From contig JBGANV010000001.1 in NCBI GenBank assembly GCA_044222185.1, positions 1,568,001 to 1,632,000 of the forward strand: a stretch of 64,000 nucleotides of DNA, given 5' to 3'. This document shows, piece by piece, positions 1 through 64,000 of this stretch. The notes below the pieces were generated by a model. That model saw only the letters and a list, made by a program, of their open reading frames with translations. It did not search any database and was not told the origin of the DNA. Positions within the stretch are counted from its first letter, which is position 1; every line of letters begins with the position of its first letter. A program made the position numbers and the translations under genes. Source of the stretch: Planctomycetota bacterium (GTDB taxonomy: Bacteria; Planctomycetota; GCA-002687715; CAIWVZ01).

Positions 1-770
1 GGCGACATCTCGACGCCCAGGTCTCCGCGCGCGACCATGATGCCGTCCGACACGTCCAGGATCTGTTCGATGTTGTCGACGGCGTCCGGTTTCTCGATCT
101 TCGCGATGACGGGGATGCTGGCACCGCGCTCCGTGATGAGGCGCTTGAGGTCGACGACGTCGCTCGCGTCACGAACGAACGACAGGGCCACCATGTCGAT
201 GCCGTGCTCGACGATGAACTGGAGGTCGACGTGGTCCTTGGGGGTGATCGACGGGATGCTGAGTCGCACCTCGGGCAGGTTCAGCCCCTTGCGCGACAGC
301 AATTGCCCTCCGAACTTCACGGTTGCATGGACGTCCCCACCCTCGATCCGCTCGACGACCAGTTCCAGGCTGCCGTCGTCGATCAACACCCGGTTTCCGG
401 GCTGAACATCTTCGGCGAGATGCGTGTAGTCGACGGCGATCACGCCCGGTCGGCTGAACTCGGCGCGCGACGTGATGATGACGCTCTGCCCGGCGACGAC
501 CTCCACGGGGTTGCCGTCGAGGACGTCACGGGTGCGGAGCTTGGGACCGCAGAGGTCGCCGACGATCGTCAGCGGACGCTCGATCCGCCGGGAGACCTCG
601 CGGACGCGCTCGACAAGTTCGTGCTTTGCTTCGTGCGCCCCGTGGGAGAAGTTGAGCCGAAACGCCGAGGCGCCCGCGCGAGCGAGCGCCTCGATCATCT
701 CGACGGAAGATGAGGCTGGACCCAGCGTCGCAAGAATGCGCGTGCCAGGGCGGTCGAGGAGTCGACTCAT
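1..770 (-). CDS. pyk: Pyruvate kinase (N-terminal part; runs off the window start)
   Basis: Manual reverse translation from ATG at 770: MSRLLDRPGTRILATLGPASS...FRLNFSHG...DLCGPKLR...AKIEKP...DGIMVARGDLGVEM, the canonical PK motifs. Absent from the ORF track because the stop is outside the window. Confidence 0.95.
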   Translation of the reverse strand, partial: MSRLLDRPGTRILATLGPASSSVEMIEALARAGASAFRLNFSHGAHEAKHELVERVREVSRRIERPLTIVGDLCGPKLRTRDVLDGNPVEVVAGQSVIITSRAEFSRPGVIAVDYTHLAEDVQPGNRVLIDDGSLELVVERIEGGDVHATVKFGGQLLSRKGLNLPEVRLSIPSITPKDHVDLQFIVEHGIDMVALSFVRDASDVVDLKRLITERGASIPVIAKIEKPDAVDNIEQILDVSDGIMVARGDLGVEMS

Positions 771-785
771 TTCGCGGAGTAACGA

Positions 786-1721
786 TCAGCCGAGCAGCGC
801 GATGTCGTCGCGGACCTTCTTGGCCGAGTCGTGCAACGCCGCCTTTTCGCCGGCGTCGAGGGGGAGCTCGATGATCTGCTCGAGCCCGCCCTTGCCCAAC
901 TTGCACGGCACGCCGACCCAGTCGTCGTTCAGCCCGTACTGCCCCGTGAGGTGCACGCAGCACGGAAGGACGCGCTTCTCGTCCCAGAGGATCGACTGGA
1001 TCATCGAAACGGAGGACGCCGACGGCGCGTAGTAGGCGGAGCCGGTCTTGAGCAGCGCGACGATCTCGGCGCCGCCGTCGCGCGTTCGCTTGACGAGCGC
1101 GTCGATCCGGTCCTGCTTCATCAGCGTCGTCAGCGAGATCCCCGACACCGTCGAGAAGCGCGGGAGCGGGACCATGCTGTCGCCGTGGCCGCCCAACACC
1201 ATGGCATCGACGTCCTTCATCGACACGCCGAGTTCCATCGAGATGAAGCTGCGGAAGCGCGCCGAATCCAGCACACCGGCCATGCCGATGACGCGCTTGT
1301 CACCGAACTTGGAGATCTTGTGGGCGAGGTAGGTCATCACGTCCAGCGGGTTGCTGACCATGACGATGATGGCGTTCGGTGAGCGCTTGACGCACTCGGT
1401 GACGACGCCGCTGACGATGGCAGCGTTCGTCTTGAGGAGGTCGGAGCGCGACATGCCCGGTTTGCGCGCGATGCCGGCGGTGATGAGGATCACGTCCGAG
1501 CCCTCGGTCGCGTCGTAGGTGTTCGAACCGGTGATCTTGGCGTCGAAGTCGAGCACCGGCGCCGACTCCATCATGTCGAGAGCCTTGCCCTGCGGCATCC
1601 CGTCGACGATGTCGACGAGGACCACGTCCGCGAGGTTCTTCTCGACGATCCGCTGCGCGGAGGTCGCGCCGACGTTTCCACCGCCAACGACGGTGACTTT
1701 GTAATGTCCCAATCCCGACAT
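786..1721 (-). CDS. mdh: Malate dehydrogenase (LDH-like)
   Basis: GGGNVG Rossmann motif, ARKPGMSRSDL, SNPLD, GVLDSARFR, GGHGD, KTGSAYYAP. Confidence 0.96.
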   Translation of the reverse strand: MSGLGHYKVTVVGGGNVGATSAQRIVEKNLADVVLVDIVDGMPQGKALDMMESAPVLDFDAKITGSNTYDATEGSDVILITAGIARKPGMSRSDLLKTNAAIVSGVVTECVKRSPNAIIVMVSNPLDVMTYLAHKISKFGDKRVIGMAGVLDSARFRSFISMELGVSMKDVDAMVLGGHGDSMVPLPRFSTVSGISLTTLMKQDRIDALVKRTRDGGAEIVALLKTGSAYYAPSASSVSMIQSILWDEKRVLPCCVHLTGQYGLNDDWVGVPCKLGKGGLEQIIELPLDAGEKAALHDSAKKVRDDIALLG

Positions 1722-1866
1722 CGCTGACTCCTCGGCGCCGTGTCCGAACGCTTGGCCGGCACGGCTGATTCAATGACGCCACGGATTTCCGTGGCGGGCC
1801 GATGGTAGCAGCGACCTCAACACGCCGAAGGGTGTGCGAGGTGCGGACGGGCAGGACTCGCGCGGG

Positions 1867-2988
1867 TCACTTGGGCTTCAGAAGCTTGTCCTTGTTCGAC
1901 GCCCACCAGGCGTCCCACTCCTTGGCGCGAGCTTCCCGCTCGGGAGCGGATGCGCCCGGGTCGAACGCAACGTCGGCCGACGTGAGCGCCTTCAACGCTT
2001 CGCGCGCCGACGCACGCACGAAGTAGTCCTCGTCGCGAAGCGATTTCAGGAGGATGGGGATCGAGCTGTGCGACCCGAGCTTGCGCAGTTGCCGCACGAC
2101 GGCGTCGCGCACGTAGCTCTCCGGGTCTGCAACCGCCGCTTCGAGGGCCGAGATGACGGTGTCACCCTTCAGGCGTCCGAGTTCGATCACGGCCTTGTAG
2201 CGCTCGGCGGCCTCCGGGTCCTTCAGCTTCCCGATGAGATCCCGCTGCTCCTTCTCCGCCGTCATGTCCGTCTCGGTCACCGGCGCCGACTCCGGAGTCG
2301 CGGGCGCGGTCTTCGGCATGGCGGCGAGCTCGGCGACCTTGGCCGCCAACTCCGAGACGCGGCGGTCGGATTGATCGAGACCAGCTCGCAGCGTGGCCAT
2401 GGACTCGGTGCCTTCCGCGCCGAGCTTCTTCAACGCATCGAGCTCCTTCGCGACCGCCGCCCGATCGGCCTTCATCGATTCCAGGACGCGCTGCTCGACG
2501 GCGGCGACCTCCGTGCGGAGCGTGGCGGCGAGGACGTTCCATTTCTCCGTGGCGCCGGCCAGTTCCTTCTCGACGCGGCCCAGCGATTCCATGAGGTCCG
2601 CGCGCTGCGTCGCGGCGTCCTCGCGGGAGAGCGACTCGCGCCGATAGGCATCGGCGTCCGCCCGCAGACGCGTGACGTCCTTGTCCACGCCCGAGAGCTT
2701 GGTCTCGACCGCCTGCAGCTGCCGCCCCATGAGGAACGCGGCCGAGCCGACGAGCGTCGCGACGAGCAGCAGCAATGCCACGACGACGCCCGTCGACACC
2801 CTTGCCGCCTCGCGAGGCTTGCGCGGCGCGCACTTGGCGCAGTAGATTTTGCCTGCATCGATCGCGATGCGATTCGCGTTGATGTCCTTCAGCGGGATGC
2901 TTTCGTTGCACCCGTCGCAGAAATAGATCTTGAGCGACATGTTGTGGCTCGGGTTGGGCAGGACCGCCTCACTCTGCGTCGCCGTCAT
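1867..2988 (-). CDS. Membrane-anchored protein: N-terminal CxxC...CxxC Zn finger, TM helix, coiled coil, C-terminal HEAT repeats
   Basis: CDGC...CAKC, hydrophobic helix VVVALLLLVATLVG, heptad-rich middle, HEAT-like units (DPESYVRDAVVRQL, DEDYFVRASAREAL). GAGGA-like RBS before ATG 2988; alternative start 2940. Confidence 0.8.
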   Translation of the reverse strand: MTATQSEAVLPNPSHNMSLKIYFCDGCNESIPLKDINANRIAIDAGKIYCAKCAPRKPREAARVSTGVVVALLLLVATLVGSAAFLMGRQLQAVETKLSGVDKDVTRLRADADAYRRESLSREDAATQRADLMESLGRVEKELAGATEKWNVLAATLRTEVAAVEQRVLESMKADRAAVAKELDALKKLGAEGTESMATLRAGLDQSDRRVSELAAKVAELAAMPKTAPATPESAPVTETDMTAEKEQRDLIGKLKDPEAAERYKAVIELGRLKGDTVISALEAAVADPESYVRDAVVRQLRKLGSHSSIPILLKSLRDEDYFVRASAREALKALTSADVAFDPGASAPEREARAKEWDAWWASNKDKLLKPK

Positions 2989-3173
2989 AGTCCGTTCCTC
3001 GTTCTGGTGTTCAGGCCCGGCCCAGGCTCGGTCCGCGGACCGGGTCCGAGAGCGCCGGCCCCGCTGTCATGGGGTCTCGACCAGTTTGAACGGCAGGACG
3101 TCTTGGCTGATTGAAGATTTCCCGCAAAGTGTGGTAACCGGGCCGCCCGGCTCCATCACCGGCGGCCGATAGT

Positions 3174-3563
3174 ATGCCCAAACGCCCCCCAAAAGCGCTC
3201 ATCGATCTTGGCCGGAACTTCCAGATCGACGTGTTTCGGGAGCACCTGTCCTCGCATCCGGACGATGCGTCGGTGCTCGAAGCCCTGGGCCATCTGCTCA
3301 CGCGGTGCGGGCGATTCGACGAGGGCCTGGCGGCCGACCGCCGGCTCGTGGACCTGACGCCGGAAGCCCCCGTCGCGCACTACAACCTGTCCTGCTCCCT
3401 GGCCCTGACTGGCGATCTCGACGCGGCGCTCGCGAGCCTGCGTCGAGCGCTCGAACTGGGCTATCGCGAGTTCGGCTTCATCCGGAAGGACCGCGACCTG
3501 AGGGACCTTCGCGCGGATCCGCGCTTCGAAGCACTGCTTCGCGAGTTCGGCGACGCCGCGTGA
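3174..3563 (+). CDS. Small TPR protein
   Basis: TPR pattern AHYNLSCSLALTG...ALELGY and terminal D.DL..LR.DPRF motif. Confidence 0.85.
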   Translation: MPKRPPKALIDLGRNFQIDVFREHLSSHPDDASVLEALGHLLTRCGRFDEGLAADRRLVDLTPEAPVAHYNLSCSLALTGDLDAALASLRRALELGYREFGFIRKDRDLRDLRADPRFEALLREFGDAA

Positions 3564-3578
3564 GGCGGAACCGGGCGC

Positions 3579-4193
3579 TCACTTGTAGACGAGCTCGGCC
3601 CGGCGCCGCTGCCACCACTTCGACCACCGGCCGACGGCCGCTGCGCGCTCCTCGTCACTGCCGGCGAAGTCGTACCCCAGGTCCTCCTTCGTGAATTCCT
3701 TCAACGCCTGGAAGGCCTTGTATCGCATCCGGCGGTCCTGGTCGCCGAGGAAACCGATCAGCACCGGCACTCCACTCCAATCCCGGAACTGCAGGAGCGA
3801 CGAGGCTGCCTCGTAGCGCACGACGGGATCCTTGTCGCGAAGCTGAGCACCGACGATGGCATGGGCCTCCGAGCCCCCGATCAGGCCGAGGACGTACACC
3901 AGGTTGGCACGCTGAGTGGCGTCGGTGTTCGGCAGGGTCTCCGCGATCGGCGAGAGGGCCAGCTCGCGATAGGCGGCGATTTCCTGCATGGTTCGGACGA
4001 GTTCCCCCCCCTGCTCGATCTTCATCTGCTCGATCTTCGAGCGGACGCGGGCCTCGACACGCTCGACGGGCGATGGACCGGTGGATGGCTGCTTCTCCTC
4101 CATGATCCCGCCGTCTGGGCGGAAGGTCTCGCTCACGCATCCCCCGCAGACCGCCAGAGCCGCCATTGCCAAACCTGCGACGCGCCAACCCAT
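3579..4193 (-). CDS. HEAT-repeat lipoprotein
   Basis: Likely start ATG 4193 (MGWRVAGLAMAALAVCGGC, lipobox-like); HEAT units DKDPVVRYEAA and DQDRRMRYKAF. Confidence 0.8.
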   Translation of the reverse strand: MGWRVAGLAMAALAVCGGCVSETFRPDGGIMEEKQPSTGPSPVERVEARVRSKIEQMKIEQGGELVRTMQEIAAYRELALSPIAETLPNTDATQRANLVYVLGLIGGSEAHAIVGAQLRDKDPVVRYEAASSLLQFRDWSGVPVLIGFLGDQDRRMRYKAFQALKEFTKEDLGYDFAGSDEERAAAVGRWSKWWQRRRAELVYK

Positions 4194-4236
4194 GCCGATT
4201 CTCCCTGGTCGGGCAGAAACCTCCGCCCGACTGAAG

Positions 4237-6510
4237 CTATCGGCCTGCGCGGGTCTCGGACCTGAATCGTCGGCCGTCCGATCGGAGCAACAGCCACACG
4301 GCCCAGGCTGCGGCCGACACGGCAAGCCAGGCGATTCGCGACCGTGGCTGGCCCGTCACCGGGTCGCTCGCGGCGTCGTCCCGCGCCTGGGGCGGCCACA
4401 CGTACTCAGGGTCACCTGGATACGGCAGCGGGACCTCGACCCGGCCCATTGCAACCGACTCGACCGCGCCCCAGGGCGTCGTGGGACGGCCGTCAGGCGG
4501 GAACCGCCACTGGCCCGGCGCGACCTCGGCAAGTGACCAGGTCCGACCCCCTGCCTCGAAGCGGGCGGAGTCGGTGGGTGCCGTCGCCGGGTCCGGCCAG
4601 ACCAGGACGAGGCGCCCCTCGATGACGCGGATCCGCGGTGCGTGCCGGCCGGCCGGCCGCGCGATGCGAGCCACCCACTGACCAACCTCGGGCTCGTCCG
4701 CCGAAAACGGCCATGCCGCGAACGCGGCGACGCGTCCCCGTCCCCGCAGGGTCTCGGCGACCAGGGGACGGCCGTCGGCGGTGGTCAAAGACACTTGGGC
4801 GTCGCGCCCGACCCGTACGCCGTTACGCCACGGGACGTCCGGACCCGGCCCGCCGTCCGACAGTCGCGTGGGGATCCGGCCGGCGACGAAAGCCTCTCGA
4901 TCGACGGCGTCGAGCAGTACGCGGGGCGTCACCGCTTCGGCATCGACGCGCCTCGCGCCGAGCCTGTCGACGCGCGAACGCGTCTGGGACTTCGGGTCCA
5001 GGAGTACGAACACGGTCTCGACGCGCAACGTGGCGAGGCGTGACCGCGCCGCATCCAACGCCCCATCGACGTCGGCGGACTCGTCCTCGGCATCGCTGAG
5101 GACGACGAGGACGCGATCGCGCTCCCCCTTCGGCGGGCTCCGGAACACCTCGGCGAGCGCCGGCGCCAGGCGCGTCCCGCCGGACGCGACGAGTTTCCGC
5201 AGCCTGGGCGTCGCGCCGGAAACGAACGCGTCGCCTCCCACCGGCTCGGCAGGGATCGCATCCAGGGGCTCGTTCGCGAACGGGACCACGCTGATCCGGT
5301 CATCGGGGCCAAGGCTCGACGCCAGAAGCACGACCGCATCGACCGCGCGCTCCAGGCGCCCCGAGGCTTCCATGCTCCCCGACCGATCGAGCAACACCGT
5401 GATCTCACGCGCACGCTCGGGCGCTGACGACAGCGGCAGGGTCTTCTCCAGCGCAGATGCCGCGTAGGACCCTCCGCGAAAGGCTCTCGGGCCGCCGATC
5501 ACGATCAAGCCGACTCCGGCTTCGTCGACGGCCGTCGAGAGTCGTGCGACCCCGTCAGCGTCACGGGCCCGCGCAACGGGAACGTCGGCGGCGATCACGA
5601 CGTCGAATCGTGCGAGCGGTGAGCCGTCGATCAGACCCTCCCAGGAATCCACACGGGTCACGTCGAGGTCCACGCCGGCGAGTGCATGCTCGACGAGCTT
5701 CGTCGCGGCCGATTCACCGACGACGCAGGCCGCCCGTCGTCCCGCCCGCCGCAAGGGCAGCGTGATCGTGTCGTTTGCAGGGACGCCATCCGGTCCCGCC
5801 TCGCGCACCAGGTGAACGGAGATCGAGTTGGCGCGCGGGTCCACGCGGATGTCGCCGCCGCAGGGTGTGAGGACACCAGGACGCACGGTCACGGGAGGCC
5901 AACCGGTTGCGGCGCCGTCGATCTCGATCGACACGTCCTCCGGCCCGGCCATCGACCCCGTGAGCGTGACCAGGATGCGTGCGGAATCGGCGGCGACGTC
6001 GACGGGTTCGCAGGGGCCAAACCGGAGGTCCGTCGCCGCGACGTCGAGGGGCCCCTCCAATACGAGATGGATGCGACGCTGGCGCAGGGTTGCGCTCGGC
6101 GCGGCCAGATCTCCAGGATTCCACCGCCCGTCCGAGAACAGGTGCGCAACGCCGCCCCGGTCGTCCGTGGTCAGCGACTCGACAACGCGCAAGGCCGCAG
6201 CCACGTCCGATCGATCCACGAACCCCGGCTCGATCCCCGCGAGACTTGCGGGGATCTCCGGCAATTCGTTCCCGAGGGGACTGAGGACGACGGCGCCCCG
6301 GCCGAATGCGACGGCCGCGACGCGACGCGACCCCTCCGCGCGCGCACGCCACCAATCACGCGCCCGCGTGTAGATCTGGAGCGGGTCAGGCCCATGACTC
6401 CGCGACACGTCGATCAAGAGGATGACGTCCGGCGCGGTCGACGCCGAGCGCATGCCGACGGCTCCGATGACGGCGAGCAGGAGCGCCAGTCCGCCGAAGG
6501 CCCAGCGCAT
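4237..6510 (-). CDS. Membrane protein with two VWA domains and a glutamine-amidotransferase-like middle region
   Basis: MIDAS-like motifs DVSRS and DRSGS, GGT and LSD; GVGLIVIGG..GGSY..LP segment; N- and C-terminal TM helices. Confidence 0.8.
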   Translation of the reverse strand: MRWAFGGLALLLAVIGAVGMRSASTAPDVILLIDVSRSHGPDPLQIYTRARDWWRARAEGSRRVAAVAFGRGAVVLSPLGNELPEIPASLAGIEPGFVDRSDVAAALRVVESLTTDDRGGVAHLFSDGRWNPGDLAAPSATLRQRRIHLVLEGPLDVAATDLRFGPCEPVDVAADSARILVTLTGSMAGPEDVSIEIDGAATGWPPVTVRPGVLTPCGGDIRVDPRANSISVHLVREAGPDGVPANDTITLPLRRAGRRAACVVGESAATKLVEHALAGVDLDVTRVDSWEGLIDGSPLARFDVVIAADVPVARARDADGVARLSTAVDEAGVGLIVIGGPRAFRGGSYAASALEKTLPLSSAPERAREITVLLDRSGSMEASGRLERAVDAVVLLASSLGPDDRISVVPFANEPLDAIPAEPVGGDAFVSGATPRLRKLVASGGTRLAPALAEVFRSPPKGERDRVLVVLSDAEDESADVDGALDAARSRLATLRVETVFVLLDPKSQTRSRVDRLGARRVDAEAVTPRVLLDAVDREAFVAGRIPTRLSDGGPGPDVPWRNGVRVGRDAQVSLTTADGRPLVAETLRGRGRVAAFAAWPFSADEPEVGQWVARIARPAGRHAPRIRVIEGRLVLVWPDPATAPTDSARFEAGGRTWSLAEVAPGQWRFPPDGRPTTPWGAVESVAMGRVEVPLPYPGDPEYVWPPQARDDAASDPVTGQPRSRIAWLAVSAAAWAVWLLLRSDGRRFRSETRAGR

Positions 6511-6515
6511 CGCGT

Positions 6516-7613
6516 TCACGCGCTCGCACCGACGGATTCGATCCACCCGCCGAGCAGCACGCAATCGCCGTCGTACGCGACCGCGGCCTGGCCTGGCGTG
6601 ACGGCGGACGTGGGGTCGTCGAACGTCACTCGCGCCGAGCCATCGCCCGCGAGCGTGACGGTCGCCGGCGTCGCCGTGTGCTGGTGCCGGATCTTCACGT
6701 CCGCGCGGAATTCCGCGCCGCTACCCGGCGAGGCGGCGCCGAACACGACGTCCCGAATGCGGAACGTCCGCTCGAGAAGGTCGTCGCGAGCGCCGACGAT
6801 CACGCGGTTCGCCGCAACGTCGATGCGCGTCACGTAGAGGGGATCCTTGCGTCCCCCGGGAAGCCCGCGGCGCTGTCCGATCGTGAATCCGGCCGTCCCG
6901 GCGTGTGCACCGATGACGACGCCGTCCGCATCCACGATCGGGCCGGGCACTCCCTCGCCGCCCGGCGCAGCGCGCACCACGTCGCGGTAGTCCCCCGTGG
7001 GAACGAAGCAGATCTCCATGCTCTCGGGCTTCTCGGCGACGCGGAGGTCCAACCGACGCGCGTGCTCGCGAACCTCCGACTTCGTCATCTCGCCCAATGG
7101 GAATCGCGCGCGGCGCAGGACGGCCTGGTCGAGTGGAAACAGCACGTAGGACTGATCCTTGCGGGCGTCCCTGCCGCGCGCGATCGCCAGTCGCGTCCCG
7201 CGATCGACGATCCGCGCGTAGTGTCCCGTCGCGACGGCCGACGCCCCGATCTCGTCCGCAAGGCGGAGGAGCCGGCCGAACTTGAACCTCCGGTTGCACT
7301 CGATGCACGGGTTCGGCGTCAGCCCGGCCCGATACGCGGCGACGAACTCGTCGATCAGTCCCGCGAAACCGTCCTCCAGGTCCACCGCGTAGAACGGAAT
7401 GCCGAGCTGGTCGGCGACTCGACGCGCGTCGAACGCATCGTCGAGCCCGCAGCACCCCTGGTGCCCGCGACGCCCCTCGCCCGACTTCACGCCATTGCGC
7501 ATGAACGCGCCGACGACCCTGAACCCGGACTCCTTCAGCAAGGCGGCGGCGACGCTGCTGTCAACTCCGCCGCTCATGGCGACGAGGATCGTCTGGGTGT
7601 CGTTCGACATCAC
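6516..7613 (-). CDS. mnmA: tRNA-specific 2-thiouridylase
   Basis: AMSGGVDSSV PP-loop, TPNPCIECN, ATGHYAR, KDQSY, TIGQRRGL, VTPGQ. Confidence 0.97.
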   Translation of the reverse strand: MMSNDTQTILVAMSGGVDSSVAAALLKESGFRVVGAFMRNGVKSGEGRRGHQGCCGLDDAFDARRVADQLGIPFYAVDLEDGFAGLIDEFVAAYRAGLTPNPCIECNRRFKFGRLLRLADEIGASAVATGHYARIVDRGTRLAIARGRDARKDQSYVLFPLDQAVLRRARFPLGEMTKSEVREHARRLDLRVAEKPESMEICFVPTGDYRDVVRAAPGGEGVPGPIVDADGVVIGAHAGTAGFTIGQRRGLPGGRKDPLYVTRIDVAANRVIVGARDDLLERTFRIRDVVFGAASPGSGAEFRADVKIRHQHTATPATVTLAGDGSARVTFDDPTSAVTPGQAAVAYDGDCVLLGGWIESVGASA

Positions 7614-7756
7614 GAATTCGGAGCCTCGATGGCGACCATGATAGCCCGCGACGCAGTCGCCGGAACGGCGCCCGCTGGTTCACCCCTGGAGCGCTGCTAC
7701 GATCCCGCCCTTCGTTGGCGACGTCGGATCGCAAACCATCGGCTTAGGACTTCAGC

Positions 7757-8092
7757 GTGATGTCGTTTCACCTCTTGCAGGGTCAGGGTTCGGACGTTCT
7801 GTCGACGCCTCTCCTCTTCCTCGGCGTCTTCGCCATCTTCTACTTCATCGTGATCCGCCCGCAGGGCCGGGAGCGCAAGAAGCTGGAAGCCGCGCGCGAG
7901 AACCTGAAGAAGGGCGATCGCGTGCTGACCATCGGCGGCGTCCTCGCCAGCGTCCAGCAGGTGAAGGAGAAGGAGATCGTCCTCGATCTCGACGGCAGCT
8001 CGCGAATGACCATCACGAAGGCCGCGATCCAGACGATCTTCACCGACGAAGCCGAGGCCGCGGCCGCGGCGAAATCGGCCAAAGGGAAGTAG
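7757..8092 (+). CDS. yajC: Preprotein translocase subunit YajC
   Basis: FYFIVIRPQ...LKKGDRVLTIGG signature. Confidence 0.93.
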   Translation: MMSFHLLQGQGSDVLSTPLLFLGVFAIFYFIVIRPQGRERKKLEAARENLKKGDRVLTIGGVLASVQQVKEKEIVLDLDGSSRMTITKAAIQTIFTDEAEAAAAAKSAKGK

Positions 8093-8134
8093 CCCGACCG
8101 GTCGACGGCTCGCTCCGCTGCGGCGGAGAGAGCC

Positions 8135-8497
8135 ATGCCGCACGAGCCATTTTTTCTCGGACGCTGGGCTGAAGATCGCGCTGAAACCCTCCTGCGGGCG
8201 GCCGGGATCGAGATCCTGGGCCGGAACGTGCGCACCCGGTCCGGCGAGATCGACATCGTCGGACGCGAGGGGCGCGTCCTCGTGATGGTCGAGGTTCGAC
8301 TTCGCCGCGCGAACATCGTCATGGCCTGGCGGAGCCTGGGAACGTCGAAGCGCACCATCCTCCTGCGCACGGCTCGAGAGGTCGCCGCACGGCTGGGGAT
8401 TCCCCGCAGCGTGGCCATCCGCCACGACGTCGTGCTGGCGGACGGTGCAGGCCGCCTCGTTCATCTCCGCGGAGCACTGCGCCGGCCCGAGCCGTAG
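8135..8497 (+). CDS. YraN/UPF0102 family PD-(D/E)XK nuclease-like protein
   Basis: G..AE...L...G..IL.RN...GEIDIV...VMVEVR...R.DV pattern. Confidence 0.85.
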   Translation: MPHEPFFLGRWAEDRAETLLRAAGIEILGRNVRTRSGEIDIVGREGRVLVMVEVRLRRANIVMAWRSLGTSKRTILLRTAREVAARLGIPRSVAIRHDVVLADGAGRLVHLRGALRRPEP

Positions 8498-8563
8498 ATC
8501 CACGGACGACGATGCGCACACTGAGCCGACGCCTGCGGCTATGATCCGCGCTCGGAGGAATCC

Positions 8564-10000
8564 ATGTCACCGATCGACCGGCGTTCCATGCTCGCGATTG
8601 CATTGGCTCTCACGCTCGCCTCGGCGGGTTTGGTTCGCGCTCAGGACGCGGCGCCGGCCTCGCGCCCGACGGGCGGCACGGCCCTCGGTCAACCCAAGGC
8701 CTTCCCCTACCCCTACACCTTCCCCCGCACGCCCGTCGCCGAACTGGTGGCGCGCCGCGCCAAGCTTGCGGCGGCGATCCGTGACGGCGCCGCCGTCGTG
8801 GTTTCGCAGGAGCCCCCGAGCCTCTCCTCTGGGTCTCGCTACCGCCCCGGCCACAACATCCTCTACCTCACGGGCGTGGACACGGACCTGTGCGCGTACG
8901 TGATGGTCGTCCACTCGGGGAAGATCACGAAGGAGACCCTCTTCCTCCCGAAATTCGATCGCTCCTACGAGCTGTGGAACGGCAAGCGGATCGTTGCAAA
9001 CGACGAAGCAACGCAGCTCACGGGGATCGAAGACGTGAAGGCCCTCGGTGCGAACGGACTGTCCGGAGGCGCCGTCAAGAGCCTGGAAACCATGCTCGAG
9101 GAGGTCGCGAACACGGTCACCGGGACCGTCTACATCGAGGCGGGATCGCGACCGCGCCGCGAGGGCACCGGCCTGAACCTCGCCACGTCGACGCGTGCCA
9201 GCCAGATCCTGGACTTCATGAAGTCGCGCAACGGGAAGCTCGAGACCAGCGGGCTCGACGGCTTGATGGGCGACCTCCGCGGCGTGAAGTCGCCGTGGGA
9301 GATCGCGCAGATCCGGGAGGCCGTCCGCGTGACCGGCGAGGGATTCGTCCGCGCGATGCGGCAGGCCCGGCCAGGCATGTGGGAATTCGAGTTCCAGGCG
9401 ATCATGGATCACGCGTTCGACGATTTCGGCTGCACGGGCGTTCCCTACTACCCGATCACGGCTTCCGGGCCGAACGCGTGCACGCTCCACTACACCGAGA
9501 ATCGCCGTCAGTTCCAGGACGGCGACCTCGTGCTGTGCGACATCGCCGCGGAGTACGGCTACTACGCCGCGGACATCACGCGCACGTTCCCCGCAAACGG
9601 GAAGTTCACCGAACGACAACGCATCGTCTACGAGGCGGTTCGCCGCGGCCAGGCCGCGGCAGGCGCCGCGCTCCGGCCTGGCATCGACCTGGGATCACTC
9701 GATCAGATCTGCCGGAAAGCGATGGCCGCCGCCGGCCTCAAGGATTCGGAGATGCACCCGCACGGGCTCAGTCACCACGTCGGGCTCGACGTGCACGACC
9801 TGGGAGGCTTCATGATGAAGCCCGGGATGCTCATCACGATCGAACCGGGGTCGTACCTGAAGCGCGAAGGCTTCGGCGTCCGCATCGAGGACGTCTACCT
9901 GGTGACGGAGACCGGCTCGGAGTGCATCTCATCGGCGATTCCGCGGGAGGTCGAGGAGATCGAGGCACTGGTTGGTGCCGCATGGCGCGCGAGCAAGTGA
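8564..10000 (+). CDS. pepP: Exported Xaa-Pro aminopeptidase (M24B)
   Basis: Signal peptide; LHY, D...EY..YAADITRTFP.NGKF, HGLSHHVGLDVHD, TIEPG, GVRIED. Confidence 0.9.
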   Translation: MSPIDRRSMLAIALALTLASAGLVRAQDAAPASRPTGGTALGQPKAFPYPYTFPRTPVAELVARRAKLAAAIRDGAAVVVSQEPPSLSSGSRYRPGHNILYLTGVDTDLCAYVMVVHSGKITKETLFLPKFDRSYELWNGKRIVANDEATQLTGIEDVKALGANGLSGGAVKSLETMLEEVANTVTGTVYIEAGSRPRREGTGLNLATSTRASQILDFMKSRNGKLETSGLDGLMGDLRGVKSPWEIAQIREAVRVTGEGFVRAMRQARPGMWEFEFQAIMDHAFDDFGCTGVPYYPITASGPNACTLHYTENRRQFQDGDLVLCDIAAEYGYYAADITRTFPANGKFTERQRIVYEAVRRGQAAAGAALRPGIDLGSLDQICRKAMAAAGLKDSEMHPHGLSHHVGLDVHDLGGFMMKPGMLITIEPGSYLKREGFGVRIEDVYLVTETGSECISSAIPREVEEIEALVGAAWRASK

Positions 10001-10006
10001 CCGGCG

Positions 10007-10195
10007 TCACCACCGCGATCGTTTCAACCGCTCGCGAAACGTGCCCGTCCAGATTCCATACAGCAGGTCGAGGACGATGACGATCGCGAGCGTCACGACG
10101 ACGCCCGCGGCGCCGATGAGACAGCTGAGGAACGTCACGAGATAGCCGACCGCGGCGATCGTCAGTTCAAGCCGACCCGGCGCGCGACGCGGCAC
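10007..10195 (-). CDS. Small hypothetical membrane protein
   Basis: 62 aa with two hydrophobic segments; fills the gap directly downstream of ribD on the same strand. Confidence 0.5.
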   Translation of the reverse strand: MPRRAPGRLELTIAAVGYLVTFLSCLIGAAGVVVTLAIVIVLDLLYGIWTGTFRERLKRSRW

Positions 10196-10201
10196 GAGCG
10201 A

Positions 10202-11332
10202 TCACCCTTCGCGGTGCTTCGTGACACGGCCCTCGATCACGAGATCCGATCCTGGGTTCCCGTCGTCCTTGTTGACGACGCGGACGTGAACGTCCGACAA
10301 CCACGTGGCGTCCTCGAGCGTCGGGCACCCCACACCTGCGACCGGCCCTGGTGCCGTCATGCCGCCCACGAGCATGGGTGCGATGTAGATCCTCACCCAA
10401 TCCGCGAGGTGGTGGCCGAGCAGGGTGCCGTGGACCGTCGGACCTCCCTCGCAAAGGATGCGGTGCAGCCCTTCCTTGCGCAGGTACTGCAACGCGATCA
10501 CGGGATCGATGCGGCCTGCTTCGCCCTTCGGAATCTCGACGAGCCGGACACCCATGGCTTCGAGTGCGGGCTTGCGCGCCGAGTCCACGTCGGGAGCGTG
10601 CAAGACCCAGGTGGGAATCTGCGCGGCCGACAGGACGACCTTCGACGTGGGGTCGATGTGGAGCCCCGTGTCGAAGACGACCCGCACCGGATTTCGGCCT
10701 TCGACGCCCATCCGGACGGTGAGCTCCGGATCGTCCGTCTTGACCGTGGCCCGGCCGACGAGGATGCCGTCGGATCTGCGGCGCTCTTCGTGTCCTTCCC
10801 GGCGGCTCTCCTCGCTGGTGATCCACCGGCTGTCGCCCGTGATCGTGGCGACCTTGCCGTCGACGGTCATCGCCCACTTCAGGACGACCCACGGAAGCGA
10901 GCGCCGCAGGTAGCCCCCGAACTCCTTGATGAGCTCCGTCGCGGACGGGATCGGCTCCAACTGGACGACCTGGATCCCCGCCGACTCGAGTATGGCTCGC
11001 GCCCGCCCCCCGTTCTGGGGATTGGGATCGCTACACGCGATGAACACGCGACGAATCCCCGTGGCGATGATGGCCTGGGTGCACGGCGGGGTCTTCCCAG
11101 TCGTCGAACACGGTTCGAGGGTGACGTAGAGATCGGCGCCACGCGCGTGGTCGCCTGCGGCCGAGAGTGCGACGACCTCGGCGTGAGGTCCGCCGTATTC
11201 GCGGTGGAATCCCTCGCCGACGATCTGACCGTCCCGCACCACGACGGCGCCGCACCGAGGATTGGGCTCGACGTAACCAGAGCCCTTGCGGGCAAGCTTC
11301 ACGGCACGCTCGATGATCTCGTGAGCGTTCAT
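10202..11332 (-). CDS. ribD: Bifunctional riboflavin biosynthesis deaminase/reductase
   Basis: HAE and TLEPC...TPPC Zn motifs; KWAMTVDGK, WIT, DDPEL, EGG reductase motifs. Confidence 0.96.
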   Translation of the reverse strand: MNAHEIIERAVKLARKGSGYVEPNPRCGAVVVRDGQIVGEGFHREYGGPHAEVVALSAAGDHARGADLYVTLEPCSTTGKTPPCTQAIIATGIRRVFIACSDPNPQNGGRARAILESAGIQVVQLEPIPSATELIKEFGGYLRRSLPWVVLKWAMTVDGKVATITGDSRWITSEESRREGHEERRRSDGILVGRATVKTDDPELTVRMGVEGRNPVRVVFDTGLHIDPTSKVVLSAAQIPTWVLHAPDVDSARKPALEAMGVRLVEIPKGEAGRIDPVIALQYLRKEGLHRILCEGGPTVHGTLLGHHLADWVRIYIAPMLVGGMTAPGPVAGVGCPTLEDATWLSDVHVRVVNKDDGNPGSDLVIEGRVTKHREG

Positions 11333-11371
11333 CTCGACTCTTTCTCCTCGCGAACCGTCAAACGAGCCCCA

Positions 11372-12715
11372 TCACGCCAACTCCGCGATGAAGCAGACCG
11401 ATGAGCATTCCGTCAACCGCACGGGGACGACCTGCCCGGTGAAGTCGCGACCGGCCTTGAAGTGAACGATGTGATTCTGGTGCGTCCGTCCCGTCCAACG
11501 ATCCGCGTCGTTCTTGCTCGGGCCTTCGACGAGGACGTCGACGACGTTGCCGAGGCGACGCTGGTTCTTCGCGAGCGTGAGGTCGCGCTGGATCTCGAGA
11601 AGGGTCGTGTTGCGCTGTTCCTTGACGTCGATGGGCACGTCGTCCGCCCATTCCGACGCGCGCGTCCCTTCGCGGGGTGAATAGCGGAATACGAAGCTCG
11701 ATTGGTAGTCGACCTCGCGCAGCAACGCGACGCTCTGATCGAATTCCGCGTCGGACTCGCCTGGGAAGCCGACGATCCAGTCGGTCGCGAGCGAGAGGTC
11801 CGGAACGTGGCGACGCATGCGCGCCACGGCGGCCCTGTACTCGTCGACCGTGTATCCGCGGTTCATGCGCCGCAGGACGGTGTCGCTCCCGGACTGGACC
11901 GGAAGGTGCAAGTAGCGGGAAACGCGCGGGTGATCGGCGATCGCTCGCGCGAGGTCCTCGGTCATGTGATTCGGGTGCGACGTGATGAACGTCAACCGAA
12001 CGAGTTCCGGCACCTGCTCGTGGATCTCGGAGAGGAGGCGCGCGAGCGTGACGCCGTCGCCGAGGTCCAATCCGTAGGTGTCGACGCGCTGTCCCAGCAA
12101 CGTCACCTCGATCACGCCGTCCTGGACCAGGCGCTTGATCTCGTCCAGGATGTCAGCGATCGGTCGACTCCGCTCGCGCCCCTGAGTGAACGGGACGATG
12201 CAGAAGGTGCAGAACTTGTTGCAGCCCCGCATCACGGTGACGAAGGCCTGGTGCTGCTTGGGACGGACCGAGATGTCGCGAGTGAAACTCAGCTCCTTCT
12301 CATCCACCGCGAGTACGCGTTGCCCGTGCTTCACTTCGTCCAGCAGGGCCACGACGTCCTCGAACCGGTAGGTGCCGACGACGAGGTCGACGTGGGGCGC
12401 CTTCTCGAAGATGAGGTCCTTGTGGTTTTGCGCCATGCAGCCCATGACACCGATGACGGTCGACGGACGCTCCTTCTTCAGCCGCTTCAGGGAGCCGAGC
12501 CGGGCGTACACCTTGTCCTCCGCGTGCTCGCGCACGCTGCAGGTGTAGTAGAGGATCACGTCGGCCTCGCCGGGGGCCGTGGCGCGGCGGAAGCCCGCTC
12601 CCTGAAGACGCCCCGTCACGAGCTCTGAATCCAGCCGGTTCATCTGGCACCCCATGTCCTCCAGGTAGAAGGACGGGGCTTGTTGCTGGCTCAAGTCGAA
12701 CTGCGATAACGCCAT
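11372..12715 (-). CDS. miaB: tRNA-2-methylthio-N6-dimethylallyladenosine synthase
   Basis: GCQMN, TCSVREHAE, GCMAQ, radical SAM CNKFCTFC, HLPVQSGS, C-terminal TRAM domain. Confidence 0.96.
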   Translation of the reverse strand: MALSQFDLSQQQAPSFYLEDMGCQMNRLDSELVTGRLQGAGFRRATAPGEADVILYYTCSVREHAEDKVYARLGSLKRLKKERPSTVIGVMGCMAQNHKDLIFEKAPHVDLVVGTYRFEDVVALLDEVKHGQRVLAVDEKELSFTRDISVRPKQHQAFVTVMRGCNKFCTFCIVPFTQGRERSRPIADILDEIKRLVQDGVIEVTLLGQRVDTYGLDLGDGVTLARLLSEIHEQVPELVRLTFITSHPNHMTEDLARAIADHPRVSRYLHLPVQSGSDTVLRRMNRGYTVDEYRAAVARMRRHVPDLSLATDWIVGFPGESDAEFDQSVALLREVDYQSSFVFRYSPREGTRASEWADDVPIDVKEQRNTTLLEIQRDLTLAKNQRRLGNVVDVLVEGPSKNDADRWTGRTHQNHIVHFKAGRDFTGQVVPVRLTECSSVCFIAELA

Positions 12716-12818
12716 GGAGCGATTGTCACCGGGGTGAAGGCGCCGAAGCGCGCCATGTTAGCGGCGGCCCCCGCACCGACAAGCGCGCGGACCAGGGCTC
12801 CGCCGGATGGCGCGGTTC

Positions 12819-12836
12819 CGTAAGCACAGCTTTACG
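12819..12836. promoter_or_regulatory. Inverted repeat; candidate enhancer-binding-protein site
   Basis: CGTAA-N8-TTACG, about 160 bp upstream of the sigma54 promoter. It could instead serve the divergent miaB promoter. Confidence 0.4.
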
Positions 12837-12997
12837 CATGCAACGTCGCTTTGAGGGTTGGACCCCTCCGCGGCCATGGTGGAGCGGCTTCGCCGGCGGT
12901 TCCCACGTCCGCACGGACGGTCAGATCGCGGGCGGTTCACGCGAGATTCCCGCGCGTTCTTCATCGCGCTCGAAAAGCCGGCGCGACCGACACGCGG

Positions 12998-13013
12998 TGG
13001 CACACCCGTTGCA
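12998..13013 (+). promoter_or_regulatory. Sigma54 (-24/-12) promoter
   Basis: TGGCACACCCGTTGCA is an exact match to TGGCAC-N5-TTGCW, lies in an intergenic region, and predicts +1 near 13024. Confidence 0.8.
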
Positions 13014-13023
13014 ATACACCACA

Positions 13024-13179
13024 TGTCGCGGGCGACCACGGTCGCGCGCAACGAACGAACAACGAGTCGCCGCCTTCGGTGGCTCAAACAGTTTGGCTTC
13101 CGCGAGGAAGTCAAAGCAAGTGTTGGGTGATAGTTCCAAGAGTGAGCCGGTACTCGGAGTGCCGGCTTGCTCTTTTTTT
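13024..13179 (+). ncRNA. Candidate structured small RNA (~155 nt)
   Basis: Lies between the sigma54 promoter and an intrinsic terminator; hairpins at 13028-13049, 13064-13085, 13092-13115 (GCGA tetraloop) and 13138-13174, with A/C-rich linkers. Confidence 0.65.
13138..13179 (+). terminator. Rho-independent terminator
   Basis: AAGAGTGAGCCGGTACT-cgg-AGTGCCGGCTTGCTCTT stem, with a T7 run at 13173-13179. Confidence 0.85.
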
Positions 13180-13480
13180 GTGCACCGAGCGCACGGTCCG
13201 TCGGCTGGAATTCCAGCCTCGATGGAGCACCGCCCGATTCGCCGAGGGACCTCGGCCCACCTTCCCGCGATCCCCCCGCGCACCGCATGGGCGCGACCGA
13301 GGGAAGCCGGGCACGTCGACGCGACGTCACTCTCGGCCGTGATTTCACGAGGTCGAGTCACGCAGCGGCCTGACGCGACGCTGTCTCCCTCCATGCGCCA
13401 CGCGGACCTGGCGTGACCTTGTGGACTGACCGTCAGTCCGCGGTCGCGCTCGGGGCGTGGTCGCGCGAAAGGAGACGCCC

Positions 13481-16400
13481 ATGAATCGCGTGATCGTGAT
13501 GTCCCTGGCGACGCTCGTCGTCGCAAGCTTCTCACCGGGTCAAGCGGCCCCCCTTCCTGAGACGCTCGTGTCGTACCCGCTTTGGACCGGAACCCTCCAG
13601 AACGTCGTGGACGAACCCATCGCCGCCTACTCGACGACGATCTTCGTGCCCGGGGCGTCCGCGCTCCAGGTCCACTTGGACGAGGTCACCCTCGCGACGG
13701 ACGAGGACGCCGTCGTGTTCCGAAGCCCCATCACGGGCGAAGTCCAACGGATGACACGCGGCGTTCTGAAGCAATGGAAGAACTCGTCGGCGTGGTTCCG
13801 GGGCGCGGCCGTCGAAATGACGGTGACCTTGGCGCCCACATCGGTAGCCGAAGTGTCGGTGGCATCCGTCAGCATCCTCCCCGGGATCACCGTCGACGGG
13901 ACATCCGGGGTCTGCGGCGCCGAGGACCGCGTGGCAAGTTCGTCGAACGCCATCTGCCGATTGCGTGGGAACGGCTTCCTCTGTTCGGGGTCGCTCGCCG
14001 ACAACGGAACCTACTGCGTGTCTGCCGGCCACTGCGTCTCCGACAGCGGCGGGCCGAGCTTCCCGGGCACGCTCGTGCTGGCCGAGTTCAACGTCCCATC
14101 GTCCACGTCATCCGGCACCCTCGTACCCGCGGCCGTTGCCGATCAATACCCGGTCGACGTCGGCTCGATCGACTTCGAGAACGGCGGCACCGGAGCGGAC
14201 TGGTCGGTCTTCCGCCTGCATCCGAACTCGAGCGGAGAGACGGCATTCGCCCGCCAGGGCGCGGCCTTCGGGCTCGCCAGCGCCCTCCCCTTCCCGCTCG
14301 CGACCGTGCGCATGCGCGGGTTCGGCCAGCACGACACCGTGCCGACGCTGAACCGTGCGCCACACACGGCCGCCGGGACGTTCGTCGGGGTCGTGTTCGA
14401 CCTCATCTCGCACCTCGTCGACCTCGACCACGGTGACTCCGGTGGACCGCTCACCGACGCCAACGGAGATCTGATCGGCGTCAACACGCACGCCGGGTGC
14501 AACCCCGTCGGCTCCAATGTCGCAACGAGCATCTTCCGACCTGCGTTCACTGCGGCCCGCAACGCGGCCCGGGCCTGCGGCACGACGACGCTCACGAACA
14601 GCAGCAGCGCGACGCAACTCTCGTGCGAGCCGCGGATCATCTCGATCACGCCCTCGACGACTGCGTGGAACATCGTCGCCGTCTCGGACGCGAACGACGA
14701 CTACGACATCCAGATCGACAACACGATCTCGTCCCAGAACGGAAGCGCCTGCGACTTCCTCGTCTCCGACGGCAACGCAACTCCGACGCCCGATCCCGTC
14801 AATGCGTTCGTGTTCGGAATTGGATCCGTCGGCTTCGGCGACGTCCAGTTCCGGACGGCATCCACCATGAACGTGGGCTCGCTCGCCACGATCGCCTGGG
14901 GCTCCAACCAGCTGGTCGAAATCCGCGAGTTCCTGGTCACGACGACCGACACGTACGACATCACGGTCGCCGGCGCCTCCGGCTTCAACTGGCGTGTCTA
15001 TCGCCCCAACGGCAGCTCGGCGTGGCGTACGCGCTCGAACGCCAACGTCAGCGGCGCCGTGAACGGTGGAACCCTGAACGGCGTCAGCCTCACGCCGGGC
15101 GTCCACGCTCTCGTGATCTTCAAGGACGGGAACCCGGGCGCTGCCAACCCCTCGACGTTCACGGCGATGGTGGCGCATTCGACGCCGAGCGTCGCACTTA
15201 CGACGACGACCACGACGGTGACGGCCGACGGTCAGCCGTTCACGGTCAGCCCCATCGCCGGCAACTGGACCGCAGTGTCGGCCTCCTCGCCCTCTGACTG
15301 GAACATCGCGATCGGAACCGCGTTCGACACGCAAGGCGGAACCATCAGCGCTTTCGTACTCGCCGACGGGCACGCAGGGACGATCACGCCGACGGAAGGC
15401 GTCCTCGATCACGTATCGGGCTCAGACCCGGCCGAAGCCCAGGTCGCAACGGGGACGACGATCTCCGTGAACGACACGTTCGCGACGTCGTTGAGCGCGG
15501 GCAGCGTGATCCGGATCTATCAGTTCAACGTGACGGTCGCAGGAAACTACGACGTCGGCGTGACGGGTGGCGACGGATCGACTGGCCTCAACTGGCGCGT
15601 GTATGCACCGGACGGCAGCAGCGACTGGCGCGGGCGTTCGACGTTCATCACCGGCGGCGACGTCGGTGGAACGATCGCGACCGGGCTGTCGCTGTCGACG
15701 GGTTGGCACGCGCTCGTGGTGTTCCGAGACGGTGGATCCGTCGCGACCGCCACGAGCTATCAAGTCCACGTCTACGCCGCCTCGGCCGTCGACGACCTCA
15801 CGCTCGGCGAGAACAACCTGGTGACCGCACAGAACCAGCTGTTCACCGTTCTGACCGGGCTCGGCCAATGGAACGCCGTCGGCGTGACGAGCACGGGGAC
15901 GACTGAGTGTGATGCCTACATCGGGACCGCGTCTTCGACGGCCTCCGGCGGGGGGAACACGGACTTCGTGCTCTCCAACGGGCACCTGGGCGCCACGCCC
16001 GGCTTCGTCGGGATCGTCACGCGTGACACGGGCACGGACGCCTACGACGTCGAGCGGGCGGCCGTCGCGACGATGGCGATCGGGACGACACTCAACTCGA
16101 CGTTCGCGTCCAACGGGGTCATCCGGCTGTTCGAGTTCCCGGTCACGGCGACGGGCTCGTTCGACGTGACGACCACGGGACTGTCGACGCTGGGATGGAG
16201 CATCTTCGCGCCCGGCTCGAGCGCAGCCTGGATCCGTCGCGCGGACGACGTCACTTCCGGAATCATCGGTGGCGGCGCCGGCATCCTGACGACGACGCAG
16301 ACCGGGACTCACGTGCTCGCCGTCTATCGCACAGGCGCGACGGGCTCCACGGCGGCGTTCTCCGTGACGATCACGCCGCGCAACCCGGTCCCGACCGTCT

Positions 16401-18439
16401 CGACCGTGAGCCCGTCCTCGATCCTGTCGGGGGCCAGCGCCTTCACGCTCACCGTCAACGGGACTGGATTCGTGAACGGGTCCGTCGTGAGGTGGAACGG
16501 AGTGGGCCTCGCCACGACGTTCGTCTCGGCGACCCAGCTCACGGCATCCGTTCCCGCGGCGAACGTCGCGACCGCGGGCACCGCCTCCGTCACGGCCTTC
16601 AACGCTGCACCCGGCGGAGGTACTTCGGGCCCGGTCGTCGTGACGATCAACAACCCCGTCCCGATCGTCGCGTCGCTCTCGCCCGCGTCGGCGACTGCCG
16701 GCGGCGCCGCGTTCACGCTCACCGTCAACGGGTCGTCGTTCCGGACGGGCGCCATCGTCCGATGGAACGGCGCGAACCGCGCGACGACCTTCGTCAGCGC
16801 GACGCAGCTGACGGCGTCGATCACCGCGGCGGACATCGCAACGGCCGGTTCGGCGTCGGTGACCGTGGTCAACGCGGCGCCGGGCGGTGGGACATCGGGA
16901 TCGCTGGCCTTCGCCGTGAACAACCCGTTGCCTGCACTCGCGGCGATCAGTCCCGCGTCCGCCACGTCGCTCGGCGCGGCGTTCACGCTGACTGCCACCG
17001 GGAGCAACTTTCGGAGCAACTCGATCGTGCGGTGGAATGGCGTCGACCTGGCGACGACCTTCGTGTCGGCAACGCAGCTCACGGCTGCCGTTCCCGCTGC
17101 GAACCTGACCGTCAACGGAACCGTGCCGGTCACCGTCTTCACACCGGCGCCAGGGGGCGGCACCACCGCCCCGCGGACGTTCACGATCAACGACCCGGTG
17201 CCGGCGATCTCCGCCATCAGCCCCACGAGCCGAACGGCTGGCGGCGCCGCGTTCACCCTGACCGTCACGGGTTCGAACTTCCGTTCGACGTCGTCGGTGC
17301 AGTGGAACGGAAGCGGCCGCACAACCACGTTCGTGAGCCCCACCCAGCTGACGGCCGCGATCCCGGCGTCGGACATCGCCACCGGCGGTTCCGCCTCCGT
17401 CACGGTCTCGAACCCGGTCCCCGGGGGTGGCACGTCGGGCGCGGCCACGCTCACGGTGAACAATCCGACCCCGGTGCTGGCCTCGGTGACCCCCGCGACG
17501 ATCTTGGCCGGGGCGCCCTCCGCGACGCTCACGTTGAACGGCTCCAACTTCAACGCGCAGTCGCAGGTCCGATGGAACGGGTCGGCGGCCGGCATCACGA
17601 CGCTCGTGGCGTCGGCGACGCAGCTGACGGCGACGATCCCCGGTTCACTCTTGAATGCCGTCGGTGCTGCGAGTGTGACGGTGTTCAACCCGGTGCCGAG
17701 TGGCGGCACGTCCGTCGCGCGCACCGTCACGACCGTGGGGCCGCGGCTGTTGGCGTTCTCCCCCACGTTCATCGCCGGACCGGTGACGGCAGGGAGCCCG
17801 CCGACGACCGTGACCTTCAGTCCCGTCGACGGCATCAGCGCCGCAGCGACGACGTTCTTCGTGAACGGTCATGCCGTGGCGGCCAACATGGTGGCAGCGC
17901 CGGTGGTCGTGACCATCACGATCCCGTCGACGATCGCCGAGATGCAGCGCCCCGGTGGGGTCACCATCACGGCGAGGAACTTCGGCACCTTCACGTCGAA
18001 TGCCGTCGCACTCGAGATCGGCGACCACAACAACCGCGGAACGATCGAGCAGAACCCGGTGGCGCCGGCGCCGGGTCAGAACTTCACGCTCATGGTGGAG
18101 GACTGTCTCCCGAACGTGCCGTTCATGTTGTTCGCGGATCCGGCGAACATCACGCCGCTCGTCGGGTTTCCTGACCCCGTGACCGACCTGGTCCTGGGCG
18201 TCAACCTGCTTCCGCAGACGACGATCCTCGACGGCATCGGGGTCTTCATGCCGGCGCAGGCGTTCGCGGTCTTCTCGCCTGATCCAGTGCTGCCGGGACG
18301 GGGGCGGTTCGCGCTGCCGGGCCTCGTTCAGCCCAATCCGCCGCTGAACGCCACGATCACCCTCCAGGTGATCTATCCGGATCCGTCGCTGCCCGCGGGG
18401 TTCCGCCTCACGCACGCGCGCGGGGGCTTCGACATGTGA
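13481..18439 (+). CDS. Large secreted trypsin-like serine protease with three ~200-aa repeats, tandem IPT/TIG-like repeats and a C-terminal beta domain
   Basis: AGGAG RBS before ATG 13481; signal peptide; catalytic SAGHC / ADW / GDSGG; repeats visible in the translation. Confidence 0.88.
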   Translation: MNRVIVMSLATLVVASFSPGQAAPLPETLVSYPLWTGTLQNVVDEPIAAYSTTIFVPGASALQVHLDEVTLATDEDAVVFRSPITGEVQRMTRGVLKQWKNSSAWFRGAAVEMTVTLAPTSVAEVSVASVSILPGITVDGTSGVCGAEDRVASSSNAICRLRGNGFLCSGSLADNGTYCVSAGHCVSDSGGPSFPGTLVLAEFNVPSSTSSGTLVPAAVADQYPVDVGSIDFENGGTGADWSVFRLHPNSSGETAFARQGAAFGLASALPFPLATVRMRGFGQHDTVPTLNRAPHTAAGTFVGVVFDLISHLVDLDHGDSGGPLTDANGDLIGVNTHAGCNPVGSNVATSIFRPAFTAARNAARACGTTTLTNSSSATQLSCEPRIISITPSTTAWNIVAVSDANDDYDIQIDNTISSQNGSACDFLVSDGNATPTPDPVNAFVFGIGSVGFGDVQFRTASTMNVGSLATIAWGSNQLVEIREFLVTTTDTYDITVAGASGFNWRVYRPNGSSAWRTRSNANVSGAVNGGTLNGVSLTPGVHALVIFKDGNPGAANPSTFTAMVAHSTPSVALTTTTTTVTADGQPFTVSPIAGNWTAVSASSPSDWNIAIGTAFDTQGGTISAFVLADGHAGTITPTEGVLDHVSGSDPAEAQVATGTTISVNDTFATSLSAGSVIRIYQFNVTVAGNYDVGVTGGDGSTGLNWRVYAPDGSSDWRGRSTFITGGDVGGTIATGLSLSTGWHALVVFRDGGSVATATSYQVHVYAASAVDDLTLGENNLVTAQNQLFTVLTGLGQWNAVGVTSTGTTECDAYIGTASSTASGGGNTDFVLSNGHLGATPGFVGIVTRDTGTDAYDVERAAVATMAIGTTLNSTFASNGVIRLFEFPVTATGSFDVTTTGLSTLGWSIFAPGSSAAWIRRADDVTSGIIGGGAGILTTTQTGTHVLAVYRTGATGSTAAFSVTITPRNPVPTVSTVSPSSILSGASAFTLTVNGTGFVNGSVVRWNGVGLATTFVSATQLTASVPAANVATAGTASVTAFNAAPGGGTSGPVVVTINNPVPIVASLSPASATAGGAAFTLTVNGSSFRTGAIVRWNGANRATTFVSATQLTASITAADIATAGSASVTVVNAAPGGGTSGSLAFAVNNPLPALAAISPASATSLGAAFTLTATGSNFRSNSIVRWNGVDLATTFVSATQLTAAVPAANLTVNGTVPVTVFTPAPGGGTTAPRTFTINDPVPAISAISPTSRTAGGAAFTLTVTGSNFRSTSSVQWNGSGRTTTFVSPTQLTAAIPASDIATGGSASVTVSNPVPGGGTSGAATLTVNNPTPVLASVTPATILAGAPSATLTLNGSNFNAQSQVRWNGSAAGITTLVASATQLTATIPGSLLNAVGAASVTVFNPVPSGGTSVARTVTTVGPRLLAFSPTFIAGPVTAGSPPTTVTFSPVDGISAAATTFFVNGHAVAANMVAAPVVVTITIPSTIAEMQRPGGVTITARNFGTFTSNAVALEIGDHNNRGTIEQNPVAPAPGQNFTLMVEDCLPNVPFMLFADPANITPLVGFPDPVTDLVLGVNLLPQTTILDGIGVFMPAQAFAVFSPDPVLPGRGRFALPGLVQPNPPLNATITLQVIYPDPSLPAGFRLTHARGGFDM
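16381..17730 (+). repeat. Five tandem 270-bp (90-aa) IPT/TIG-like coding repeats
   Basis: Units start near 16381, 16651, 16921, 17191 and 17461: NPVP...SP.S...G..AFTLTV.G..F...S.VRWNG...TTFVSATQLTA...PGGGTS. Confidence 0.9.
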
Positions 18440-18566
18440 TGGCTGGGCCGCACCCCGCGGCAGGGTCGCCCGTCGGGCACCGGCCGCGGGCCTCCGCGGT
18501 CTCGAGGGCCGCCGGGCGCCAATCCGCGTGACGCCGGGCGGGACGCCTGACGCGCTGCCGGGTCGA

Positions 18567-19208
18567 TCAGCCGTCGAAGCCTGAGACGAGCCAGCGGAGC
18601 TTTTCGATCGAGGACTCGGGGCCGACGACCGGCAGGTTGTCGGCGAACCGCTCCGCGTCGATGAACTCCGTTGCGCCGTTCAAATACAGAACCATGATGC
18701 CCTTCCCGGCGTGAGGCAGGTTCTTGCGGCGTTCGTCCTCGCTCGTCATCTGCTGCGGATCCGGGCACTTGTTGCTGATGATCACGACTTCGGATGCGCC
18801 GGCCATGTGGGAGGTGAGGGCGTTGCGTCCGGCGCGCTGCGAGTGCTGGTCCGGGCCAGTGAAGTCGATTCCCTCGGGCGTGACGTTCGACAGGTCCTCC
18901 GTCGGCTGGCGTGCCGTCGAGGGGCAGAAGAACGTCTGAGCGTTTCGCACGCTCTTGTCCATGGGGTTGCCCCAGATCGAGAGGACGAACGCGCCGCCGC
19001 TCGCCGTCGGCATCGCCTTCCGATCCATCTCGTAGATCATGAGGTGCTTGTAGATGTCCTTCAGCTGCGATTCGCAGGCCAGCTTGTTCTTCTGGCGCAG
19101 GTAGGCCGGGACGCCGACGATCGCGAGGGAAGCGAGCGTCGCAATGATCGTCATGACGATCAGGAGTTCGATGAGCGTGAAACCGCGACGCGACGCGTGT
19201 TGAGCCAT
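18567..19208 (-). CDS. Prepilin-type N-terminal cleavage/methylation protein with H-X9-DG-like C-terminus
   Basis: RRGFTLIELLIVMTII; FFCPS; C-terminal PHAGKGIMVLYLNG. Start moved to ATG 19208. Confidence 0.88.
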   Translation of the reverse strand: MAQHASRRGFTLIELLIVMTIIATLASLAIVGVPAYLRQKNKLACESQLKDIYKHLMIYEMDRKAMPTASGGAFVLSIWGNPMDKSVRNAQTFFCPSTARQPTEDLSNVTPEGIDFTGPDQHSQRAGRNALTSHMAGASEVVIISNKCPDPQQMTSEDERRKNLPHAGKGIMVLYLNGATEFIDAERFADNLPVVGPESSIEKLRWLVSGFDG

Positions 19209-19335
19209 GGGACCTCGGCGAGAAACAGGGCTTCGTGAAGGCAGGCCATCATAGGGCAGGACGCGACAGCCGGCAAATGGTAACGGCCCGCACGGGCGGG
19301 CCGTCAACGAGAACACCCTGCGACGTCGCCGCGGA

Positions 19336-20526
19336 TCAGCGCACAGGCTGCGGCGCCGCCTTGAGGTCGGCGCCAGCGGCTTTCGCCAGGGCCTCGGCCC
19401 TGTCGGTCTTCTCCCAGGTGAAGTTCGGAAGGGCCCGGCCGAAGTGGCCGCCGGACGCCGTCAACCGGTAGATGGGCCGGAGAAGGTTCAACGACTCGAT
19501 GATCCCCTTCGGGCGTAGGTTGAAGTGCTCGCGCACGAGGGCTTCGATCCGCGCCTCGGGGATCCGGTTCGTGCCGTTGGTCATGACGCGGATCGAAAGC
19601 GGGTCCGCGACGCCGATGGCATAGGAAAGCTGGATCTCGCAGCGCCGGGCGAGGCCGGCCTTTACCACGTTCTTCGCGACCCAGCGCGCGGCGTAGGCGG
19701 CGGACCGGTCGACCTTGCTCGGGTCCTTACCCGAGAACGCGCCGCCGCCATGGCGCCCCATGCCGCCGTAGGTGTCGACGATGATCTTGCGGCCAGTGAG
19801 CCCGCAGTCCCCGTGGGGCCCGCCGATCACGAACCGTCCGGTCGGGTTCACGTAGTACTTGGTCTTCGCGTCGAGCAGGTTCTGGGGCAGCGTGCGCTTG
19901 ACCAGGTCCTCCACGACGTAGTTCTTGATCGTCGCAGCCTGCGTCTCCGGCGCGTGCTGTGTCGAGACCAGCACCGTGTCGATGCGCACCGGGCGGTCGT
20001 TCTCGTATTCGACCGTGACCTGCGACTTGGCATCAGGACGCAGCCAATCGATCTTCTTCGACTTGCGGTCGTCCGCCAGCTGGTTGACCAGGCGGTGCGA
20101 AAGCATGATCGGCATGGGCATCAGCTCATCCGTCTCGTCGCAGGCATAGCCGAACATGATGCCCTGGTCGCCGGCACCCTGCTCCTTGTTCGACGCCTCG
20201 TCCACGCCCTGGGCGATGTCCGGTGACTGCTTGTCGAGTGCCACCATGATGTGGCAGGAGTTGCCGTCGATGCCGTGAACGGCGTCGGTGTAGCCCACGT
20301 CGCAGATCGTGTCGCGAACGGTCTTGATGACGTCGATGTTCGCCTTCGACGTGATCTCGCCGGCGACGACGCAGAGGTTCGTCGTCACGAGCGTCTCGCA
20401 AGCGACGCGGCTCTTCGGGTCCTGGCTCAGCATCGCGTCGAGGACCGCATCCGAGATCTGGTCCGCAAGCTTGTCCGGATGCCCCATGGACACGGACTCG
20501 GAAGTGAAGAGGACGCGCTCAGCCAT
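19336..20526 (-). CDS. metK: S-adenosylmethionine synthetase
   Basis: [46 protein letters not shown]. Confidence 0.98.
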
Positions 20527-20550
20527 GATGCAGGATCTCCAAAGACGACT

Positions 20551-21822
20551 TCAGTGTGTCAGTGATGCAACGACGCGTTCGGCGGTTCGCGCCGCCGCGC
20601 CGCGGTGATTCTCGAGAACGGATCGGATCGTCGACGCCCGCGCACGAACACGAACGGGGTCCATGAACAGGTCGCGCACACAGGCAGCCAACTGGTCCGG
20701 ATCGTCGACGACGTGCAGCACTCCCGCTTCGGCAAAGAGCGCGGCGACGTCGTTCACGGTCCAATGATGCGGGCCGATGGCCATGGGAATACCAAAAACC
20801 GCCGGCTCCAGCAGGTTGTGTCCCCCGATCGGAACGAGCGACCCGCCCACGAACGCCACGTCAGCGACGGCGTAGAGCCGTGCAAGTTCTCCAACTGTAT
20901 CGACGACCACGCACTCGGCGCCGAAGGGACGCCTGAGCGCGCTCCATCGCATGGCGGCGATCCCGGCCGATTCCAGAAGAAGAAGGATCGCGCCGGTTCT
21001 CTCCACATGGCGCGGCGCAAGCACCAGGCGGGCCCCCGGCACGTCTTTGCGGAGTCCACGAAATGCCGTGATTACGGCCTCGTCCTCGCCCGGATGGGTG
21101 CTGCCGGCGACGAGAACACGCGACTCGGGATCCCACCCGAAGGCGGCCAGGAGGCGCGTTCTTTCGGCCGCTGGGTCCTGCCAGATCACGTTGTCGAGCT
21201 TGAGATTCCCAGCGAGAACGAGTCGGTCCGCGCCGACCCCCAGACTTTCGAGTCGCCTCATGTGCTCGGCCGACTGGGCAAAAAAGACGCGAATCGGCGA
21301 CAGAAACCCGGGCCATAGACGCGCCAGCAGCCGGTATCGCCCCCGACTCCGCTGGGAGATTCGCGCGTTGACGACGAGTACCGGGACACGGCGGCGACGT
21401 GCCTGCCGCAAGAGGTTCGGCCACAGTTCGAGCTCTGCCAGCAGGAGTGCCGCGGGGCGGATCCGGTCGAAGAAGCGGCGGACGGCGAACGAAAAGTCCA
21501 ACGGACTCTCGCGCACGTCGAGGTCCGGGTACGTCTTCTTCGCAACCTCGAAACCGGCCACGGTCGTCACGGTCAGCACCAACCGGGCGTCCGGACGGCG
21601 CTGGCGCAACTCTGCGACGAGCGCGCGCAACGCCAGAGTCTCGCCCACCGAGACGGCGTGAAGCCAGAGAACGGGCCCCCCACCGTCACGAATCGCATCG
21701 ATGGCGCCCAGCCTCCGCCGAAGCGGCAGCAAGCGCTTCTTCTTCAACCGGCGCGAGACGAAGTAGAACGGCCCGGCGACGAGGAGCACCAGCGCGTACG
21801 CCAGATCGACGACCAGTCCCAT
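20551..21822 (-). CDS. waaA: 3-deoxy-D-manno-octulosonic acid (Kdo) transferase
   Basis: WLHAVSVGE, ELWPN, NARIS, GNLK.D, GSTHPGE, APRH.ER, FVGGSL...GGHNLLEPA. Start moved to ATG 21822. Confidence 0.94.
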   Translation of the reverse strand: MGLVVDLAYALVLLVAGPFYFVSRRLKKKRLLPLRRRLGAIDAIRDGGGPVLWLHAVSVGETLALRALVAELRQRRPDARLVLTVTTVAGFEVAKKTYPDLDVRESPLDFSFAVRRFFDRIRPAALLLAELELWPNLLRQARRRRVPVLVVNARISQRSRGRYRLLARLWPGFLSPIRVFFAQSAEHMRRLESLGVGADRLVLAGNLKLDNVIWQDPAAERTRLLAAFGWDPESRVLVAGSTHPGEDEAVITAFRGLRKDVPGARLVLAPRHVERTGAILLLLESAGIAAMRWSALRRPFGAECVVVDTVGELARLYAVADVAFVGGSLVPIGGHNLLEPAVFGIPMAIGPHHWTVNDVAALFAEAGVLHVVDDPDQLAACVRDLFMDPVRVRARASTIRSVLENHRGAAARTAERVVASLTH

Positions 21823-21842
21823 GGGGTTGCCGGGTCGTGCGA

Positions 21843-24599
21843 TCAGCCGTCGCCGTCGACTCCGGCCCGGACGCCGTGGCAGCGCTTGTACTTCTGCCCC
21901 GAGCCACAGGGGCACGGATCGTTCCGGCCCACCTTCGGAAGCTGCCGCTTGAACGGCTTCGCAGGTTCGGGCGATTGGTTCTGGCCGGCAGCCTGATCCA
22001 TGGCGTCACGCGTGTCACCCATTCCAGGCGCGGCCTCCTTGATCTCGCGGCCACCGCTCCAGACGTCGCGGCGCGGCAGACCCGGATCCTCCTTCTCCGC
22101 CACTTCGATGCGGAGGATGTAGTCCGTCACCTGCTCCTGGATGGTGCGCAGCATCTCTTCGAAGATCTGGTATCCCTCGCGCTTGTAGGCGACCTTCGGA
22201 TCCTCGCTCGCGTAACCCCGAAGGCCGATGCCGGACTTCAACGCGTCCATGTTGTGGAGGTGGTCCTTCCACTTCGAGTCGAACGCATCGAGGAGGATGA
22301 ACCTCTCGATCCGGCGGAAGAGGTCCGCGCCGACCTCGGCTTCACGCTCGTCGTAGCGCTTCCGGACGATCGCCATCACCGCGTCGCCGACCTTCTCCGG
22401 ATCGCCGGGAACGTCGGCCATTTCGACACCGACCTTGCGCTTGACCCAGTCCTGGATCGGCTTGGCGGTCTCCGTGGTGAAGCGTCCCTTGGCCTCGTCG
22501 CCCAGCTCCTGCTTGATGACGAGTTCGATGACCTCCGAGAACATCCGCTCGACGAGCTCGCGGAGTCCCTCGTTGCGCAGGATCTGCTGCCGGTAGTCGT
22601 AGATGAGCGTGCGCTGCTCGTTCATCACCTCGTCGTACTCGAGCAGGCGCTTGCGGGTTTCGAAGTTGCGCTCCTCGACCTTCTTCTGCGCGCGCTCGAC
22701 GGAGCGCGAGACCATGCGGTGCTCGATCGCCTCGCCGTCGCGCAGGCCGAGTTTCTGGAGGAAGTTCTTGATCGTCGGACTGGCGAATCGACGCATCAGG
22801 TCGTCGTCGAGCGAGAGGAAGAACCGGGACGAACCCGGGTCGCCCTGGCGACCGGCGCGGCCTCGCAGCTGGTTGTCGATGCGGCGTGCCTCGTGACGTT
22901 CGGTGCCGAGGACGTGAAGTCCGCCGAGACGGACCACTTCATCGTGTTCGGGACCCGTGTCGGCCTTCGCGTCCGCCAAGGCGCTCTGCCACTCCTCCGG
23001 CGTCGCCGTTTCCGGGTCGAGCTGCCGTTGCCTCAAGAGACTGCGTGCGAGGAACTCGGCGTTGCCTCCCAGCAGGATGTCCGTTCCACGTCCGGCCATG
23101 TTGGTGGCGATGGTGACCGCCCCGCGGCGTCCGGCCTGAGCGACGATCTCCGCCTCGCGCGCATGCTGTTTGGCATTGAGGACGTTGTGGGGAACGCCGC
23201 GGCGCGTCAGGACCTCGGAGAGCTTCTCCGATTTCTCGATGGACGTCGTGCCGACCAGGATCGGGCGGCCCTCCTTGTGCGTCTGGAGAATGTCGTCGAC
23301 GATCGCCGTGAACTTCTCCTTCGGCGTCGCGTAGATCCGGTCTTCGCGATCCTGGCGGACCATCTTCTTCGCCGTCGGGATGGCGACGACGTCCAGGCCG
23401 TACACCTTCAAGAACTCGCCGGCCTCGGTCATGGCCGTACCCGTCATGCCCGCGAGCTTGTCGTAAAGCTTGAAGAAGTTCTGGAAGGTGATGGTGGCGA
23501 GGGTCTGTGTCTCGGCCCGGATCGAAATGCCTTCCTTCGCCTCGACGGCCTGGTGAAGGCCGTCACTCCACCGTCGGCCATGCATCAGTCGACCCGTGAA
23601 CTCGTCGACGATCACGACGCCGCGCTTGCCGTCCTCCTCGGCCGCGACCACGTACTCCTGGTCGAGGTGGTAGAGGTGATGCGCGCGGAGGGCCTGTTCC
23701 ATGAGGTGCGGCCACTCGAGCGTGTCACCGGTGTAGAACGACTCCACGCCGACGAGTCGCTGCGCCTGGATGATGCCCTCCTCCGTCAGGATGCACTGGT
23801 TCTCCTTCTCCTTGACCTCGAAGTGCTCGTCCTTGCGGAGCTGGCGTGCGACGCGATCGGCCTGGAAGTACTTGCGGGTATCACCCTCGGCGACGCCGGA
23901 GATGATCAACGGGGTGCGCGCCTCGTCGATCAGGATGTTGTCGACCTCGTCCAGGATCGCGTAGTGACGTCGCTGGACCTGATCCTCGAGCGAGCCACGC
24001 ATGTTGTCGCGCAGGTAATCGAACCCGAACTCGTTGTTCGTTCCATAGGTGATGTCCGCGCCGTAGGCTTCGCGCCGGGCTGCCGGCTGCATGTCGGCCT
24101 GGATGACGCCGACGGACAGGCCGAGGAACTCGAAGATTCGTCCCATCCAATCGCGGTCGCGGCGAGCGAGGTAGTCGTTCACCGTGATCACGTGCACGCC
24201 CTTGCCAGACAGCGAATTCAGGAACGCGGGCGACGTCGCGACCAGGGTCTTCCCTTCGCCGGTCGCCATCTCCGCGATCTTGCCGCCGTGCAGAACCATG
24301 CCGCCGAGCAGTTGCACGTCGTAATGACGCAGGCCGATGGTGCGCCGCGCCGCCTCGCGAACGAGCGCGAAGGACATCGGGAGGACCTTGTCGAGCGACT
24401 CGCCGCCGCGGACGCGCTCACGCAGCTTGGCCGCGAGCTCGCGCATCTCCGCTGCGGTCTTCCGCTCGGCCTTCGTCGCGGGGTCGCAGAACTCCGCCTC
24501 CAATGCGTTCACGGAATGAACGATGGGCCAGAGGCGCTTCAGTTCCCGCTCGTTGCGGTTCCCGAACACGCCGAACAGCTTCTTCAACAGTGATTGCAT
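21843..24599 (-). CDS. secA: Preprotein translocase ATPase SecA
   Basis: [58 protein letters not shown] motif [11 protein letters not shown]. Confidence 0.99.
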
Positions 24600-24629
24600 G
24601 GGGCTCGCTTGCCGGTCGAGGGCGCCGGC

Positions 24630-25460
24630 TCAGCCTTTCTTGCGCTTGGCGAGATGCTCGGTGACGAATTTCAGCAGCACGGACGTCTCGAAGGGCTTCA
24701 CGAGATACCCGTCGATCAGACTGAAGTACTGCGGTTGGATGAACGCCGCGGTGGCGAGGATGAACGGAACGGATTTGGCCCGTGGATCCGCGCGCACGGC
24801 GCGCGCCAGGTCCAAGCCTGTCATGCCAGGCATCTCGAGATCCGAGATGATGAGATCGGGCGGATCCGTTCGGATGGGCTCGAGCGCCTCCTCCGCACGT
24901 TTGAACTTCGTGATCCGATACCCGCGTCGCGTCAGGATCGTTTCGACGCCCGTCGCGATGTCCGTGTCGTCGTCGACGAGGAAGATCCGTGCGCCCTCGG
25001 CCGTCGTGACGATCGCCTGCGTCTTCGTCTCCTGTTCGATCTGGCTCACGACCGTGGCGAACGTCGGAATCTCGGCGGCCTGCCACTCGCGCTCGAGCTG
25101 CTCCTTGATCTCGGCGTTCGCCCGCTTGATCTCGAGCCACCCGTCGAAGTCGGCGAAGTGGGATTCGACCGCCAGATCATCGTGTGTGTCGACGGCGAAG
25201 AAGAACTTGTCGCGCACCAGCAGCTCTTGGAACACGAGCTTCATGTAGGGGTAGAAGCGGTTTCCGAGGCGCAGGGTGTACTTGCGCATCTTTCCCAGGC
25301 GCCGCTCGTCAGTGAACCCTTCGAGCGCCTCGTCGATCGTCCGGGCCTGGCGGAAATCGAACTTGGGCCAACGCTTCGATGAGTCACCGCCCCACGCGAC
25401 CCGCAGGTAGACCTCGATGGCCCGGCAGACCATCGCCACATCCGTCTCCTCGAGCCTCAT
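24630..25460 (-). CDS. Response regulator: uncharacterised N-terminal domain plus C-terminal receiver domain
   Basis: Receiver motifs LVDDD, DLIISDLEMPGMTG and KPF; N-terminal ~140 aa with LRLGNRFYPYMKL and VDTHD. Confidence 0.85.
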   Translation of the reverse strand: MRLEETDVAMVCRAIEVYLRVAWGGDSSKRWPKFDFRQARTIDEALEGFTDERRLGKMRKYTLRLGNRFYPYMKLVFQELLVRDKFFFAVDTHDDLAVESHFADFDGWLEIKRANAEIKEQLEREWQAAEIPTFATVVSQIEQETKTQAIVTTAEGARIFLVDDDTDIATGVETILTRRGYRITKFKRAEEALEPIRTDPPDLIISDLEMPGMTGLDLARAVRADPRAKSVPFILATAAFIQPQYFSLIDGYLVKPFETSVLLKFVTEHLAKRKKG

Positions 25461-26389
25461 GAGTGCGTCGGCCGCGGAATCCGCAACGCCCCTCGGTGTT
25501 CTGGAAGCGTCGTGACGGATCCGTCAGCCACCCAATCCTCCAGGCGTTCGACGATGCTAACGGCGGCTCCCGGGTCGACAAAGTTCTGCGTACCGACCTG
25601 GACGGCCGTGGCCCCGGCGACGATGAACTCCATCACGTCGTCGGGACCGGCGATGCCGCCGATCCCGACGATCGGGATCTTCACGGCACGGAACACACGA
25701 TGAACGGCGGCGAGGGCGAGAGGTTTGATCGCGGGTCCGCTCAGGCCGCCCATTCCCGAAGGTGAGCCGAGCCTGGGAAGGCGCCGGCGCCAATCGACGG
25801 CCATCCCAAGGAAGGTGTTCGTCAACGAGAGGGCATCGGCCCCCGCTCGCTCCGCCGCACGCGCGGGGACCGTGACGTCCGTGACGTTCGGCGTCAGCTT
25901 CACGATCAGCGGCTTCTCGACGACCGTGCGGCAGGCGCGGACCAGTTCCTCGAGCGGGCCTTCCTGGATTCCGAAATCGAGTCCGCCGGAAACGTTCGGA
26001 CAGGAGACATTCAACTCGATGGCATCCACGGCGCGCTCGCCGGAAAACGCGCGGCACAGGGCGACGAAGTCGGCGACCGATTCCCCCGCCACGTTCACGA
26101 TCCGGGCGGTGGGGAGCTCGGCGAACCGAGGCAGGACCTCGCGCCGGAATCCATCGACGCCGAGGTTCATGATCCCGATCGAGTTCAGCATGCCGGCGGC
26201 GGTCTCGGCGATGCGCGGCGGAGGGTTGCCCGAGCGCGGCTTCGTCGTGACGCTTTTCGTCACGATCCCGCCAATCCGTGACAGGTCGACGGAATCGACG
26301 ACTTCCAGGCCCGCGCCGAACGTGCCCGACGCGACGAGGACGGGATTGCGCAGACTCAGCGCTCCGAGCTGAACGGCGAGCGCGCTCAA
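25457..26389 (-). CDS. pyrD: Dihydroorotate dehydrogenase family 1B catalytic subunit
   Basis: ASGTFG, GNPPPRIAE, NSIGIMN, ELNVSCPN, VKLTPN, GGLSGPAIKP. The TTG start at 26389 overlaps the lspA stop. Confidence 0.95.
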   Translation of the reverse strand: MSALAVQLGALSLRNPVLVASGTFGAGLEVVDSVDLSRIGGIVTKSVTTKPRSGNPPPRIAETAAGMLNSIGIMNLGVDGFRREVLPRFAELPTARIVNVAGESVADFVALCRAFSGERAVDAIELNVSCPNVSGGLDFGIQEGPLEELVRACRTVVEKPLIVKLTPNVTDVTVPARAAERAGADALSLTNTFLGMAVDWRRRLPRLGSPSGMGGLSGPAIKPLALAAVHRVFRAVKIPIVGIGGIAGPDDVMEFIVAGATAVQVGTQNFVDPGAAVSIVERLEDWVADGSVTTLPEHRGALRIPRPTHS

Positions 26390-26889
26390 ACCGGCTCCCC
26401 CAGTTGGGCGGCAGCACGCTTGCCTTCGTGGCGGGCAAAGTAGATCAGCAACGCGGGCGCGCCGCACGTGATGAGAGCGTCCGCCACGTTGAAGACCGGG
26501 AAGTCCCATTGACCGAACGTGAACAGGAGGAAGTCGCGCACGCGTCCCAGTTCGGCGAAACAGTTGTCGTAGAGGTTGCCGAGCGCGCCCCCGACGACCA
26601 GCCCGAATCCTGCGTTGGCCCACCACGGAGGCCGCATACGCGAGAAGTAGAAACCGATCAGGCCGGCGACGAGGACTCCCCGGACCGCGATCCACACGCG
26701 TCGATCGACGTGCTGGAAGAGGCTCCATGCCATGCCAGGGTTCCGCACGGGAACGAGTGAGAAGAACCCGTCGACGACGACGATCCGGCTGTTGGGCGAT
26801 GGCAGATGTCGGAACGCTTCCGCCTTCGACCACAAATCGAGGCTGACTCCGGCCGCCACGAGAAGAATGAACACGAGGCGGGTGGTCAC
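26386..26889 (-). CDS. lspA: Lipoprotein signal peptidase II
   Basis: D..SK, NPGMAWS, GGALGNLYD, VRDF, FNVAD. Confidence 0.94.
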   Translation of the reverse strand: MTTRLVFILLVAAGVSLDLWSKAEAFRHLPSPNSRIVVVDGFFSLVPVRNPGMAWSLFQHVDRRVWIAVRGVLVAGLIGFYFSRMRPPWWANAGFGLVVGGALGNLYDNCFAELGRVRDFLLFTFGQWDFPVFNVADALITCGAPALLIYFARHEGKRAAAQLGEPV

Positions 26890-27155
26890 GGGTTGCCTTT
26901 GGGGGTGGGTGTCATGCGAACGTCGGTCGACCTGGCGATGTCGCGCAACGCGAGCATGTCCGCGCGCAGGCCTCGAACGATCTCCACGTCGATCCCGAGC
27001 CGCTCAGCTTCCCGCACGAGGTCGAGGTCCGCCGCCTCGCGGCCTGCGCCAGCCGTCGGTTCGGTGAAGAACCGACCGATGGCCGCGTCCAGCGCCCTCG
27101 CCAGGATGGCGGGCGTCGTCGATGCGGTGTTTCCGTGCGGGTCACGTGGATCCAT
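26886..27155 (-). CDS. Hypothetical protein
   Basis: 89-aa ORF whose stop overlaps the lspA start (GTGA); no recognised motif. Confidence 0.5.
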   Translation of the reverse strand: MDPRDPHGNTASTTPAILARALDAAIGRFFTEPTAGAGREAADLDLVREAERLGIDVEIVRGLRADMLALRDIARSTDVRMTPTPKGNP

Positions 27156-27281
27156 GGAAGTCCTCGGCTGTGGCGGCTCCGAGGGAACGGGATGTTAGTG
27201 GCCACCGTGCGCACGATCAATTGCACGCGGGCGTTGCGTCATCCAGAGCGGGAGCATACGGTCTGGCCCGGAGTCGTCCGC

Positions 27282-28172
27282 GTGCTCGAAACCCTCGCCC
27301 GACTGTTCCTCGATGACCTGGCGCTCGCTCGGTCGATCTCGGCCCATACGCGGGATGCGTACCGGCGCGACCTGGCAATCCTCGGCAATTTCCTCGCGAA
27401 GAACGGCGTGACGCGGATCGAAGACGTCGCGACGGCCCACCTCGCGTCGTTCCAGGCGGCGCGCGCGAAGGCCGGCGACGCGAGCCGGACGGTCTCCCGC
27501 CGGACCGCCTGCCTGCGCTCGTTCTTCAAGTTCCTCGTCCGCGAGGGCCATCTGAAACGAAACCCCGCCGCGATCCTCCCGCAGCCGACTCAGCCGAAAC
27601 TCCTGCCGCGGGCGCTTCCCGCCGCCGACGTCAAGAAGCTGATCGAGAGCCCCCCGACTTCCGACCCGATGGACCTGCGCGACCGCGCGGCGATGGAACT
27701 GCTGTATGGCGCCGGATTGCGTGCATCCGAGGTCTGCGGAATCCAATTGCGAGACCTGGACCTCGACCGCCGCGCAGCGCGCGTGCTGGGAAAGGGCCGC
27801 AAGGAGCGCGTCGTACAGATTGGCGAGCCGGCAGCCGACGCGTTGCGCGCCTGGATCGAAAGAGGCCGCAGGCACATGCGGACACCGACCTCTCCGGATC
27901 ACGTCTTCCTCGGCCAACGGGGAAAGCCCCTGACGCGGCAGGCCCTCGCTGGCCTCGTGAAGCACCGCGTGATGGCTTCGGGCGTGGCCGTCGCGACCTC
28001 ACCTCACACGCTTCGCCACAGCTTCGCGACCCATCTCGTGCAGGGCGGCGCGGACCTTCGCGCGGTGCAGGAGCTCCTGGGTCACGCGTCGATCGACACG
28101 ACCCAGATCTACACGGGGCTCGAGCTGAAACACCTGAAGGACGTCTATCGCAAGGCTCACCCCCGTGCGTGA
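27282..28172 (+). CDS. xerD: Site-specific tyrosine recombinase of the XerC/XerD type
   Basis: T..AYRRDL, ELLYGAGLRASE, GKGRKER.V, SPHTLRHSFATHL..GADLRAVQELLGHASIDTTQIYT, HPRA end. XerC versus XerD is not certain; GTG start at 27282 is inferred. Confidence 0.88.
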   Translation: MLETLARLFLDDLALARSISAHTRDAYRRDLAILGNFLAKNGVTRIEDVATAHLASFQAARAKAGDASRTVSRRTACLRSFFKFLVREGHLKRNPAAILPQPTQPKLLPRALPAADVKKLIESPPTSDPMDLRDRAAMELLYGAGLRASEVCGIQLRDLDLDRRAARVLGKGRKERVVQIGEPAADALRAWIERGRRHMRTPTSPDHVFLGQRGKPLTRQALAGLVKHRVMASGVAVATSPHTLRHSFATHLVQGGADLRAVQELLGHASIDTTQIYTGLELKHLKDVYRKAHPRA

Positions 28173-28860
28173 AGCCGCGCACAGGGCGTCGCCGATGCAC
28201 ACGACTCTCACCCGATTGGAGCCGTCCATCTCGACCTGCGAGGCCTGCCCGCGCCTCGCCCGTTACTGCGCGGGATTCCGACGTGAAGGTTATTGGGGGC
28301 GACCCGTGCCCGGATTTGGAGATCCGAAGGCACGGCTCGTGATCCTGGGACTCGCACCCGGTGCCCATGGTGCGAACCGGACCGGCCGGCCATTCACCGG
28401 CGACGCCGCTGGCAACCTCCTCTACGAGGCGCTTCATGCCTGCGGGCTCGCCACCCTGGCGAAGGCGCATTCTCGCGGGGACGGTCTCGAACTTGACGGA
28501 GTGTTCATCACGAATGCAGTGAAGTGCGCGCCGCCGCAGAACAAACCGAGCGGCGCCGAAGTGAAGGAGTGCGCACCGCACCTGCTCCGTGAGTACGAAG
28601 CTCTCCGCTCCGCTCGGGTCGTCCTCGCCTTGGGCCGCGTCGCGCACGATGCACACCTCTCCGCGCTTCGCGCGCGAGGCGTGCAGGCTCGCCGCGCAGA
28701 CTTCCCCTTCGCGCATGGCGCGGTTCATCCGACGGGTGATCGGATCCAGACTCTCGTCGACTCGTTCCACCCGAGTCGATACAACGTCAACGTCGGCAAG
28801 CTCGATCTGCCGCGCTTCCTGCGAGTCGTCCAGGCCGCGTGGCGGCTCGCTTCGGAGTGA
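28165..28860 (+). CDS. Uracil-DNA glycosylase, family 5 (UdgB-like, Fe-S)
   Basis: CEACPRL, GLAPGAHGANRTGRPFTGD, KCAPPQNKP, HPSRYN. Confidence 0.92.
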   Translation: MREAAHRASPMHTTLTRLEPSISTCEACPRLARYCAGFRREGYWGRPVPGFGDPKARLVILGLAPGAHGANRTGRPFTGDAAGNLLYEALHACGLATLAKAHSRGDGLELDGVFITNAVKCAPPQNKPSGAEVKECAPHLLREYEALRSARVVLALGRVAHDAHLSALRARGVQARRADFPFAHGAVHPTGDRIQTLVDSFHPSRYNVNVGKLDLPRFLRVVQAAWRLASE

Positions 28861-29870
28861 TCGCCATGGGCCTCGTCTTCGCCTTCGACCGCGGGCAGGA
28901 CCCGACGCGCACCGATGTCCTCGCCGTCGACGGCGTCTTCGGGTGCGGCCCGAACCTCTCGCACTGGCCCGGGAATCGCACGCCGTCGCGGTACCGCCAC
29001 GACCTGTCGACGGGCATGGCTCTGCGCCTGGCGCGGGACCCCGACCGCGAGGAGTTCCTGCGCGGCGTGACGACGGTCTCGAACAACCACTACGACACCG
29101 ACGGCTTCGGGTCCGTGCTTGCGGTGCTCCAACCGGACGCCGCCCTGGCAGTCGAAGACCGGCTGCTCGATGCGGCACTCGCTGGCGACTTCGAGGTGAT
29201 CCGCAGCTGGCATGCCCTTGCGTTCGACGAGATCGTGCTGAACCTCGGGCATCACCCCCGATCACCGATCGTCGATCGCGTCGCTGGGCTTCCAGACGCT
29301 GACCGATACGAGGGCTGCTACCTCTGGCTCCTCGCTCACGGCCCCGACCTACTGCGTGACCCGTCCGCCCAGGAAGAGCTGTGGATCGATGCCTGGCGTG
29401 AATTCGAGCGGGACCTCCACCTCGCGCGCGCGGGAATCGCCGTGGTCGAGGCACATCCGCGCGAACACGTGGCCGTCATCCGCGCGCCACGACCGCTGGG
29501 AACGCGCGCCCTCACGACCCTTGCGGAAGGCACGCCGCGCGTCGTGCACGTCGTCAGGAATGCCGACGGGTGCTTCGTCCGGTGCTTTCACACGACGCAT
29601 TCCTGGTTCGATTCCCTGACGCCCGTTCCCCGGCGGTTTCCGTGGAACGCGCTGGCCACGCGATTTCAGGCGGCGGAACGCGCGCCGGGCGGCGCGAGTT
29701 GGGTCCACCACCCGATGGAATCTCCATTCGCGGAACTCTCGTTCGGGATTCCGCATGCCGCGCCCGAGTTTCCGTTCGGCACGCTGTGCGCGCCGACGCC
29801 GACGTCACTCGATCCCGAGTGGGTCATCGATGCCGTGCTCGACGCCGCGCGAGGTGACCTCATCGTCTGA
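28839..29870 (+). CDS. Conserved hypothetical protein (DUF6687-like)
   Basis: LSHWPGNRTP..Y..DLST and NNHYDTDG motifs; the true start may be ATG 28866. Family name is from recollection. Confidence 0.7.
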   Translation: MAARFGVIAMGLVFAFDRGQDPTRTDVLAVDGVFGCGPNLSHWPGNRTPSRYRHDLSTGMALRLARDPDREEFLRGVTTVSNNHYDTDGFGSVLAVLQPDAALAVEDRLLDAALAGDFEVIRSWHALAFDEIVLNLGHHPRSPIVDRVAGLPDADRYEGCYLWLLAHGPDLLRDPSAQEELWIDAWREFERDLHLARAGIAVVEAHPREHVAVIRAPRPLGTRALTTLAEGTPRVVHVVRNADGCFVRCFHTTHSWFDSLTPVPRRFPWNALATRFQAAERAPGGASWVHHPMESPFAELSFGIPHAAPEFPFGTLCAPTPTSLDPEWVIDAVLDAARGDLIV

Positions 29871-31727
29871 GTCCCCAACCGCGCCGGCATCCCGGTGCTC
29901 CGAGAAGAACCGAACGAGGTCCGCGGCGATGCGGAGGGTCATGCCGGGCGCTGCGGCCAACTCGACCTCGCCGGCGGCCTTCACCAGGTCCAGTGAACCG
30001 AAGTGGCGAAGCAGACTGCGGGCACGCGCGGTGCCGAGGCCCGGGACCAACTCGAGCACCGAGGTGGTCGCCTTCTTGCGCCTGAGTTTGCGATTGAACT
30101 GGATCGCAAAACGATGGGCCTCGTCGCGAACACGGGCGAGCAGGAGCAACTCGGGCCCGGACTGAGGCAGGACCACGGCCTCTTCAGAATCGGGCAGCAC
30201 GACGCGCTCGAACACGCCGAGTTCACCCATGGCTCGTTCCCCGCTGCGAGCCTTGGCGAGTCCGATCACGTCGACCTCTGCGACGCGGAGCTCGCGAAAC
30301 ACGTCCACGATCCGGCGGAGCTGGGGCCGACCGCCGTCGATCACGATGAGGTCCGGCAGGTCACCCGCGAGGCGCCCACTGGCGATGCGGCGCCGGAGGA
30401 CTTCCTCGAGTGCGGCGAAGTCGTCGTTCCGCTGCACCGTACGGAGTCGGTAGTGCCGGTAGAGGCTCTTCACGGGGACGCCCCGGTGGAACGTCACGCG
30501 GCTGCCCACCACTTCGTCGCCCCCGAAATGCGAGATGTCGTAGCACTCGATGCGTTCAGGGACGTGAACGAGTCCGAGCTGCCCACGCAGCCGCTCGAGT
30601 AGCTCCATCTTGGCGGCATCCTCCTGGTCGCCCTCCCGCGCCGCCATCTCGGCGTTTCGTTCGGCGAGCCGAACGAGCCGCAGGCCTTCTCCGCGCTCGG
30701 GAATCTGGAGCATCGTTCCCCGCTGGCTGCGTTCGGCGAGAACCTCTCGGTAGAGGTCCAGGTCGTCGCACTCCGCCGGAAGGAGGATCTCCTCGGGGAT
30801 CGTCCTCTCGCGGGTGTAGTACTGCCCGAGGAATGCGCCCAGGAGCTCGCGCGATTCCACGTGACGCTTGAGTCTGAACGTATCGCTGTGCCGCAGCACG
30901 CCATCGCGGATCTGCAACACGACGACGACGGCCTCCCCGCCCGCCTCGGAGAGTCCGATCACGTCGCGCTCGCGTCCCGTGCTTCGCGCAACCATGGGCC
31001 GGTCGACGGTCGTCCGCACGTTGTTCAGTCGGTCTCGCAACTCGGCGGCACGCTCGAATTCGAGCCGCTCCGCAGCTCGATGCATCTCGCGCTCGATCTC
31101 GGCGAGCACGTCTCGGTCCTGGCCGGAGAGGAAGCGAATGATGCGATCGACGGACCTCATGTACTCTTCGCGGGTCACGAGCCCGACGCACGGCGCGGCA
31201 CAGCGCCCGATTTCGTAGTGAAGGCAAGGCCGCGTCCGGTTGTACAGAACGGTGTCGGGGCACGTCCGGATCGGGAAGATGGAGTTCAGGAACTGGATCG
31301 TGCGGCGACACGCTTGCGCCGAGGTGTAGGGCCCGAAGTAGAGCACGTCGTCGGGTTTCCGCCGGCGCACGATCGTCAGGCGGGGCCACTCCTCCTTCAG
31401 GTCCAGACGCAAGCTGAAGTACGTCTTGTCGTCGCGCAGCCGGATGTTGTAGCGGGGCGCGTGCTGTTTGATCAGGTTGTTCTCGAGCAGAAGCGCATCC
31501 TTCACGGACCCCGTGAGGACGAACTCAACCGCCTTCGCCTGCCTCGCGATGTACTCGACGAAAGTCCGCCGGTCGGTCCCGTTCAGGTACGCCCGCACCC
31601 GCGAGCGAAGGCTGGCGGCCTTGCCGACGTAGAGCACTTTCTGTGACCCATCGACGAAGAGGTACACGCCCGCCTCGTCCGGGAGCGTGCCGACACCCTC
31701 GGCGTCGAATGGAACGCGGGACATCAA
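29805..31727 (-). CDS. uvrC: Excinuclease ABC subunit C
   Basis: GIY-YIG (GVYLF...YVGKA), [14 protein letters not shown] domain, [20 protein letters not shown], HhH. Confidence 0.97.
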
Positions 31728-33730
31728 AAGCCCCGAGCGGCGCGCCCCTCGAGCGTTCGGAGCTGGTCCCGGAGGATCGCGGCGTCCTCGTAGCGCTGCT
31801 CCTTGGCCGCCACGAACATCTGATCCCGGACGCGGATGATCTGTGCATCGAGATCCGCTGGCGAGACCGGCTCCTCGGAAACGCGATCGTCGACCTCGAC
31901 CGTCACGTAGTCCTGCTCGTAGATGGTCTCGAGCAGCTCGGCGATCCGCTTCGTCACGGTTTGAGGAGTGATCCCGTTTGCGACGTTGTAGGCCTCCTGG
32001 ATCGTGCGCCTCCGCTGCGTCTCCTGGACGGCCGCCTTGATGGAGTCCGTTTCCTGGTCGGCGTAGAGGATGACCCGGCCGGCGACGTTCCGCGCCGCGC
32101 GCCCGATCGTCTGGATCAAGGATCGATGGCTTCGCAGGAAACCCTCCTTGTCGGCGTCGAGGACCGCGACGAGTGCAACCTCGGGAAGATCCAGGCCCTC
32201 TCGCAGAAGGTTCACGCCAACGAGCGTGTCGAACTCCCCGAGCCGGAGACTCCGCAGGATCGCCATGCGCTCGAGCGTGTCGATGTCCGAGTGCAGGTAC
32301 TTCACCTTCAGTCCGAGGTCGCGGAAGTAGGTCGAGAGGTCTTCGGCGAGCCGCTTCGTCAGGCTCGTGACGAGCACGCGGAAGCCCGCCTCGACGGTCT
32401 TGCGGATCTCACCGAGAACGTCGTCGACCTGACCGCGCGCAGGGCGGATCTCGACGATCGGGTCGAGCAACCCCGTGGGACGTATGACCTGCTCCGCCGT
32501 CACCCCTTCGGACCGGGCCAGGTCCGAGTCGCTCGGAGTCGCCGACACGGCCACGACCTGCTGGATCCTCTTCTCGAATTCATCGGCGGTGAGAGGTCGG
32601 TTGTCGACGGCCGAGGGCAACCGGAACCCGTGCTCGACGAGCGTGTCCTTGCGAGCGCGATCCCCGCGGTACATGCCGCCCAGTTGCGGCAGCGTGACGT
32701 GGCTCTCGTCGACGAAGACGACGAAGTCATCGGGGAAGTAGTCGATCAACGTTGCGGGGGGTTCGCCCGGCCCCCGACCGTCCAGGTGGCGAGAGTAGTT
32801 CTCGATTCCGGGACAGTGGCCGACCTCCGTCAGCAACTCCAGATCCAACCGAGTCCGCATCTCGAGACGCTGCGCCTCCAGGAGCTTCCCGCGCGTACGA
32901 AACCACTCCAGGCGTTCCTCGAGTTCGACCTCGATGGACTCGATCGCCTTCTCGAGGCGGTCCTTCGGCGTGACGTAGTGCGAGGACGGGAAGATCGTCA
33001 CGTCATCCGGCTCGGCGAGCACCTCGCCTTTCAGGGAGTCGACCTCGAGAATCGTCTCCACGGAGTCCCCGAAGAACTCGACGCGGATCAACCGGTCGTC
33101 CGCGTAGGCCGGGAAGATCTCCACCAGGTCGCCGCGCGCGCGAAACGTCCCACGCCGCGGCGAGATGTCGTTTCGGCTGTATTGAATCTGCACCAGACGC
33201 CGAAGGAGGTCGTCGCGGTCGAGGTCCTGGCCCTTCTTCACTTCCACGCGCATCTCGCCGTAGGCATCCGGCGAACCGAGTCCGTAGATGCAGGACACGG
33301 ACGCGACGATGATCACGTCCTTTCGGGTGAGGAGCGAATGCGTAGCGGAGTGGCGCATCCGGTCGATGCGGTCGTTGATGCTCGAGTCCTTGGCGATGTA
33401 GGTGTCACTTGCCGGGACGTAGGCCTCGGGCTGGTAGTAGTCGTAGTAGGAGACGAAGTACTCGACCGCGTTGTCCGGGAAGAGGTCCTTCATCTCGGAG
33501 AACAGTTGGGCCGCCAGCGTCTTGTTCGGAGCCAGGATCAACGCCGATCGGTTGGTCGCGGCGATCGTCTTCGCAACCGTGAACGTCTTCCCTGAGCCCG
33601 TCACGCCGAGGAACGTCGAGTACCGCTTGCCCGAACCGAGCGCGGTCACGAGGTCCCCGATCGCCTTCGGCTGATCGCCGCACGGCTGGAACGCCGTCTC
33701 CAAACGGAACGGTCTGGTGAGGCCGGTCAT
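31724..33730 (-). CDS. uvrB: Excinuclease ABC subunit B
   Basis: [56 protein letters not shown]. Start 33730 or 33751. Confidence 0.98.
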
Positions 33731-33801
33731 GGTGGATCTGTCGCGCCGCATCGGATCGCCCGCGAAGGGAGGGCCCGGCGGCGGCAGGCCAGAAAATTAG
33801 C

Positions 33802-33833
33802 ACGGCCGTCCGACAGGGATGCCGGACGGCCGT
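33802..33833 (-). terminator. Hairpin, probable terminator of the upstream minus-strand gene
   Basis: ACGGCCGTCCG-N10-CGGACGGCCGT inverted repeat followed on the minus strand by GCTAATTTT. Confidence 0.5.
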
Positions 33834-33865
33834 CGTGGTGCTCCATCAGGACGGAGCGGAGTTCC

Positions 33866-36046
33866 TCAGCGAGTTTCAGGCCCGCCGAGGAATCGACGCT
33901 CCGCGGCCTGGAGCAGGAGCTTGAGCTGCGGGTCGTCGCCGGCGACCTCTTTCAGCAACGCGAACTCGTTTCGCGCGCCGAAGTCATTCCCCGTCTTCAG
34001 GTAGATGAACCCGAGCACGAAGCGCGCCGAGCCCTCGTTGGGGTTCCGGACGATCAACCGCTCTATCCTAGATTGGGCCTCGCGGAACGCGCCGGCATCT
34101 CCGAACGTCGAGACGACGTCATCCGACGTCGTGGCGACGTCCGGATTGCGAACGAGCACCTCGTGGATCGCGACGCTCGCCAGGTCGAACCGCTCGGCAG
34201 CGAAGAGCGCAACCGCCAACGAGACGCCTGCGGTGCGGTCCGCCGGGCTGAGCAGCCACGCGCGCCGCCAGGCCTCCGCCGCTTCCAGGTACTGCCCGGA
34301 TCGCATGGCAGAGGCACCGCGCGACCCGTATTCGGACGCTCCGAGCGTATCCGGGAATCCGCTCACGAGCGGGGCGCGGAGTTCCGCGGGAACCGCGACG
34401 GTTCGAAGTGGAATGATCTCCGGCCGCGCTGCCGAGTCGGACCCCGCAGGCTCCACGGCCGGTGCGGCCTTCGCCGGCACCTCGTCCTCGAACTCGACGT
34501 AAGGATCGCTGGTGTCCGCGTAGTCCGCGGAGACGACATCGGCGTGGTAGACGGTCGAGTAGACCGGGTAGTAGCTCACCGTCGAGTAGTAGTAGTAGGG
34601 GTAGTAGCGATAGGTCCGGTAGTAGGGGTACCAGCAGTCGCTGTAGTAGGTCGGGTAGTAGCTGTAGCCGAAGCCGAAGGAGAACCGCCAGCCGGAGGAG
34701 CGGTACCCGAACCCGAATCCCGGGTAGGCGTAACCGCAGTAGGTCGAGTAGGGCCAATGGAACGGCGCCCACAGCGCGTAACCGTACCAGTAGGGGTAGC
34801 AGCTGTAGGGGTAGTACCCGCCGAACGCGGAGTAGGTGTAGGGGTAGCAGCCGAACCCGCCGCCGAACCAGAACGACCCGTGGAACCGCCAGCGGTCGTG
34901 GTGACCGTGATGACCACCTCCGCCCCACCGCGCGTCGGCGCCGAAGCCGGACCCACCCGAATACACGCCTGCCGCGAAGGACGACCGCTCCAACGACGAA
35001 TCGGTTCCCTGCGGAGTCAGGTTGAGCGCACGGGTGCCAACGGACTTGGTTCCAGCGGGGTTGTCGGCGGCCGCGCCTCCGCCCGCGACAGGCGTGAGCC
35101 GACCCGGGGCCGTGACACGTGCGCCGTCACTCCCGTGACCGAGGGCCACGCCCGGACGTCCCGAGAACTTGGAGGAGCCGCTCGCGGCAGGTTCCGTCGC
35201 CCCGGTGCCGCGACCCGGTCGCGCGAGGTTGGTCGGGAGCCGAGACACCGAAGTCGTCGGAGAGTTCGCTCCCGGATCGATCGTTGGGGTGACGCGCCCG
35301 GCGTTCCCATTCCCCGGATAGCGACCGGCCGGCGCAGTCAACCCAGGCTGGCTGCCCGTCCGCCCCACACCCGCCGATCCCCCGTCGGCTGGCGCGAGCT
35401 TCGGAATCCGGGACGAACCGGCGTTCCAGCCAGTCCCGTCATGGTTCCGTGGCACGGAGGGGGGCCGGCTTGCACCGGTTCCGCCATTCGTCCGGTTGTC
35501 GATCCCACCGCGTCCGCCGGCCACACCCGAGGGGCCGTCGATTCCGACGCTGCGACCGCTTCGGACTCCACCACCGCTCCCGCCAAAGGTCTCACCCCTC
35601 GGCTGGGCCGCACGCGAAGGTGGATCGAACGATGGCGCGGCGCTTCGGCTTCCGCCCCAACGGGGCGCCGCTCCACCGCTGTCCGGAGCCGCCGATCTCG
35701 CACCGCCGCCGGAAGTCGAGGGAACCGGTGATGGAGAGAACGTCCGTGGCGCGGGCGCCGAGGGCGCGATGGATGGGCCGGGGTTGGAGAAGCCGCGCGA
35801 GGGTGCGCCCCCGAACGAGCGCGGGCCGGAGACCGGCGGCGCCGAGGGCGCTGATGGCGCGGGCGCGGACCGAACGCCGCCGCCCCCCATGGACGGGCCC
35901 GGTTGCGAACCGCCGCCGAAGCTTGGCTTGGCCACTGGGGCTCCGCCGCCGCCGATCCCCTGCGGCATTCCGTTCCCCTTCTGCGCCGAGGCGAGTCCCA
36001 TGCTGACGGCGACAACGGCGACGAGTCTCAGAAGCTGGTTGGACAT
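33866..36046 (-). CDS. Exported low-complexity protein: Gly/Pro/Ser-rich, then Tyr/aromatic-rich, then C-terminal TPR
   Basis: Signal peptide MSNQLLRLVAVVAVSMGLASA; long G/P/S/R region; YYPYSCYPYWYGY-type block; TPR-like helices. Confidence 0.8.
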   Translation of the reverse strand: MSNQLLRLVAVVAVSMGLASAQKGNGMPQGIGGGGAPVAKPSFGGGSQPGPSMGGGGVRSAPAPSAPSAPPVSGPRSFGGAPSRGFSNPGPSIAPSAPAPRTFSPSPVPSTSGGGARSAAPDSGGAAPRWGGSRSAAPSFDPPSRAAQPRGETFGGSGGGVRSGRSVGIDGPSGVAGGRGGIDNRTNGGTGASRPPSVPRNHDGTGWNAGSSRIPKLAPADGGSAGVGRTGSQPGLTAPAGRYPGNGNAGRVTPTIDPGANSPTTSVSRLPTNLARPGRGTGATEPAASGSSKFSGRPGVALGHGSDGARVTAPGRLTPVAGGGAAADNPAGTKSVGTRALNLTPQGTDSSLERSSFAAGVYSGGSGFGADARWGGGGHHGHHDRWRFHGSFWFGGGFGCYPYTYSAFGGYYPYSCYPYWYGYALWAPFHWPYSTYCGYAYPGFGFGYRSSGWRFSFGFGYSYYPTYYSDCWYPYYRTYRYYPYYYYSTVSYYPVYSTVYHADVVSADYADTSDPYVEFEDEVPAKAAPAVEPAGSDSAARPEIIPLRTVAVPAELRAPLVSGFPDTLGASEYGSRGASAMRSGQYLEAAEAWRRAWLLSPADRTAGVSLAVALFAAERFDLASVAIHEVLVRNPDVATTSDDVVSTFGDAGAFREAQSRIERLIVRNPNEGSARFVLGFIYLKTGNDFGARNEFALLKEVAGDDPQLKLLLQAAERRFLGGPETR

Positions 36047-36119
36047 GGTCTTGCCCTCAAACGCGGCTGCGACGGACGCCCGGATGATACAGGAGCGGGG
36101 CCGGCAGCCACCATTTGGC

Positions 36120-36135
36120 AGCAATCCTCACGCCG
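36120..36135 (-). promoter_or_regulatory. Candidate sigma54 promoter
   Basis: Minus strand CGGCGTGAGGATTGCT has correct GG-N10-GC spacing with TTGC, about 75 nt upstream of ATG 36046. Confidence 0.45.
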
Positions 36136-36348
36136 CTCGACGTCCCACGGGAAAAATCGAGCCGCCGGACGGCCGCGTGCGGGTCGGAGGATGGAATTCT
36201 CGATCCCGGCTGCGTTCAGGATGACGGCCTGCGGCCGAGCCTCCCCTGATTGCCGGCGCGCGTCAGATGCTCGTCGTCCTCATTCCGGTACCCCCGTGTC
36301 CAACGCCGTGGACAGGATCGCTGACCCTGGGTGTCCGGTCCGAGGAAC

Positions 36349-36388
36349 AAAAAAAAACGGGCTGGCTCCGAGGAGCCAACCCGCTTTT
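36349..36388 (-). terminator. Rho-independent terminator of the porin gene (possibly bidirectional)
   Basis: CGGGCTGGCTCC-GA-GGAGCCAACCCG hairpin flanked by A9 (T9 on minus) and TTTT. Confidence 0.85.
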
Positions 36389-36412
36389 CAGGACAGTTTT
36401 GCTGTCGCTAGA

Positions 36413-38014
36413 TCAGAACCAGAGGCGCGCCTGGACGTAGCCCAGGAACTGGGTGCCGTCGTCGACGTTCCACATGAACTGGCCCTGGTCATCCGCCCAG
36501 AGGAGGGCAACGCCCGCGCCGAACGTGAGGTGCTCGCTGTAGCGGTACTCGCCCCACAGGTCGACTTCCCAACCGTAGTCGCTGTCGTCGCCGTTGGCGG
36601 AGACAACGTTGTTGGAGCCTTCCTCGTCCGCGCCGGCCCAGAGGCCGGTGAGTCCGAGGGTCCAGTTGTCGGCCGGATCGAAGTGCAGGCCGAGCTGAAC
36701 GCTCCAAACGTTCGACATCGGGATCAGGTCGAACAGGCCGTAACGCGCGCGGAAAGCCGCCGTGTTGCTGTGCCGGTTCGGGAAGAGCGAGAGGTATCCG
36801 ACGTCGTTGTCATCCGGGCCCTCGGCGAAGAGGAAGCGGCTGTAGACGCGGAACTTGCTCGACGAGCTGAAGGTCAGACCAACCTCGGCCTCAACCGCGA
36901 ACGCATCGACGTCCGCGTTGCCACCGAAGAAGCCGTGAACGTCACCGAACTGGTACGACGCTTCGACGTTGTAGTCGAGGCCCGCCGCCACGTCGAACGT
37001 GCCGCCGATGCGGGCGCCGAGCGTGTGGAAGTAGGCCGACGAGCCCGGGTAGAGGAACCCGGTCACGCCACCGCCGCCGAGGTCGTTGTTGTTGCCAAAG
37101 CCAGCGTTGGCGCCGCTGTTGAGCGACGAGCCGCCGTGGCCGTTGACGTAGAGCCAGTAGAGGTCGATCGTGTGGTTCTTGATCGACTTCAGCGTGAAGT
37201 ACAAGCCGTAAAGCTCGTCGTCATCGTGGCTGTTGTTGAACGCGGACGTCTGGTCGAAGTCGCCGCTGCCGTCGGAGCTCGAGAGCTTGAGGGCGAGACC
37301 CGTGAGGGAGAAGCCCGTGCACTCCCAGTCCCAACGCGCGCCGTCGAAGACGACGCCGTCGTACCAGTCGGCGTTGCCGAACTGGAACTGGTTGCCAAGA
37401 ACGATCTCCTGGCGGCCGACCTTGCTGGAGAACTCGGAACGTCCGAAGAGGTTCCCGACCTTCAGCCAGCCCTGGTACAGGTTGACGTCGGTGTTGCCAC
37501 CGAACTCGACGGCCGAGATCGGGCCTTCCGAGTTGTCACCCAACGCCCAAGCCGTCTGGAGCTCGGCGAACGCCGAAACGTCCTTGGTGAAGTTGTAGAG
37601 GAAGTTGATGCGCACCCGCGCGTCGGTGTAGGTCCCGTCGTGCTCGGTCGTGCCGTTGTTGGTGCCGTCGCCGCCATTGAAGCCCTCGCTGTCGCCGAGG
37701 GTGTACGTGTTCCGGAAACGGAACTCGCCGCCCATGGTGATCTGGCTGGCCTTCGAGTTGACCGACGTCGCAGCCGCGAGGCGCTCGGTGAGGCGGTTGA
37801 CCTCGGTCTCGAGCGTGTCGGACTGGACCGCATCCTGCTGCGACTTCAGCTCGGCGTTCTCCTTGATCACGGCATCCATCTTCTGGGTGAGTGCCGAGAT
37901 CTGGGCCTTCTGCTGGTCGAGCTCCTTCTTCAACTGTTCCGGGGTCTGTCCGAAGGTCGCTGACGCCGTGAGGGCGAGCGCCATCAGCGCAAACGCTGGT
38001 TTCCAACGATTCAT
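36413..38014 (-). CDS. Outer-membrane beta-barrel porin (alginate-export family-like) with N-terminal coiled coil
   Basis: GGAGGAGG RBS; signal peptide; coiled coil; GEFRFR, AFAELQ, LYQGW, KVGRQEI.LG, FDG motifs; C-terminal RLWF. Confidence 0.87.
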   Translation of the reverse strand: MNRWKPAFALMALALTASATFGQTPEQLKKELDQQKAQISALTQKMDAVIKENAELKSQQDAVQSDTLETEVNRLTERLAAATSVNSKASQITMGGEFRFRNTYTLGDSEGFNGGDGTNNGTTEHDGTYTDARVRINFLYNFTKDVSAFAELQTAWALGDNSEGPISAVEFGGNTDVNLYQGWLKVGNLFGRSEFSSKVGRQEIVLGNQFQFGNADWYDGVVFDGARWDWECTGFSLTGLALKLSSSDGSGDFDQTSAFNNSHDDDELYGLYFTLKSIKNHTIDLYWLYVNGHGGSSLNSGANAGFGNNNDLGGGGVTGFLYPGSSAYFHTLGARIGGTFDVAAGLDYNVEASYQFGDVHGFFGGNADVDAFAVEAEVGLTFSSSSKFRVYSRFLFAEGPDDNDVGYLSLFPNRHSNTAAFRARYGLFDLIPMSNVWSVQLGLHFDPADNWTLGLTGLWAGADEEGSNNVVSANGDDSDYGWEVDLWGEYRYSEHLTFGAGVALLWADDQGQFMWNVDDGTQFLGYVQARLWF

Positions 38015-38174
38015 CTGTTTCCTAACCTCCTCCAAGTTTTCGACGCGAGAGAACTCACCCGATACCTTCTATTAACCAGATGAAGCTCTCGATCGCTGAC
38101 GGCCAGGCTGGAGCGCGGCGACACACAGGTGCCACCATCGTCCTAAACCCAACCGCCCCGGCTCGATGGGCGGC

Positions 38175-38203
38175 ACTATGTCCCATGGTCTCGGCGCAGT
38201 CAA
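38175..38203 (-). promoter_or_regulatory. Candidate sigma70 promoter of the porin gene
   Basis: Minus strand TTGACT-N17-CATAGT with an upstream T7 tract (UP-like). Confidence 0.55.
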
Positions 38204-38396
38204 CGGGTGGACCCCAAAAAAACTCGCCGCCCGTATCACAAAAGGCACACGCTCCGGACGTCTCCGCCCGGAGGCTTGAGCTGCACGTCTCGAGGCTTTT
38301 TTCAGGCGAAACTCTTCGTTTCAGTGCCTGTTGGCGGCACGCCTCAGAAAACCACCGGGTATCTACAAAAAGTACGGAAATAACCCCGGCGGCGGG

Positions 38397-38627
38397 TCAC
38401 GGACCGTCGTGGATCACCTCGACCTTGACCCGTTGAGAACGCAGGAACCCCACGGCCTTCTCGATCTCGTCGGCCTCGCCGTCGAGCTCGACAGCCATCA
38501 TCCCCATCTGCTCGGTGATCGTCGCTCCCTTGATGTTCGGGATCACCTTGAAGTCACGACCGAGGACGTAGAGCAGCGGGTCGTTGAGAACCTGCTGGGG
38601 AAAAGTGAGGAACAGCTTCTGCTTCAT
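38397..38627 (-). CDS. Stand-alone NIL domain protein
   Basis: LTFP....DPLLY.L...F.V.PNI.GA...G.M.VELDG pattern; ATGA overlap with the upstream gene. Confidence 0.85.
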   Translation of the reverse strand: MKQKLFLTFPQQVLNDPLLYVLGRDFKVIPNIKGATITEQMGMMAVELDGEADEIEKAVGFLRSQRVKVEVIHDGP

Positions 38628-39280
38628 GACGCGTTCCGTTTCGTGCGCGCACGCGTCGCGAACCACGCGAGCACGCTCGTCAACGATGCAACGAACAACA
38701 CGATGCTGGGAATCGTGTACGCCTCCGACGCTGGAGGGTAAACGAAGTAGAGAGAACCGATGCGCGGGTAGAGCATCGGCCCGCGGATCCAGTCTATTCC
38801 GAGAGCCCCCGCGTACACGTGCGCAAGAGGATTCGCGGCAAGCGCAATGGCAGGCACGGAGTCAGCGTCTCGAGCAACACCCCAGAGGGTACCGAGCATC
38901 GCGAGAGTCGTGAGAGTCGCCGCGGCCGTCGCTCCACCTCGATGGCCTCGAATTGCGAGCGGCGCTGCAACCACGAGGCTCATCGCGGCCCCCCCTACGA
39001 GCGCCGCCGCGAGGTGGGCGAATCCGCCTCCGTCGCCGCCGACACCGGCACACCCGAGACATCCGGCGCCAATGATGATTGCGGCTCCCCCGAGCGCAGT
39101 CCGCAGCCGCCAGGTGAGAAACGTCGGGACCACGAGGAGACACGTGGCCACCGTGATCGCGTAGACATTTCCGGCAACGAGCCGCGGGGCACCGGCGCAC
39201 GATCGGGCCCAGCCATTGGCGGCGCCGACGAGGCCGACCGCTGCAAGCACATGCGCGGCAGCGGGGTTCAACGAAGGCAC
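38624..39280 (-). CDS. Hypothetical multi-pass membrane protein
   Basis: Several hydrophobic helices; overlaps both neighbours; start uncertain (39280 or 39337). Confidence 0.6.
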   Translation of the reverse strand: MPSLNPAAAHVLAAVGLVGAANGWARSCAGAPRLVAGNVYAITVATCLLVVPTFLTWRLRTALGGAAIIIGAGCLGCAGVGGDGGGFAHLAAALVGGAAMSLVVAAPLAIRGHRGGATAAATLTTLAMLGTLWGVARDADSVPAIALAANPLAHVYAGALGIDWIRGPMLYPRIGSLYFVYPPASEAYTIPSIVLFVASLTSVLAWFATRARTKRNAS

Positions 39281-40506
39281 GAATCCAGGGCCAGGAGCGC
39301 CATCGGTGTCGCGAGAACCGGCGCGTTTTCCCACCAACGCCCGTTGCGGTCGTTGGTCCAGCTTCCATCCGGACGCTGCAAAGCCACCACCTGCGTCGCG
39401 AGGTCCTTCTGCCAGGCGCGCGGCGCGCCCTTCTCGTCCGTGACGAAGTCGGCCCCCGTGGCGGGAAGCGCCCGAGCCATCGTGACGTAGTAGTAGAACA
39501 GCCCGGCGTAGCGGGATTCAGGCTTCTCGCCGAACTCCATGCCAGGGTTGAAATCGACCCGGTAGTTCTTCGAGAGCCACTCCCCCAGGGCGCGAACGCG
39601 TGGGTCCTTCCGGTCCAAGTTGCAGAAGATGTAGCTCTTCAACAGGCAGTAGGACATGCTCCCGTACGACCGCCGGACCTTGCGACCGTCGGGGGTCGTG
39701 ACGAAGCCGGCCTTGGAGTCCTTCTCCGCCAGCGTCGGCGAGTAGAACCCGCCACCATCGTTCCCGATGCCGATCTCCGGGTCCTTCAAATCGTTGGACT
39801 CGCTGCGGTTCTGGCACCGCTGGAGATACACACTCACCTTCTTGAAGAACGGGTCGTCGGCGGGCATCCCAGCCTCGTGTGCAGCCTCGACGGCGAACTG
39901 GGTGTTGGACAGGTCGGCCGTGCCTCCGTCCTCGTAGCCGACGCCACCGTAGAACCGGTTGCTGGGATCGATGTTCTCGCCCTCATCCGATTGCACGACG
40001 CGAAGGAAGCCCAACGCCTTGTCGAGAACGGGTTTCCACTTGGGATTCCCGGTCTTCGCAAGGGCGAGCATGGATGTCGCGGTGTTGTAGGTCGCGAGCT
40101 GTCCGCCGTGAATCGAACCGTCCGGTTTCTGCATCGACGCGAGCCATTCGATGCCCTTGCTGATGAACTCGCCGTCCTTCTCGCGGTAGGCGGCCGGGGA
40201 TTCCATGATCGCCAGCAGGCACAGGGCGGTGACGCCGACCTCTGGTTTTCCGGGCGCGACGGCCCACGTTCCGTCCTTGGACTGAACGCTGCGAAGGAAA
40301 GCCACCGCCTTCTCGGCTGACGCCTTTGCGGCGTCCTTCCAATTCGCGGCGGCCGATGCCGCGCGGGAATCCTGCGGCTTCGCGCCGTCGCCCGCCTGCG
40401 GTGTCGCGGCGGTGGTGGATCCCGCCTTCGAGCCGTCGCCGCATGCCGTGAGGGCAGCGCAAAAAAGAACTCCGAGGACGATCAAGCCGCTTGCTGCTCG
40501 AAGCAT
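39268..40506 (-). CDS. Prenyltransferase/squalene-cyclase-repeat lipoprotein
   Basis: Lipobox LTAC; QW-type repeats Q.KDGTW, QKPDGS, QRPDGSW; DLSNTQF; DGGGFY; SYGSMS. Confidence 0.85.
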   Translation of the reverse strand: MLRAASGLIVLGVLFCAALTACGDGSKAGSTTAATPQAGDGAKPQDSRAASAAANWKDAAKASAEKAVAFLRSVQSKDGTWAVAPGKPEVGVTALCLLAIMESPAAYREKDGEFISKGIEWLASMQKPDGSIHGGQLATYNTATSMLALAKTGNPKWKPVLDKALGFLRVVQSDEGENIDPSNRFYGGVGYEDGGTADLSNTQFAVEAAHEAGMPADDPFFKKVSVYLQRCQNRSESNDLKDPEIGIGNDGGGFYSPTLAEKDSKAGFVTTPDGRKVRRSYGSMSYCLLKSYIFCNLDRKDPRVRALGEWLSKNYRVDFNPGMEFGEKPESRYAGLFYYYVTMARALPATGADFVTDEKGAPRAWQKDLATQVVALQRPDGSWTNDRNGRWWENAPVLATPMALLALDSCLR

Positions 40507-40589
40507 GTTTTCAAACCTCGTGTCTCGTCGCCCCCCGCCGCGATGCGTCGACCCGGCGTCGTCGCTCGGCTGGCGGGTGCTGTCACCGA

Positions 40590-42587
40590 CTACACGATCC
40601 ACTTTGTCACCTGATAGGCCGCCCACGCAAACAGGTAGGAGAAGACGGCCAGGTAGCCGACCAGAAACAGCGGCCAGCGCCACCCCCCGGTTTCACGGCG
40701 CACGACGGCGACCGTGGAGACGCATTGCGGCGCAACGACATAGAACGCGAGGAGGGAGACGATCGTGGGCCAGTCGAAGAGGCGGCGGCCCGTTCGGTCG
40801 TTCGTGGCGTTGCGGAACGCATCCTGGAGCCGCACTTCGTTCTGGGAGTCGGACGGATCGCCGACCGAGTAAACGACTCCCATCGTCGCGACGAAGACCT
40901 CGCGGGCCATGAACGACGAGACGAGTCCGACGCCGATCCGCCAGTCGAAGCCGAGCGGGCGGATCACCGGCTCGATGGTGTGGCCAAGCCGGCCGGCAAC
41001 GCTTGCATTCAGCTGCGCCGTCTGGAACTGCTCGTCGGTCATCCCGGCGCGACGTTCGGCAACGGGAACGTGGGTCGCGACCCAAAGGAGCACCGAAACC
41101 GCAAAAATGACGGTCCCGGCTCGACCAAGGAACGCCCAGGCGCGCTGCTGGAGTCGCACCGCAATCGACCGCCAGTTGGGTACCCGGTAGGGCGGCATCT
41201 CGATGATCGGCGACACGCGCTTGCCGCGAAGCACCGTCTTCCCGATCACCCAGGCAGCGACCGACGCCGTCGCCACCCCGGCGACGTAGAGAGCGAGCAT
41301 CGTCGCACCACGCGCACGGATCGGTCCGAACAGGGGCGTGTCGGGCACGAAAGCGCTCAGGATCAGCGCGTAGACCGGGAGGCGCGCGCTGCAGGTCATC
41401 AGGGGTGCGATGAGGATCGTGGCGAGGCGCTCCCGTCGGTCCTCGATCGTCCGTGTGGCCATGATTCCCGGCACGGCGCAGGCGAATGACGAAAGAAGCG
41501 GGATGAACGACCTGCCCGACAGCCCGAGCGCACGCAGCGGACGATCCACGATGAACGCCGCTCTGGTCATGTACCCGCTGTCCTCGAGCACCCCGAGGAA
41601 TAGAAACAGGATCAGGATCTGTGGAAGAAACACGACGACCGACCCGACACCGGAAATGACGCCATCGGTCACGAGTTCACGCCAGAGCGAAGCGGGCAGA
41701 ACGGTCGTGATCCAATCCCTGATCGCGCCGAAGACCGTATCGATCGCATCGGTGACAGGCTGCGCCCAGGAGAAGACTGCCTGGAAGATGCATCCCATCA
41801 CGACGGCGAAGATCGCAAAGCCCAAGGCTGGGTGCATCACGACGCGATCGATCCGGTCGCTCACGACCCGGAGCGCGGGCCGAGCCGCGAAGCCTGCGGC
41901 ACTCACGATCTCGTTGACGCGGCCGTAACGCCGCTGCGTTTCGGCAGTCTGATTCAGGTCGGCGCTCGCCTGAAGCTCGCGCCACCGGGTCGCCCTGTGC
42001 CCGTCTGCGTCCGAGAGCCGCGAGCCCTCAGCATCGGCGACGGTTGCTGAGACGTCAGCGATCGCCTGCCGGAGCTCAGCAATCCCGCGCCCGCCAGTCG
42101 CCACCGTCTCGACGACGGGAACTCCGCCCAGGGCACGGCTCAGCGCGACGCCAGAGACGTCGACACCGGCTCGGACAGCCTCGTCGACCATGTTCAGGCA
42201 AACGACCATGGGCAGCTCGAGGTCGGCGATCTGCGTGTACAGAAACAGACCTCTTCGAACGTTGGCCGCCTCGATCACGACGACGACGACATCCGGCTCC
42301 GCCTCCCCTGAAAGCGTGCCTGTCAACACTTCGCCAGCGACCCGCTCGTCTGGAGATCGACCGATCAGGCTGTACGTGCCCGGAAGATCGACGATGCGGT
42401 ACTCGCGTCCACCGAATGGGTACACGCCTTCGTGGCGCTCGACGGTCACGCCGGGGTAGTTGGCGATCTTCTGACGAAGCCCGGTCAGCGCGTTGAACAG
42501 CGACGACTTTCCGACATTCGGGTTGCCAGCGAGCGCAACGGTCAGAATGCGCGAAGCCGAAGCGACGGATCCCGAGGCCGCGGTCAT
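40590..42587 (-). CDS. feoB: Ferrous iron transporter B
   Basis: GNPNVGKSSLFNALTG, NYPGVTVE, DLPGTYSL, NMVD, EDSGYM.RAAF, CSARLPVY, AREVFV. Confidence 0.96.
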   Translation of the reverse strand: MTAASGSVASASRILTVALAGNPNVGKSSLFNALTGLRQKIANYPGVTVERHEGVYPFGGREYRIVDLPGTYSLIGRSPDERVAGEVLTGTLSGEAEPDVVVVVIEAANVRRGLFLYTQIADLELPMVVCLNMVDEAVRAGVDVSGVALSRALGGVPVVETVATGGRGIAELRQAIADVSATVADAEGSRLSDADGHRATRWRELQASADLNQTAETQRRYGRVNEIVSAAGFAARPALRVVSDRIDRVVMHPALGFAIFAVVMGCIFQAVFSWAQPVTDAIDTVFGAIRDWITTVLPASLWRELVTDGVISGVGSVVVFLPQILILFLFLGVLEDSGYMTRAAFIVDRPLRALGLSGRSFIPLLSSFACAVPGIMATRTIEDRRERLATILIAPLMTCSARLPVYALILSAFVPDTPLFGPIRARGATMLALYVAGVATASVAAWVIGKTVLRGKRVSPIIEMPPYRVPNWRSIAVRLQQRAWAFLGRAGTVIFAVSVLLWVATHVPVAERRAGMTDEQFQTAQLNASVAGRLGHTIEPVIRPLGFDWRIGVGLVSSFMAREVFVATMGVVYSVGDPSDSQNEVRLQDAFRNATNDRTGRRLFDWPTIVSLLAFYVVAPQCVSTVAVVRRETGGWRWPLFLVGYLAVFSYLFAWAAYQVTKWIV

Positions 42588-42841
42588 GGCGCCTCGATTC
42601 GAACCCGAACCGCCGCCGTCGTCTCGGTCCTCATCGTGTAGCGAGCGCCACCCACGTCGACCTCGACAGGACACCCGAATGGCGAACGCCGAACGACACG
42701 GACGACGACGCCCGGCAGGACCCCGAGCTCCAACAGGCGAGCGCTGGTCTCGCCCTCGTCGTCACGAAGATCCACGACGACCGCGGGCACACCGCAGTCG
42801 AGATCGGAGAGCGTGAGTTCAGGGTTCGGGGAAACGGCCAT
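42584..42841 (-). CDS. feoA: Ferrous iron transport protein A
   Basis: RLLELGVLPG..V.VVRRSPFG.PV; ATGA overlap with feoB. Confidence 0.9.
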   Translation of the reverse strand: MAVSPNPELTLSDLDCGVPAVVVDLRDDEGETSARLLELGVLPGVVVRVVRRSPFGCPVEVDVGGARYTMRTETTAAVRVRIEAP

Positions 42842-42883
42842 TGGGGCAAAGGACTCTCGGCCGGCTCTGGCGCGAGACTCAAA

Positions 42884-42900
42884 ATGAGATTCAATCTCAT
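42884..42900. promoter_or_regulatory. Fur-box-like operator upstream of feoAB
   Basis: Perfect AT-rich inverted repeat ATGAGATT-C-AATCTCAT, about 43 bp upstream of feoA and directly downstream of fur. Confidence 0.75.
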
Positions 42901-42967
42901 CTCGTCCCGAAATGCTACTTGCGACCCGCGACAGAAGCAATGGCTGTGCCCCCGTGTTGCCCGCGGC

Positions 42968-43477
42968 TCAGCCGCGGTGGAGCGTCAGCTGGGCGCCGGA
43001 CTTGTCCCCGACGGTCTGGCGGCACGGCTCGCACAGCCCGTACATCTTCAGCGTGTGCGCCATGAGTTCGAACCCGAGCGTCCCGGCGATGCGCTTCTGC
43101 AGTTCCTCGATCTGATCGTCGCGAAACTCGCGAATGGTCTTGCAGTTGACGCAGAACAAATGGTCGTGGTGCGCGTGACCGAACGTGTGCTCGTAGTACC
43201 GCGAGCCCTCGCCGAAGTCATGCAGCTCCAGCAGATCGCACGCCAGCATCACTGCAAGCGTTCGATAGACAGTCGCCTTGCTCGCAGCCACGCCGAGCTT
43301 CTTCAGCTTCTCGAGGAGCTGCTCGGCAGTGAAGTGCTCGTGGATCGAGAAGATCGCCCGCAACAGCTGGCGCCGTGCCGGCGTGAACTTCAATCCACGG
43401 CTTTTCAGATACTGCTCGAAGACGCGTTCCTCGCCATGCGAATCCGCATCCTTGCTCTTGTCGAAGTCGGGGCTCAT
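42968..43477 (-). CDS. fur: Fur family transcriptional regulator
   Basis: H.TAE, SKATVYRTL, HHDHLFCVNC, YGLCEPC. Confidence 0.93.
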   Translation of the reverse strand: MSPDFDKSKDADSHGEERVFEQYLKSRGLKFTPARRQLLRAIFSIHEHFTAEQLLEKLKKLGVAASKATVYRTLAVMLACDLLELHDFGEGSRYYEHTFGHAHHDHLFCVNCKTIREFRDDQIEELQKRIAGTLGFELMAHTLKMYGLCEPCRQTVGDKSGAQLTLHRG

Positions 43478-43623
43478 TGCGGGAGGCCTTTCTGCGTCTT
43501 TCTCGATGCGTGTCAGCGGTCGCTGGCATCGTAGGGTGACTGCGATCCACCATCAACGAATACCGAGTGCGCACGAACCGGTACGCACATCGGCCAACCG
43601 AACCCGGTGGCACCCCCGACGGA

Positions 43624-44910
43624 TCATCGTTTCGGGGCGGCGCGAGCACCGATGTCGCGCCGGACATGCCTCCCCTCGAAGCGAATCCTCTCGACGGCAG
43701 CATAGGCCCTTTCCCGGGCCTCCTGGACCGTGGTTCCCAGTGCCGTCACGTCGAGGACCCGCCCGCCCGACGTCACGAGGCGCCCGTCCCGAGTGGCGGT
43801 TCCCGCATGGAAGACGTGGACGCCGTCCATCCGTTCCGCCTCCTCGACGCCAGAGATGACGTCCCCACGCCGGAAGACCCCCGGGTATCCGCCAGCGGCG
43901 AGCACGACCGTGACCGCGGCCCGCGGATCGACCGACAGGCTCTCCGGGCGGATCTCGGCGAGTCGCCCGGTTGCCGCTGCGTGGAGAATCTCGAAGAGGT
44001 CGCCACCGAGCCGGGGAAGAACCACCTGCGTCTCCGGGTCGCCGAACCGTGCGTTGTATTCGAGCACCCGTGGCCCGGAGCGCGTCAGCATCAGTCCGGC
44101 GTACAGCAGCCCGCAAAAAGGCGTGCCGTCGACCCGCATCTGGTGAACGGTCGGCACGAGGACTTCCTGCTCGATCCTCTTCTGCAGGGCCTCGGTGTAG
44201 ACCGGGACCGGGCTGTAGGCGCCCATGCCGCCCGTGTTCGGACCCTCGTCACCGTCGAGTGCGCGCTTGTGATCCTGTGCAGCAGGCAGCGGAAGGAGCG
44301 TCTTGCCGTCCGTGATGCAGAACTGCGACACCTCTTCGCCGGAGAGGAAGTCCTCCAGCACGACGGTCGTCGACGCTTCTCCATGGAGTCGGTCCTCCAG
44401 GAACGTTCGCAGTGTCGTCGCCGCCTCGTCACGACCGTGGCAGATCACGACACCCTTGCCGCCGGCCAGTCCGGAGGCCTTCACGACCACCGGGTAGCTC
44501 ACGTCGCCCTCGAGGTACTGCAGTGCCGCGTCCGCGTTGGTGACCACCCGGTACCCTGCAGTCGGGACGCCGGCGCGGACCATCAAGGACTTCGCGAACG
44601 CCTTCGATCCCTCGAGTTGGGCTGCCGCTCGCGTCGGTCCAAACACGCAGAGGTCGCGCTTGTGGAAGACATCGACGATGCCGGCGCAGAGTGGGATCTC
44701 CGGGCCAACGACCGTGAGCCCGACGTTCTCGCTCTCTGCGAGGTCGGCGAGTCCGGTCAGATCCGTCGCCTGGACGGCCACGTTGCGGCCGACGGCCGCG
44801 GTACCGGGATTCCCAGGAGCCGTGATGACCTCCGTCACCTTGGGGCTCTGAGCGAGCTTCCACGCGAGCGCGTGCTCGCGACCACCGCTGCCGACGACGA
44901 GGACTCTCAT
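43624..44910 (-). CDS. purD: Phosphoribosylamine-glycine ligase
   Basis: GSGGREHALAW, LEGSK, GLAGGKGV, QDHKR..DGD.GPNTGGMGAY, EYNARFGDPE, HAGT. Confidence 0.98.
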   Translation of the reverse strand: MRVLVVGSGGREHALAWKLAQSPKVTEVITAPGNPGTAAVGRNVAVQATDLTGLADLAESENVGLTVVGPEIPLCAGIVDVFHKRDLCVFGPTRAAAQLEGSKAFAKSLMVRAGVPTAGYRVVTNADAALQYLEGDVSYPVVVKASGLAGGKGVVICHGRDEAATTLRTFLEDRLHGEASTTVVLEDFLSGEEVSQFCITDGKTLLPLPAAQDHKRALDGDEGPNTGGMGAYSPVPVYTEALQKRIEQEVLVPTVHQMRVDGTPFCGLLYAGLMLTRSGPRVLEYNARFGDPETQVVLPRLGGDLFEILHAAATGRLAEIRPESLSVDPRAAVTVVLAAGGYPGVFRRGDVISGVEEAERMDGVHVFHAGTATRDGRLVTSGGRVLDVTALGTTVQEARERAYAAVERIRFEGRHVRRDIGARAAPKR

Positions 44911-45617
44911 GAAGCCACCTGCTCAGTCACAAGCCCCTCGAGCGCATAGAGGTCTTCGGGGCGCGCCACGCGCCAGGACGAGAATCCCAGCCTCACCGCC
45001 GGAACGAGGTCCGAGTCCGGACGATCTCCAACGGTGACGACAGCCGCCGCGGGCAACCCGAGGTCTGCCAGCACCCGCTGAAAAAAGCGCGGATCCGGCT
45101 TCGCAAACCCGACGTCCTCCGACGAAAGGATGATGCTGAAACACGCGAGCGGGACTCCGAGCGCGTCGAGAATCGCACGGGCGAGCCCTGGCGTATTGTT
45201 CGTTCCAAGCGCGAGACGGAAGCGCCGCGCCAGCGCACGCAGCATCGACACGAGGCGAGGATCGACACTGACGTGTCGCTCCGGTTCGACGTGTCGCTCG
45301 CGGAACCGGTTCATCTCGGCGATGCCAAGCTGGAACTGGTTCGTGAGGACCTCCGTTTTCGATTGCGCGCCCGGCGCCATCGTCACGCGGCCTTGCAGAC
45401 TGGCATACGCCTGGAGCGGATCGGCGACGCCGACAAGGTGGCGAATCCGCAGCCCGGTCGCCCGCGCGATGGCGCATTCGAGGGCAGCGCCATCTCTCCC
45501 CCCGTACAGCGTGCCGTCGAGGTCGAACAGGATCGCGGACCTCCCGTCGAACGGTGAGAGGTCCGTGACTGCGGCGCGAGCTTCGGCTGAGGTTCTGTCC
45601 GACATGGAGGTCGACAT
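44907..45617 (-). CDS. HAD-superfamily hydrolase
   Basis: FDLDGTLY, TN, KPDP, VGD...D motifs. Confidence 0.88.
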   Translation of the reverse strand: MSTSMSDRTSAEARAAVTDLSPFDGRSAILFDLDGTLYGGRDGAALECAIARATGLRIRHLVGVADPLQAYASLQGRVTMAPGAQSKTEVLTNQFQLGIAEMNRFRERHVEPERHVSVDPRLVSMLRALARRFRLALGTNNTPGLARAILDALGVPLACFSIILSSEDVGFAKPDPRFFQRVLADLGLPAAAVVTVGDRPDSDLVPAVRLGFSSWRVARPEDLYALEGLVTEQVAS

Positions 45618-45662
45618 TCTATGAGCGCACCGAGAGACACCAATCCTCGGGTCCCACGCCCA

Positions 45663-46433
45663 TCAGGCGTCGAACTCGGCAATCACGGGGGCGTGGTCGC
45701 TGGGCTTCTCGCCCGTGCGCTCCTCCCGATCGATGGTGATCGATCGGCACCTGGCTCGAAGGGACGGCGTCATGAGGAAGTGGTCGATGCGGTAACCGAG
45801 GTTCCGCTTGAACATGTTCATGCGGTAATCCCAGAAGGTGTACTGCGCCGGTTCCTGGGTGAACTCTCGCAAGCCATCGATCAACCCCCACTCCAGCAGG
45901 TTGCGGTAACGCCGACGCTCGTCGTCGGAACAGAGGATCGTGCCCTTCAATTTCTCCGGGTCGTAGACGTCCCGGTCGTCCGGCGTCACGTTGAAGTCGC
46001 CGCAGATGACCATCGGCTGCGCCTTCACGTAGGCTTCGTCGAGCCAGGTACGGAGCCGGTCGAGCCATGCGAGCTTCATGACGTACTTGTCGCACCCGAC
46101 CTCCTGGCCGTTGGGCACATAGACGTCGACGATCCGGATGCCGTTCCACGTTGCCGCCAACGCGCGGGCCCCGGACTCGGCTGGGGCGCCCGGGAGACCC
46201 TTCACGACATCCGTGACGGGAACGCGTGACACGATCGCGACGCCGTTGTAGGTCCGCTGACCGAAGATCTGGAGGTGCCAGCCCCGCTCGACGAACGGCT
46301 CGACCGGGAATGCGCTGTCCTCGCACTTGATCTCCTGCATGCAGACGAGATCCGGCGCTCGCTTGTCGAGCCACGCGAGGACGCGATCGAGGCGCGCGCG
46401 AAGGGAGTTCACGTTCCAGGTCACGAGGCGCAT
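45663..46433 (-). CDS. xth: Exodeoxyribonuclease III / AP endonuclease
   Basis: TWNVNS, QE.K, YNGVA, YVPNG, GDFN, RIDH, SDHAP. Confidence 0.96.
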   Translation of the reverse strand: MRLVTWNVNSLRARLDRVLAWLDKRAPDLVCMQEIKCEDSAFPVEPFVERGWHLQIFGQRTYNGVAIVSRVPVTDVVKGLPGAPAESGARALAATWNGIRIVDVYVPNGQEVGCDKYVMKLAWLDRLRTWLDEAYVKAQPMVICGDFNVTPDDRDVYDPEKLKGTILCSDDERRRYRNLLEWGLIDGLREFTQEPAQYTFWDYRMNMFKRNLGYRIDHFLMTPSLRARCRSITIDREERTGEKPSDHAPVIAEFDA

Positions 46434-46491
46434 GGCGAGCAGGATACCGCGCACACGCGCGCATCAGCAGACGGAACGGTCGCGTGACGCT

Positions 46492-47736
46492 ATGAATGTC
46501 GCGATGGAGCCACCTGGGAGATCACCCGCGATCGCGCCGGTCCTCTGGCTTTGCTTCGCAACCTGGACCTTCGACTTCCACCACCTCATCCTGGCGAGTT
46601 TCCTCTCCGACGTGGTGGCCCATGACCTGTGCCTGCGCCCGACCCACCTGGGCTGGATCCATGGGCTCACGCTCGCAGCTGCCGCCGGCGGTGCTTGGGT
46701 GACGGGACGGATGGCAGATCGGGGGCGCATCCGTTCGGCGCTGGGTGTTTGTCTCCTCGTTCCTGCCGCCGGTGCCGTTCTGACGGCGGGCGCCCACGGC
46801 CTCACGACTCTCGGGGTCGGCCGGATCATCACCGGATTCGGAGCTGGCGGCGGGTGGGGCATCGGCCACATTCTCGTTCAGGGGCTCGCGACGCGCGAGT
46901 CCCGCGATCGGCTCGCGGCGCTGCTCCAGTGCGCGAGCCCGGCGGGCGTCGTCACGGCGTCGCTGGTCTCCGGCTTCCTGGCGCCCGCGTTGGACTGGAG
47001 GTGGGCGACCACGGCGTCCGCGTTGCCTGGCGTCCTCGTCCTTCTGGTCCCCCGAGTGATTCCCGGCGAATGGCGCCCGCGATCCGCTCCGGTCGTCGCG
47101 GCGAACGACGCGCCGCGCTCGGGCGAGGTGCGCGCCGTCCTCGTGATTTCCGCCTTGCTCGCGCTGCAGATGACGACCTACTGGTGCAGTTTCGCGTGGC
47201 TCCCGAGCCAGCTCCGTGCCACGACGACGTTCGGTCCGTCACAGATCGCGCTCACGACCATCGTCGTCGCAACCCTTCAGGCCGTCGCAAACATGTTGTT
47301 TGCCCGGGTCGCCGCGCGCATTGGGACGCGCCGGGCGTTCGCCGCGGCGGGCGGGACGCTCGCCGCGTCGCTTGCGGCCCTCGCGGCTTTCGCGCAGTCC
47401 GTCGAGCGCAATCCATCCGTTCTGATCGCCACGCTCGGCGGGGCGTCGCTCGCGTGCGGACTGTGGAGTGCGTTCGCAGGGTTCTTCGCCGAGTCGGTCG
47501 CTGCGTGCCGGCGCACGAGCGTCGCGTCGGCGTCCTACAACCTCGCCCGCGCGACGAGCGTCCTGACGCAGCCGATCGTCGGCTGGATGTATGAGTTGCA
47601 CGGAACACACCGTGGCGCGTTCCTCCTCGCCGCCGCATGTTCACTCGCATCGGCCGCCGTCGTGTCCCGACTTCCCCCGCCGTCGCCCAGCGCGGTTTCG
47701 GGCAACGGCGCCGAGCGACGCGCACGGCCACGATAG
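46492..47736 (+). CDS. MFS transporter
   Basis: About 12 hydrophobic helices; GRMADRGR motif A; R...GFG.GG. Start approximate. Confidence 0.8.
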   Translation: MNVAMEPPGRSPAIAPVLWLCFATWTFDFHHLILASFLSDVVAHDLCLRPTHLGWIHGLTLAAAAGGAWVTGRMADRGRIRSALGVCLLVPAAGAVLTAGAHGLTTLGVGRIITGFGAGGGWGIGHILVQGLATRESRDRLAALLQCASPAGVVTASLVSGFLAPALDWRWATTASALPGVLVLLVPRVIPGEWRPRSAPVVAANDAPRSGEVRAVLVISALLALQMTTYWCSFAWLPSQLRATTTFGPSQIALTTIVVATLQAVANMLFARVAARIGTRRAFAAAGGTLAASLAALAAFAQSVERNPSVLIATLGGASLACGLWSAFAGFFAESVAACRRTSVASASYNLARATSVLTQPIVGWMYELHGTHRGAFLLAAACSLASAAVVSRLPPPSPSAVSGNGAERRARPR

Positions 47737-47793
47737 ACTGCCCGCTCACCGCCCCCTTGCCGGCACCCAACGACCACTCGCCGAGTTCAGCCG

Positions 47794-48339
47794 ATGTCCA
47801 AGATCGAGCCCGAGAAGACCCCGAGTTCAGCCGCTCCCGGCACCACGAGCGCCGTAACCTTCACGCACGCCGTCGCCGCGCCACCGGACCGAACGTACCG
47901 CCTGTGGACCGATGGCGAGCACCTGCGGCATTGGTTCGCGCCTCCTGGAGTGATCATCACGAAGTGCACCGTCGACCTTCGGGTCGGCGGAACATTTCAT
48001 TACACGATGAAGACGCCAGACGGTTCCGTCGTTTCGGCCAAGTGGACCTACAGCAACCTGCAGGCGCCCGAGCGGCTGGAAGCCGTCGTCGCGTTCGCTG
48101 ACGAGACGGGGCGAACGGTCCGCGCGCCGTGGGACCCGGGGTGGCCACTCGAATGGGACGCCGCCGCCACGTTCGAGCCACGACCAGGCCACGATGGCGA
48201 GACGCTCGTGAAGGTCGTCTGGACGGCCGGCCGAGCGACTGCCGCCGAACAGAAGCGGTTCGCAGACGCCCGCGAGGACATGACGCTCGGTTGGAACGCG
48301 ACGTTCCAATCGCTGGACCGGTACGTCACGGAACGTTGA
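47794..48339 (+). CDS. SRPBCC/AHSA1 domain protein
   Basis: WTD.EHL.HWFAP, DLRVGG.FHY.M, GW..TF..L. Confidence 0.88.
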   Translation: MSKIEPEKTPSSAAPGTTSAVTFTHAVAAPPDRTYRLWTDGEHLRHWFAPPGVIITKCTVDLRVGGTFHYTMKTPDGSVVSAKWTYSNLQAPERLEAVVAFADETGRTVRAPWDPGWPLEWDAAATFEPRPGHDGETLVKVVWTAGRATAAEQKRFADAREDMTLGWNATFQSLDRYVTER

Positions 48340-48379
48340 CGCGAGGCGCCAGGGACGAGGCCCTGGGAGCGACGCCGCC

Positions 48380-49639
48380 TCACCGCAGCCGTAGCCGGGC
48401 CGCACGGCGTTCCAGGTACCTGCGCTCGGCCGGACTGGCCGTGGCCGACGCAGCGGCGAGAAACTGATCGATCGCGCCGACGATGTCGCCGGCGCGCTCG
48501 AGGAGGTGCGCTCGTACGCCCGCCAACCGATGATGACCGGCGATACGCTCGTCGCCCTCCAGCCGGTCGAGCAGCGCCAATCCGGCAACGGGGCCGTGCA
48601 CCATGGCAACGGCGACGGCCCGGTTCAGGGTGATCATCGGGTTGTCGGTGATCCGTTCGAGCACGGAGTAGAGCGCGAGGATCTGGTTCCAATCCGTCGC
48701 GTCGGCCGAGTCGGCCCCATCGTGCAGCGCCGCGATGGCGGCCTGCAGCTGGTACGGACCGATGGCCCCACGCTTCCACGTGGTGTCGAGCAGCTCGCAC
48801 CCTTCTCGGATCGCTGCTCGATCCCAAAGCGACCGATCTTGCTCGTCGAGCGGAATCGTATCGCCGGCGGAGTTCGTGCGCGCGCCCCGACGCGCGTGCG
48901 TGAGCAGCATCAGCGCGAGCAACCCAGCCGTCTCCGCGTCATCCGGCATGAGCCGGCGCAGCATCCGTGTGAGCCGGATCGCTTCTGCCGCCATCTCCAC
49001 ACGACTGATGGATTCATCTACGCTTCCGGCGTAGCCCTCGCTGAAGATCAGGTACAGGACGTGCCTCACGGCTTGGAGTCGCTCGGCGCGGTCCGCCGGC
49101 GTCGGCATGGTGAACGGGAGGCACGACTCCGCCAGGGTCTGCTTCGCTCGGCTGATCCTCTGGGCCATCGTCGCCTCCTGAACCATGAAAGCGCGAGCGA
49201 TCTCGGACGTCGTGAGACCCCCGACCGCGCGAAGCGTCAACGCGATGGCAGAGGGCGGAGACAGCGCCGGATGGCAGCACATGAAGAGGAGGATGAGCGT
49301 GTCGTCCCCATCGGCGTCCATGGTGTCGGCCTCGAGTTCGCGACTGGCGTGCGCCCCATCGGCCTCACGCGCTGCGGCAGACTCCTCGCGTCGACGCCGA
49401 CTGACGTCACGACTCGCGGCGTCGGCCATGCGGCGGCACGCCACGCGGAAGAGCCAACCCGCCGCATTCGCGGGAACGCCGCTCTGGCGCCACGCGACGA
49501 TGGCGTCGAGAACGGCTTCCTGCACGGCATCCTCCGCGGCCGCGAAGTCGCCGAACCTGCGAATGACGGCAGCGAGGACCCGAGGCACGGACTCGCGCAG
49601 CAGGTCCTCGGGGCCGGGCCCAGGATCCACGGTCGTCAA
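48380..49639 (-). CDS. ECF sigma factor with long C-terminal TPR-like extension (ECF42 type)
   Basis: AEDAVQEA, LLFMCCHPAL, GGLTTSEIARAF, QRISRAK, YLIFSEGY, QDRSLWD, GPYQLQAAIAA.H; adjacent DGPF gene. Confidence 0.92.
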   Translation of the reverse strand: MTTVDPGPGPEDLLRESVPRVLAAVIRRFGDFAAAEDAVQEAVLDAIVAWRQSGVPANAAGWLFRVACRRMADAASRDVSRRRREESAAAREADGAHASRELEADTMDADGDDTLILLFMCCHPALSPPSAIALTLRAVGGLTTSEIARAFMVQEATMAQRISRAKQTLAESCLPFTMPTPADRAERLQAVRHVLYLIFSEGYAGSVDESISRVEMAAEAIRLTRMLRRLMPDDAETAGLLALMLLTHARRGARTNSAGDTIPLDEQDRSLWDRAAIREGCELLDTTWKRGAIGPYQLQAAIAALHDGADSADATDWNQILALYSVLERITDNPMITLNRAVAVAMVHGPVAGLALLDRLEGDERIAGHHRLAGVRAHLLERAGDIVGAIDQFLAAASATASPAERRYLERRAARLRLR

Positions 49640-50028
49640 GCAGGTACGTCCGGCGCCGACATGACCTGGCGTAGCTCGATCGGGATGCTCATCGGCACGC
49701 CCCCGAGGCCCGGCGCCGCAGAGGCGCGGGCGGCGATGGCGATCGCGCGCTCCTCAGACGGCACGCTCACGATCCAGAATCCGATCAAGAACTCCTTCGA
49801 CTCGGCGAACGGCCCGTCAGTGATCGGTGGCCCGCCGCCCTTGCGGGCTCGGATCACCTTGGCCTCGTTTGGCCAGGCCAACCCTTCGGCCGCGACCAGC
49901 TCCCCTGACGCCTTGAGCTCCTTGTTCAGGTTGATCATGAACGCGATGTGGGCCTGAACGTCCTGCGGTGGCCACGTCGTGATCGCCGCCCCCTCGCCCG
50001 CGAGATGCATCATCAGCATGTACTTCAT
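49636..50028 (-). CDS. YciI/DGPF family protein
   Basis: MKYMLM..., TDGPFAESKE..GFW, IELRQV. Confidence 0.92.
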   Translation of the reverse strand: MKYMLMMHLAGEGAAITTWPPQDVQAHIAFMINLNKELKASGELVAAEGLAWPNEAKVIRARKGGGPPITDGPFAESKEFLIGFWIVSVPSEERAIAIAARASAAPGLGGVPMSIPIELRQVMSAPDVPA

Positions 50029-50064
50029 GGTTGGTCTCCTTTGGTGTTGCGTCGGTCGGGACGT

Positions 50065-50640
50065 TCACTTCCTGCGTGTGTAGTCGATGCGCAGGTGCCG
50101 CATCTCCCTGCCGTCGGGGCCCGGCCCGTACATCGACCACGATCGGTGATCGTCGTCGGCGTAGTGCGTCACGGTTCGGCACGTCTCCAACTTCCCGCTC
50201 ATTCCGAGACACTCGCCTGTCAGCGTCAGTTCACGCCTGATGGCGTCGTAGTCACCGAAGAGCGTCATCGGTGACGCCGACATGGAATCGGTCCAGAACG
50301 TGAAGAACTGCTTCCGCACCGTGCAGTAGCCGTTGATCCCGTGCCCGGACATCGGCATGCCCATGACGTCTCCCTGGAAGCTGTCGATCGTGTGGAAGTC
50401 GGCGTGCTTCGAAGTCGTCAGCAGCCCTTTGGTTCTGACCTCGACGCCTTTCGGGTCCTGCATCACCACGATCGCGTCCCAGGTCCCAGCGAGCTTCTGC
50501 AACATGAGGTGTTGTTCGCCAGCGCCTGCTGCCTCGAAGGCTTGGGGCGCACGGCTCCGGTTCGCGCCAGCATCATGCACCACGTGCCCGAGGCCAGCTC
50601 CGGACGCCAGAACGACGAGTGTCGAGATGAGGATCTTCAT
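50065..50640 (-). CDS. Exported DUF1579-like protein
   Basis: Signal-like N-terminus; H..L.KLAGTW, G.GINGY, WTDSM, terminal YTR. Confidence 0.8.
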   Translation of the reverse strand: MKILISTLVVLASGAGLGHVVHDAGANRSRAPQAFEAAGAGEQHLMLQKLAGTWDAIVVMQDPKGVEVRTKGLLTTSKHADFHTIDSFQGDVMGMPMSGHGINGYCTVRKQFFTFWTDSMSASPMTLFGDYDAIRRELTLTGECLGMSGKLETCRTVTHYADDDHRSWSMYGPGPDGREMRHLRIDYTRRK

Positions 50641-50701
50641 TTGGTCGGGTCCTTGTTTTTCGGTTCGTTCGACGAGCGATCACGGCGATCGACGAACCGG
50701 A

Positions 50702-50728
50702 GTCGGAGCCGAGGGCGCGGGCTCGACA
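50702..50728 (-). promoter_or_regulatory. ECF42-type promoter of the DUF1579-DGPF-sigma operon
   Basis: Minus strand TGTCGA-N17-CGAC matches the reported ECF42 motif (TGTCGA at -35, CG(A/T)C at -10), about 60 nt upstream of ATG 50640. Confidence 0.65.
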
Positions 50729-50757
50729 TCTCCTCGAAAATAAACTTGCGCCACCGC

Positions 50758-51204
50758 TCAGGCGCCGGCCGGGATCAGCGGCTTGCCGTACCGGCGACCG
50801 GTGTGCTCGAGTCCGACACCCATGTAGAACGATTGCGCATCGGCCCGGTGCTCGTGCGTCGTCACGGAGAGACGCTCACAACCCGACCGCCGCGCGAAGT
50901 CCTCGACGGCGCGAACGAGAGCACGCCCCACGCCGGTCCGTCTGACGGCTTCTTCGACTACGAGCGTCGTGAGCCACGCGACGTCCCTGGGCCGCACCAC
51001 GACGCTCAGGATGTGCGCGGTCGCGAACCCGACCACTCCTGCCGCCGTCTCGGCGACGAGTGCGACCGCCCGGCCATCGGCCGCCATCCTCTCGACGCGG
51101 CGCCACATGTCGACGCCGTCCGTCGGATAGCCGAGCTGATGAACGAGCCGCGCCACGGCGTCGGCGTCCGTCGCTGCGGCCAATCGGATGTGAAGACTCG
51201 TCAT
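50758..51204 (-). CDS. GNAT N-acetyltransferase
   Basis: GGAGG RBS; LVV....RRTGVGRAL acetyl-CoA motif; A..FY...G. Confidence 0.88.
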   Translation of the reverse strand: MTSLHIRLAAATDADAVARLVHQLGYPTDGVDMWRRVERMAADGRAVALVAETAAGVVGFATAHILSVVVRPRDVAWLTTLVVEEAVRRTGVGRALVRAVEDFARRSGCERLSVTTHEHRADAQSFYMGVGLEHTGRRYGKPLIPAGA

Positions 51205-51395
51205 GGCTCCTCCGCGAGGCCGTCCCGGCGGCGACAGGCCTGGCGCTCGGCACTGTACCGGTGCGCAGGTCCGGTTCCGCTCATTCGGCCCAGACTCCCT
51301 GAGGACGAGCGGACCGACGGAACCAAGACCATTGATACCCTCGATCACGCGCAACCGAGCCCGACCCCGAGGCAACGCATCACGAGGAGGTCGCC

Positions 51396-51881
51396 ATGTC
51401 CGAGCCTGCAAGCCACGCCGCAAGAGTCGCCACGCCGTCGGATCGTGAGACCTTGATCACCCGCACGATCCGCTCGCCGAAACGGGCCGTGTTCGACGCA
51501 TGGACCGACCCGAAGAAGATTCCCCTGTGGTGTCTCGGGCCTCCGGGTTGGGCAATGCCCGTCTGCGAGGTCGACCTGCGCGCCGGTGGCAAGTGGCATT
51601 ACATGTGGCGAAAGGGCGACGGCGCCGAGATGGACATGGTCGGCACGTTTCGCGAAGTCTCATCCCCGGATCGCCTCGTCTGGACCGAGTCCTGGGGCCC
51701 CGAGTGGCCGGAAACGACCAACACACTCCTGCTGACCGAGAAAGACGGCGTGACCGTCGCGGCGATCACCATGCTCTACCCCACGCGAGAAGCCCGCGAC
51801 GCCGCACTGAAGACCGGGATGGCGGACGGCATGGAGCAGAGCTTCGTTCGCCTCGAGAAGCTCGTGCAGAAGACGACCTGA
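51396..51881 (+). CDS. SRPBCC/AHSA1 domain protein
   Basis: GAGGAGG RBS; VFDAWTDP, CEVDLRAGGKW, RDAALKTGM..GM..SF..L. Confidence 0.9.
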   Translation: MSEPASHAARVATPSDRETLITRTIRSPKRAVFDAWTDPKKIPLWCLGPPGWAMPVCEVDLRAGGKWHYMWRKGDGAEMDMVGTFREVSSPDRLVWTESWGPEWPETTNTLLLTEKDGVTVAAITMLYPTREARDAALKTGMADGMEQSFVRLEKLVQKTT

Positions 51882-52019
51882 CACGCCGAATTCGCGCCAC
51901 CGCGGGGACCACCGCACCGGCCGGTCACGGTCCGATGGCGACCCGCCCGCCGATGTCGGCCACGAATGACGGGGCCTCAGCGGCGGCGGCGCCTCGCCGG
52001 CCACCAACCGACCATCACG

Positions 52020-52436
52020 TCACGCGGAGGGTGCGACCGTCCCGTCGCGCGGCCGTCGTGGCAGAACGAACGCGCATCGCGCGTCCGGCGCCGCCAGCTC
52101 GGACGGGCTGTAGACGTCCCCAAGCTCCCCATCTGGGTGATCGAGGAGCCGAGGCCAGCGGCGTTTGATCGCTTCGAACGTCGCCCCCGGGCCCAGCACC
52201 TCCAGCTTCTCCGCCAGCAGGCAGAGGTACGCCCAAGTCATCGTCGCGTGGTACAGCTGTGGCTTCCCGCGCGACGCCGCGAAGCGCTGCAGCGCGTCCT
52301 TGAAACGCTCGGCAGCCCGTCCCAGCGACTCGCGGCTGAGATACCAGAACGCGACCCGGAGATGCTGTTCGTGTGTGAAGGGTGACAGGCCAGGGTCACA
52401 CGACTCGAAGGCGCGAACGAGAGCGTCGTCATCCAT
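52020..52436 (-). CDS. Conserved hypothetical protein
   Basis: F.HEQHLRVAF.YL, YHATMT.A and SP..L....AR..FV.P pattern; overlaps the upstream gene by 8 nt. Confidence 0.72.
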   Translation of the reverse strand: MDDDALVRAFESCDPGLSPFTHEQHLRVAFWYLSRESLGRAAERFKDALQRFAASRGKPQLYHATMTWAYLCLLAEKLEVLGPGATFEAIKRRWPRLLDHPDGELGDVYSPSELAAPDARCAFVLPRRPRDGTVAPSA

Positions 52437-52809
52437 CCAAGACGTCTCCGTCCGGTGTGCGCCTGGCCTCGCGTCCACGCCGACCGCCGCGAGGGCCGGG
52501 CGCGCGAACGCGCTCCGTGAGCCGATGACTGTCCTCCGCGGTGAGGTCCAGGCCGAAGACCTCCCGGAGCGCAGCGACTTGCTTCAACGTCGTCGCGGAG
52601 AACGGCGACTTCCCGTCCAGGGCATGGAGGACGATGCCCTCGAGGAGGTCACCGAGCGTAATCTCCTTCGCGTCCGCCAGCGCACGAAGCACCATGAGGA
52701 GACGCTTCTCCAGTCGCACTCCCGTCTGAACGCGCTCGATCTGGGTCGAACGCGCCCCGCCCGCACCCCTGCCAGGGCGCCCGCGAACGGAGGATGTGGC
52801 CTTCTGCAT
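52429..52809 (-). CDS. Small putative ribbon-helix-helix DNA-binding protein
   Basis: ERVQTGVRLEKRLL.VL.ALA....TLGDLLEGIVLHA (strand-helix-helix pattern); start moved to ATG 52809. Confidence 0.7.
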   Translation of the reverse strand: MQKATSSVRGRPGRGAGGARSTQIERVQTGVRLEKRLLMVLRALADAKEITLGDLLEGIVLHALDGKSPFSATTLKQVAALREVFGLDLTAEDSHRLTERVRAPGPRGGRRGREARRTPDGDVLDG

Positions 52810-52830
52810 GTACCACGGTACCAGTGTACC
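52810..52830. promoter_or_regulatory. Three GTACC direct repeats with 8-bp period; candidate operator
   Basis: GTACCacgGTACCagtGTACC directly abuts the start codon of the RHH-like gene. Confidence 0.5.
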
Positions 52831-53229
52831 GGGTGAACCCCAGATCGCGACGCACGATGGCCCGGCGGATGCGCATGGACGACGCGGGCCGCGCAACCGC
52901 CGCTGCCCGAGCCATCGCATCGCCAACGCTCGCCGAACCCGGACCATGAACCGAGAGGCTCGGCTCACAGGCGCACGTCGTCCCGTGTGCCGGACGGCGC
53001 TCCTCGTATGCGAGCATCGTTGGATGGCGGAGCCAAACCATGGCGAATGGAGCACGCTCCCCCGAGGTCGGCCTCCGCGTAACCGGCTACTGCAAGCCCG
53101 ACCGCGCAAACGGGTTTGCGATCCGGAACACTCCAATCCCCCGCCCCGTCGGGTCTGCGCGTGACGATCGACCCGGAAATGGCCTATAGGATGCGCACTC
53201 CCCTGATGGCCCTCCCGACGGAGCTCATC

Positions 53230-56200
53230 ATGCGACAGTCCTGCCTTCCCATAGTGCTGTTCACGTCCGCGGCAATGTTGGTGCCGCCCGTACGCGCGCA
53301 ACTCGAGCCGGCGCCGACGTTCACCACACCTCAAGCCGTGGGCATCCAATACGACATCGTCGCCTGTCGTATGCCGCTCCCTTCAACGCTTCCCGCGGAT
53401 TACCGGGACTGGTTTCCCGACGTGTTCAACTTCTCGATATTCGTTGGACCGGGCTCGGACCTGGTCGCCATCCACCCGGATGGGACCGAGACCGTCCTCG
53501 TCTCCGCGGGGAGCGTGCCGATACAGTCGGTCCCGGGAGGTGTGACGCGCACGTCCGCCAACGCGTCGATCGTGGATCCGCTCGTGTCCTTCGACGCGAA
53601 GTCGATCTACTTCGCGTTGTTCGAGGACCCCATCGCTCGCCATTTCCAGCGGAAGCTGCCGATCAAGCCGGCCTTCATCTTCCGTTACAGCCTCACGACC
53701 GGGGCGGTGACCCAACTCACGTTCGACGATCAGGTCGACGTCTCCGACCAGTTTCGCCAGGTGGCGCCGCCGTACGCGAAACTCGACGTCGCTCCGGTGG
53801 AACTCGCGGATGGCCGCATCCTTTTCCTCTCCAACCGCGCGAACGTGATGGAGCCGGGGAACGAGAAGCCCGCGATGCGCTTCTACCGGATGCACGGTGA
53901 CGGGTCGAACGTCGAGCCAGTCGAGAACTTCACCCTCGGGTCGTGCCAGCACCCGATCATCCTCCGGGACGGTCGCATTGCGTGGACGCATCACCACCCC
54001 GTCGGACGCCGGAACATCAACGGCAACTTTCCGCTATTGGTCGCGAACCCGGACATGAGCGACATCAAGACCATGGCGGGCGACCACTACTACAACACCG
54101 CGTTCCACTTCATCTCGCAGCTATCCAACGGCGACTTCGTCTCGAACAGCTACTACCAGCAGAACAACTTCGGCCACGGGATGATCGTCAGGTTTCCGCT
54201 GGTCAGCGGGCAAGGGTTCAACCCGGTCAGCGACATCGCGTCATCGAGCGCGCATTTCGAACGTGTATCGCAGACGACGGCGGTCCCGTGGCCGCTCGGC
54301 AATCTGAACGACGACCACGCCGCGCGCCTTCGCGGTGGAAGCCAGACGGAGCGCGTCGGCAAGGTGACGATGCCGTCCGGAGCACCAGGCGGCGACATGC
54401 TGATGGTCTGGAGCCCCGGTCCGGTCAACAACCTGAACCGCCCCGTCTCGGGCTTCCCGCACATGCACGTGGCCTATGCCCCGGGCGGGAGCACCCCGAC
54501 GTGGTCGGCCATGTCCATCCTCAAATGGAGTGCCTCGTACCACTACATGTACCCGAAGGCGGTCGTGCCTTACGCGGCGATCCACGGCGTCGCAAAGCCG
54601 ACGCTGATCCCAGACACGACGAACAGCGGATCGATTGCCGCCCTCCCGGCAGGATCCGCATTTGCAACGACCGGCACCTCGTCCGTGTACAACCGCGAGA
54701 GCCGGTGGCCCAATCCCTACGACGACGCGGTCGACCCCAACATCGTCAACAACCTCCTCTACTCGTCCACCTTGTTCGTCGTCGGTCAGGACACCATTCG
54801 GTTCCCGAACTCCCGCATCCACGCCGCGCAGGTCGTCGCCGACATGTCCCACGTCTTCGGGAACAACTCCTGGTATCAGCCGCTGGCCGGTCGATACCGA
54901 TCGCACAACAACGGGACCCAGGTCTGGGGAATCCTCGGCGAGATCCCATTGCGGAAGTTCGCGCCGAACGGTTCGCCGATTCTCGACGCGCAGGGTAATC
55001 CCGACACGTCGTACGAGGTGCGGATCCCCGCGGATGTCCCCTTCCACAATCGCGTCATCGACGTCGACGGGATCACGCTGACCTCGGAGACGACCTGGCA
55101 CAGTGCCCGTCCCGGCGAACGGAAGAACAACTGCGGCGGCTGTCACGCGCACTCGATCAACACGCAGCCATTGGACTTCGGCACGACCGCAGCCGGGCAG
55201 GCGGGTTACACGGTGACGGACTTCGCTCTGCAAACGCCGGTCGTGAGCCGCGATCCCCAGAACCAACCGTCCGTCCTGATCAAGCCTGGACGCGCCTGGG
55301 TCGTGGAGTATTGGCAGGACGTCCAACCGATCCTGACGGCGCGGTGCGTCGGCTGCCACAACTCGCCGGCGAGCCTCGACCTTCGCGCCAACGCGTCGCC
55401 GCCTCCGTGGGACAGCCTCGCGTTCACGAACACGAGCGGCTACCCGATCCTCTATGGCGCCCACCAACCGACGAAATACGTCCGCAAGAACGCCGCGAGC
55501 CAGAGCCTCCTCGTGTGGAAGGCCTATGGCTCGCGGCTCGACGGTCGCAGCGACGGCAACGGGCGCCCTGGCGACATCCCCTTCGGCCCGGCGCACGCAC
55601 CGACGATCACTTTCGACGAGAAGCGAACGATCGCCGCATGGGTGGATCTCGGGTGTCAGGTCGACGTCAATCCCGCCTCGGCCGACGAGAGCGATCCCTT
55701 CGACGACCAGATGAAACCCTCGCTCGCAATCTCGGGGATCACGCGTGGCAAGGTGACGACGGCACCGACGTCGATCACCGTGAGTGGCTACGACCTCCAC
55801 TCCGGAATCGCGCCCGCATCGCTCGAAATTCGCATCGGCAGCTGGACCGCGACGAACCTGGCGGCGGGAACCACGATTTCGAACGGCAGCGTGCACACGA
55901 TCCCTTTGCCTGCGCTGGCGACCGGCCAGCTCCACAAGATCCACGTGCGCGTCGCGGACGTCGCCGGGAATCGATCCCGCGAGATCCTGGACGTCATGGT
56001 CCTGAGCCCTGCAGCTCTCGTCACCGTCGGCTCGGGAAGCCCTGGGACCGCCGGCCAGGTACCCACGCTCTCCGGAAGCACGCTCCCGCGTGTCGGCGAG
56101 CAGGCGTTCGAACTCGTCGTGGCCAACACGGTGCCGAATACCCCCACGATCATCTGGTCTTCGGCGGCTCTGGCGAACCCGCCATTCCAGCTCCTGCCCA

Positions 56201-56418
56201 ATGCGTTCGTGTATCTGTCCTCGCTCGACACGTTCTCGTTCGGAGTCACGGATTCCACGGGCAACTACCGGGCGGGGCTGCCGATCCCCAACGACCCGGG
56301 CCTGAACGGGGTCACGCTGTACTTCCAGTCACTCGTCTTCGACCCGGGCGGGCAGCAGCTCATTCCCGGCGTCACCGGAGCACTCACGCCCGGGCTCGCC
56401 CTGACCGTCGGCGGGTGA
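53230..56418 (+). CDS. Exported hydrazine-synthase-alpha-like protein with two CXXCH heme motifs and a C-terminal beta domain
   Basis: Signal peptide; propeller-like N-terminal half (DP.VSFDAK, DGRILFLSNR); IPADVPF...D.DG...W..ARPGE..NCGGCH (55132-55146); VQPIL.ARCVGCH (55345-55359); IAAWVDLG. Confidence 0.8.
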   Translation: MRQSCLPIVLFTSAAMLVPPVRAQLEPAPTFTTPQAVGIQYDIVACRMPLPSTLPADYRDWFPDVFNFSIFVGPGSDLVAIHPDGTETVLVSAGSVPIQSVPGGVTRTSANASIVDPLVSFDAKSIYFALFEDPIARHFQRKLPIKPAFIFRYSLTTGAVTQLTFDDQVDVSDQFRQVAPPYAKLDVAPVELADGRILFLSNRANVMEPGNEKPAMRFYRMHGDGSNVEPVENFTLGSCQHPIILRDGRIAWTHHHPVGRRNINGNFPLLVANPDMSDIKTMAGDHYYNTAFHFISQLSNGDFVSNSYYQQNNFGHGMIVRFPLVSGQGFNPVSDIASSSAHFERVSQTTAVPWPLGNLNDDHAARLRGGSQTERVGKVTMPSGAPGGDMLMVWSPGPVNNLNRPVSGFPHMHVAYAPGGSTPTWSAMSILKWSASYHYMYPKAVVPYAAIHGVAKPTLIPDTTNSGSIAALPAGSAFATTGTSSVYNRESRWPNPYDDAVDPNIVNNLLYSSTLFVVGQDTIRFPNSRIHAAQVVADMSHVFGNNSWYQPLAGRYRSHNNGTQVWGILGEIPLRKFAPNGSPILDAQGNPDTSYEVRIPADVPFHNRVIDVDGITLTSETTWHSARPGERKNNCGGCHAHSINTQPLDFGTTAAGQAGYTVTDFALQTPVVSRDPQNQPSVLIKPGRAWVVEYWQDVQPILTARCVGCHNSPASLDLRANASPPPWDSLAFTNTSGYPILYGAHQPTKYVRKNAASQSLLVWKAYGSRLDGRSDGNGRPGDIPFGPAHAPTITFDEKRTIAAWVDLGCQVDVNPASADESDPFDDQMKPSLAISGITRGKVTTAPTSITVSGYDLHSGIAPASLEIRIGSWTATNLAAGTTISNGSVHTIPLPALATGQLHKIHVRVADVAGNRSREILDVMVLSPAALVTVGSGSPGTAGQVPTLSGSTLPRVGEQAFELVVANTVPNTPTIIWSSAALANPPFQLLPNAFVYLSSLDTFSFGVTDSTGNYRAGLPIPNDPGLNGVTLYFQSLVFDPGGQQLIPGVTGALTPGLALTVGG

Positions 56419-56662
56419 CCCGACCGGACCGACAGTGACGGCGGTCACGGTCTGCGAAATCCCAGCCGCGGGCCGCGACCGCAACGCCTGGTGAGGCGTC
56501 GATCGAAACCGTCCTCGTTCCGCGCACCGCACACGCCGTCGCGAGCCCGTCGGGTGCCACCGACGAGCAGCGGCCGATCGAGTACGATGCGCCCCTGCAC
56601 TCGAACCCGAGGCGGGGTCGTACTCCGCCTGCCCGCGAATGCACAGCACCGTGAGCAAGCCG

Positions 56663-57631
56663 ATGGTGATGCCGAAACCCAGGAGAGCGTCGCGAGTCAG
56701 CGAGCGGAGGGCCGAGTCGAAGCCAGCGCGAAACGCACGCGCGAAGTCGGCGTCGCCCGCCGCGGCGACGCCCGGCTCCGGCACCTCTGCCACGGCGCTC
56801 ATCGACGCGCGGATCCGTTCACTGGGCGATTGGCGCGGCGAGACTCTCGCCGAAGTCCGGCGGATCATCCGCGGAGCGGACCCGCAGATCGTTGAGGAGT
56901 GGAAGTGGATGGGCACGCCCGTGTGGTCTCTCGATGGCAACATCTGCACGGGTGAGACGTACAAGGCGGTCGTCAAGCTCACCTTCGTTCGCGGCGCCGC
57001 CCTGAAGGACCCGAAGAAGCTCTTCAACTCCAGCCTGGAAGGAAACACGCGCCGCGCAATCGACATTCGCGAGGGCGAGGTCGTCGACGCAGAGGCGCTG
57101 ACGCAGCTCATCCGCGCGGCCGTCGCTGCAAATCAGGAGGCGACGGTCGGCAAACCCACGGTGCGGAGGGCGAAGTCCCGCGCCGCGCCCGCGCGAGACC
57201 CCGTCGCCCGCAAGGGGTCACCCCGGCCGAAGGCGTCCGTCGTCCTGCTCGCGGGCGGCAACCCTCAAGTGGCAAAGGCAGACGGCGACGCTCCCGTACA
57301 GGCGTACATCGCCGCGATTCCAGGTTGGAAGCGCGGGATCGGTGAGCGCATCGACGCCCTCGTCACGAGCCAGGTGCCCGCAGTGCGAAAAGCCGTGAAG
57401 TGGAACTCGCCCTTCTACGGAGTCGAGGGTCAGGGGTGGTTCCTCTCGTTCCACGTCTTCACCCGCTACGTGAAAGCGACGTTCTTCCGAGGCACGTCGC
57501 TGAAGCCCGCGCCGCCGGGAGGCACCACGAAGGAAGCGCGCTGGATCGACATCCACGAGGATGACTTCGATGACGCGCAGATGAAGGCCTGGGTGAAGCA
57601 AGCCGCCCGAGTGCCCGGCTGGATGGCTTGA
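56663..57631 (+). CDS. Tandem DUF1801 (YdhG-like) domain protein
   Basis: Domain 1 has EEWKW.GTPVW...KLTF.RGA.L.DP..LFN; domain 2 has KAVKWNSPFYG...FFRG.SL.P; basic linker between them. Confidence 0.85.
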   Translation: MVMPKPRRASRVSERRAESKPARNARAKSASPAAATPGSGTSATALIDARIRSLGDWRGETLAEVRRIIRGADPQIVEEWKWMGTPVWSLDGNICTGETYKAVVKLTFVRGAALKDPKKLFNSSLEGNTRRAIDIREGEVVDAEALTQLIRAAVAANQEATVGKPTVRRAKSRAAPARDPVARKGSPRPKASVVLLAGGNPQVAKADGDAPVQAYIAAIPGWKRGIGERIDALVTSQVPAVRKAVKWNSPFYGVEGQGWFLSFHVFTRYVKATFFRGTSLKPAPPGGTTKEARWIDIHEDDFDDAQMKAWVKQAARVPGWMA

Positions 57632-57684
57632 TCCGTCGGCGGTCCATCCGGTGCCTCCTCCCGCGATGCACGTCGCGAGTCCCC

Positions 57685-58893
57685 ATGCGTGACCTTGCGC
57701 CCACGGCACACCGAGCCTGGGCGCGGATCGTGCTCATCCTCCTCGCCGTGAGCGGCGTCGACGGCTGCTCGACCCTCGCCGCACGCCGTGAGAACTCGGA
57801 CTCGCGGGTCGAGCCGTCAGGCAATCCGTCACCGCTCGGGCGAGAAGCGGCGGTCTTGGAACTCGTCATCGACAACCCGTTCCGCCTCGCGTTCGACGTC
57901 GTCGAGGTCTCCGGCGACGACGACGTCAGGATCGTCTCCCAGGAGTCGAGCCGACGCTGGCGCCAGCCGATGCGCGCAGGGCTGTACGAGGTCGTCGCCC
58001 ACGGCGGCAGTCGCTCGTTCGGCCTGCCAGCGCCGCTTCTGAGGGGCGTCGTCCCTGACGGGCGCCTGACGATCACGATCCCCGCGGCCCAGCCGGAAGA
58101 CGAGACGTGGGCGTGGATCCCCCGTGGCGTTTCGGTGATGGGAGACACGATCGGAGTCGGTCAGGAGGACGAACGGCCTGCCCACCTCGTCGAGCTGCCC
58201 GATTTCTGGATCGGACGAACCGAGGTCACCAACGCAGACTACGTCCGCTTCCTGAATGATCCCGCGGTGAGCGTCGACGAGCGCTGGCTGGCGTTCGACA
58301 GCCTCAAGTGCCTCGTGAGGCAGGACCAAGCGACCCGACGCTGGACGACCGACTCCCCCGCCTTCCCCGTCGTCACCGTGAGCCTCTCGGGCGCCGAGGC
58401 GTACTGCCGGTGGATGACGAGTCGGACGTCGGTACCCCACCGACTGCCGACCGAGGCCGAGTGGGAGAAGGCGGCTCGTGGTCCGCGATCGACGGTCTAC
58501 GACTATGGGTCCACCTTCCGCCGCTTCGCCGCGAACCAGCAGAGCGGTCGCCTCCGCGAAGTGAACGCCTACGGGCTCCACGGGTTCGGTGTGGCGGACC
58601 TGACGGGCAACGCCTTCGAGTGGGTCGCCGACGACTACGATCCCGACGCCTACGCCGGGCGCGACTCCCGTTTCACGTCGAGTCCGTCGATCCGACACGC
58701 ATCGAGCGCAGCCGACACCCGGTACCATGTCCTGCGCGGTGGATCGTTCGTTCTCGACGGCATGTACCTCAGAAACAGCTTCCGGATGAGGCAACGACCA
58801 TCGGTCCGCACGGAGGATTTCGGCTTCCGTGTCGTTCGAGAGTCCAGACCCGACGCCGAGGTGATCACGTCATGCGAATCACGACCTGGCTGA
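57685..58893 (+). CDS. FGE-sulfatase (SUMF1/PvdO/NirV-like) domain protein, probable lipoprotein
   Basis: DERPAH.V, TEVTN.DY, PVV.VS...AEAYC.W, RLPTEAEWEKAARG, GNAFEW, RGGSF, GFR; N-terminal hydrophobic helix then Cys. Confidence 0.88.
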   Translation: MRDLAPTAHRAWARIVLILLAVSGVDGCSTLAARRENSDSRVEPSGNPSPLGREAAVLELVIDNPFRLAFDVVEVSGDDDVRIVSQESSRRWRQPMRAGLYEVVAHGGSRSFGLPAPLLRGVVPDGRLTITIPAAQPEDETWAWIPRGVSVMGDTIGVGQEDERPAHLVELPDFWIGRTEVTNADYVRFLNDPAVSVDERWLAFDSLKCLVRQDQATRRWTTDSPAFPVVTVSLSGAEAYCRWMTSRTSVPHRLPTEAEWEKAARGPRSTVYDYGSTFRRFAANQQSGRLREVNAYGLHGFGVADLTGNAFEWVADDYDPDAYAGRDSRFTSSPSIRHASSAADTRYHVLRGGSFVLDGMYLRNSFRMRQRPSVRTEDFGFRVVRESRPDAEVITSCESRPG

Positions 58894-59900
58894 GCGCGAC
58901 GCTCCTGCTCGCCGCACTCCCTGCCACCGCACAGATGGAGAAGAGGAACGACGAGCTTTACGGGAAGGACTTCACGAAGACGAATCCAATGGTCGGCGCG
59001 CAGGTGCCCGACCTCGCCCTCTGCGATCTGGATGGACGACCCTGGGCCCTTTCGACGCTGAAGGGATCGACGGTCGTCATCATCAAGTGCGGCTTCACCT
59101 GACCGCCGTTCCGCCGCGCTGCCGCAGGTCTGCGCAGCCTTCACAAGCAGTACACGAACGTCGTGTTCCTCGCGATCGAACAGCGAGAGCCGCACGCCGG
59201 GCAGCTCGCATTTGCCGACGTCGAGCAGCCCTCCTCCTACGCCGAGCGTCAGGCACTCGCCGTTCGGTGCCGTGACGAATTCCAGATCCCGTTCCGGATC
59301 CTCGTCGACGGCATGGACGACGCGAGCCGCGCGCTGTTCGGCGACCTCCCGAGCCCGGCGTTCATCATCGAATCGACCGGACGGATCGCCGCCAAGCTTC
59401 CCTGGTCGGACCCGGAGCTGATCGCGGACGGACTCAACGCGGTCGAGCGTGCGGCCGAGTCCCGCTCCACCCAGCCGTCGGACATGAACGAGGTGATCGC
59501 GCTCGCGCGGAAACGCATGTCCGTGAAGGCGCACGCGGAGGCTCGCATCCTCCTGACGAACGCGATCCGCTCGATGCAGCACCTCTCACCGGCGACGCTC
59601 GCGGAGGCGCACCTCGCACTCGCATCCGCATGCCGGGGCGAGGGCAACACGGGTGACGCGACCACGTCGGCGACCGAGGCCGAGGTTCTGGCTCGCAAAG
59701 CCTGGTCGTCGAATCCGGCTCGGCTGGTTGCCGCACTGTGCGAGCTCGCAGCGCTGGAGCCGCCGGGCCCGTCCGCCGACGCTCGCTGGGCTGCGGCCGC
59801 CGCAGCGCTGGAATTCCGCGCGCCCATTTCCCAACGCACCTGGATCGAAGCTCACTCAGGCGGTGCGTCCACGCGAGCTGCGTCGCGACCGACCCGATGA
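58872..59900 (+). CDS. Exported deiodinase-like (thioredoxin-fold) selenoprotein with Sec at codon 77 and a helical/TPR-like C-terminus
   Basis: ORFs ending at 59102 and starting at 59163 are in the same frame, separated by one TGA (59100-59102). Read-through gives KCGFT-U-PPFRR...AIEQREPH...VDGMDD...PAFII, 342 aa. SECIS-like hairpin follows; selA is nearby. Confidence 0.88.
59118..59138 (+). promoter_or_regulatory. Bacterial SECIS element
   Basis: GCTG-c-CGCAGGTCTGCG-CAGC hairpin starting 15 nt after the TGA; apical GCAGGTCTGC is the same as the E. coli fdhF SECIS tip. Confidence 0.8.
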
Positions 59901-60070
59901 CCGCCCGCGCCGCAACGCTGCGGCCCGATGACACGTCCCGTTCGGCACGCTGATCGCACGATGCGCGGCACGCATCGGAGGCGCGATCGCCCGTTACGAG
60001 GGCCGTACGCCGCGCCGGCCGCTGATGGTCGCAGGCGCGAACGAGCGTCGACTCTCACGCGCGTCGACGT

Positions 60071-60367
60071 TCACTTCACATGGAAGTTCTTGTAGGCAAG
60101 AACGACGTGGACGATGGCTTGCAGCGAGATGAGCGCCCCTGCGATCGCACCGGCTACGGGCTTGTAGGAGTACAAGAGCCACGAGATGCCAATCTCCGCC
60201 CCGATGATGAGGGTTCCCTGGATGAAGACGCGGAGGCCCGATGGGTGTTTCCCGAACAGCGGGTTCCGCTCCTCGCCGCCCTTTCCGAGCGCGTAGATGG
60301 TGGAGATGCCATCGAACGTTGCGGCGACGCCCAGGGCGATCGAGGCGATGACAAGAAATACGAACAT
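60071..60367 (-). CDS. Small membrane protein (DUF5658-like)
   Basis: GGAGG RBS before ATG 60367; D..ST..AL..GG.E.NPL motif; three hydrophobic helices. Confidence 0.7.
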   Translation of the reverse strand: MFVFLVIASIALGVAATFDGISTIYALGKGGEERNPLFGKHPSGLRVFIQGTLIIGAEIGISWLLYSYKPVAGAIAGALISLQAIVHVVLAYKNFHVK

Positions 60368-61178
60368 GAGTCCTCCGATGGTTCCCAGCGTCAGCCGCGT
60401 CGGCACCGATGCCGCGCCGACCGCGCTGAACGCAACGATTCCACGGCCGCAGGGAGTGCCTCACATGATGCACGAGTTCGGGACCGGGAGGGTGCCCACG
60501 CTGCCCCGACGCCGACTTTCTGGTCGCCCAACGAGTCCTCAGCATTCACGGCGAGAGATTGGGGCTGCGACGACGCCGTGTCCGAGACGTCGCCTTCTGG
60601 TGCCTCGACCGAGGATTCTCTCCCGACCTGCTGCCGTCACGCACGGCTGACGGTTCGGGCGCGGACGCGGCGGAAGACGCCGAAGTGCGCCAGGATGCGG
60701 TCAACCACCCCAACGGCCTCGAAGGCGGCGTCACGGCGAGCCTTGCGCCGGGCAAGGGAGAGCTTCGACCCCGACCTCGCAACCCGCCACGGCGCGCAGG
60801 GGACCTGACCGGACACCGCGCGTGGCGCGACCGACGTCGCTTGGCGAAGGATCGAGCCGACTCCGAAGGCGGTCGAGCCGCGTCTGGATGCCATGTCGTG
60901 CCCGAGGACGTCGCGCGCGACTCCCAGCGGTCATTCTGCGGCAGCGTTCAGGGTGCGGGACACAGCTGCGCGACATGGTTCCGGCCCTCCCTCGCTCAGA
61001 AACGCCTCGCCTCGACTCGCCGGTCGATCGGCGGTCAGGCAGCCGGAAGAGCTGAACAGGTTCACGATCGCCCGCCGCGATCGCGATCAACGTCAACCAC
61101 CGATGTCTCGCTTATTCCTGCCAGATCGCGCAGACCGGCTCACGGCCGACGCCAGCGGTTAGGCTCTACACCCGCCGC

Positions 61179-61736
61179 ATGGGACTACTGACCTTCAGCA
61201 TCAACGTCACTCTGGACGGCTGCGTCGATCACCAGGAAGGCGTCGCCGACGACGAAACGCATGCCTTCTTCACCCGCCTCATGGACGAGAGCGGCGCCAT
61301 GCTCTGGGGCCGCGTCACGTACGAGATGATGGAGAGCTACTGGCCGGCGGTCGCTCGCGGGGACGTCGAGGCACCGTCGACGATGCGTGATTGGGCAGTC
61401 AAGCTGGAGACGAAGCCGAAGTACGTGGTTTCGACGACGCGACGGAACTTCCCATGGACCAACAGCCACCACGTCGCCGGCAACCTGCACGCGGGCGTGC
61501 AGAGCCTGAAGGACGCGACTGCGTCCGGCGTGCTCCTCGGTAGCGGCAAGCTCGCGGCCGAGTTGGACCGGCTGGATCTGATCGACGAGTACAAGTTCCT
61601 CGTGCACCCCAGGATCGCCGGTCACGGCCCGACACTGTACGGCGGAGGGCTCCCCAGCACGCGACGGCTCGATCTGGTCTCGGCGAGACCCCTCCGCAAC
61701 GGCGCGGTCGCCATGCACTACCGACGCGCGCGTTGA
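61179..61736 (+). CDS. Dihydrofolate reductase / RibD C-terminal family protein
   Basis: INVTLDGC, LWGRVTYEMM..YW, KYVVS, GSG.LA..L...DLIDEY...HP...G.G..L. Confidence 0.9.
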   Translation: MGLLTFSINVTLDGCVDHQEGVADDETHAFFTRLMDESGAMLWGRVTYEMMESYWPAVARGDVEAPSTMRDWAVKLETKPKYVVSTTRRNFPWTNSHHVAGNLHAGVQSLKDATASGVLLGSGKLAAELDRLDLIDEYKFLVHPRIAGHGPTLYGGGLPSTRRLDLVSARPLRNGAVAMHYRRAR

Positions 61737-62016
61737 CCTCGACCCGCAAGCAGCCGCCGCTGCGCCTCGTACCCGCTCCTGGAAGAAACGCATTCAAATT
61801 CCAGGGTGCGGAGGCGTGCGACATCGGGTTTCCGCCTGGTGGCCACCCGCTCAAGGCAGCGCGGTCAGTCCATCTTCATGCCAGACGAAACCGACGTCCG
61901 GTGTGCCGGTCGAACGAGCGGCACCAGATCGCGTGCTGCGCCGCTGGTCGCGCGCAGCATGCAGTTGACCCTCGCCCCAGAAGCTGGCAACGACCGTTCA
62001 AACTTGGGCTGACAAG

Positions 62017-62091
62017 TCGGGGCGGCGGGATTTGAACCCGCGACCTTCGGCTCCCAAAACCGACGCTCTAGCCAGGCTGAGCCACGCCCCG
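62017..62091 (-). tRNA. tRNA-Pro(TGG)
   Basis: Reverse complement CGGGGCGTGGCTCAGCCTGGCTAGAGCGTCGGTTTTGGGAGCCGAAGGTCGCGGGTTCAAATCCCGCCGCCCCGA folds as a cloverleaf; anticodon TGG; CCA not encoded. Confidence 0.95.
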
Positions 62092-62183
62092 AGGCGAACA
62101 GAACGGGCGGATTCTCCTCCGCGGCGACCGGTCGTGCAAGGCAGACTCGGCGAGCCGGAGGCCGAACCCCATCCGTCGATCGT

Positions 62184-62945
62184 TCAGTAGTAGGTCGGGA
62201 CGTAGCCGACGCCGAACTCGGACACCGGCATCCAGTCCTTGCCGCCGCTCGCGGTCTTTTCGAGGAGCGTGATACCAGGTCGCTCCGACTTGCGGAGACG
62301 GAAGCCGTTCATCGGGTTGACGCCCACGTACGAGACGAGGCGATCCTTCGTCGGAACCTTCGCGTCCTGCTGGAACGCGGTGACCGTCCACGTGCGTCCG
62401 CCGTCGGTCGTCTCGTAGAGGCTCTCCTTCTTGGGACCGGACGGCGACTCGGAGTAGCTGACGACGACCGATCCTTCGGTGTCGGACTTGAACGCAACCG
62501 AGTGGACGTCGGCGATGCGGACGCCATCCCCAGCTGGAAGAACATCCTCGACGAAGCGGTTGCCGCCGTCCTTCGTTCGGAAGATGACGGCACGGTGAAC
62601 GCCTTCGGGCGTGATCCGGCGAGCCCCGATCCAGCCGCGGATCCGGTCGGCGAAGAACAGTGAGTGGAAGCTCACGTTCTCGAGTTCGTGGATCTCGGAG
62701 CCGGCGCGGCGCCAGCGACCGCCGCCGTCCTCGGTGTGCAGCAACAGCCCGTCGTGGGCGCCGTCCGCCGTTCCGAGCGTGCCGACCGCCCAGATGTCGG
62801 TCAACGAGACGGCGTGGACCGCCTGGAGATCGACCCCGGTGTAGCGCTCGTGCGCCGGTGTCGGGACCTCCAGCTGCGGGCCTGAAGACTCGCACCCTGC
62901 CACCAACACCAAACCCATCGCGACCCAGAGGCTCGTTCGTCCCAC
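62184..62945 (-). CDS. Lipoprotein with BNR/Asp-box (Ycf48-like) repeats
   Basis: Lipobox VAGC; repeats HTEDGGGRW, RTKDGGNRF, ETTDGGRTW, KTASGGKDW. Confidence 0.85.
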   Translation of the reverse strand: MGRTSLWVAMGLVLVAGCESSGPQLEVPTPAHERYTGVDLQAVHAVSLTDIWAVGTLGTADGAHDGLLLHTEDGGGRWRRAGSEIHELENVSFHSLFFADRIRGWIGARRITPEGVHRAVIFRTKDGGNRFVEDVLPAGDGVRIADVHSVAFKSDTEGSVVVSYSESPSGPKKESLYETTDGGRTWTVTAFQQDAKVPTKDRLVSYVGVNPMNGFRLRKSERPGITLLEKTASGGKDWMPVSEFGVGYVPTYY

Positions 62946-63128
62946 GCTCGCGTTCCTTTCCCTTCAGCGCCCGGCGGGCACCAGTCCCGTCGGTCCCGCT
63001 CATTATCGAGTGCGGAGCGACCGCCGCTGCAATGACAGCGGGCGTGCCGCGGATTCCCAGCCGCCCCGAGGCGGGCCGGGGACCACGATCCGCTCACCGA
63101 ATGGCGGGGATGATATCCTCGGCGCGAT

Positions 63129-64000
63129 ATGGAATCCCGCCGCAAGCCCGACGCTGGTGCATCCGATGCCGATCGAGCGAACCTCCTGCGGCGCCTCCCA
63201 TCGATCCAGCAGCTTCTGGAACGGCCCGAGATCGAAGCCCAGGCACAGGTGCCCGGAAAGCGCGGCCTCGTCGTGATGTCGGCCCGAGAGGAGGTGGAGG
63301 CGTGCCGCCGCGCGATCCTCTCCGGCCGAGCCACCGAGGACGACGTATCGCTCGCGTCCGTGAGTGGTCGGCTCCTCCAACGCCTGAACCGCGACGGCCG
63401 CCCGCTGCCACGGGTCCTGAACGCCACGGGAGTCATCCTCCATTCCGGTCTCGGCCGGGCGCCGCTCGCACCGAGCGTGCTCGACACCCTTCGGAGCCAG
63501 GGTCCCTACTCGCTGTTGGAAGTCGACCGGGAGAGGGGGGAACGGCGAGCGCGCGACACACGCTGCGTCACGATGCTCAAGGCCCTCACCGGGGCCGAAG
63601 ACGGCCTCGTCGTGAACAACAACGCCGCCGCGACGGTTTGCATCCTCCATGCCCTCGCTCGCAAGCGTGAAGTGATCTGCTCACGCGGCGAGATGGTCGA
63701 GATCGGTGGATCGTTTCGGATTCCGGAGGTGATGGAGGCTTCCGGATGCGAACTCGTCTCCGTTGGCGCGACGAACAAGACACACATCGAGGACTACGCG
63801 CGCGCCATCGGGCCGAACACGGCGGCGTTGCTCGTCGTCCACACGAGCAACTACCGGATCGTCGGGTTCACCGAACGGCCCAGTTTGCGCGAGATCGCCG
63901 AGCTCGGGCACGCCCATGGACTCGTCGTCATCCACGACCTCGGATCGGGGTCGCTGCTTTCGCCGGAGGCGTTGGGGATCGGTGACGAGCCGCCAGTCTC
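63129..64000 (+). CDS. selA: L-seryl-tRNA(Sec) selenium transferase (N-terminal part; runs off the window end)
   Basis: Manual translation from ATG 63129: ..LRRLPSI..., VLNATGVILHSGLGRAPL, VVNNNAAA, SRGEMVEIGGSFRIPEVM, VGATNKTH, VHTSNYRIVGFT, DLGSG. Confidence 0.95.
   Translation, partial: MESRRKPDAGASDADRANLLRRLPSIQQLLERPEIEAQAQVPGKRGLVVMSAREEVEACRRAILSGRATEDDVSLASVSGRLLQRLNRDGRPLPRVLNATGVILHSGLGRAPLAPSVLDTLRSQGPYSLLEVDRERGERRARDTRCVTMLKALTGAEDGLVVNNNAAATVCILHALARKREVICSRGEMVEIGGSFRIPEVMEASGCELVSVGATNKTHIEDYARAIGPNTAALLVVHTSNYRIVGFTERPSLREIAELGHAHGLVVIHDLGSGSLLSPEALGIGDEPPV

Follow-up and report, generated by a model that had tools for sequence, protein, structure and literature searches.

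The segment at positions 12820-13179 of the window, by which is meant the whole 64,000-nucleotide stretch of Planctomycetota DNA analysed here, is read as a complete and autonomous small RNA (sRNA) gene. With a probability of roughly 0.6, its RNA of ~156 nt would be the founding member of a family limited to one class-level lineage of the Planctomycetota, and would serve as an activator- and sigma-54-controlled, Hfq-independent regulator that acts by base pairing. That the locus is a genuine non-coding RNA gene of the sigma-54 type is very probable; the mode of action is the weakest step of the explanation. The case for the gene, for its strand and for the layout of its control is comparative, and both its dependence on sigma-54 and the binding of an activator are predicted from the DNA. 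The family is a new one within a known category, the sigma-54-dependent sRNAs, and is unusual in being class-wide and single copy, in belonging to a lineage that lacks Hfq and in standing fixed beside miaB.

The genome that contains the window (G000) comprises 7.08 Mb in 16 contigs, with 67.5% G+C and an estimated completeness of 94%. It was compared principally with its class, represented by 23 genomes and coextensive with a single order. An earlier note, made from the letters of the window, had proposed a stand-alone regulatory RNA at this place. A single genome is insufficient to validate such a gene, since the exact promoter consensus, TGGCAC-N5-TTGC[AT], occurs three times in G000 against ~4.7 occurrences expected from base composition and is thus no commoner than chance; validation is supplied by the related genomes. 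The features of the locus are listed in Table 1.

Table 1. Features of the sRNA locus and its divergent neighbour, in window coordinates
Feature	Positions	Strand	Basis or remark
miaB (tRNA methylthiotransferase), divergent neighbour, context only	11372-12715	-	Pfam UPF0004, Radical_SAM and TRAM
16-bp dyad GTAAGCACAGCTTTAC, candidate upstream activator sequence for a sigma-54 enhancer-binding protein	12820-12835	.	Conservation in homologues
Sigma-54 (-24/-12) promoter TGGCAC-N5-TTGCA	12998-13013	+	Read directly; predicted +1 near 13024
Predicted sRNA transcript, ~156 nt	13024-13179	+	MFE, single copy in G000, covariance-model matches, strand test
Variable 5' domain: hairpin 1, AACGAACGAACAAC linker, hairpin 2	13025-13085	+	Seen in G000, differs among genera
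Hairpin P (hairpin 3 of the earlier note), directly 5' of the core	13092-13115	+	Perfect hairpin in 22/22 homologues
Conserved unpaired core GCAAGUGUUGGGUGAUAGUUCC, with invariant part CAAGUGUUGGGUGAU at 13117-13131	13116-13137	+	Proposed seed
Intrinsic terminator: 17-bp stem, 3-nt loop, T run	13138-13179	+	Hairpin after core in all homologues

Distribution and anatomy of the RNA

A covariance model built on hairpin P, the core and the terminator finds exactly one match, scoring 43-92 bits, in each of 22 class genomes out of 23, covering four families and all 13 genera, and the gene is single copy in G000. The one class genome without a match (G015) has a contig on which miaB begins at base 19, so that the place where the RNA would be expected lies beyond the contig edge and was not assembled. 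A first blastn search, run against 60 other genomes, recovered a short core, with few or no mismatches, from 17 of the 22 genomes that share the order of G000. Outside the class, 144 Planctomycetota genomes yielded no credible match; the two weak ones (26 and 23 bits; L073 and L074) come without miaB, core or promoter and were rejected as homologues. Wider scans with short words added little: a 19-mer search of 185,579 species genomes returned 22 loci, made up of 16 genomes already found and six chance matches, and a 17-mer search of metagenomes gave at least 119 stretches, with two true members and three loci scoring near 24 bits among the 80 examined. One record of an uncultured bacterium (L046) has two copies of the 19-mer, separated by 87 bp and lying within a longer direct repeat of AT-rich DNA, and was dismissed as an unrelated tandem or CRISPR-like array. 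The 20 sequencing runs covered were all DNA metagenomes, from bioreactors or activated sludge.

The 157-nt RNA of G000 has a predicted minimum free energy (MFE) of -76.6 kcal/mol, compared with -53.6 +/- 3.6 kcal/mol for 200 shuffled sequences, none of which equalled it (z = -6.4). The direction of transcription is indicated by the folding as well, the promoter strand giving the better fold in 19 of 22 homologues and 139 G-U pairs, against 53 for its complement. The succession of hairpins that had been described from the window is borne out, namely hairpin 1 at 13025-13052 with its CACG loop, hairpin 2 at 13064-13085, hairpin 3 with 10 bp and a GCGA loop, and a terminator whose stem occupies 13138-13174 and whose T run reaches 13179. 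Across the homologues, comparison shows family-wide constraint on only three parts of the predicted RNA: the hairpin before the core, the core of 15-22 nt and the terminator.

The region 5' of these parts is variable, and because its hairpins vary, the predicted length of the RNA ranges from ~86 to 214 nt. This 5' part measures 20-153 nt, and its hairpins differ in number and sequence between genera; hairpin P alone precedes the core in one genus (g2), against three hairpins in G000 and ~150 nt in G007. The linker noted between hairpins 1 and 2 is indeed present at 13050-13063, but its CrcZ-like AAC repeats are, like hairpins 1 and 2 themselves, a lineage-specific trait rather than a feature of the family, being confined to G000 and, in reduced form, family f3. 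A second and more weakly conserved unpaired motif, (A)ACAACG, was observed here, at 13050-13064 of the window and in most f3 members (L049-L052, L064, L066 and L070); it is missing from the short g2 forms and from family f2. Its CAAC can pair with the GUUG of the core, and the MFE fold of the G000 RNA, not the centroid fold, pairs linker and core.

Hairpin P was recovered by a search of each sequence on its own as a perfect stem of 5-10 bp, ending 1-4 nt before CAAG, in all 22 homologues. Its stem occurs in 14 distinct sequences, with compensating changes near the loop, where the loop-adjacent pair takes all four Watson-Crick types. The terminator is similarly general: a hairpin follows the core in 22/22, with 13-18 bp in the 20 homologues that were cleanly parsed (in G021 and G022 the parsing merged it with downstream sequence), and each of its 15 modelled pairs changes on both sides. 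In the model-fitted alignment as a whole, 74.6% of cells pair compared with 59.0% in shuffles, and 19 of 21 pairs change on both sides. The covariation score of 0.524, against 0.240 in shuffles, was reached by none of 500 shuffled alignments, and sliding the partners lowers every measure, so that the homologues with covariation that the earlier note had called for are at hand. Since an alignment fitted to a model leans towards that model's own structure, the per-sequence search for hairpin P was used as an independent check. The structure was obtained from a hand-given structure, realignment to the model and a stem search in each sequence; MAFFT with RNAalifold alone gave a poor structure because of register shifts.

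Between these two hairpins lies the core. The segment at 13116-13137 had been labelled GU-rich, which it is, but that description falls short, as it turns out to be a conserved functional part of the RNA. Its sequence CAAGUGUUGGGUGAU is identical in 21 of 22 homologues from four families, G011 alone carrying a 3-nt insertion, while the MiaB protein encoded next to it is only 55-72% identical over the same genomes. In the centroid fold of the RNA from G000 the core is left unpaired. Across the homologues, its predicted probability of being unpaired is 0.41 compared with 0.33 for the rest of the RNA, and is the higher of the two in 16 of 22, as computed with crude 3' ends.

Promoter, upstream dyad and genomic setting

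The promoter reads exactly as first described, with TGGCAC at 12998-13003, a 5-nt spacer at 13004-13008 and TTGCA at 13009-13013. A -24/-12 element with GG-N10-GC spacing and the form (T/C)GG(C/A/T)A(C/T)-N5-(T/A/G)TGC is found in all 22 homologues, at a promoter-to-core distance of 53-186 nt (upstream of GGGUGAU). The same pattern has six further matches in 132,644 nt of homologous loci, equivalent to 0.010 per 230 nt, and against this background its retention in 22/22 places the promoter above chance. An overlapping sigma-70 promoter was sought at the locus and none was found.

Two genes of the wider machinery had been singled out by the earlier note, rpoN and hfq, and they fared differently. 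G000 has one rpoN, and 21 of the 23 class genomes have the gene; the Pfam Hfq family has no match in any of the 23, of which 13 are at least 90% complete. Enhancer-binding proteins are plentiful, G000 having 14 strong Sigma54_activat (AAA+) matches. Gene counts cannot single out the activator of the sRNA gene, as there are 7-13 such proteins even in the small genomes of the class.

Upstream of the promoter is a 16-bp dyad, at which a putative enhancer-binding protein may bind. In 21 of 22 homologues the pattern GT[AC][AC]-N8-[GT][GT]AC precedes the -24 GG by 103-179 bp, with a near variant in G003, and its commonest form is CGTAAG-N6-CTTTACA (GTAAG-N6-CTTTAC type). Its background rate is six matches in 60,162 nt, or 0.03 per 300 nt. 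In the whole 7.08 Mb of G000, GTAA-N8-TTAC has three sites, and the other two have no sigma-54-like promoter nearby. The half-sites vary by lineage, being GTAA in most genomes, GTCA in G002, G003, G005 and G007, and GTCC in G001 and G004, and this variation offers a route to the cognate activator through co-variation.

Two rearranged genomes bear on the question of which gene the dyad serves. In G022 an extra gene separates the RNA gene from miaB, yet only 103 bp still divide the dyad from the promoter of the RNA; in G006 the unit has been inverted as a whole, standing in tandem upstream of miaB, and the dyad remains upstream of the RNA promoter. Both cases assign the dyad to the RNA gene rather than to miaB. 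With its own promoter and terminator, and having moved intact in both genomes, the unit behaves as the stand-alone RNA gene originally suggested.

Members of family f2 (L054-L058, L063, L065, L067 and L069) display a further motif between dyad and promoter, CTT(A/G)GAGA and then an A/T-rich run, some 25-45 nt before the -24 element; G021 has CTTAGGGA nearer in. This arrangement could be a DNA-bending (IHF-type) site or the site of a second regulator. Elsewhere in G000, outside the window, a second sigma-54 candidate was seen at C1:1508287-1508471 on the minus strand (L236), where TGGCAC-N5-ATGC is followed ~180 nt on by a very strong terminator. The stretch was left non-coding by crude gene calls, and its predicted RNA contains the anti-Shine-Dalgarno-like AAUCCUCCUCC. 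It was not retained as a conserved sRNA, as blastn found it in none of 120 other Planctomycetota genomes sampled (four from the class), with two weak partial matches.

The identification of the upstream neighbour as miaB is confirmed by its Pfam domains, and the neighbourhood is conserved on this side only. The gene lies within 2.5 kb of the RNA in 22/22 homologues, adjoining it in 21 of 22 three-kb loci and standing 2.4 kb off on the same contig in G022, and its orientation is divergent in 21/22 and co-directional in G006. The other flank differs, being occupied variously by a gene with a prepilin-type N-terminal methylation motif (N_methyl), metK, an enoyl-CoA hydratase, a methyltransferase, a carbamoyltransferase or family-less ORFs; in all, the downstream gene represents six or more families and may be encoded on either strand. 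In the window this flank is a 1660-aa ORF (13457-18439, plus strand) with weak Trypsin and TIG matches only, situated between the RNA gene and an N_methyl-metK pair. Because that pair directly flanks the RNA in several relatives, the ORF looks like an insertion specific to G000.

Possible modes of action

In the mechanism proposed here, a signal-responsive enhancer-binding protein would bind the dyad and activate sigma-54 RNA polymerase at the promoter, with transcription starting near 13024 and ending at the intrinsic terminator. The core CAAGUGUUGGGUGAU(AGUUCC), which is G/U-rich and unpaired, would provide the seed of a trans-acting, Hfq-independent riboregulator, whose expected partners are C/A-rich stretches (AUCACCCAACACUUG-like) of several mRNAs. 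Through such pairing, one environmental signal would be converted into control at the post-transcriptional level. Seeds are usually built in this way, as one invariant unpaired stretch set between a hairpin and the terminator, and base pairing is considered marginally the better bet as the mode of action.

Searches for targets gave no group of mRNAs to support this. Over the 5' regions of 3,644 crude gene calls in G000, the core pairs no better than reversed or shuffled seeds; sites below -22 kcal/mol number 81 for the real seed compared with 47, 209 and 149 for three controls. The top site, at the gene of a secreted hypothetical protein (C16:125742), scores -30.2 and was counted as within the range of the controls, which extends down to -29.5. 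The best extended site, of 16 bp upstream of prfC, is peculiar to G000 and is not kept at the other six prfC loci; with an 80-aa N-terminal query, prfC (peptide chain release factor 3) was located in 7 of the 23 class genomes. When the complement of a 14-mer was sought in the 23 genomes, the matches inspected beyond the RNA genes themselves were attributable to chance and mostly intragenic (for example in infB and an asparagine synthase-like gene), with one further match just past the end of pheS. The neighbour miaB was also rejected as a target, its 5' region at 21 loci giving z-scores mostly of -1 to +1.3 relative to shuffles in what is a weak test.

The want of a conserved mRNA target, and of any excess of complementary sites, would equally suit an RNA that binds or decoys a protein, with the core and hairpin P together forming the recognition site. 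GlmY, which works as a protein decoy by sequestering RapZ, is an example of such an RNA. Strict invariance of a 15-nt core at every position in four families also suits recognition by a protein, as does the hairpin that is always present beside it. Any such partner would be other than Hfq, as Hfq is found in 0/23 genomes, and no candidate protein is linked to the locus. Moreover, sponge RNAs usually carry their motif in several copies, but each RNA here has a single core, and this core has no repeated GGA or A-rich motif. Nor is invariance peculiar to protein sites, for the multi-target seed of Qrr is equally invariant. A protein-binding role is on these grounds unlikely, yet it stays a serious rival because no conserved target was found and the accessibility of the core is only modestly raised. 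The constant company of miaB invites another explanation, in which the promoter, the activator site or the transcript serves miaB in cis, by promoter competition or by pairing with its leader. This would account for the fixed linkage in 22/22 genomes, beside a flank that otherwise varies, and in G000 the dyad is only 105 bp from the miaB start codon. A cis role is nevertheless very unlikely: the core has no complementarity to the miaB 5' region beyond that of shuffles at 21 loci, the unit is intact despite the intervening gene of G022 and the inversion of G006, and promoter interference needs neither a strong terminator nor an invariant core.

It is far less probable still that the locus serves the downstream gene as a 5' leader or riboswitch, or that it encodes a small protein. 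The downstream genes vary in family and strand, and a full terminator stands before them. The case for a protein comes from G000, in which an ATG ORF of 35 codons (13023-13130, plus strand) ends exactly at the tandem stops UGA-UAG of the core. Against this, an ORF with a start codon and ending at the core UGA is present in only 9 of 22 copies, at lengths of 7-35 codons, and these ORFs are unrelated in sequence save for a few residues read from the conserved core. The core is also unlike evolving coding sequence, because it is invariant at every codon position.

Relation to known regulatory RNAs

The RNA matches none of the families catalogued in Rfam 15, which gives no gathering-level match in the region, in keeping with the initial failure to recognise it. 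At E<=10 there are six chance-level matches and none to Qrr. The best is narK RNA (RF03032), at 17 bits and E = 1.3 compared with a cut-off of 43.2 bits; it was rejected, its best-aligned letters being those of the promoter (GGCAC..TTGC), and no narK gene is present among the scanned neighbours. Two housekeeping RNAs were set aside in the same way, since their matches in G000 lie elsewhere: a 6S-like match at C1:77549-77724 (plus strand; 42.1 bits against a cut-off of 46.4), which is probably the divergent 6S RNA of this lineage, and an SRP RNA match at C1:368205-368302. Within the window, the sole Rfam match at gathering level is a tRNA gene at 62017-62091 on the minus strand.

The closest characterised systems share elements of design. 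The Qrr sRNAs of Vibrio act with Hfq, and their conserved stretch is the seed. They resemble the present RNA in being short, in having a sigma-54 promoter and in combining several hairpins with a strongly conserved unpaired stretch and a terminator. Transcription of the Qrr genes is described as depending on a sigma-54 promoter that needs an enhancer-binding protein, LuxO (10.1101/2021.07.01.450815; PMC3730234). The two differ in that there is no similarity of sequence or to the covariance model; the present family is single copy, adjoins miaB rather than an activator gene, comes from another phylum and occurs where Hfq is found in none of 23 genomes.

GlmY and GlmZ of the Enterobacteriaceae, controlled by GlrR (QseF), offer a likeness in regulatory layout, as they too are described with a sigma-54 promoter and conserved upstream dyad activator sites, for which the GlrR consensus is TGTCN10GACA (PMC3045617). 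The geometry of four bases on either side of N10 is shared, the dyad here being of the form xGTA-N10-TACx, and in 2 of 22 homologues, G002 and G003, it reads exactly TGTC-N10-GACA. This GlrR-type geometry is a lead on the type of activator that may be involved and not an identification. In both systems, one sRNA appears to be essentially the whole output of a dedicated activator, and this arrangement would follow the logic of LuxO-Qrr or GlrR-GlmY. The RNAs themselves are not similar, a single dyad is recognised here as opposed to the three GlrR sites described in that account, and the present locus has no overlapping sigma-70 promoter that could be found.

CrcZ of Pseudomonas, an sRNA tied to nutrient signals, is governed by CbrB and sigma-54, and its repeated A-rich motifs bind Hfq. 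The present family departs from it in lacking an Rfam match, in having AAC-repeat linkers in G000 only (reduced in f3) and in the absence of Hfq from the genomes searched. Induction of the sRNA through an enhancer-binding protein is common to CrcZ and to NrsZ, the latter being described as an NtrB/C-induced sRNA of Pseudomonas that is tied to nutrient signals (PMC4253122). With GcvB there is a likeness in possible working only and not of membership, as no homology and no target class were found. GcvB is not sigma-54-dependent; for a G/U-rich unpaired seed of its type, the expected partners are C/A-rich sites near ribosome-binding sites.

Full-text searches of the literature, which returned mostly abstracts, brought up no description of the present RNA, of any sigma-54 sRNA in Planctomycetes or of a characterised regulatory RNA from the Planctomycetota. 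A bolder proposal, itself quite unlikely, is that the sRNA stands at the end of a signal pathway of its own, running from a sensor through an enhancer-binding protein and sigma-54 to one sRNA, which belongs to the core genome of the class and works free of Hfq, and that its linkage to miaB, retained despite an inversion and an insertion, is functional rather than inherited by descent. In that event, the pathway would couple an environmental signal to the ms2i6A37 modification of tRNA or to Fe-S/SAM economy, and hence to the decoding of UNN codons. To our knowledge, no known sigma-54 sRNA makes such a coupling.

The lineage is without a cultured member among the genome records examined, and the related genomes are metagenome-derived Planctomycetota; as new assemblies of this kind appear, the covariance model offers a means of annotating the family in them. 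Defined purely by comparing 22 genomes, the locus presents a full regulatory unit that can be tested, from candidate activator site and sigma-54 promoter to proposed seed and terminator. It thereby lengthens the short list of sigma-54-dependent sRNAs, which includes Qrr, GlmY/Z, CrcZ and NrsZ, and carries their design into a lineage that lacks Hfq.

Follow-up and report, generated by a model that had tools for sequence, protein, structure and literature searches.

To our knowledge, none of the bacterial deiodinase-like selenoproteins has a known substrate, partner or phenotype, and thyroid hormones are not expected in bacteria. The group itself has been known since 2005 (Zhang, Fomenko and Gladyshev, PMC1088965), and its members are tabulated under PF00837 in reviews (PMC9312934, PMC13188914). 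Here we describe a relative from a Planctomycetota bacterium, found in a stretch of 64,000 nucleotides that we call the window. Our reading, to which we give a probability of about 0.7, is that the locus holds one gene for a deiodinase-like thioredoxin-fold protein, that its in-frame TGA is decoded as selenocysteine (Sec), that the product is predicted to be exported and to work with a partner as a module, and that its chemistry is of a kind we infer below.

A single reading frame opens at ATG 58872 and closes with the stop TGA at 59898-59900; in the translation of the window its sole interruption is the in-frame TGA at 59100-59102. The sequence GAGGTGA lies 8-14 nt 5′ of the ATG. The product begins with MRITTWLSATLLLAALPATAQ and continues through KCGFT-U-PPFRR, AIEQREPH and VDGMDD...PAFII; an earlier note on this DNA had described one frame with these three motifs, broken by the TGA between KCGFT and PPFRR, and its coordinates and translation are exact. 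The features of the locus, all on the forward strand, are as follows.

57685..58893, +, partner gene: predicted exported lipoprotein with an N-terminal beta-sandwich and an FGE-sulfatase-fold domain (Pfam FGE-sulfatase, 157 bits)
58872..59900, +, whole selenoprotein gene: 342 codons plus stop, with TGA 59100-59102 read as Sec
58872..58934, +, predicted cleavable signal peptide, residues 1-21 (by inspection)
58977..59459, +, deiodinase-like thioredoxin-fold catalytic domain, residues 36-196 (VIA-align, PDB profile search, AhpC-TSA)
59100..59102, +, TGA taken as the codon for selenocysteine 77, within T-U-P-P-F-R-R (one alignment column shared by 12 of 12 loci)
59118..59138, +, SECIS-like hairpin GCUGC(C)GCA-GGUC-UGCGCAGC, 18-38 nt downstream, counted from the U of UGA (folds and covariation)
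59484..59858, +, C-terminal tail with seven helices in a helical repeat, residues 205-329 (model m2707d74fbdde, by DSSP and pLDDT)
63129..64000, +, selA, L-seryl-tRNA(Sec) selenium transferase, running past the window end (TIGR00474)

The listing of open reading frames under table 11 breaks the selenoprotein frame into 58308..59102 and 59163..59900. A single database protein matches the window with full identity, namely the C-terminal frame (P0002, 245 aa, NCBI source), and therefore public annotation splits the gene as well; the earlier note had already said that ORF calling would do so. It is almost certain, in our judgment, that 58872-59900 is a real, mis-annotated selenoprotein gene. The loss extends further: current annotation truncates the entire deiodinase-like family. 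Of the 150 best relatives in the database, half begin just after the Sec codon, and 75 of the 151 representatives examined are cut off at the Sec column.

What speaks for selenocysteine at this codon? The TGA stands in the same alignment column, between T and PP, in all 12 orthologous loci, which come from 12 genomes, and there are invariant residues on both sides of it in the alignment of 10 orthologues (A4). Because the conservation of the protein spans the TGA and the column is common to the 12 loci, this pattern goes beyond chance. A phylum-wide search gave a match in 67 of 401 genomes; by a manual count of rows, 86 of the 92 matches listed have a single TGA, one has a TAG in addition to its TGA, and five have no TGA. 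Homologues with Cys aligned to the TGA exist as well. P0012, the nearest relative of the window protein in the tree, reads FTCPMFRR, and Cys occupies the column in 51 of the 76 representatives that span it.

The genome also has the machinery. We find selB (TIGR00475, 330 bits, above cut-off), selD (371 bits, itself carrying one TGA), selA (487 bits with TIGR00474, 303 bits for the part inside the window) and, directly after selA and just beyond the window, a tRNA-SeC identified by Aragorn at C1:1632625-1632719. Pfam SelB-wing_2 had no match in the genome; it is a weak probe, and selB was then found with TIGR00475. The codon is kept in independent metagenome contigs, against an assembly error: a contig of run X2 (2563 nt) differs from the window at 9 of 1401 positions, none of them at the TGA, and a contig of run X5 is identical to the window across it. 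Eight differences lie in the gene, and four are synonymous, two of those four upstream of the TGA.

The hairpin at 59118-59138 completes the picture. In the 12 loci the aligned hairpin is 82.1% paired, against 25-55% in slid controls, and four of its seven pairs are changed on both sides, that is, in a compensatory manner. None of 500 shuffles reached its covariation score. The 66-nt stretch after the TGA (59100-59165) folds no better than shuffles (z 0.99), so it is the covariation that argues for the hairpin; moreover, owing to a bulged C, the window's own hairpin forms only four of the seven pairs in the family register. A bacterial SECIS is described as a stem-loop that follows closely 3′ of the UGA and whose small apical loop includes a G (PMC1088965), and the hairpin, with its GGUC loop, has this form. 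The same GGUC apex occurs in selD and in a deiodinase-like paralogue of the same genome. When 56000-64000 was scanned against Rfam (E<=1), no SECIS family matched; there were only tRNA-Pro and one sub-threshold sRNA match. On these sequence data TGA 59100-59102 is very probably a selenocysteine codon, and the UGA recoding that the earlier note had put forward gains support from the conserved TGA, the Cys homologues, the Sec machinery and the hairpin alike.

The N-terminus of the selenoprotein has a charged end, a hydrophobic run and ATA before Q, with a predicted mature start at QMEKR; the 10 orthologues of A4 likewise show a hydrophobic N-terminus ahead of QMEKR, and residues Q21, M22, E23 and R25 are invariant among them. 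The export signal proposed in the earlier note is thus plausible from the sequence, and the structure model (m2707d74fbdde, pLDDT 92.6) renders the stretch as a low-confidence helix. At the other end, the tail of about 140 residues had been called helical or TPR-like. The helices are there, at a pLDDT of about 97 in the model, while neither TPR nor any other Pfam repeat family matches the tail. Only part of the clade has it; four orthologues in alignment A1 have Lys/Pro-rich tails instead. Two residues before the Sec had been singled out as unusual, and both are present: the Cys at -4 occurs in this genome alone, without conservation, and the Gly at -3 occupies a position where orthologues have Ser, Ala or Gly.

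The catalytic domain is closest to the iodothyronine deiodinases. When the family profile is searched against the PDB, the best matches are Dio3 (4tr3, E 2.4e-15) and Dio2 (9h48, E 2e-13), and the alignment places the family motif on GSCTCPPF of 4tr3 and GSATCPPF of 9h48, with E-x-H aligned. VIA-align gives Z 20.3 over 157 residues for Dio2 and Z 19.6 over 160 residues for Dio3, against Z of at most 18.3 over 133-136 residues for proteins of the ResA/TlpA types, a small margin of about 2 Z units over ResA-type folds. The deiodinase-like fold suggested in the earlier note is in agreement with both searches. T76, U77, P78, P79 and F80 are invariant in A4, and E106 and H108, which are invariant in the clade, align with Dio2 Glu160 and His162. 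The roles of these two deiodinase residues, and of the rest of a proposed proton relay, are treated in PMC11592359. Three relay residues of Dio2, namely Ser127, Tyr157 and the second relay His, His182, are not kept: the window protein has Gly74, Glu103 and Pro120 in their places. The Pro is invariant throughout the clade, and the equivalents of Ser127 and Tyr157 are kept in only some orthologues.

A search with Pfam PF00837 (T4_deiodinase), by which the earlier note had expected the assignment to be checked, went the other way: the window protein scores 15.1 bits against a gathering cut-off of 27. Therefore, we call it deiodinase-like rather than a curated member. The cut-off is passed by 6 of 12 clade members, at 30.9-49.6 bits, and by 57 of 66 wider relatives.

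Directly upstream lies a second gene, on which the earlier note was silent. Its product contains MRDLAPTAHRAWARIVLILLAVSGVDGC, and its start at ATG 57685 is our choice, the ORF listing giving TTG 57628. The end of this gene overlaps the selenoprotein start by 22 nt. A partner orthologue is found directly upstream, ending at or overlapping the selenoprotein start, in all ten loci L012-L021 and also in L034, so that the FGE-like gene is paired with the selenoprotein gene in 11 of 12 loci; in the remaining one, L035, no FGE-like gene occurs within 1.5 kb upstream. Both orthologues are present in the same 10 of 41 genomes and are adjacent in each, by profiles built from these same, related genomes. 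All FGE-linked rows fall within one clade (support 100/99). In P0087 the two kinds of protein are fused in one chain, a single sequence on one 3.8-kb contig whose FGE-like domain has an internal gap.

The partner keeps the fold but not the chemistry of FGE. Both catalytic, copper-binding Cys of FGE (C-x-x-x-x-C after RGGS) are absent from it, and the partner-family profile, set against the chain of the S. coelicolor enzyme "bound to copper" (6muj), has L..L in place of C..C. The segment VLDGMYL is conserved in 10 of 10 partner orthologues, among which no Cys is invariant. AlphaFold models the partner poorly (mean pLDDT 62.8, C-terminal half below 50), and a Foldseek search with this model (ToxD, EgtB, FGE, PvdO) only restates the sequence-profile result. 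Two roles were considered for the partner and rejected: that of resolving thiol donor, as it has no invariant Cys, and that of a true FGE with the selenoprotein as its reductant, as the catalytic Cys are absent.

We consider a functional coupling of the selenoprotein with the FGE-like protein likely. The open-access literature that we searched held no paper linking deiodinase-like proteins with FGE-like or formylglycine proteins, and nothing pertinent on Planctomycetota selenoproteins with SECIS or on deiodinase and selenocysteine in Planctomycetes. The translational coupling of this deiodinase-like clade to an exported, Cys-less FGE-fold lipoprotein is new here. The near-constant neighbour thus gives a first lead to how bacterial deiodinase-like selenoproteins may work and, being co-inherited, coupled and once fused, a concrete handle on the function of the clade. 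The wider neighbourhood (FeoB, PurD, HAD, MFS, a sigma factor, RibD_C) shows no redox partner or reductant supply, and nothing outside the gene pair is conserved among loci. A promoter and terminator scan of 52500-61500 gave no promoters, and terminators at or below shuffle expectation.

It is tempting to propose how the two proteins would act together. The hairpin at 59118-59138 would serve to recruit SelB, and synthesis of the selenoprotein would be translationally coupled to the upstream gene at 57685-58893, whose product is predicted to be an exported, probably lipid-anchored FGE-fold protein lacking the catalytic Cys. The selenoprotein and this lipoprotein would then likely form a two-part extracytoplasmic module, in which the lipoprotein may anchor the enzyme or present its substrate. 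The lone selenolate of T-U-P-P-F, a motif that lacks a Cys at +3, would attack the substrate at an electrophilic atom; this would most likely be a halogen, taken as X+ in the deiodinase style, with a peroxide oxygen a close second. Glu106 and His108 would help to protonate the leaving group. Since neither the selenoprotein nor its partner keeps a conserved Cys, the resulting Se-X or Se-OH would presumably be recycled by an outside thiol protein. We put forward the halogen abstraction only tentatively, at less than even odds. The fuller picture, of an undescribed two-component machine on the outward side of the cell membrane that strips X+ from organohalogens or halamines, is a prediction that we regard as unlikely in its entirety. 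If it were true, the machine would be the first bacterial deiodinase-type dehalogenase, and the dehalogenase's substrate-binding subunit would have been identified by gene linkage and a natural fusion.

As an alternative, the same Sec gene might encode a periplasmic peroxidase of the peroxiredoxin type that, like a 1-Cys Prx, reduces H2O2 or the hydroperoxides of organic compounds or lipids. AhpC-TSA (PF00578), a search also named in the earlier note, is the only Pfam family above cut-off for the window protein (31.2 against 26 bits), and peroxiredoxins of the Bcp and AhpE types give Z 16-17.6 in alignment. At one orthologous locus a Cu/Zn superoxide dismutase gene lies downstream, and some relatives are fused to esterases and lipases. 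However, none of the 11 other scanned clade members reaches the AhpC-TSA cut-off, and in the profile search the deiodinases lead every peroxiredoxin by more than 20 bits. The peroxiredoxin motif has its Thr at -3, whereas the Thr of the window protein is at -1, as in deiodinases; on the other hand, deiodinases themselves are described as bearing a Prx-like motif (PMC11592359). On balance, we hold a peroxidase to be improbable, though the likeliest of the alternatives.

A thiol-disulfide or sulfenate reductase of the TlpA/ResA kind, acting on a protein substrate that might be the FGE-like partner or a client of that partner, fares less well, and we think it decidedly unlikely. It is true that TlpA comes first when the PDB is searched with the single sequence (E 7e-4), the Sec then aligning with the first Cys of CxxC, that Foldseek ranks ResA first by E-value and that the selenoprotein and its partner are both predicted to be exported. 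TlpA, ResA and CcmG are likewise exported thioredoxin-fold proteins with their nucleophile at the position of the window Sec. Yet Phe80, at +3, aligns with the second Cys of TlpA and is invariant, so the selenoprotein has no CxxC and, unlike these proteins, no second Cys; neither the selenoprotein nor the partner has an invariant Cys. The TlpA/ResA/CcmG alignments extend over 133-136 residues, compared with 157-160 for Dio, and deiodinases are well ahead in the profile-level search.

It is also conceivable, but most unlikely, that the selenol serves as a ligand for soft metals such as Cu or Hg in a Sco-like periplasmic metal-handling protein that is not an enzyme. Relatives L022, P0067 and P0086 have HMA-domain fusions, LTXXQ/Metal_resist regions occur in 10 of the 66 relatives scanned, and Sco proteins are weak PDB matches (E about 0.03). 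These HMA and LTXXQ/Metal_resist fusions fall outside the FGE-linked clade, however, the selenoprotein has the catalytic signatures E-x-H and T-U-P-P-F, both conserved, in common with deiodinases, and the partner is without the copper-binding Cys of FGE. Finally, a TGA that truly ends translation, or that stems from a pseudogene lesion or from faulty assembly, would leave two separate ORFs or a dead gene. This reading agrees with the treatment of the TGA as a stop by ORF calling and public annotation and with the unexceptional local fold energy, but is scarcely credible and already close to refuted, given the same TGA in 12 of 12 loci with conserved protein on both sides, its retention in independent assemblies, the complete Sec machinery and the covarying hairpin.

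We return to the deiodinase-like module and its place among described proteins. The paralogue in the same genome, at C11:134746-135171, leads to NCBIfam NF038285, the "deiodinase family protein" with EF-hand and deiodinase domain. The C-terminal half of this model matches 13 of 13 A1 members; the window protein scores 67.6 bits against a cut-off of 250, with only positions 174-323 of 347 matched. The paralogue resembles the window protein in its predicted export and in its GS(F/Y)T-U-PPFR and RE(A/P)H motifs and GGUC-apex hairpin, but the window protein is without the EF-hand region of the NF038285 type, sits in a separate, strongly supported clade and has a different partner gene. As to the substrate, relatives fused to HMA, LTXXQ, Thioredoxin_7 and hydrolases point in diverse directions, and a search for longer fused forms of the catalytic domain (603-2000 aa) found none, which is weak evidence. 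With matches in those 67 of 401 sampled genomes, Planctomycetota carry a large exported deiodinase-like selenoproteome, which bears on the selenium demand of wastewater and environmental Planctomycetota; the strain of the window itself occurs in samples from activated sludge and bioreactors.

With mouse Dio2 and Dio3 the window protein shares T-Sec-P-P-F, E-x-H at the edge of loop-D and a loop-D-like insertion, at an identity of 18-21%. It differs in its shorter loop-D, in a predicted cleavable signal peptide where the deiodinases have an N-terminal membrane anchor, and in its extra helical tail. The partner, for its part, has the FGE-sulfatase fold, predicted export or lipid anchoring and loss of the Cys pair in common with the non-catalytic FGE-fold proteins pFGE/SUMF2, PvdO and PorK/GldK; it reaches the cut-off of none of these families and, unlike them, carries an N-terminal beta-sandwich of its own and is paired with a selenoprotein. 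The nearest comparison is with the bacterial deiodinase-like selenoproteins with which we began. As they are described, these too have an in-frame UGA, a bacterial SECIS and a Dio-related thioredoxin fold, and both they and the window family occur in Sec and Cys forms. In the tables of the two reviews (PMC9312934, PMC13188914) their motif is UxxC, whereas the window clade has U-P-P-F, with no Cys at +3. The signal peptide followed by QMEKR, together with the link to an FGE-like lipoprotein, sets the window clade apart from them.

The stretch 58872-59900 (+) is very probably a real, mis-annotated selenoprotein gene. Its ATG at 58872 has a GAGGTGA box in front, and the frame has a single interruption, TGA 59100-59102 (residue 77), in the context KCGFT-U-PPFRR, before the closing stop TGA at 59898-59900; the earlier note's description (this ATG, this motif, one in-frame TGA) matches the window as re-read. 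As that note also held, ORF calling splits the gene: mechanical calling gives two pieces, 58308..59102 and 59163..59900, and, since the window's only identical match among database proteins is a 245-aa C-terminal piece (P0002, NCBI source), public annotation cuts the gene. The other features concerned are these:

57685-58893 (if the ATG is used): partner gene, directly upstream of the selenoprotein gene
59118-59138: SECIS-like hairpin, GCUGC-C-GCA GGUC UGCGCAGC
63129-64000 and beyond (G000:C1:1631186-1632719 in the genome): selA and tRNA-Sec, the tRNA lying outside the window
G000:C14:427704-428624 (locus L009): selD, itself a selenoprotein gene, GGG-U-ACK
G000:C11:134746-135171: second deiodinase-like selenoprotein, NF038285 type

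Five lines of evidence favour TGA 59100-59102 as a selenocysteine codon, and on sequence grounds we read it as one. Of 41 related genomes searched with read-through of the codon, 23 gave a match, and in 12 of 12 best loci the TGA occupies a single column flanked by an invariant Thr and by Pro-Pro; further invariant residues precede and follow it. In a phylum sample, 67 of 401 genomes had a match at E<=1e-20; among the 92 matches listed, a single TGA is present in 86, a TGA together with a TAG in one, and neither in five. Homologues with Cys at the TGA, which the earlier note had proposed looking for, do exist: P0012 (450 aa), the nearest tree relative of the window protein at 52% identity, reads FTCPMFRR, and a survey of the Sec column in 151 sequences (the best 150 representatives plus P0012) gave Cys in 51, Ser in 20, Thr in three, and Val and Ala in one each, while the 75 that start after the column bear the signature of truncated gene calls. 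Ser stands in place of Sec or Cys in 20 of the 76 wider relatives spanning the active site; in P0047 and P0063 the His of E-x-H is missing as well.

The possibility of an assembly error, raised in the same note, is countered by independent assemblies, a comparison that rests on contigs and not on raw reads. The X2 contig (2563 nt, from another study) spans 58600-60000 with nine differences in 1401 places and the TGA untouched; four of its eight in-gene differences are synonymous, two of these upstream of the TGA. The X5 contig is identical to the window over 59043-59225. DNA near-identical to 58600-60000 occurs in sequencing runs X1-X20, from 11 studies of activated-sludge, sludge and bioreactor metagenomes.

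The genome (7.08 Mb, 16 contigs, 93.8% complete) has the machinery on which the Sec reading was said to depend: profile searches found selB (330 bits, over the cut-off), selD (371 bits, with one TGA of its own) and selA (487 bits, starting at window position 63129), with tRNA-SeC directly after selA, just past the window end. Only 3.2 kb lie between the selenoprotein gene and selA downstream of it; tRNA-Sec comes about 80 nt or less after selA, and a tRNA-Pro (TGG) gene, 62016-62091 (-), sits between the selenoprotein gene and selA.

The hairpin behind the TGA is SECIS-like. Aligned over 12 loci, its helix is 82.1% paired, versus 25-55% in controls with a slid partner strand; both-sided changes occur in four of seven pairs, and the covariation score was reached by none of 500 shuffles. 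The GGUC apex is common to this hairpin, the selD hairpin and the second deiodinase-like gene of the genome, the selD apex GCAGGUCCUGC being a near match to the window's GCAGGUCUGC. The E. coli fdhF element has the same apex. Two observations weigh against the hairpin: the full 66-nt stretch after the TGA does not fold better than shuffles, and the window's own row has only four of seven pairs in the common register because of a bulged C.

The selenoprotein has a co-inherited, translationally coupled FGE-fold neighbour. The end of the partner gene covers the first 22 nt of the selenoprotein gene, and the partner protein has a hydrophobic N-terminal stretch that ends in Cys, together with a beta-sandwich and an FGE-sulfatase domain (157 bits); NCBIfam matches to EgtB, GldK, SenA and PvdO are all partial and under their cut-offs. 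Compared with copper-bound S. coelicolor FGE, the partner profile has Leu at both catalytic Cys positions, so the partner is not a working FGE, and orthologue alignments contain no conserved cysteine in either protein. At 10 of 10 loci (L012-L021) a partner orthologue stops at the selenoprotein start or runs past it, and the same holds at L034 (403 bits, with an HMM built here); none lies within 1.5 kb upstream at L035. At E<=1e-60 the partner is found, in single copy, in exactly 10 of the 41 related genomes, and the selenoprotein orthologue occurs in precisely these 10, the two genes adjacent in all; because these genomes are related to one another and also supplied the sequences for the profiles, this pattern is one of co-inheritance and not a statistical test. 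In a tree of 30 of the 47 aligned rows (17 C-terminal fragments left out), a branch with 100/99 support separates all 11 FGE-linked rows, P0012 and L035 from the rest. One database protein, P0087 (440 aa, on one 3.8-kb contig), is a fusion of the two: its residues 3-112 correspond to the part of the selenoprotein that follows Sec (45% identity, E 2e-31), and its residues 157-434 to the partner (32%, E 1e-44, with an internal gap).

Directly upstream of the partner gene, 56639-57631 (+) encodes a protein with two DUF1801 domains; the other loci, with their short flanks, did not show it conserved. A 1100-aa ORF at 53116-56418 (+), probably a beta-propeller protein, weakly matches the hydrazine synthase alpha middle domain (38 bits, Pfam; 57 bits in NCBIfam, far under the cut-off). 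A single genome (locus L016, G021:C50) has a Cu/Zn superoxide dismutase gene downstream of its selenoprotein orthologue.

As to family, the profile check suggested earlier came out divided: alone, the window protein passes only AhpC-TSA in Pfam (31.2 bits vs cut-off 26) and misses T4_deiodinase (15.1 vs 27). Its best NCBIfam model, NF038285 'deiodinase family protein' (67.6 bits vs cut-off 250), is matched in its C-terminal half only. The deiodinase-like fold fared better. A 13-member family profile ranks mouse Dio3 (4tr3, E 2.4e-15) and Dio2 (9h48, E 2e-13) first among PDB chains, ahead of the best thioredoxin-like chain (E 1.5e-9), with TCPPF and the Glu and His of E-x-H aligned to deiodinases. 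T4_deiodinase matches all 13 members at E<=0.1, and its cut-off is passed by 6 of 12 clade members with DNA and by 57 of 66 wider relatives. With a confident AlphaFold model built from 47 sequences (pLDDT 92.6, pTM 0.88), Foldseek places ResA first by E-value and Dio3 at rank 14; VIA-align gives Dio2 (Z 20.3 over 157 residues, rmsd 2.4) and Dio3 (Z 19.6 over 160 residues) a small lead over ResA-type chains (Z <=18.3, 133-136 residues).

Judged by inspection, the protein starts with a probable cleavable signal peptide; QMEKR, which would form the mature end, is invariant in 10 orthologues. The Cys at -4 stressed in the earlier note is unique to the window's genome. The helical, TPR-like tail of that note survives as seven confident helices in the model (residues 205-329), matching no repeat family; four orthologues have Lys/Pro-rich tails instead. 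The second deiodinase-like selenoprotein has EF-hand-like repeats, then GSFT-U-PPF and YIREAHA, and wider relatives (P0041-P0185) show fusions to HMA, LTXXQ/Metal_resist, Thioredoxin_7, EF-hand, alpha/beta-hydrolase and GDSL-lipase domains.

We propose that the selenoprotein is exported and would form a physical or functional complex with the partner, a predicted lipoprotein, which may anchor the enzyme or present its substrate. Sec77 would attack an electrophilic atom in a single-selenolate mechanism, Glu106 and His108 may aid protonation, and the Se-X or Se-OH would be recycled by an outside thiol protein; the Thioredoxin_7 domain fused in 6 of 66 relatives scanned could play that role in cis. 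By analogy with deiodinases, the leading candidate for the attacked atom is a halogen, taken as X+. We give this chemistry roughly one chance in three. A close rival has peroxide oxygen attacked in place of halogen, making the protein, whose one Pfam match above cut-off is AhpC-TSA, a peroxidase. Reading it as a disulfide reductase is a further rival, to be set beside both the ResA ranking and the orthologue alignment, in which Cys is absent at +3 (an invariant Phe instead) and no Cys is invariant anywhere. A metal-handling role is another rival.

The Dio2 structure paper, in its available part, names Thr129, Sec130, Glu160, His162, His182, Ser127 and Tyr157 (PMC11592359). The first four correspond to T76, U77, E106 and H108, whereas His182 is replaced by an invariant Pro120. 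The window has Gly74 and Glu103 where Dio2 has Ser127 and Tyr157, a Ser and a Tyr that several orthologues retain. A 2005 paper (PMC1088965) already described deiodinase-like selenoproteins from bacteria, with Sec and Cys forms and no assigned function. The available parts of that paper and of two reviews from 2022 and 2026 (PMC9312934, PMC13188914), and the open-access papers searched, yielded no mention of the U-P-P-F-R-R centre with the QMEKR mature end, of an obligate link to a cysteine-less FGE-fold lipoprotein, or of a selenoprotein-partner fusion. Through the partner, the substrates of these proteins, long an open question, become approachable. In the parts available, both reviews place the bacterial proteins under PF00837 with the motif 'UxxC', whereas the FGE-linked clade has U-P-P-F-R-R, with Phe at +3.
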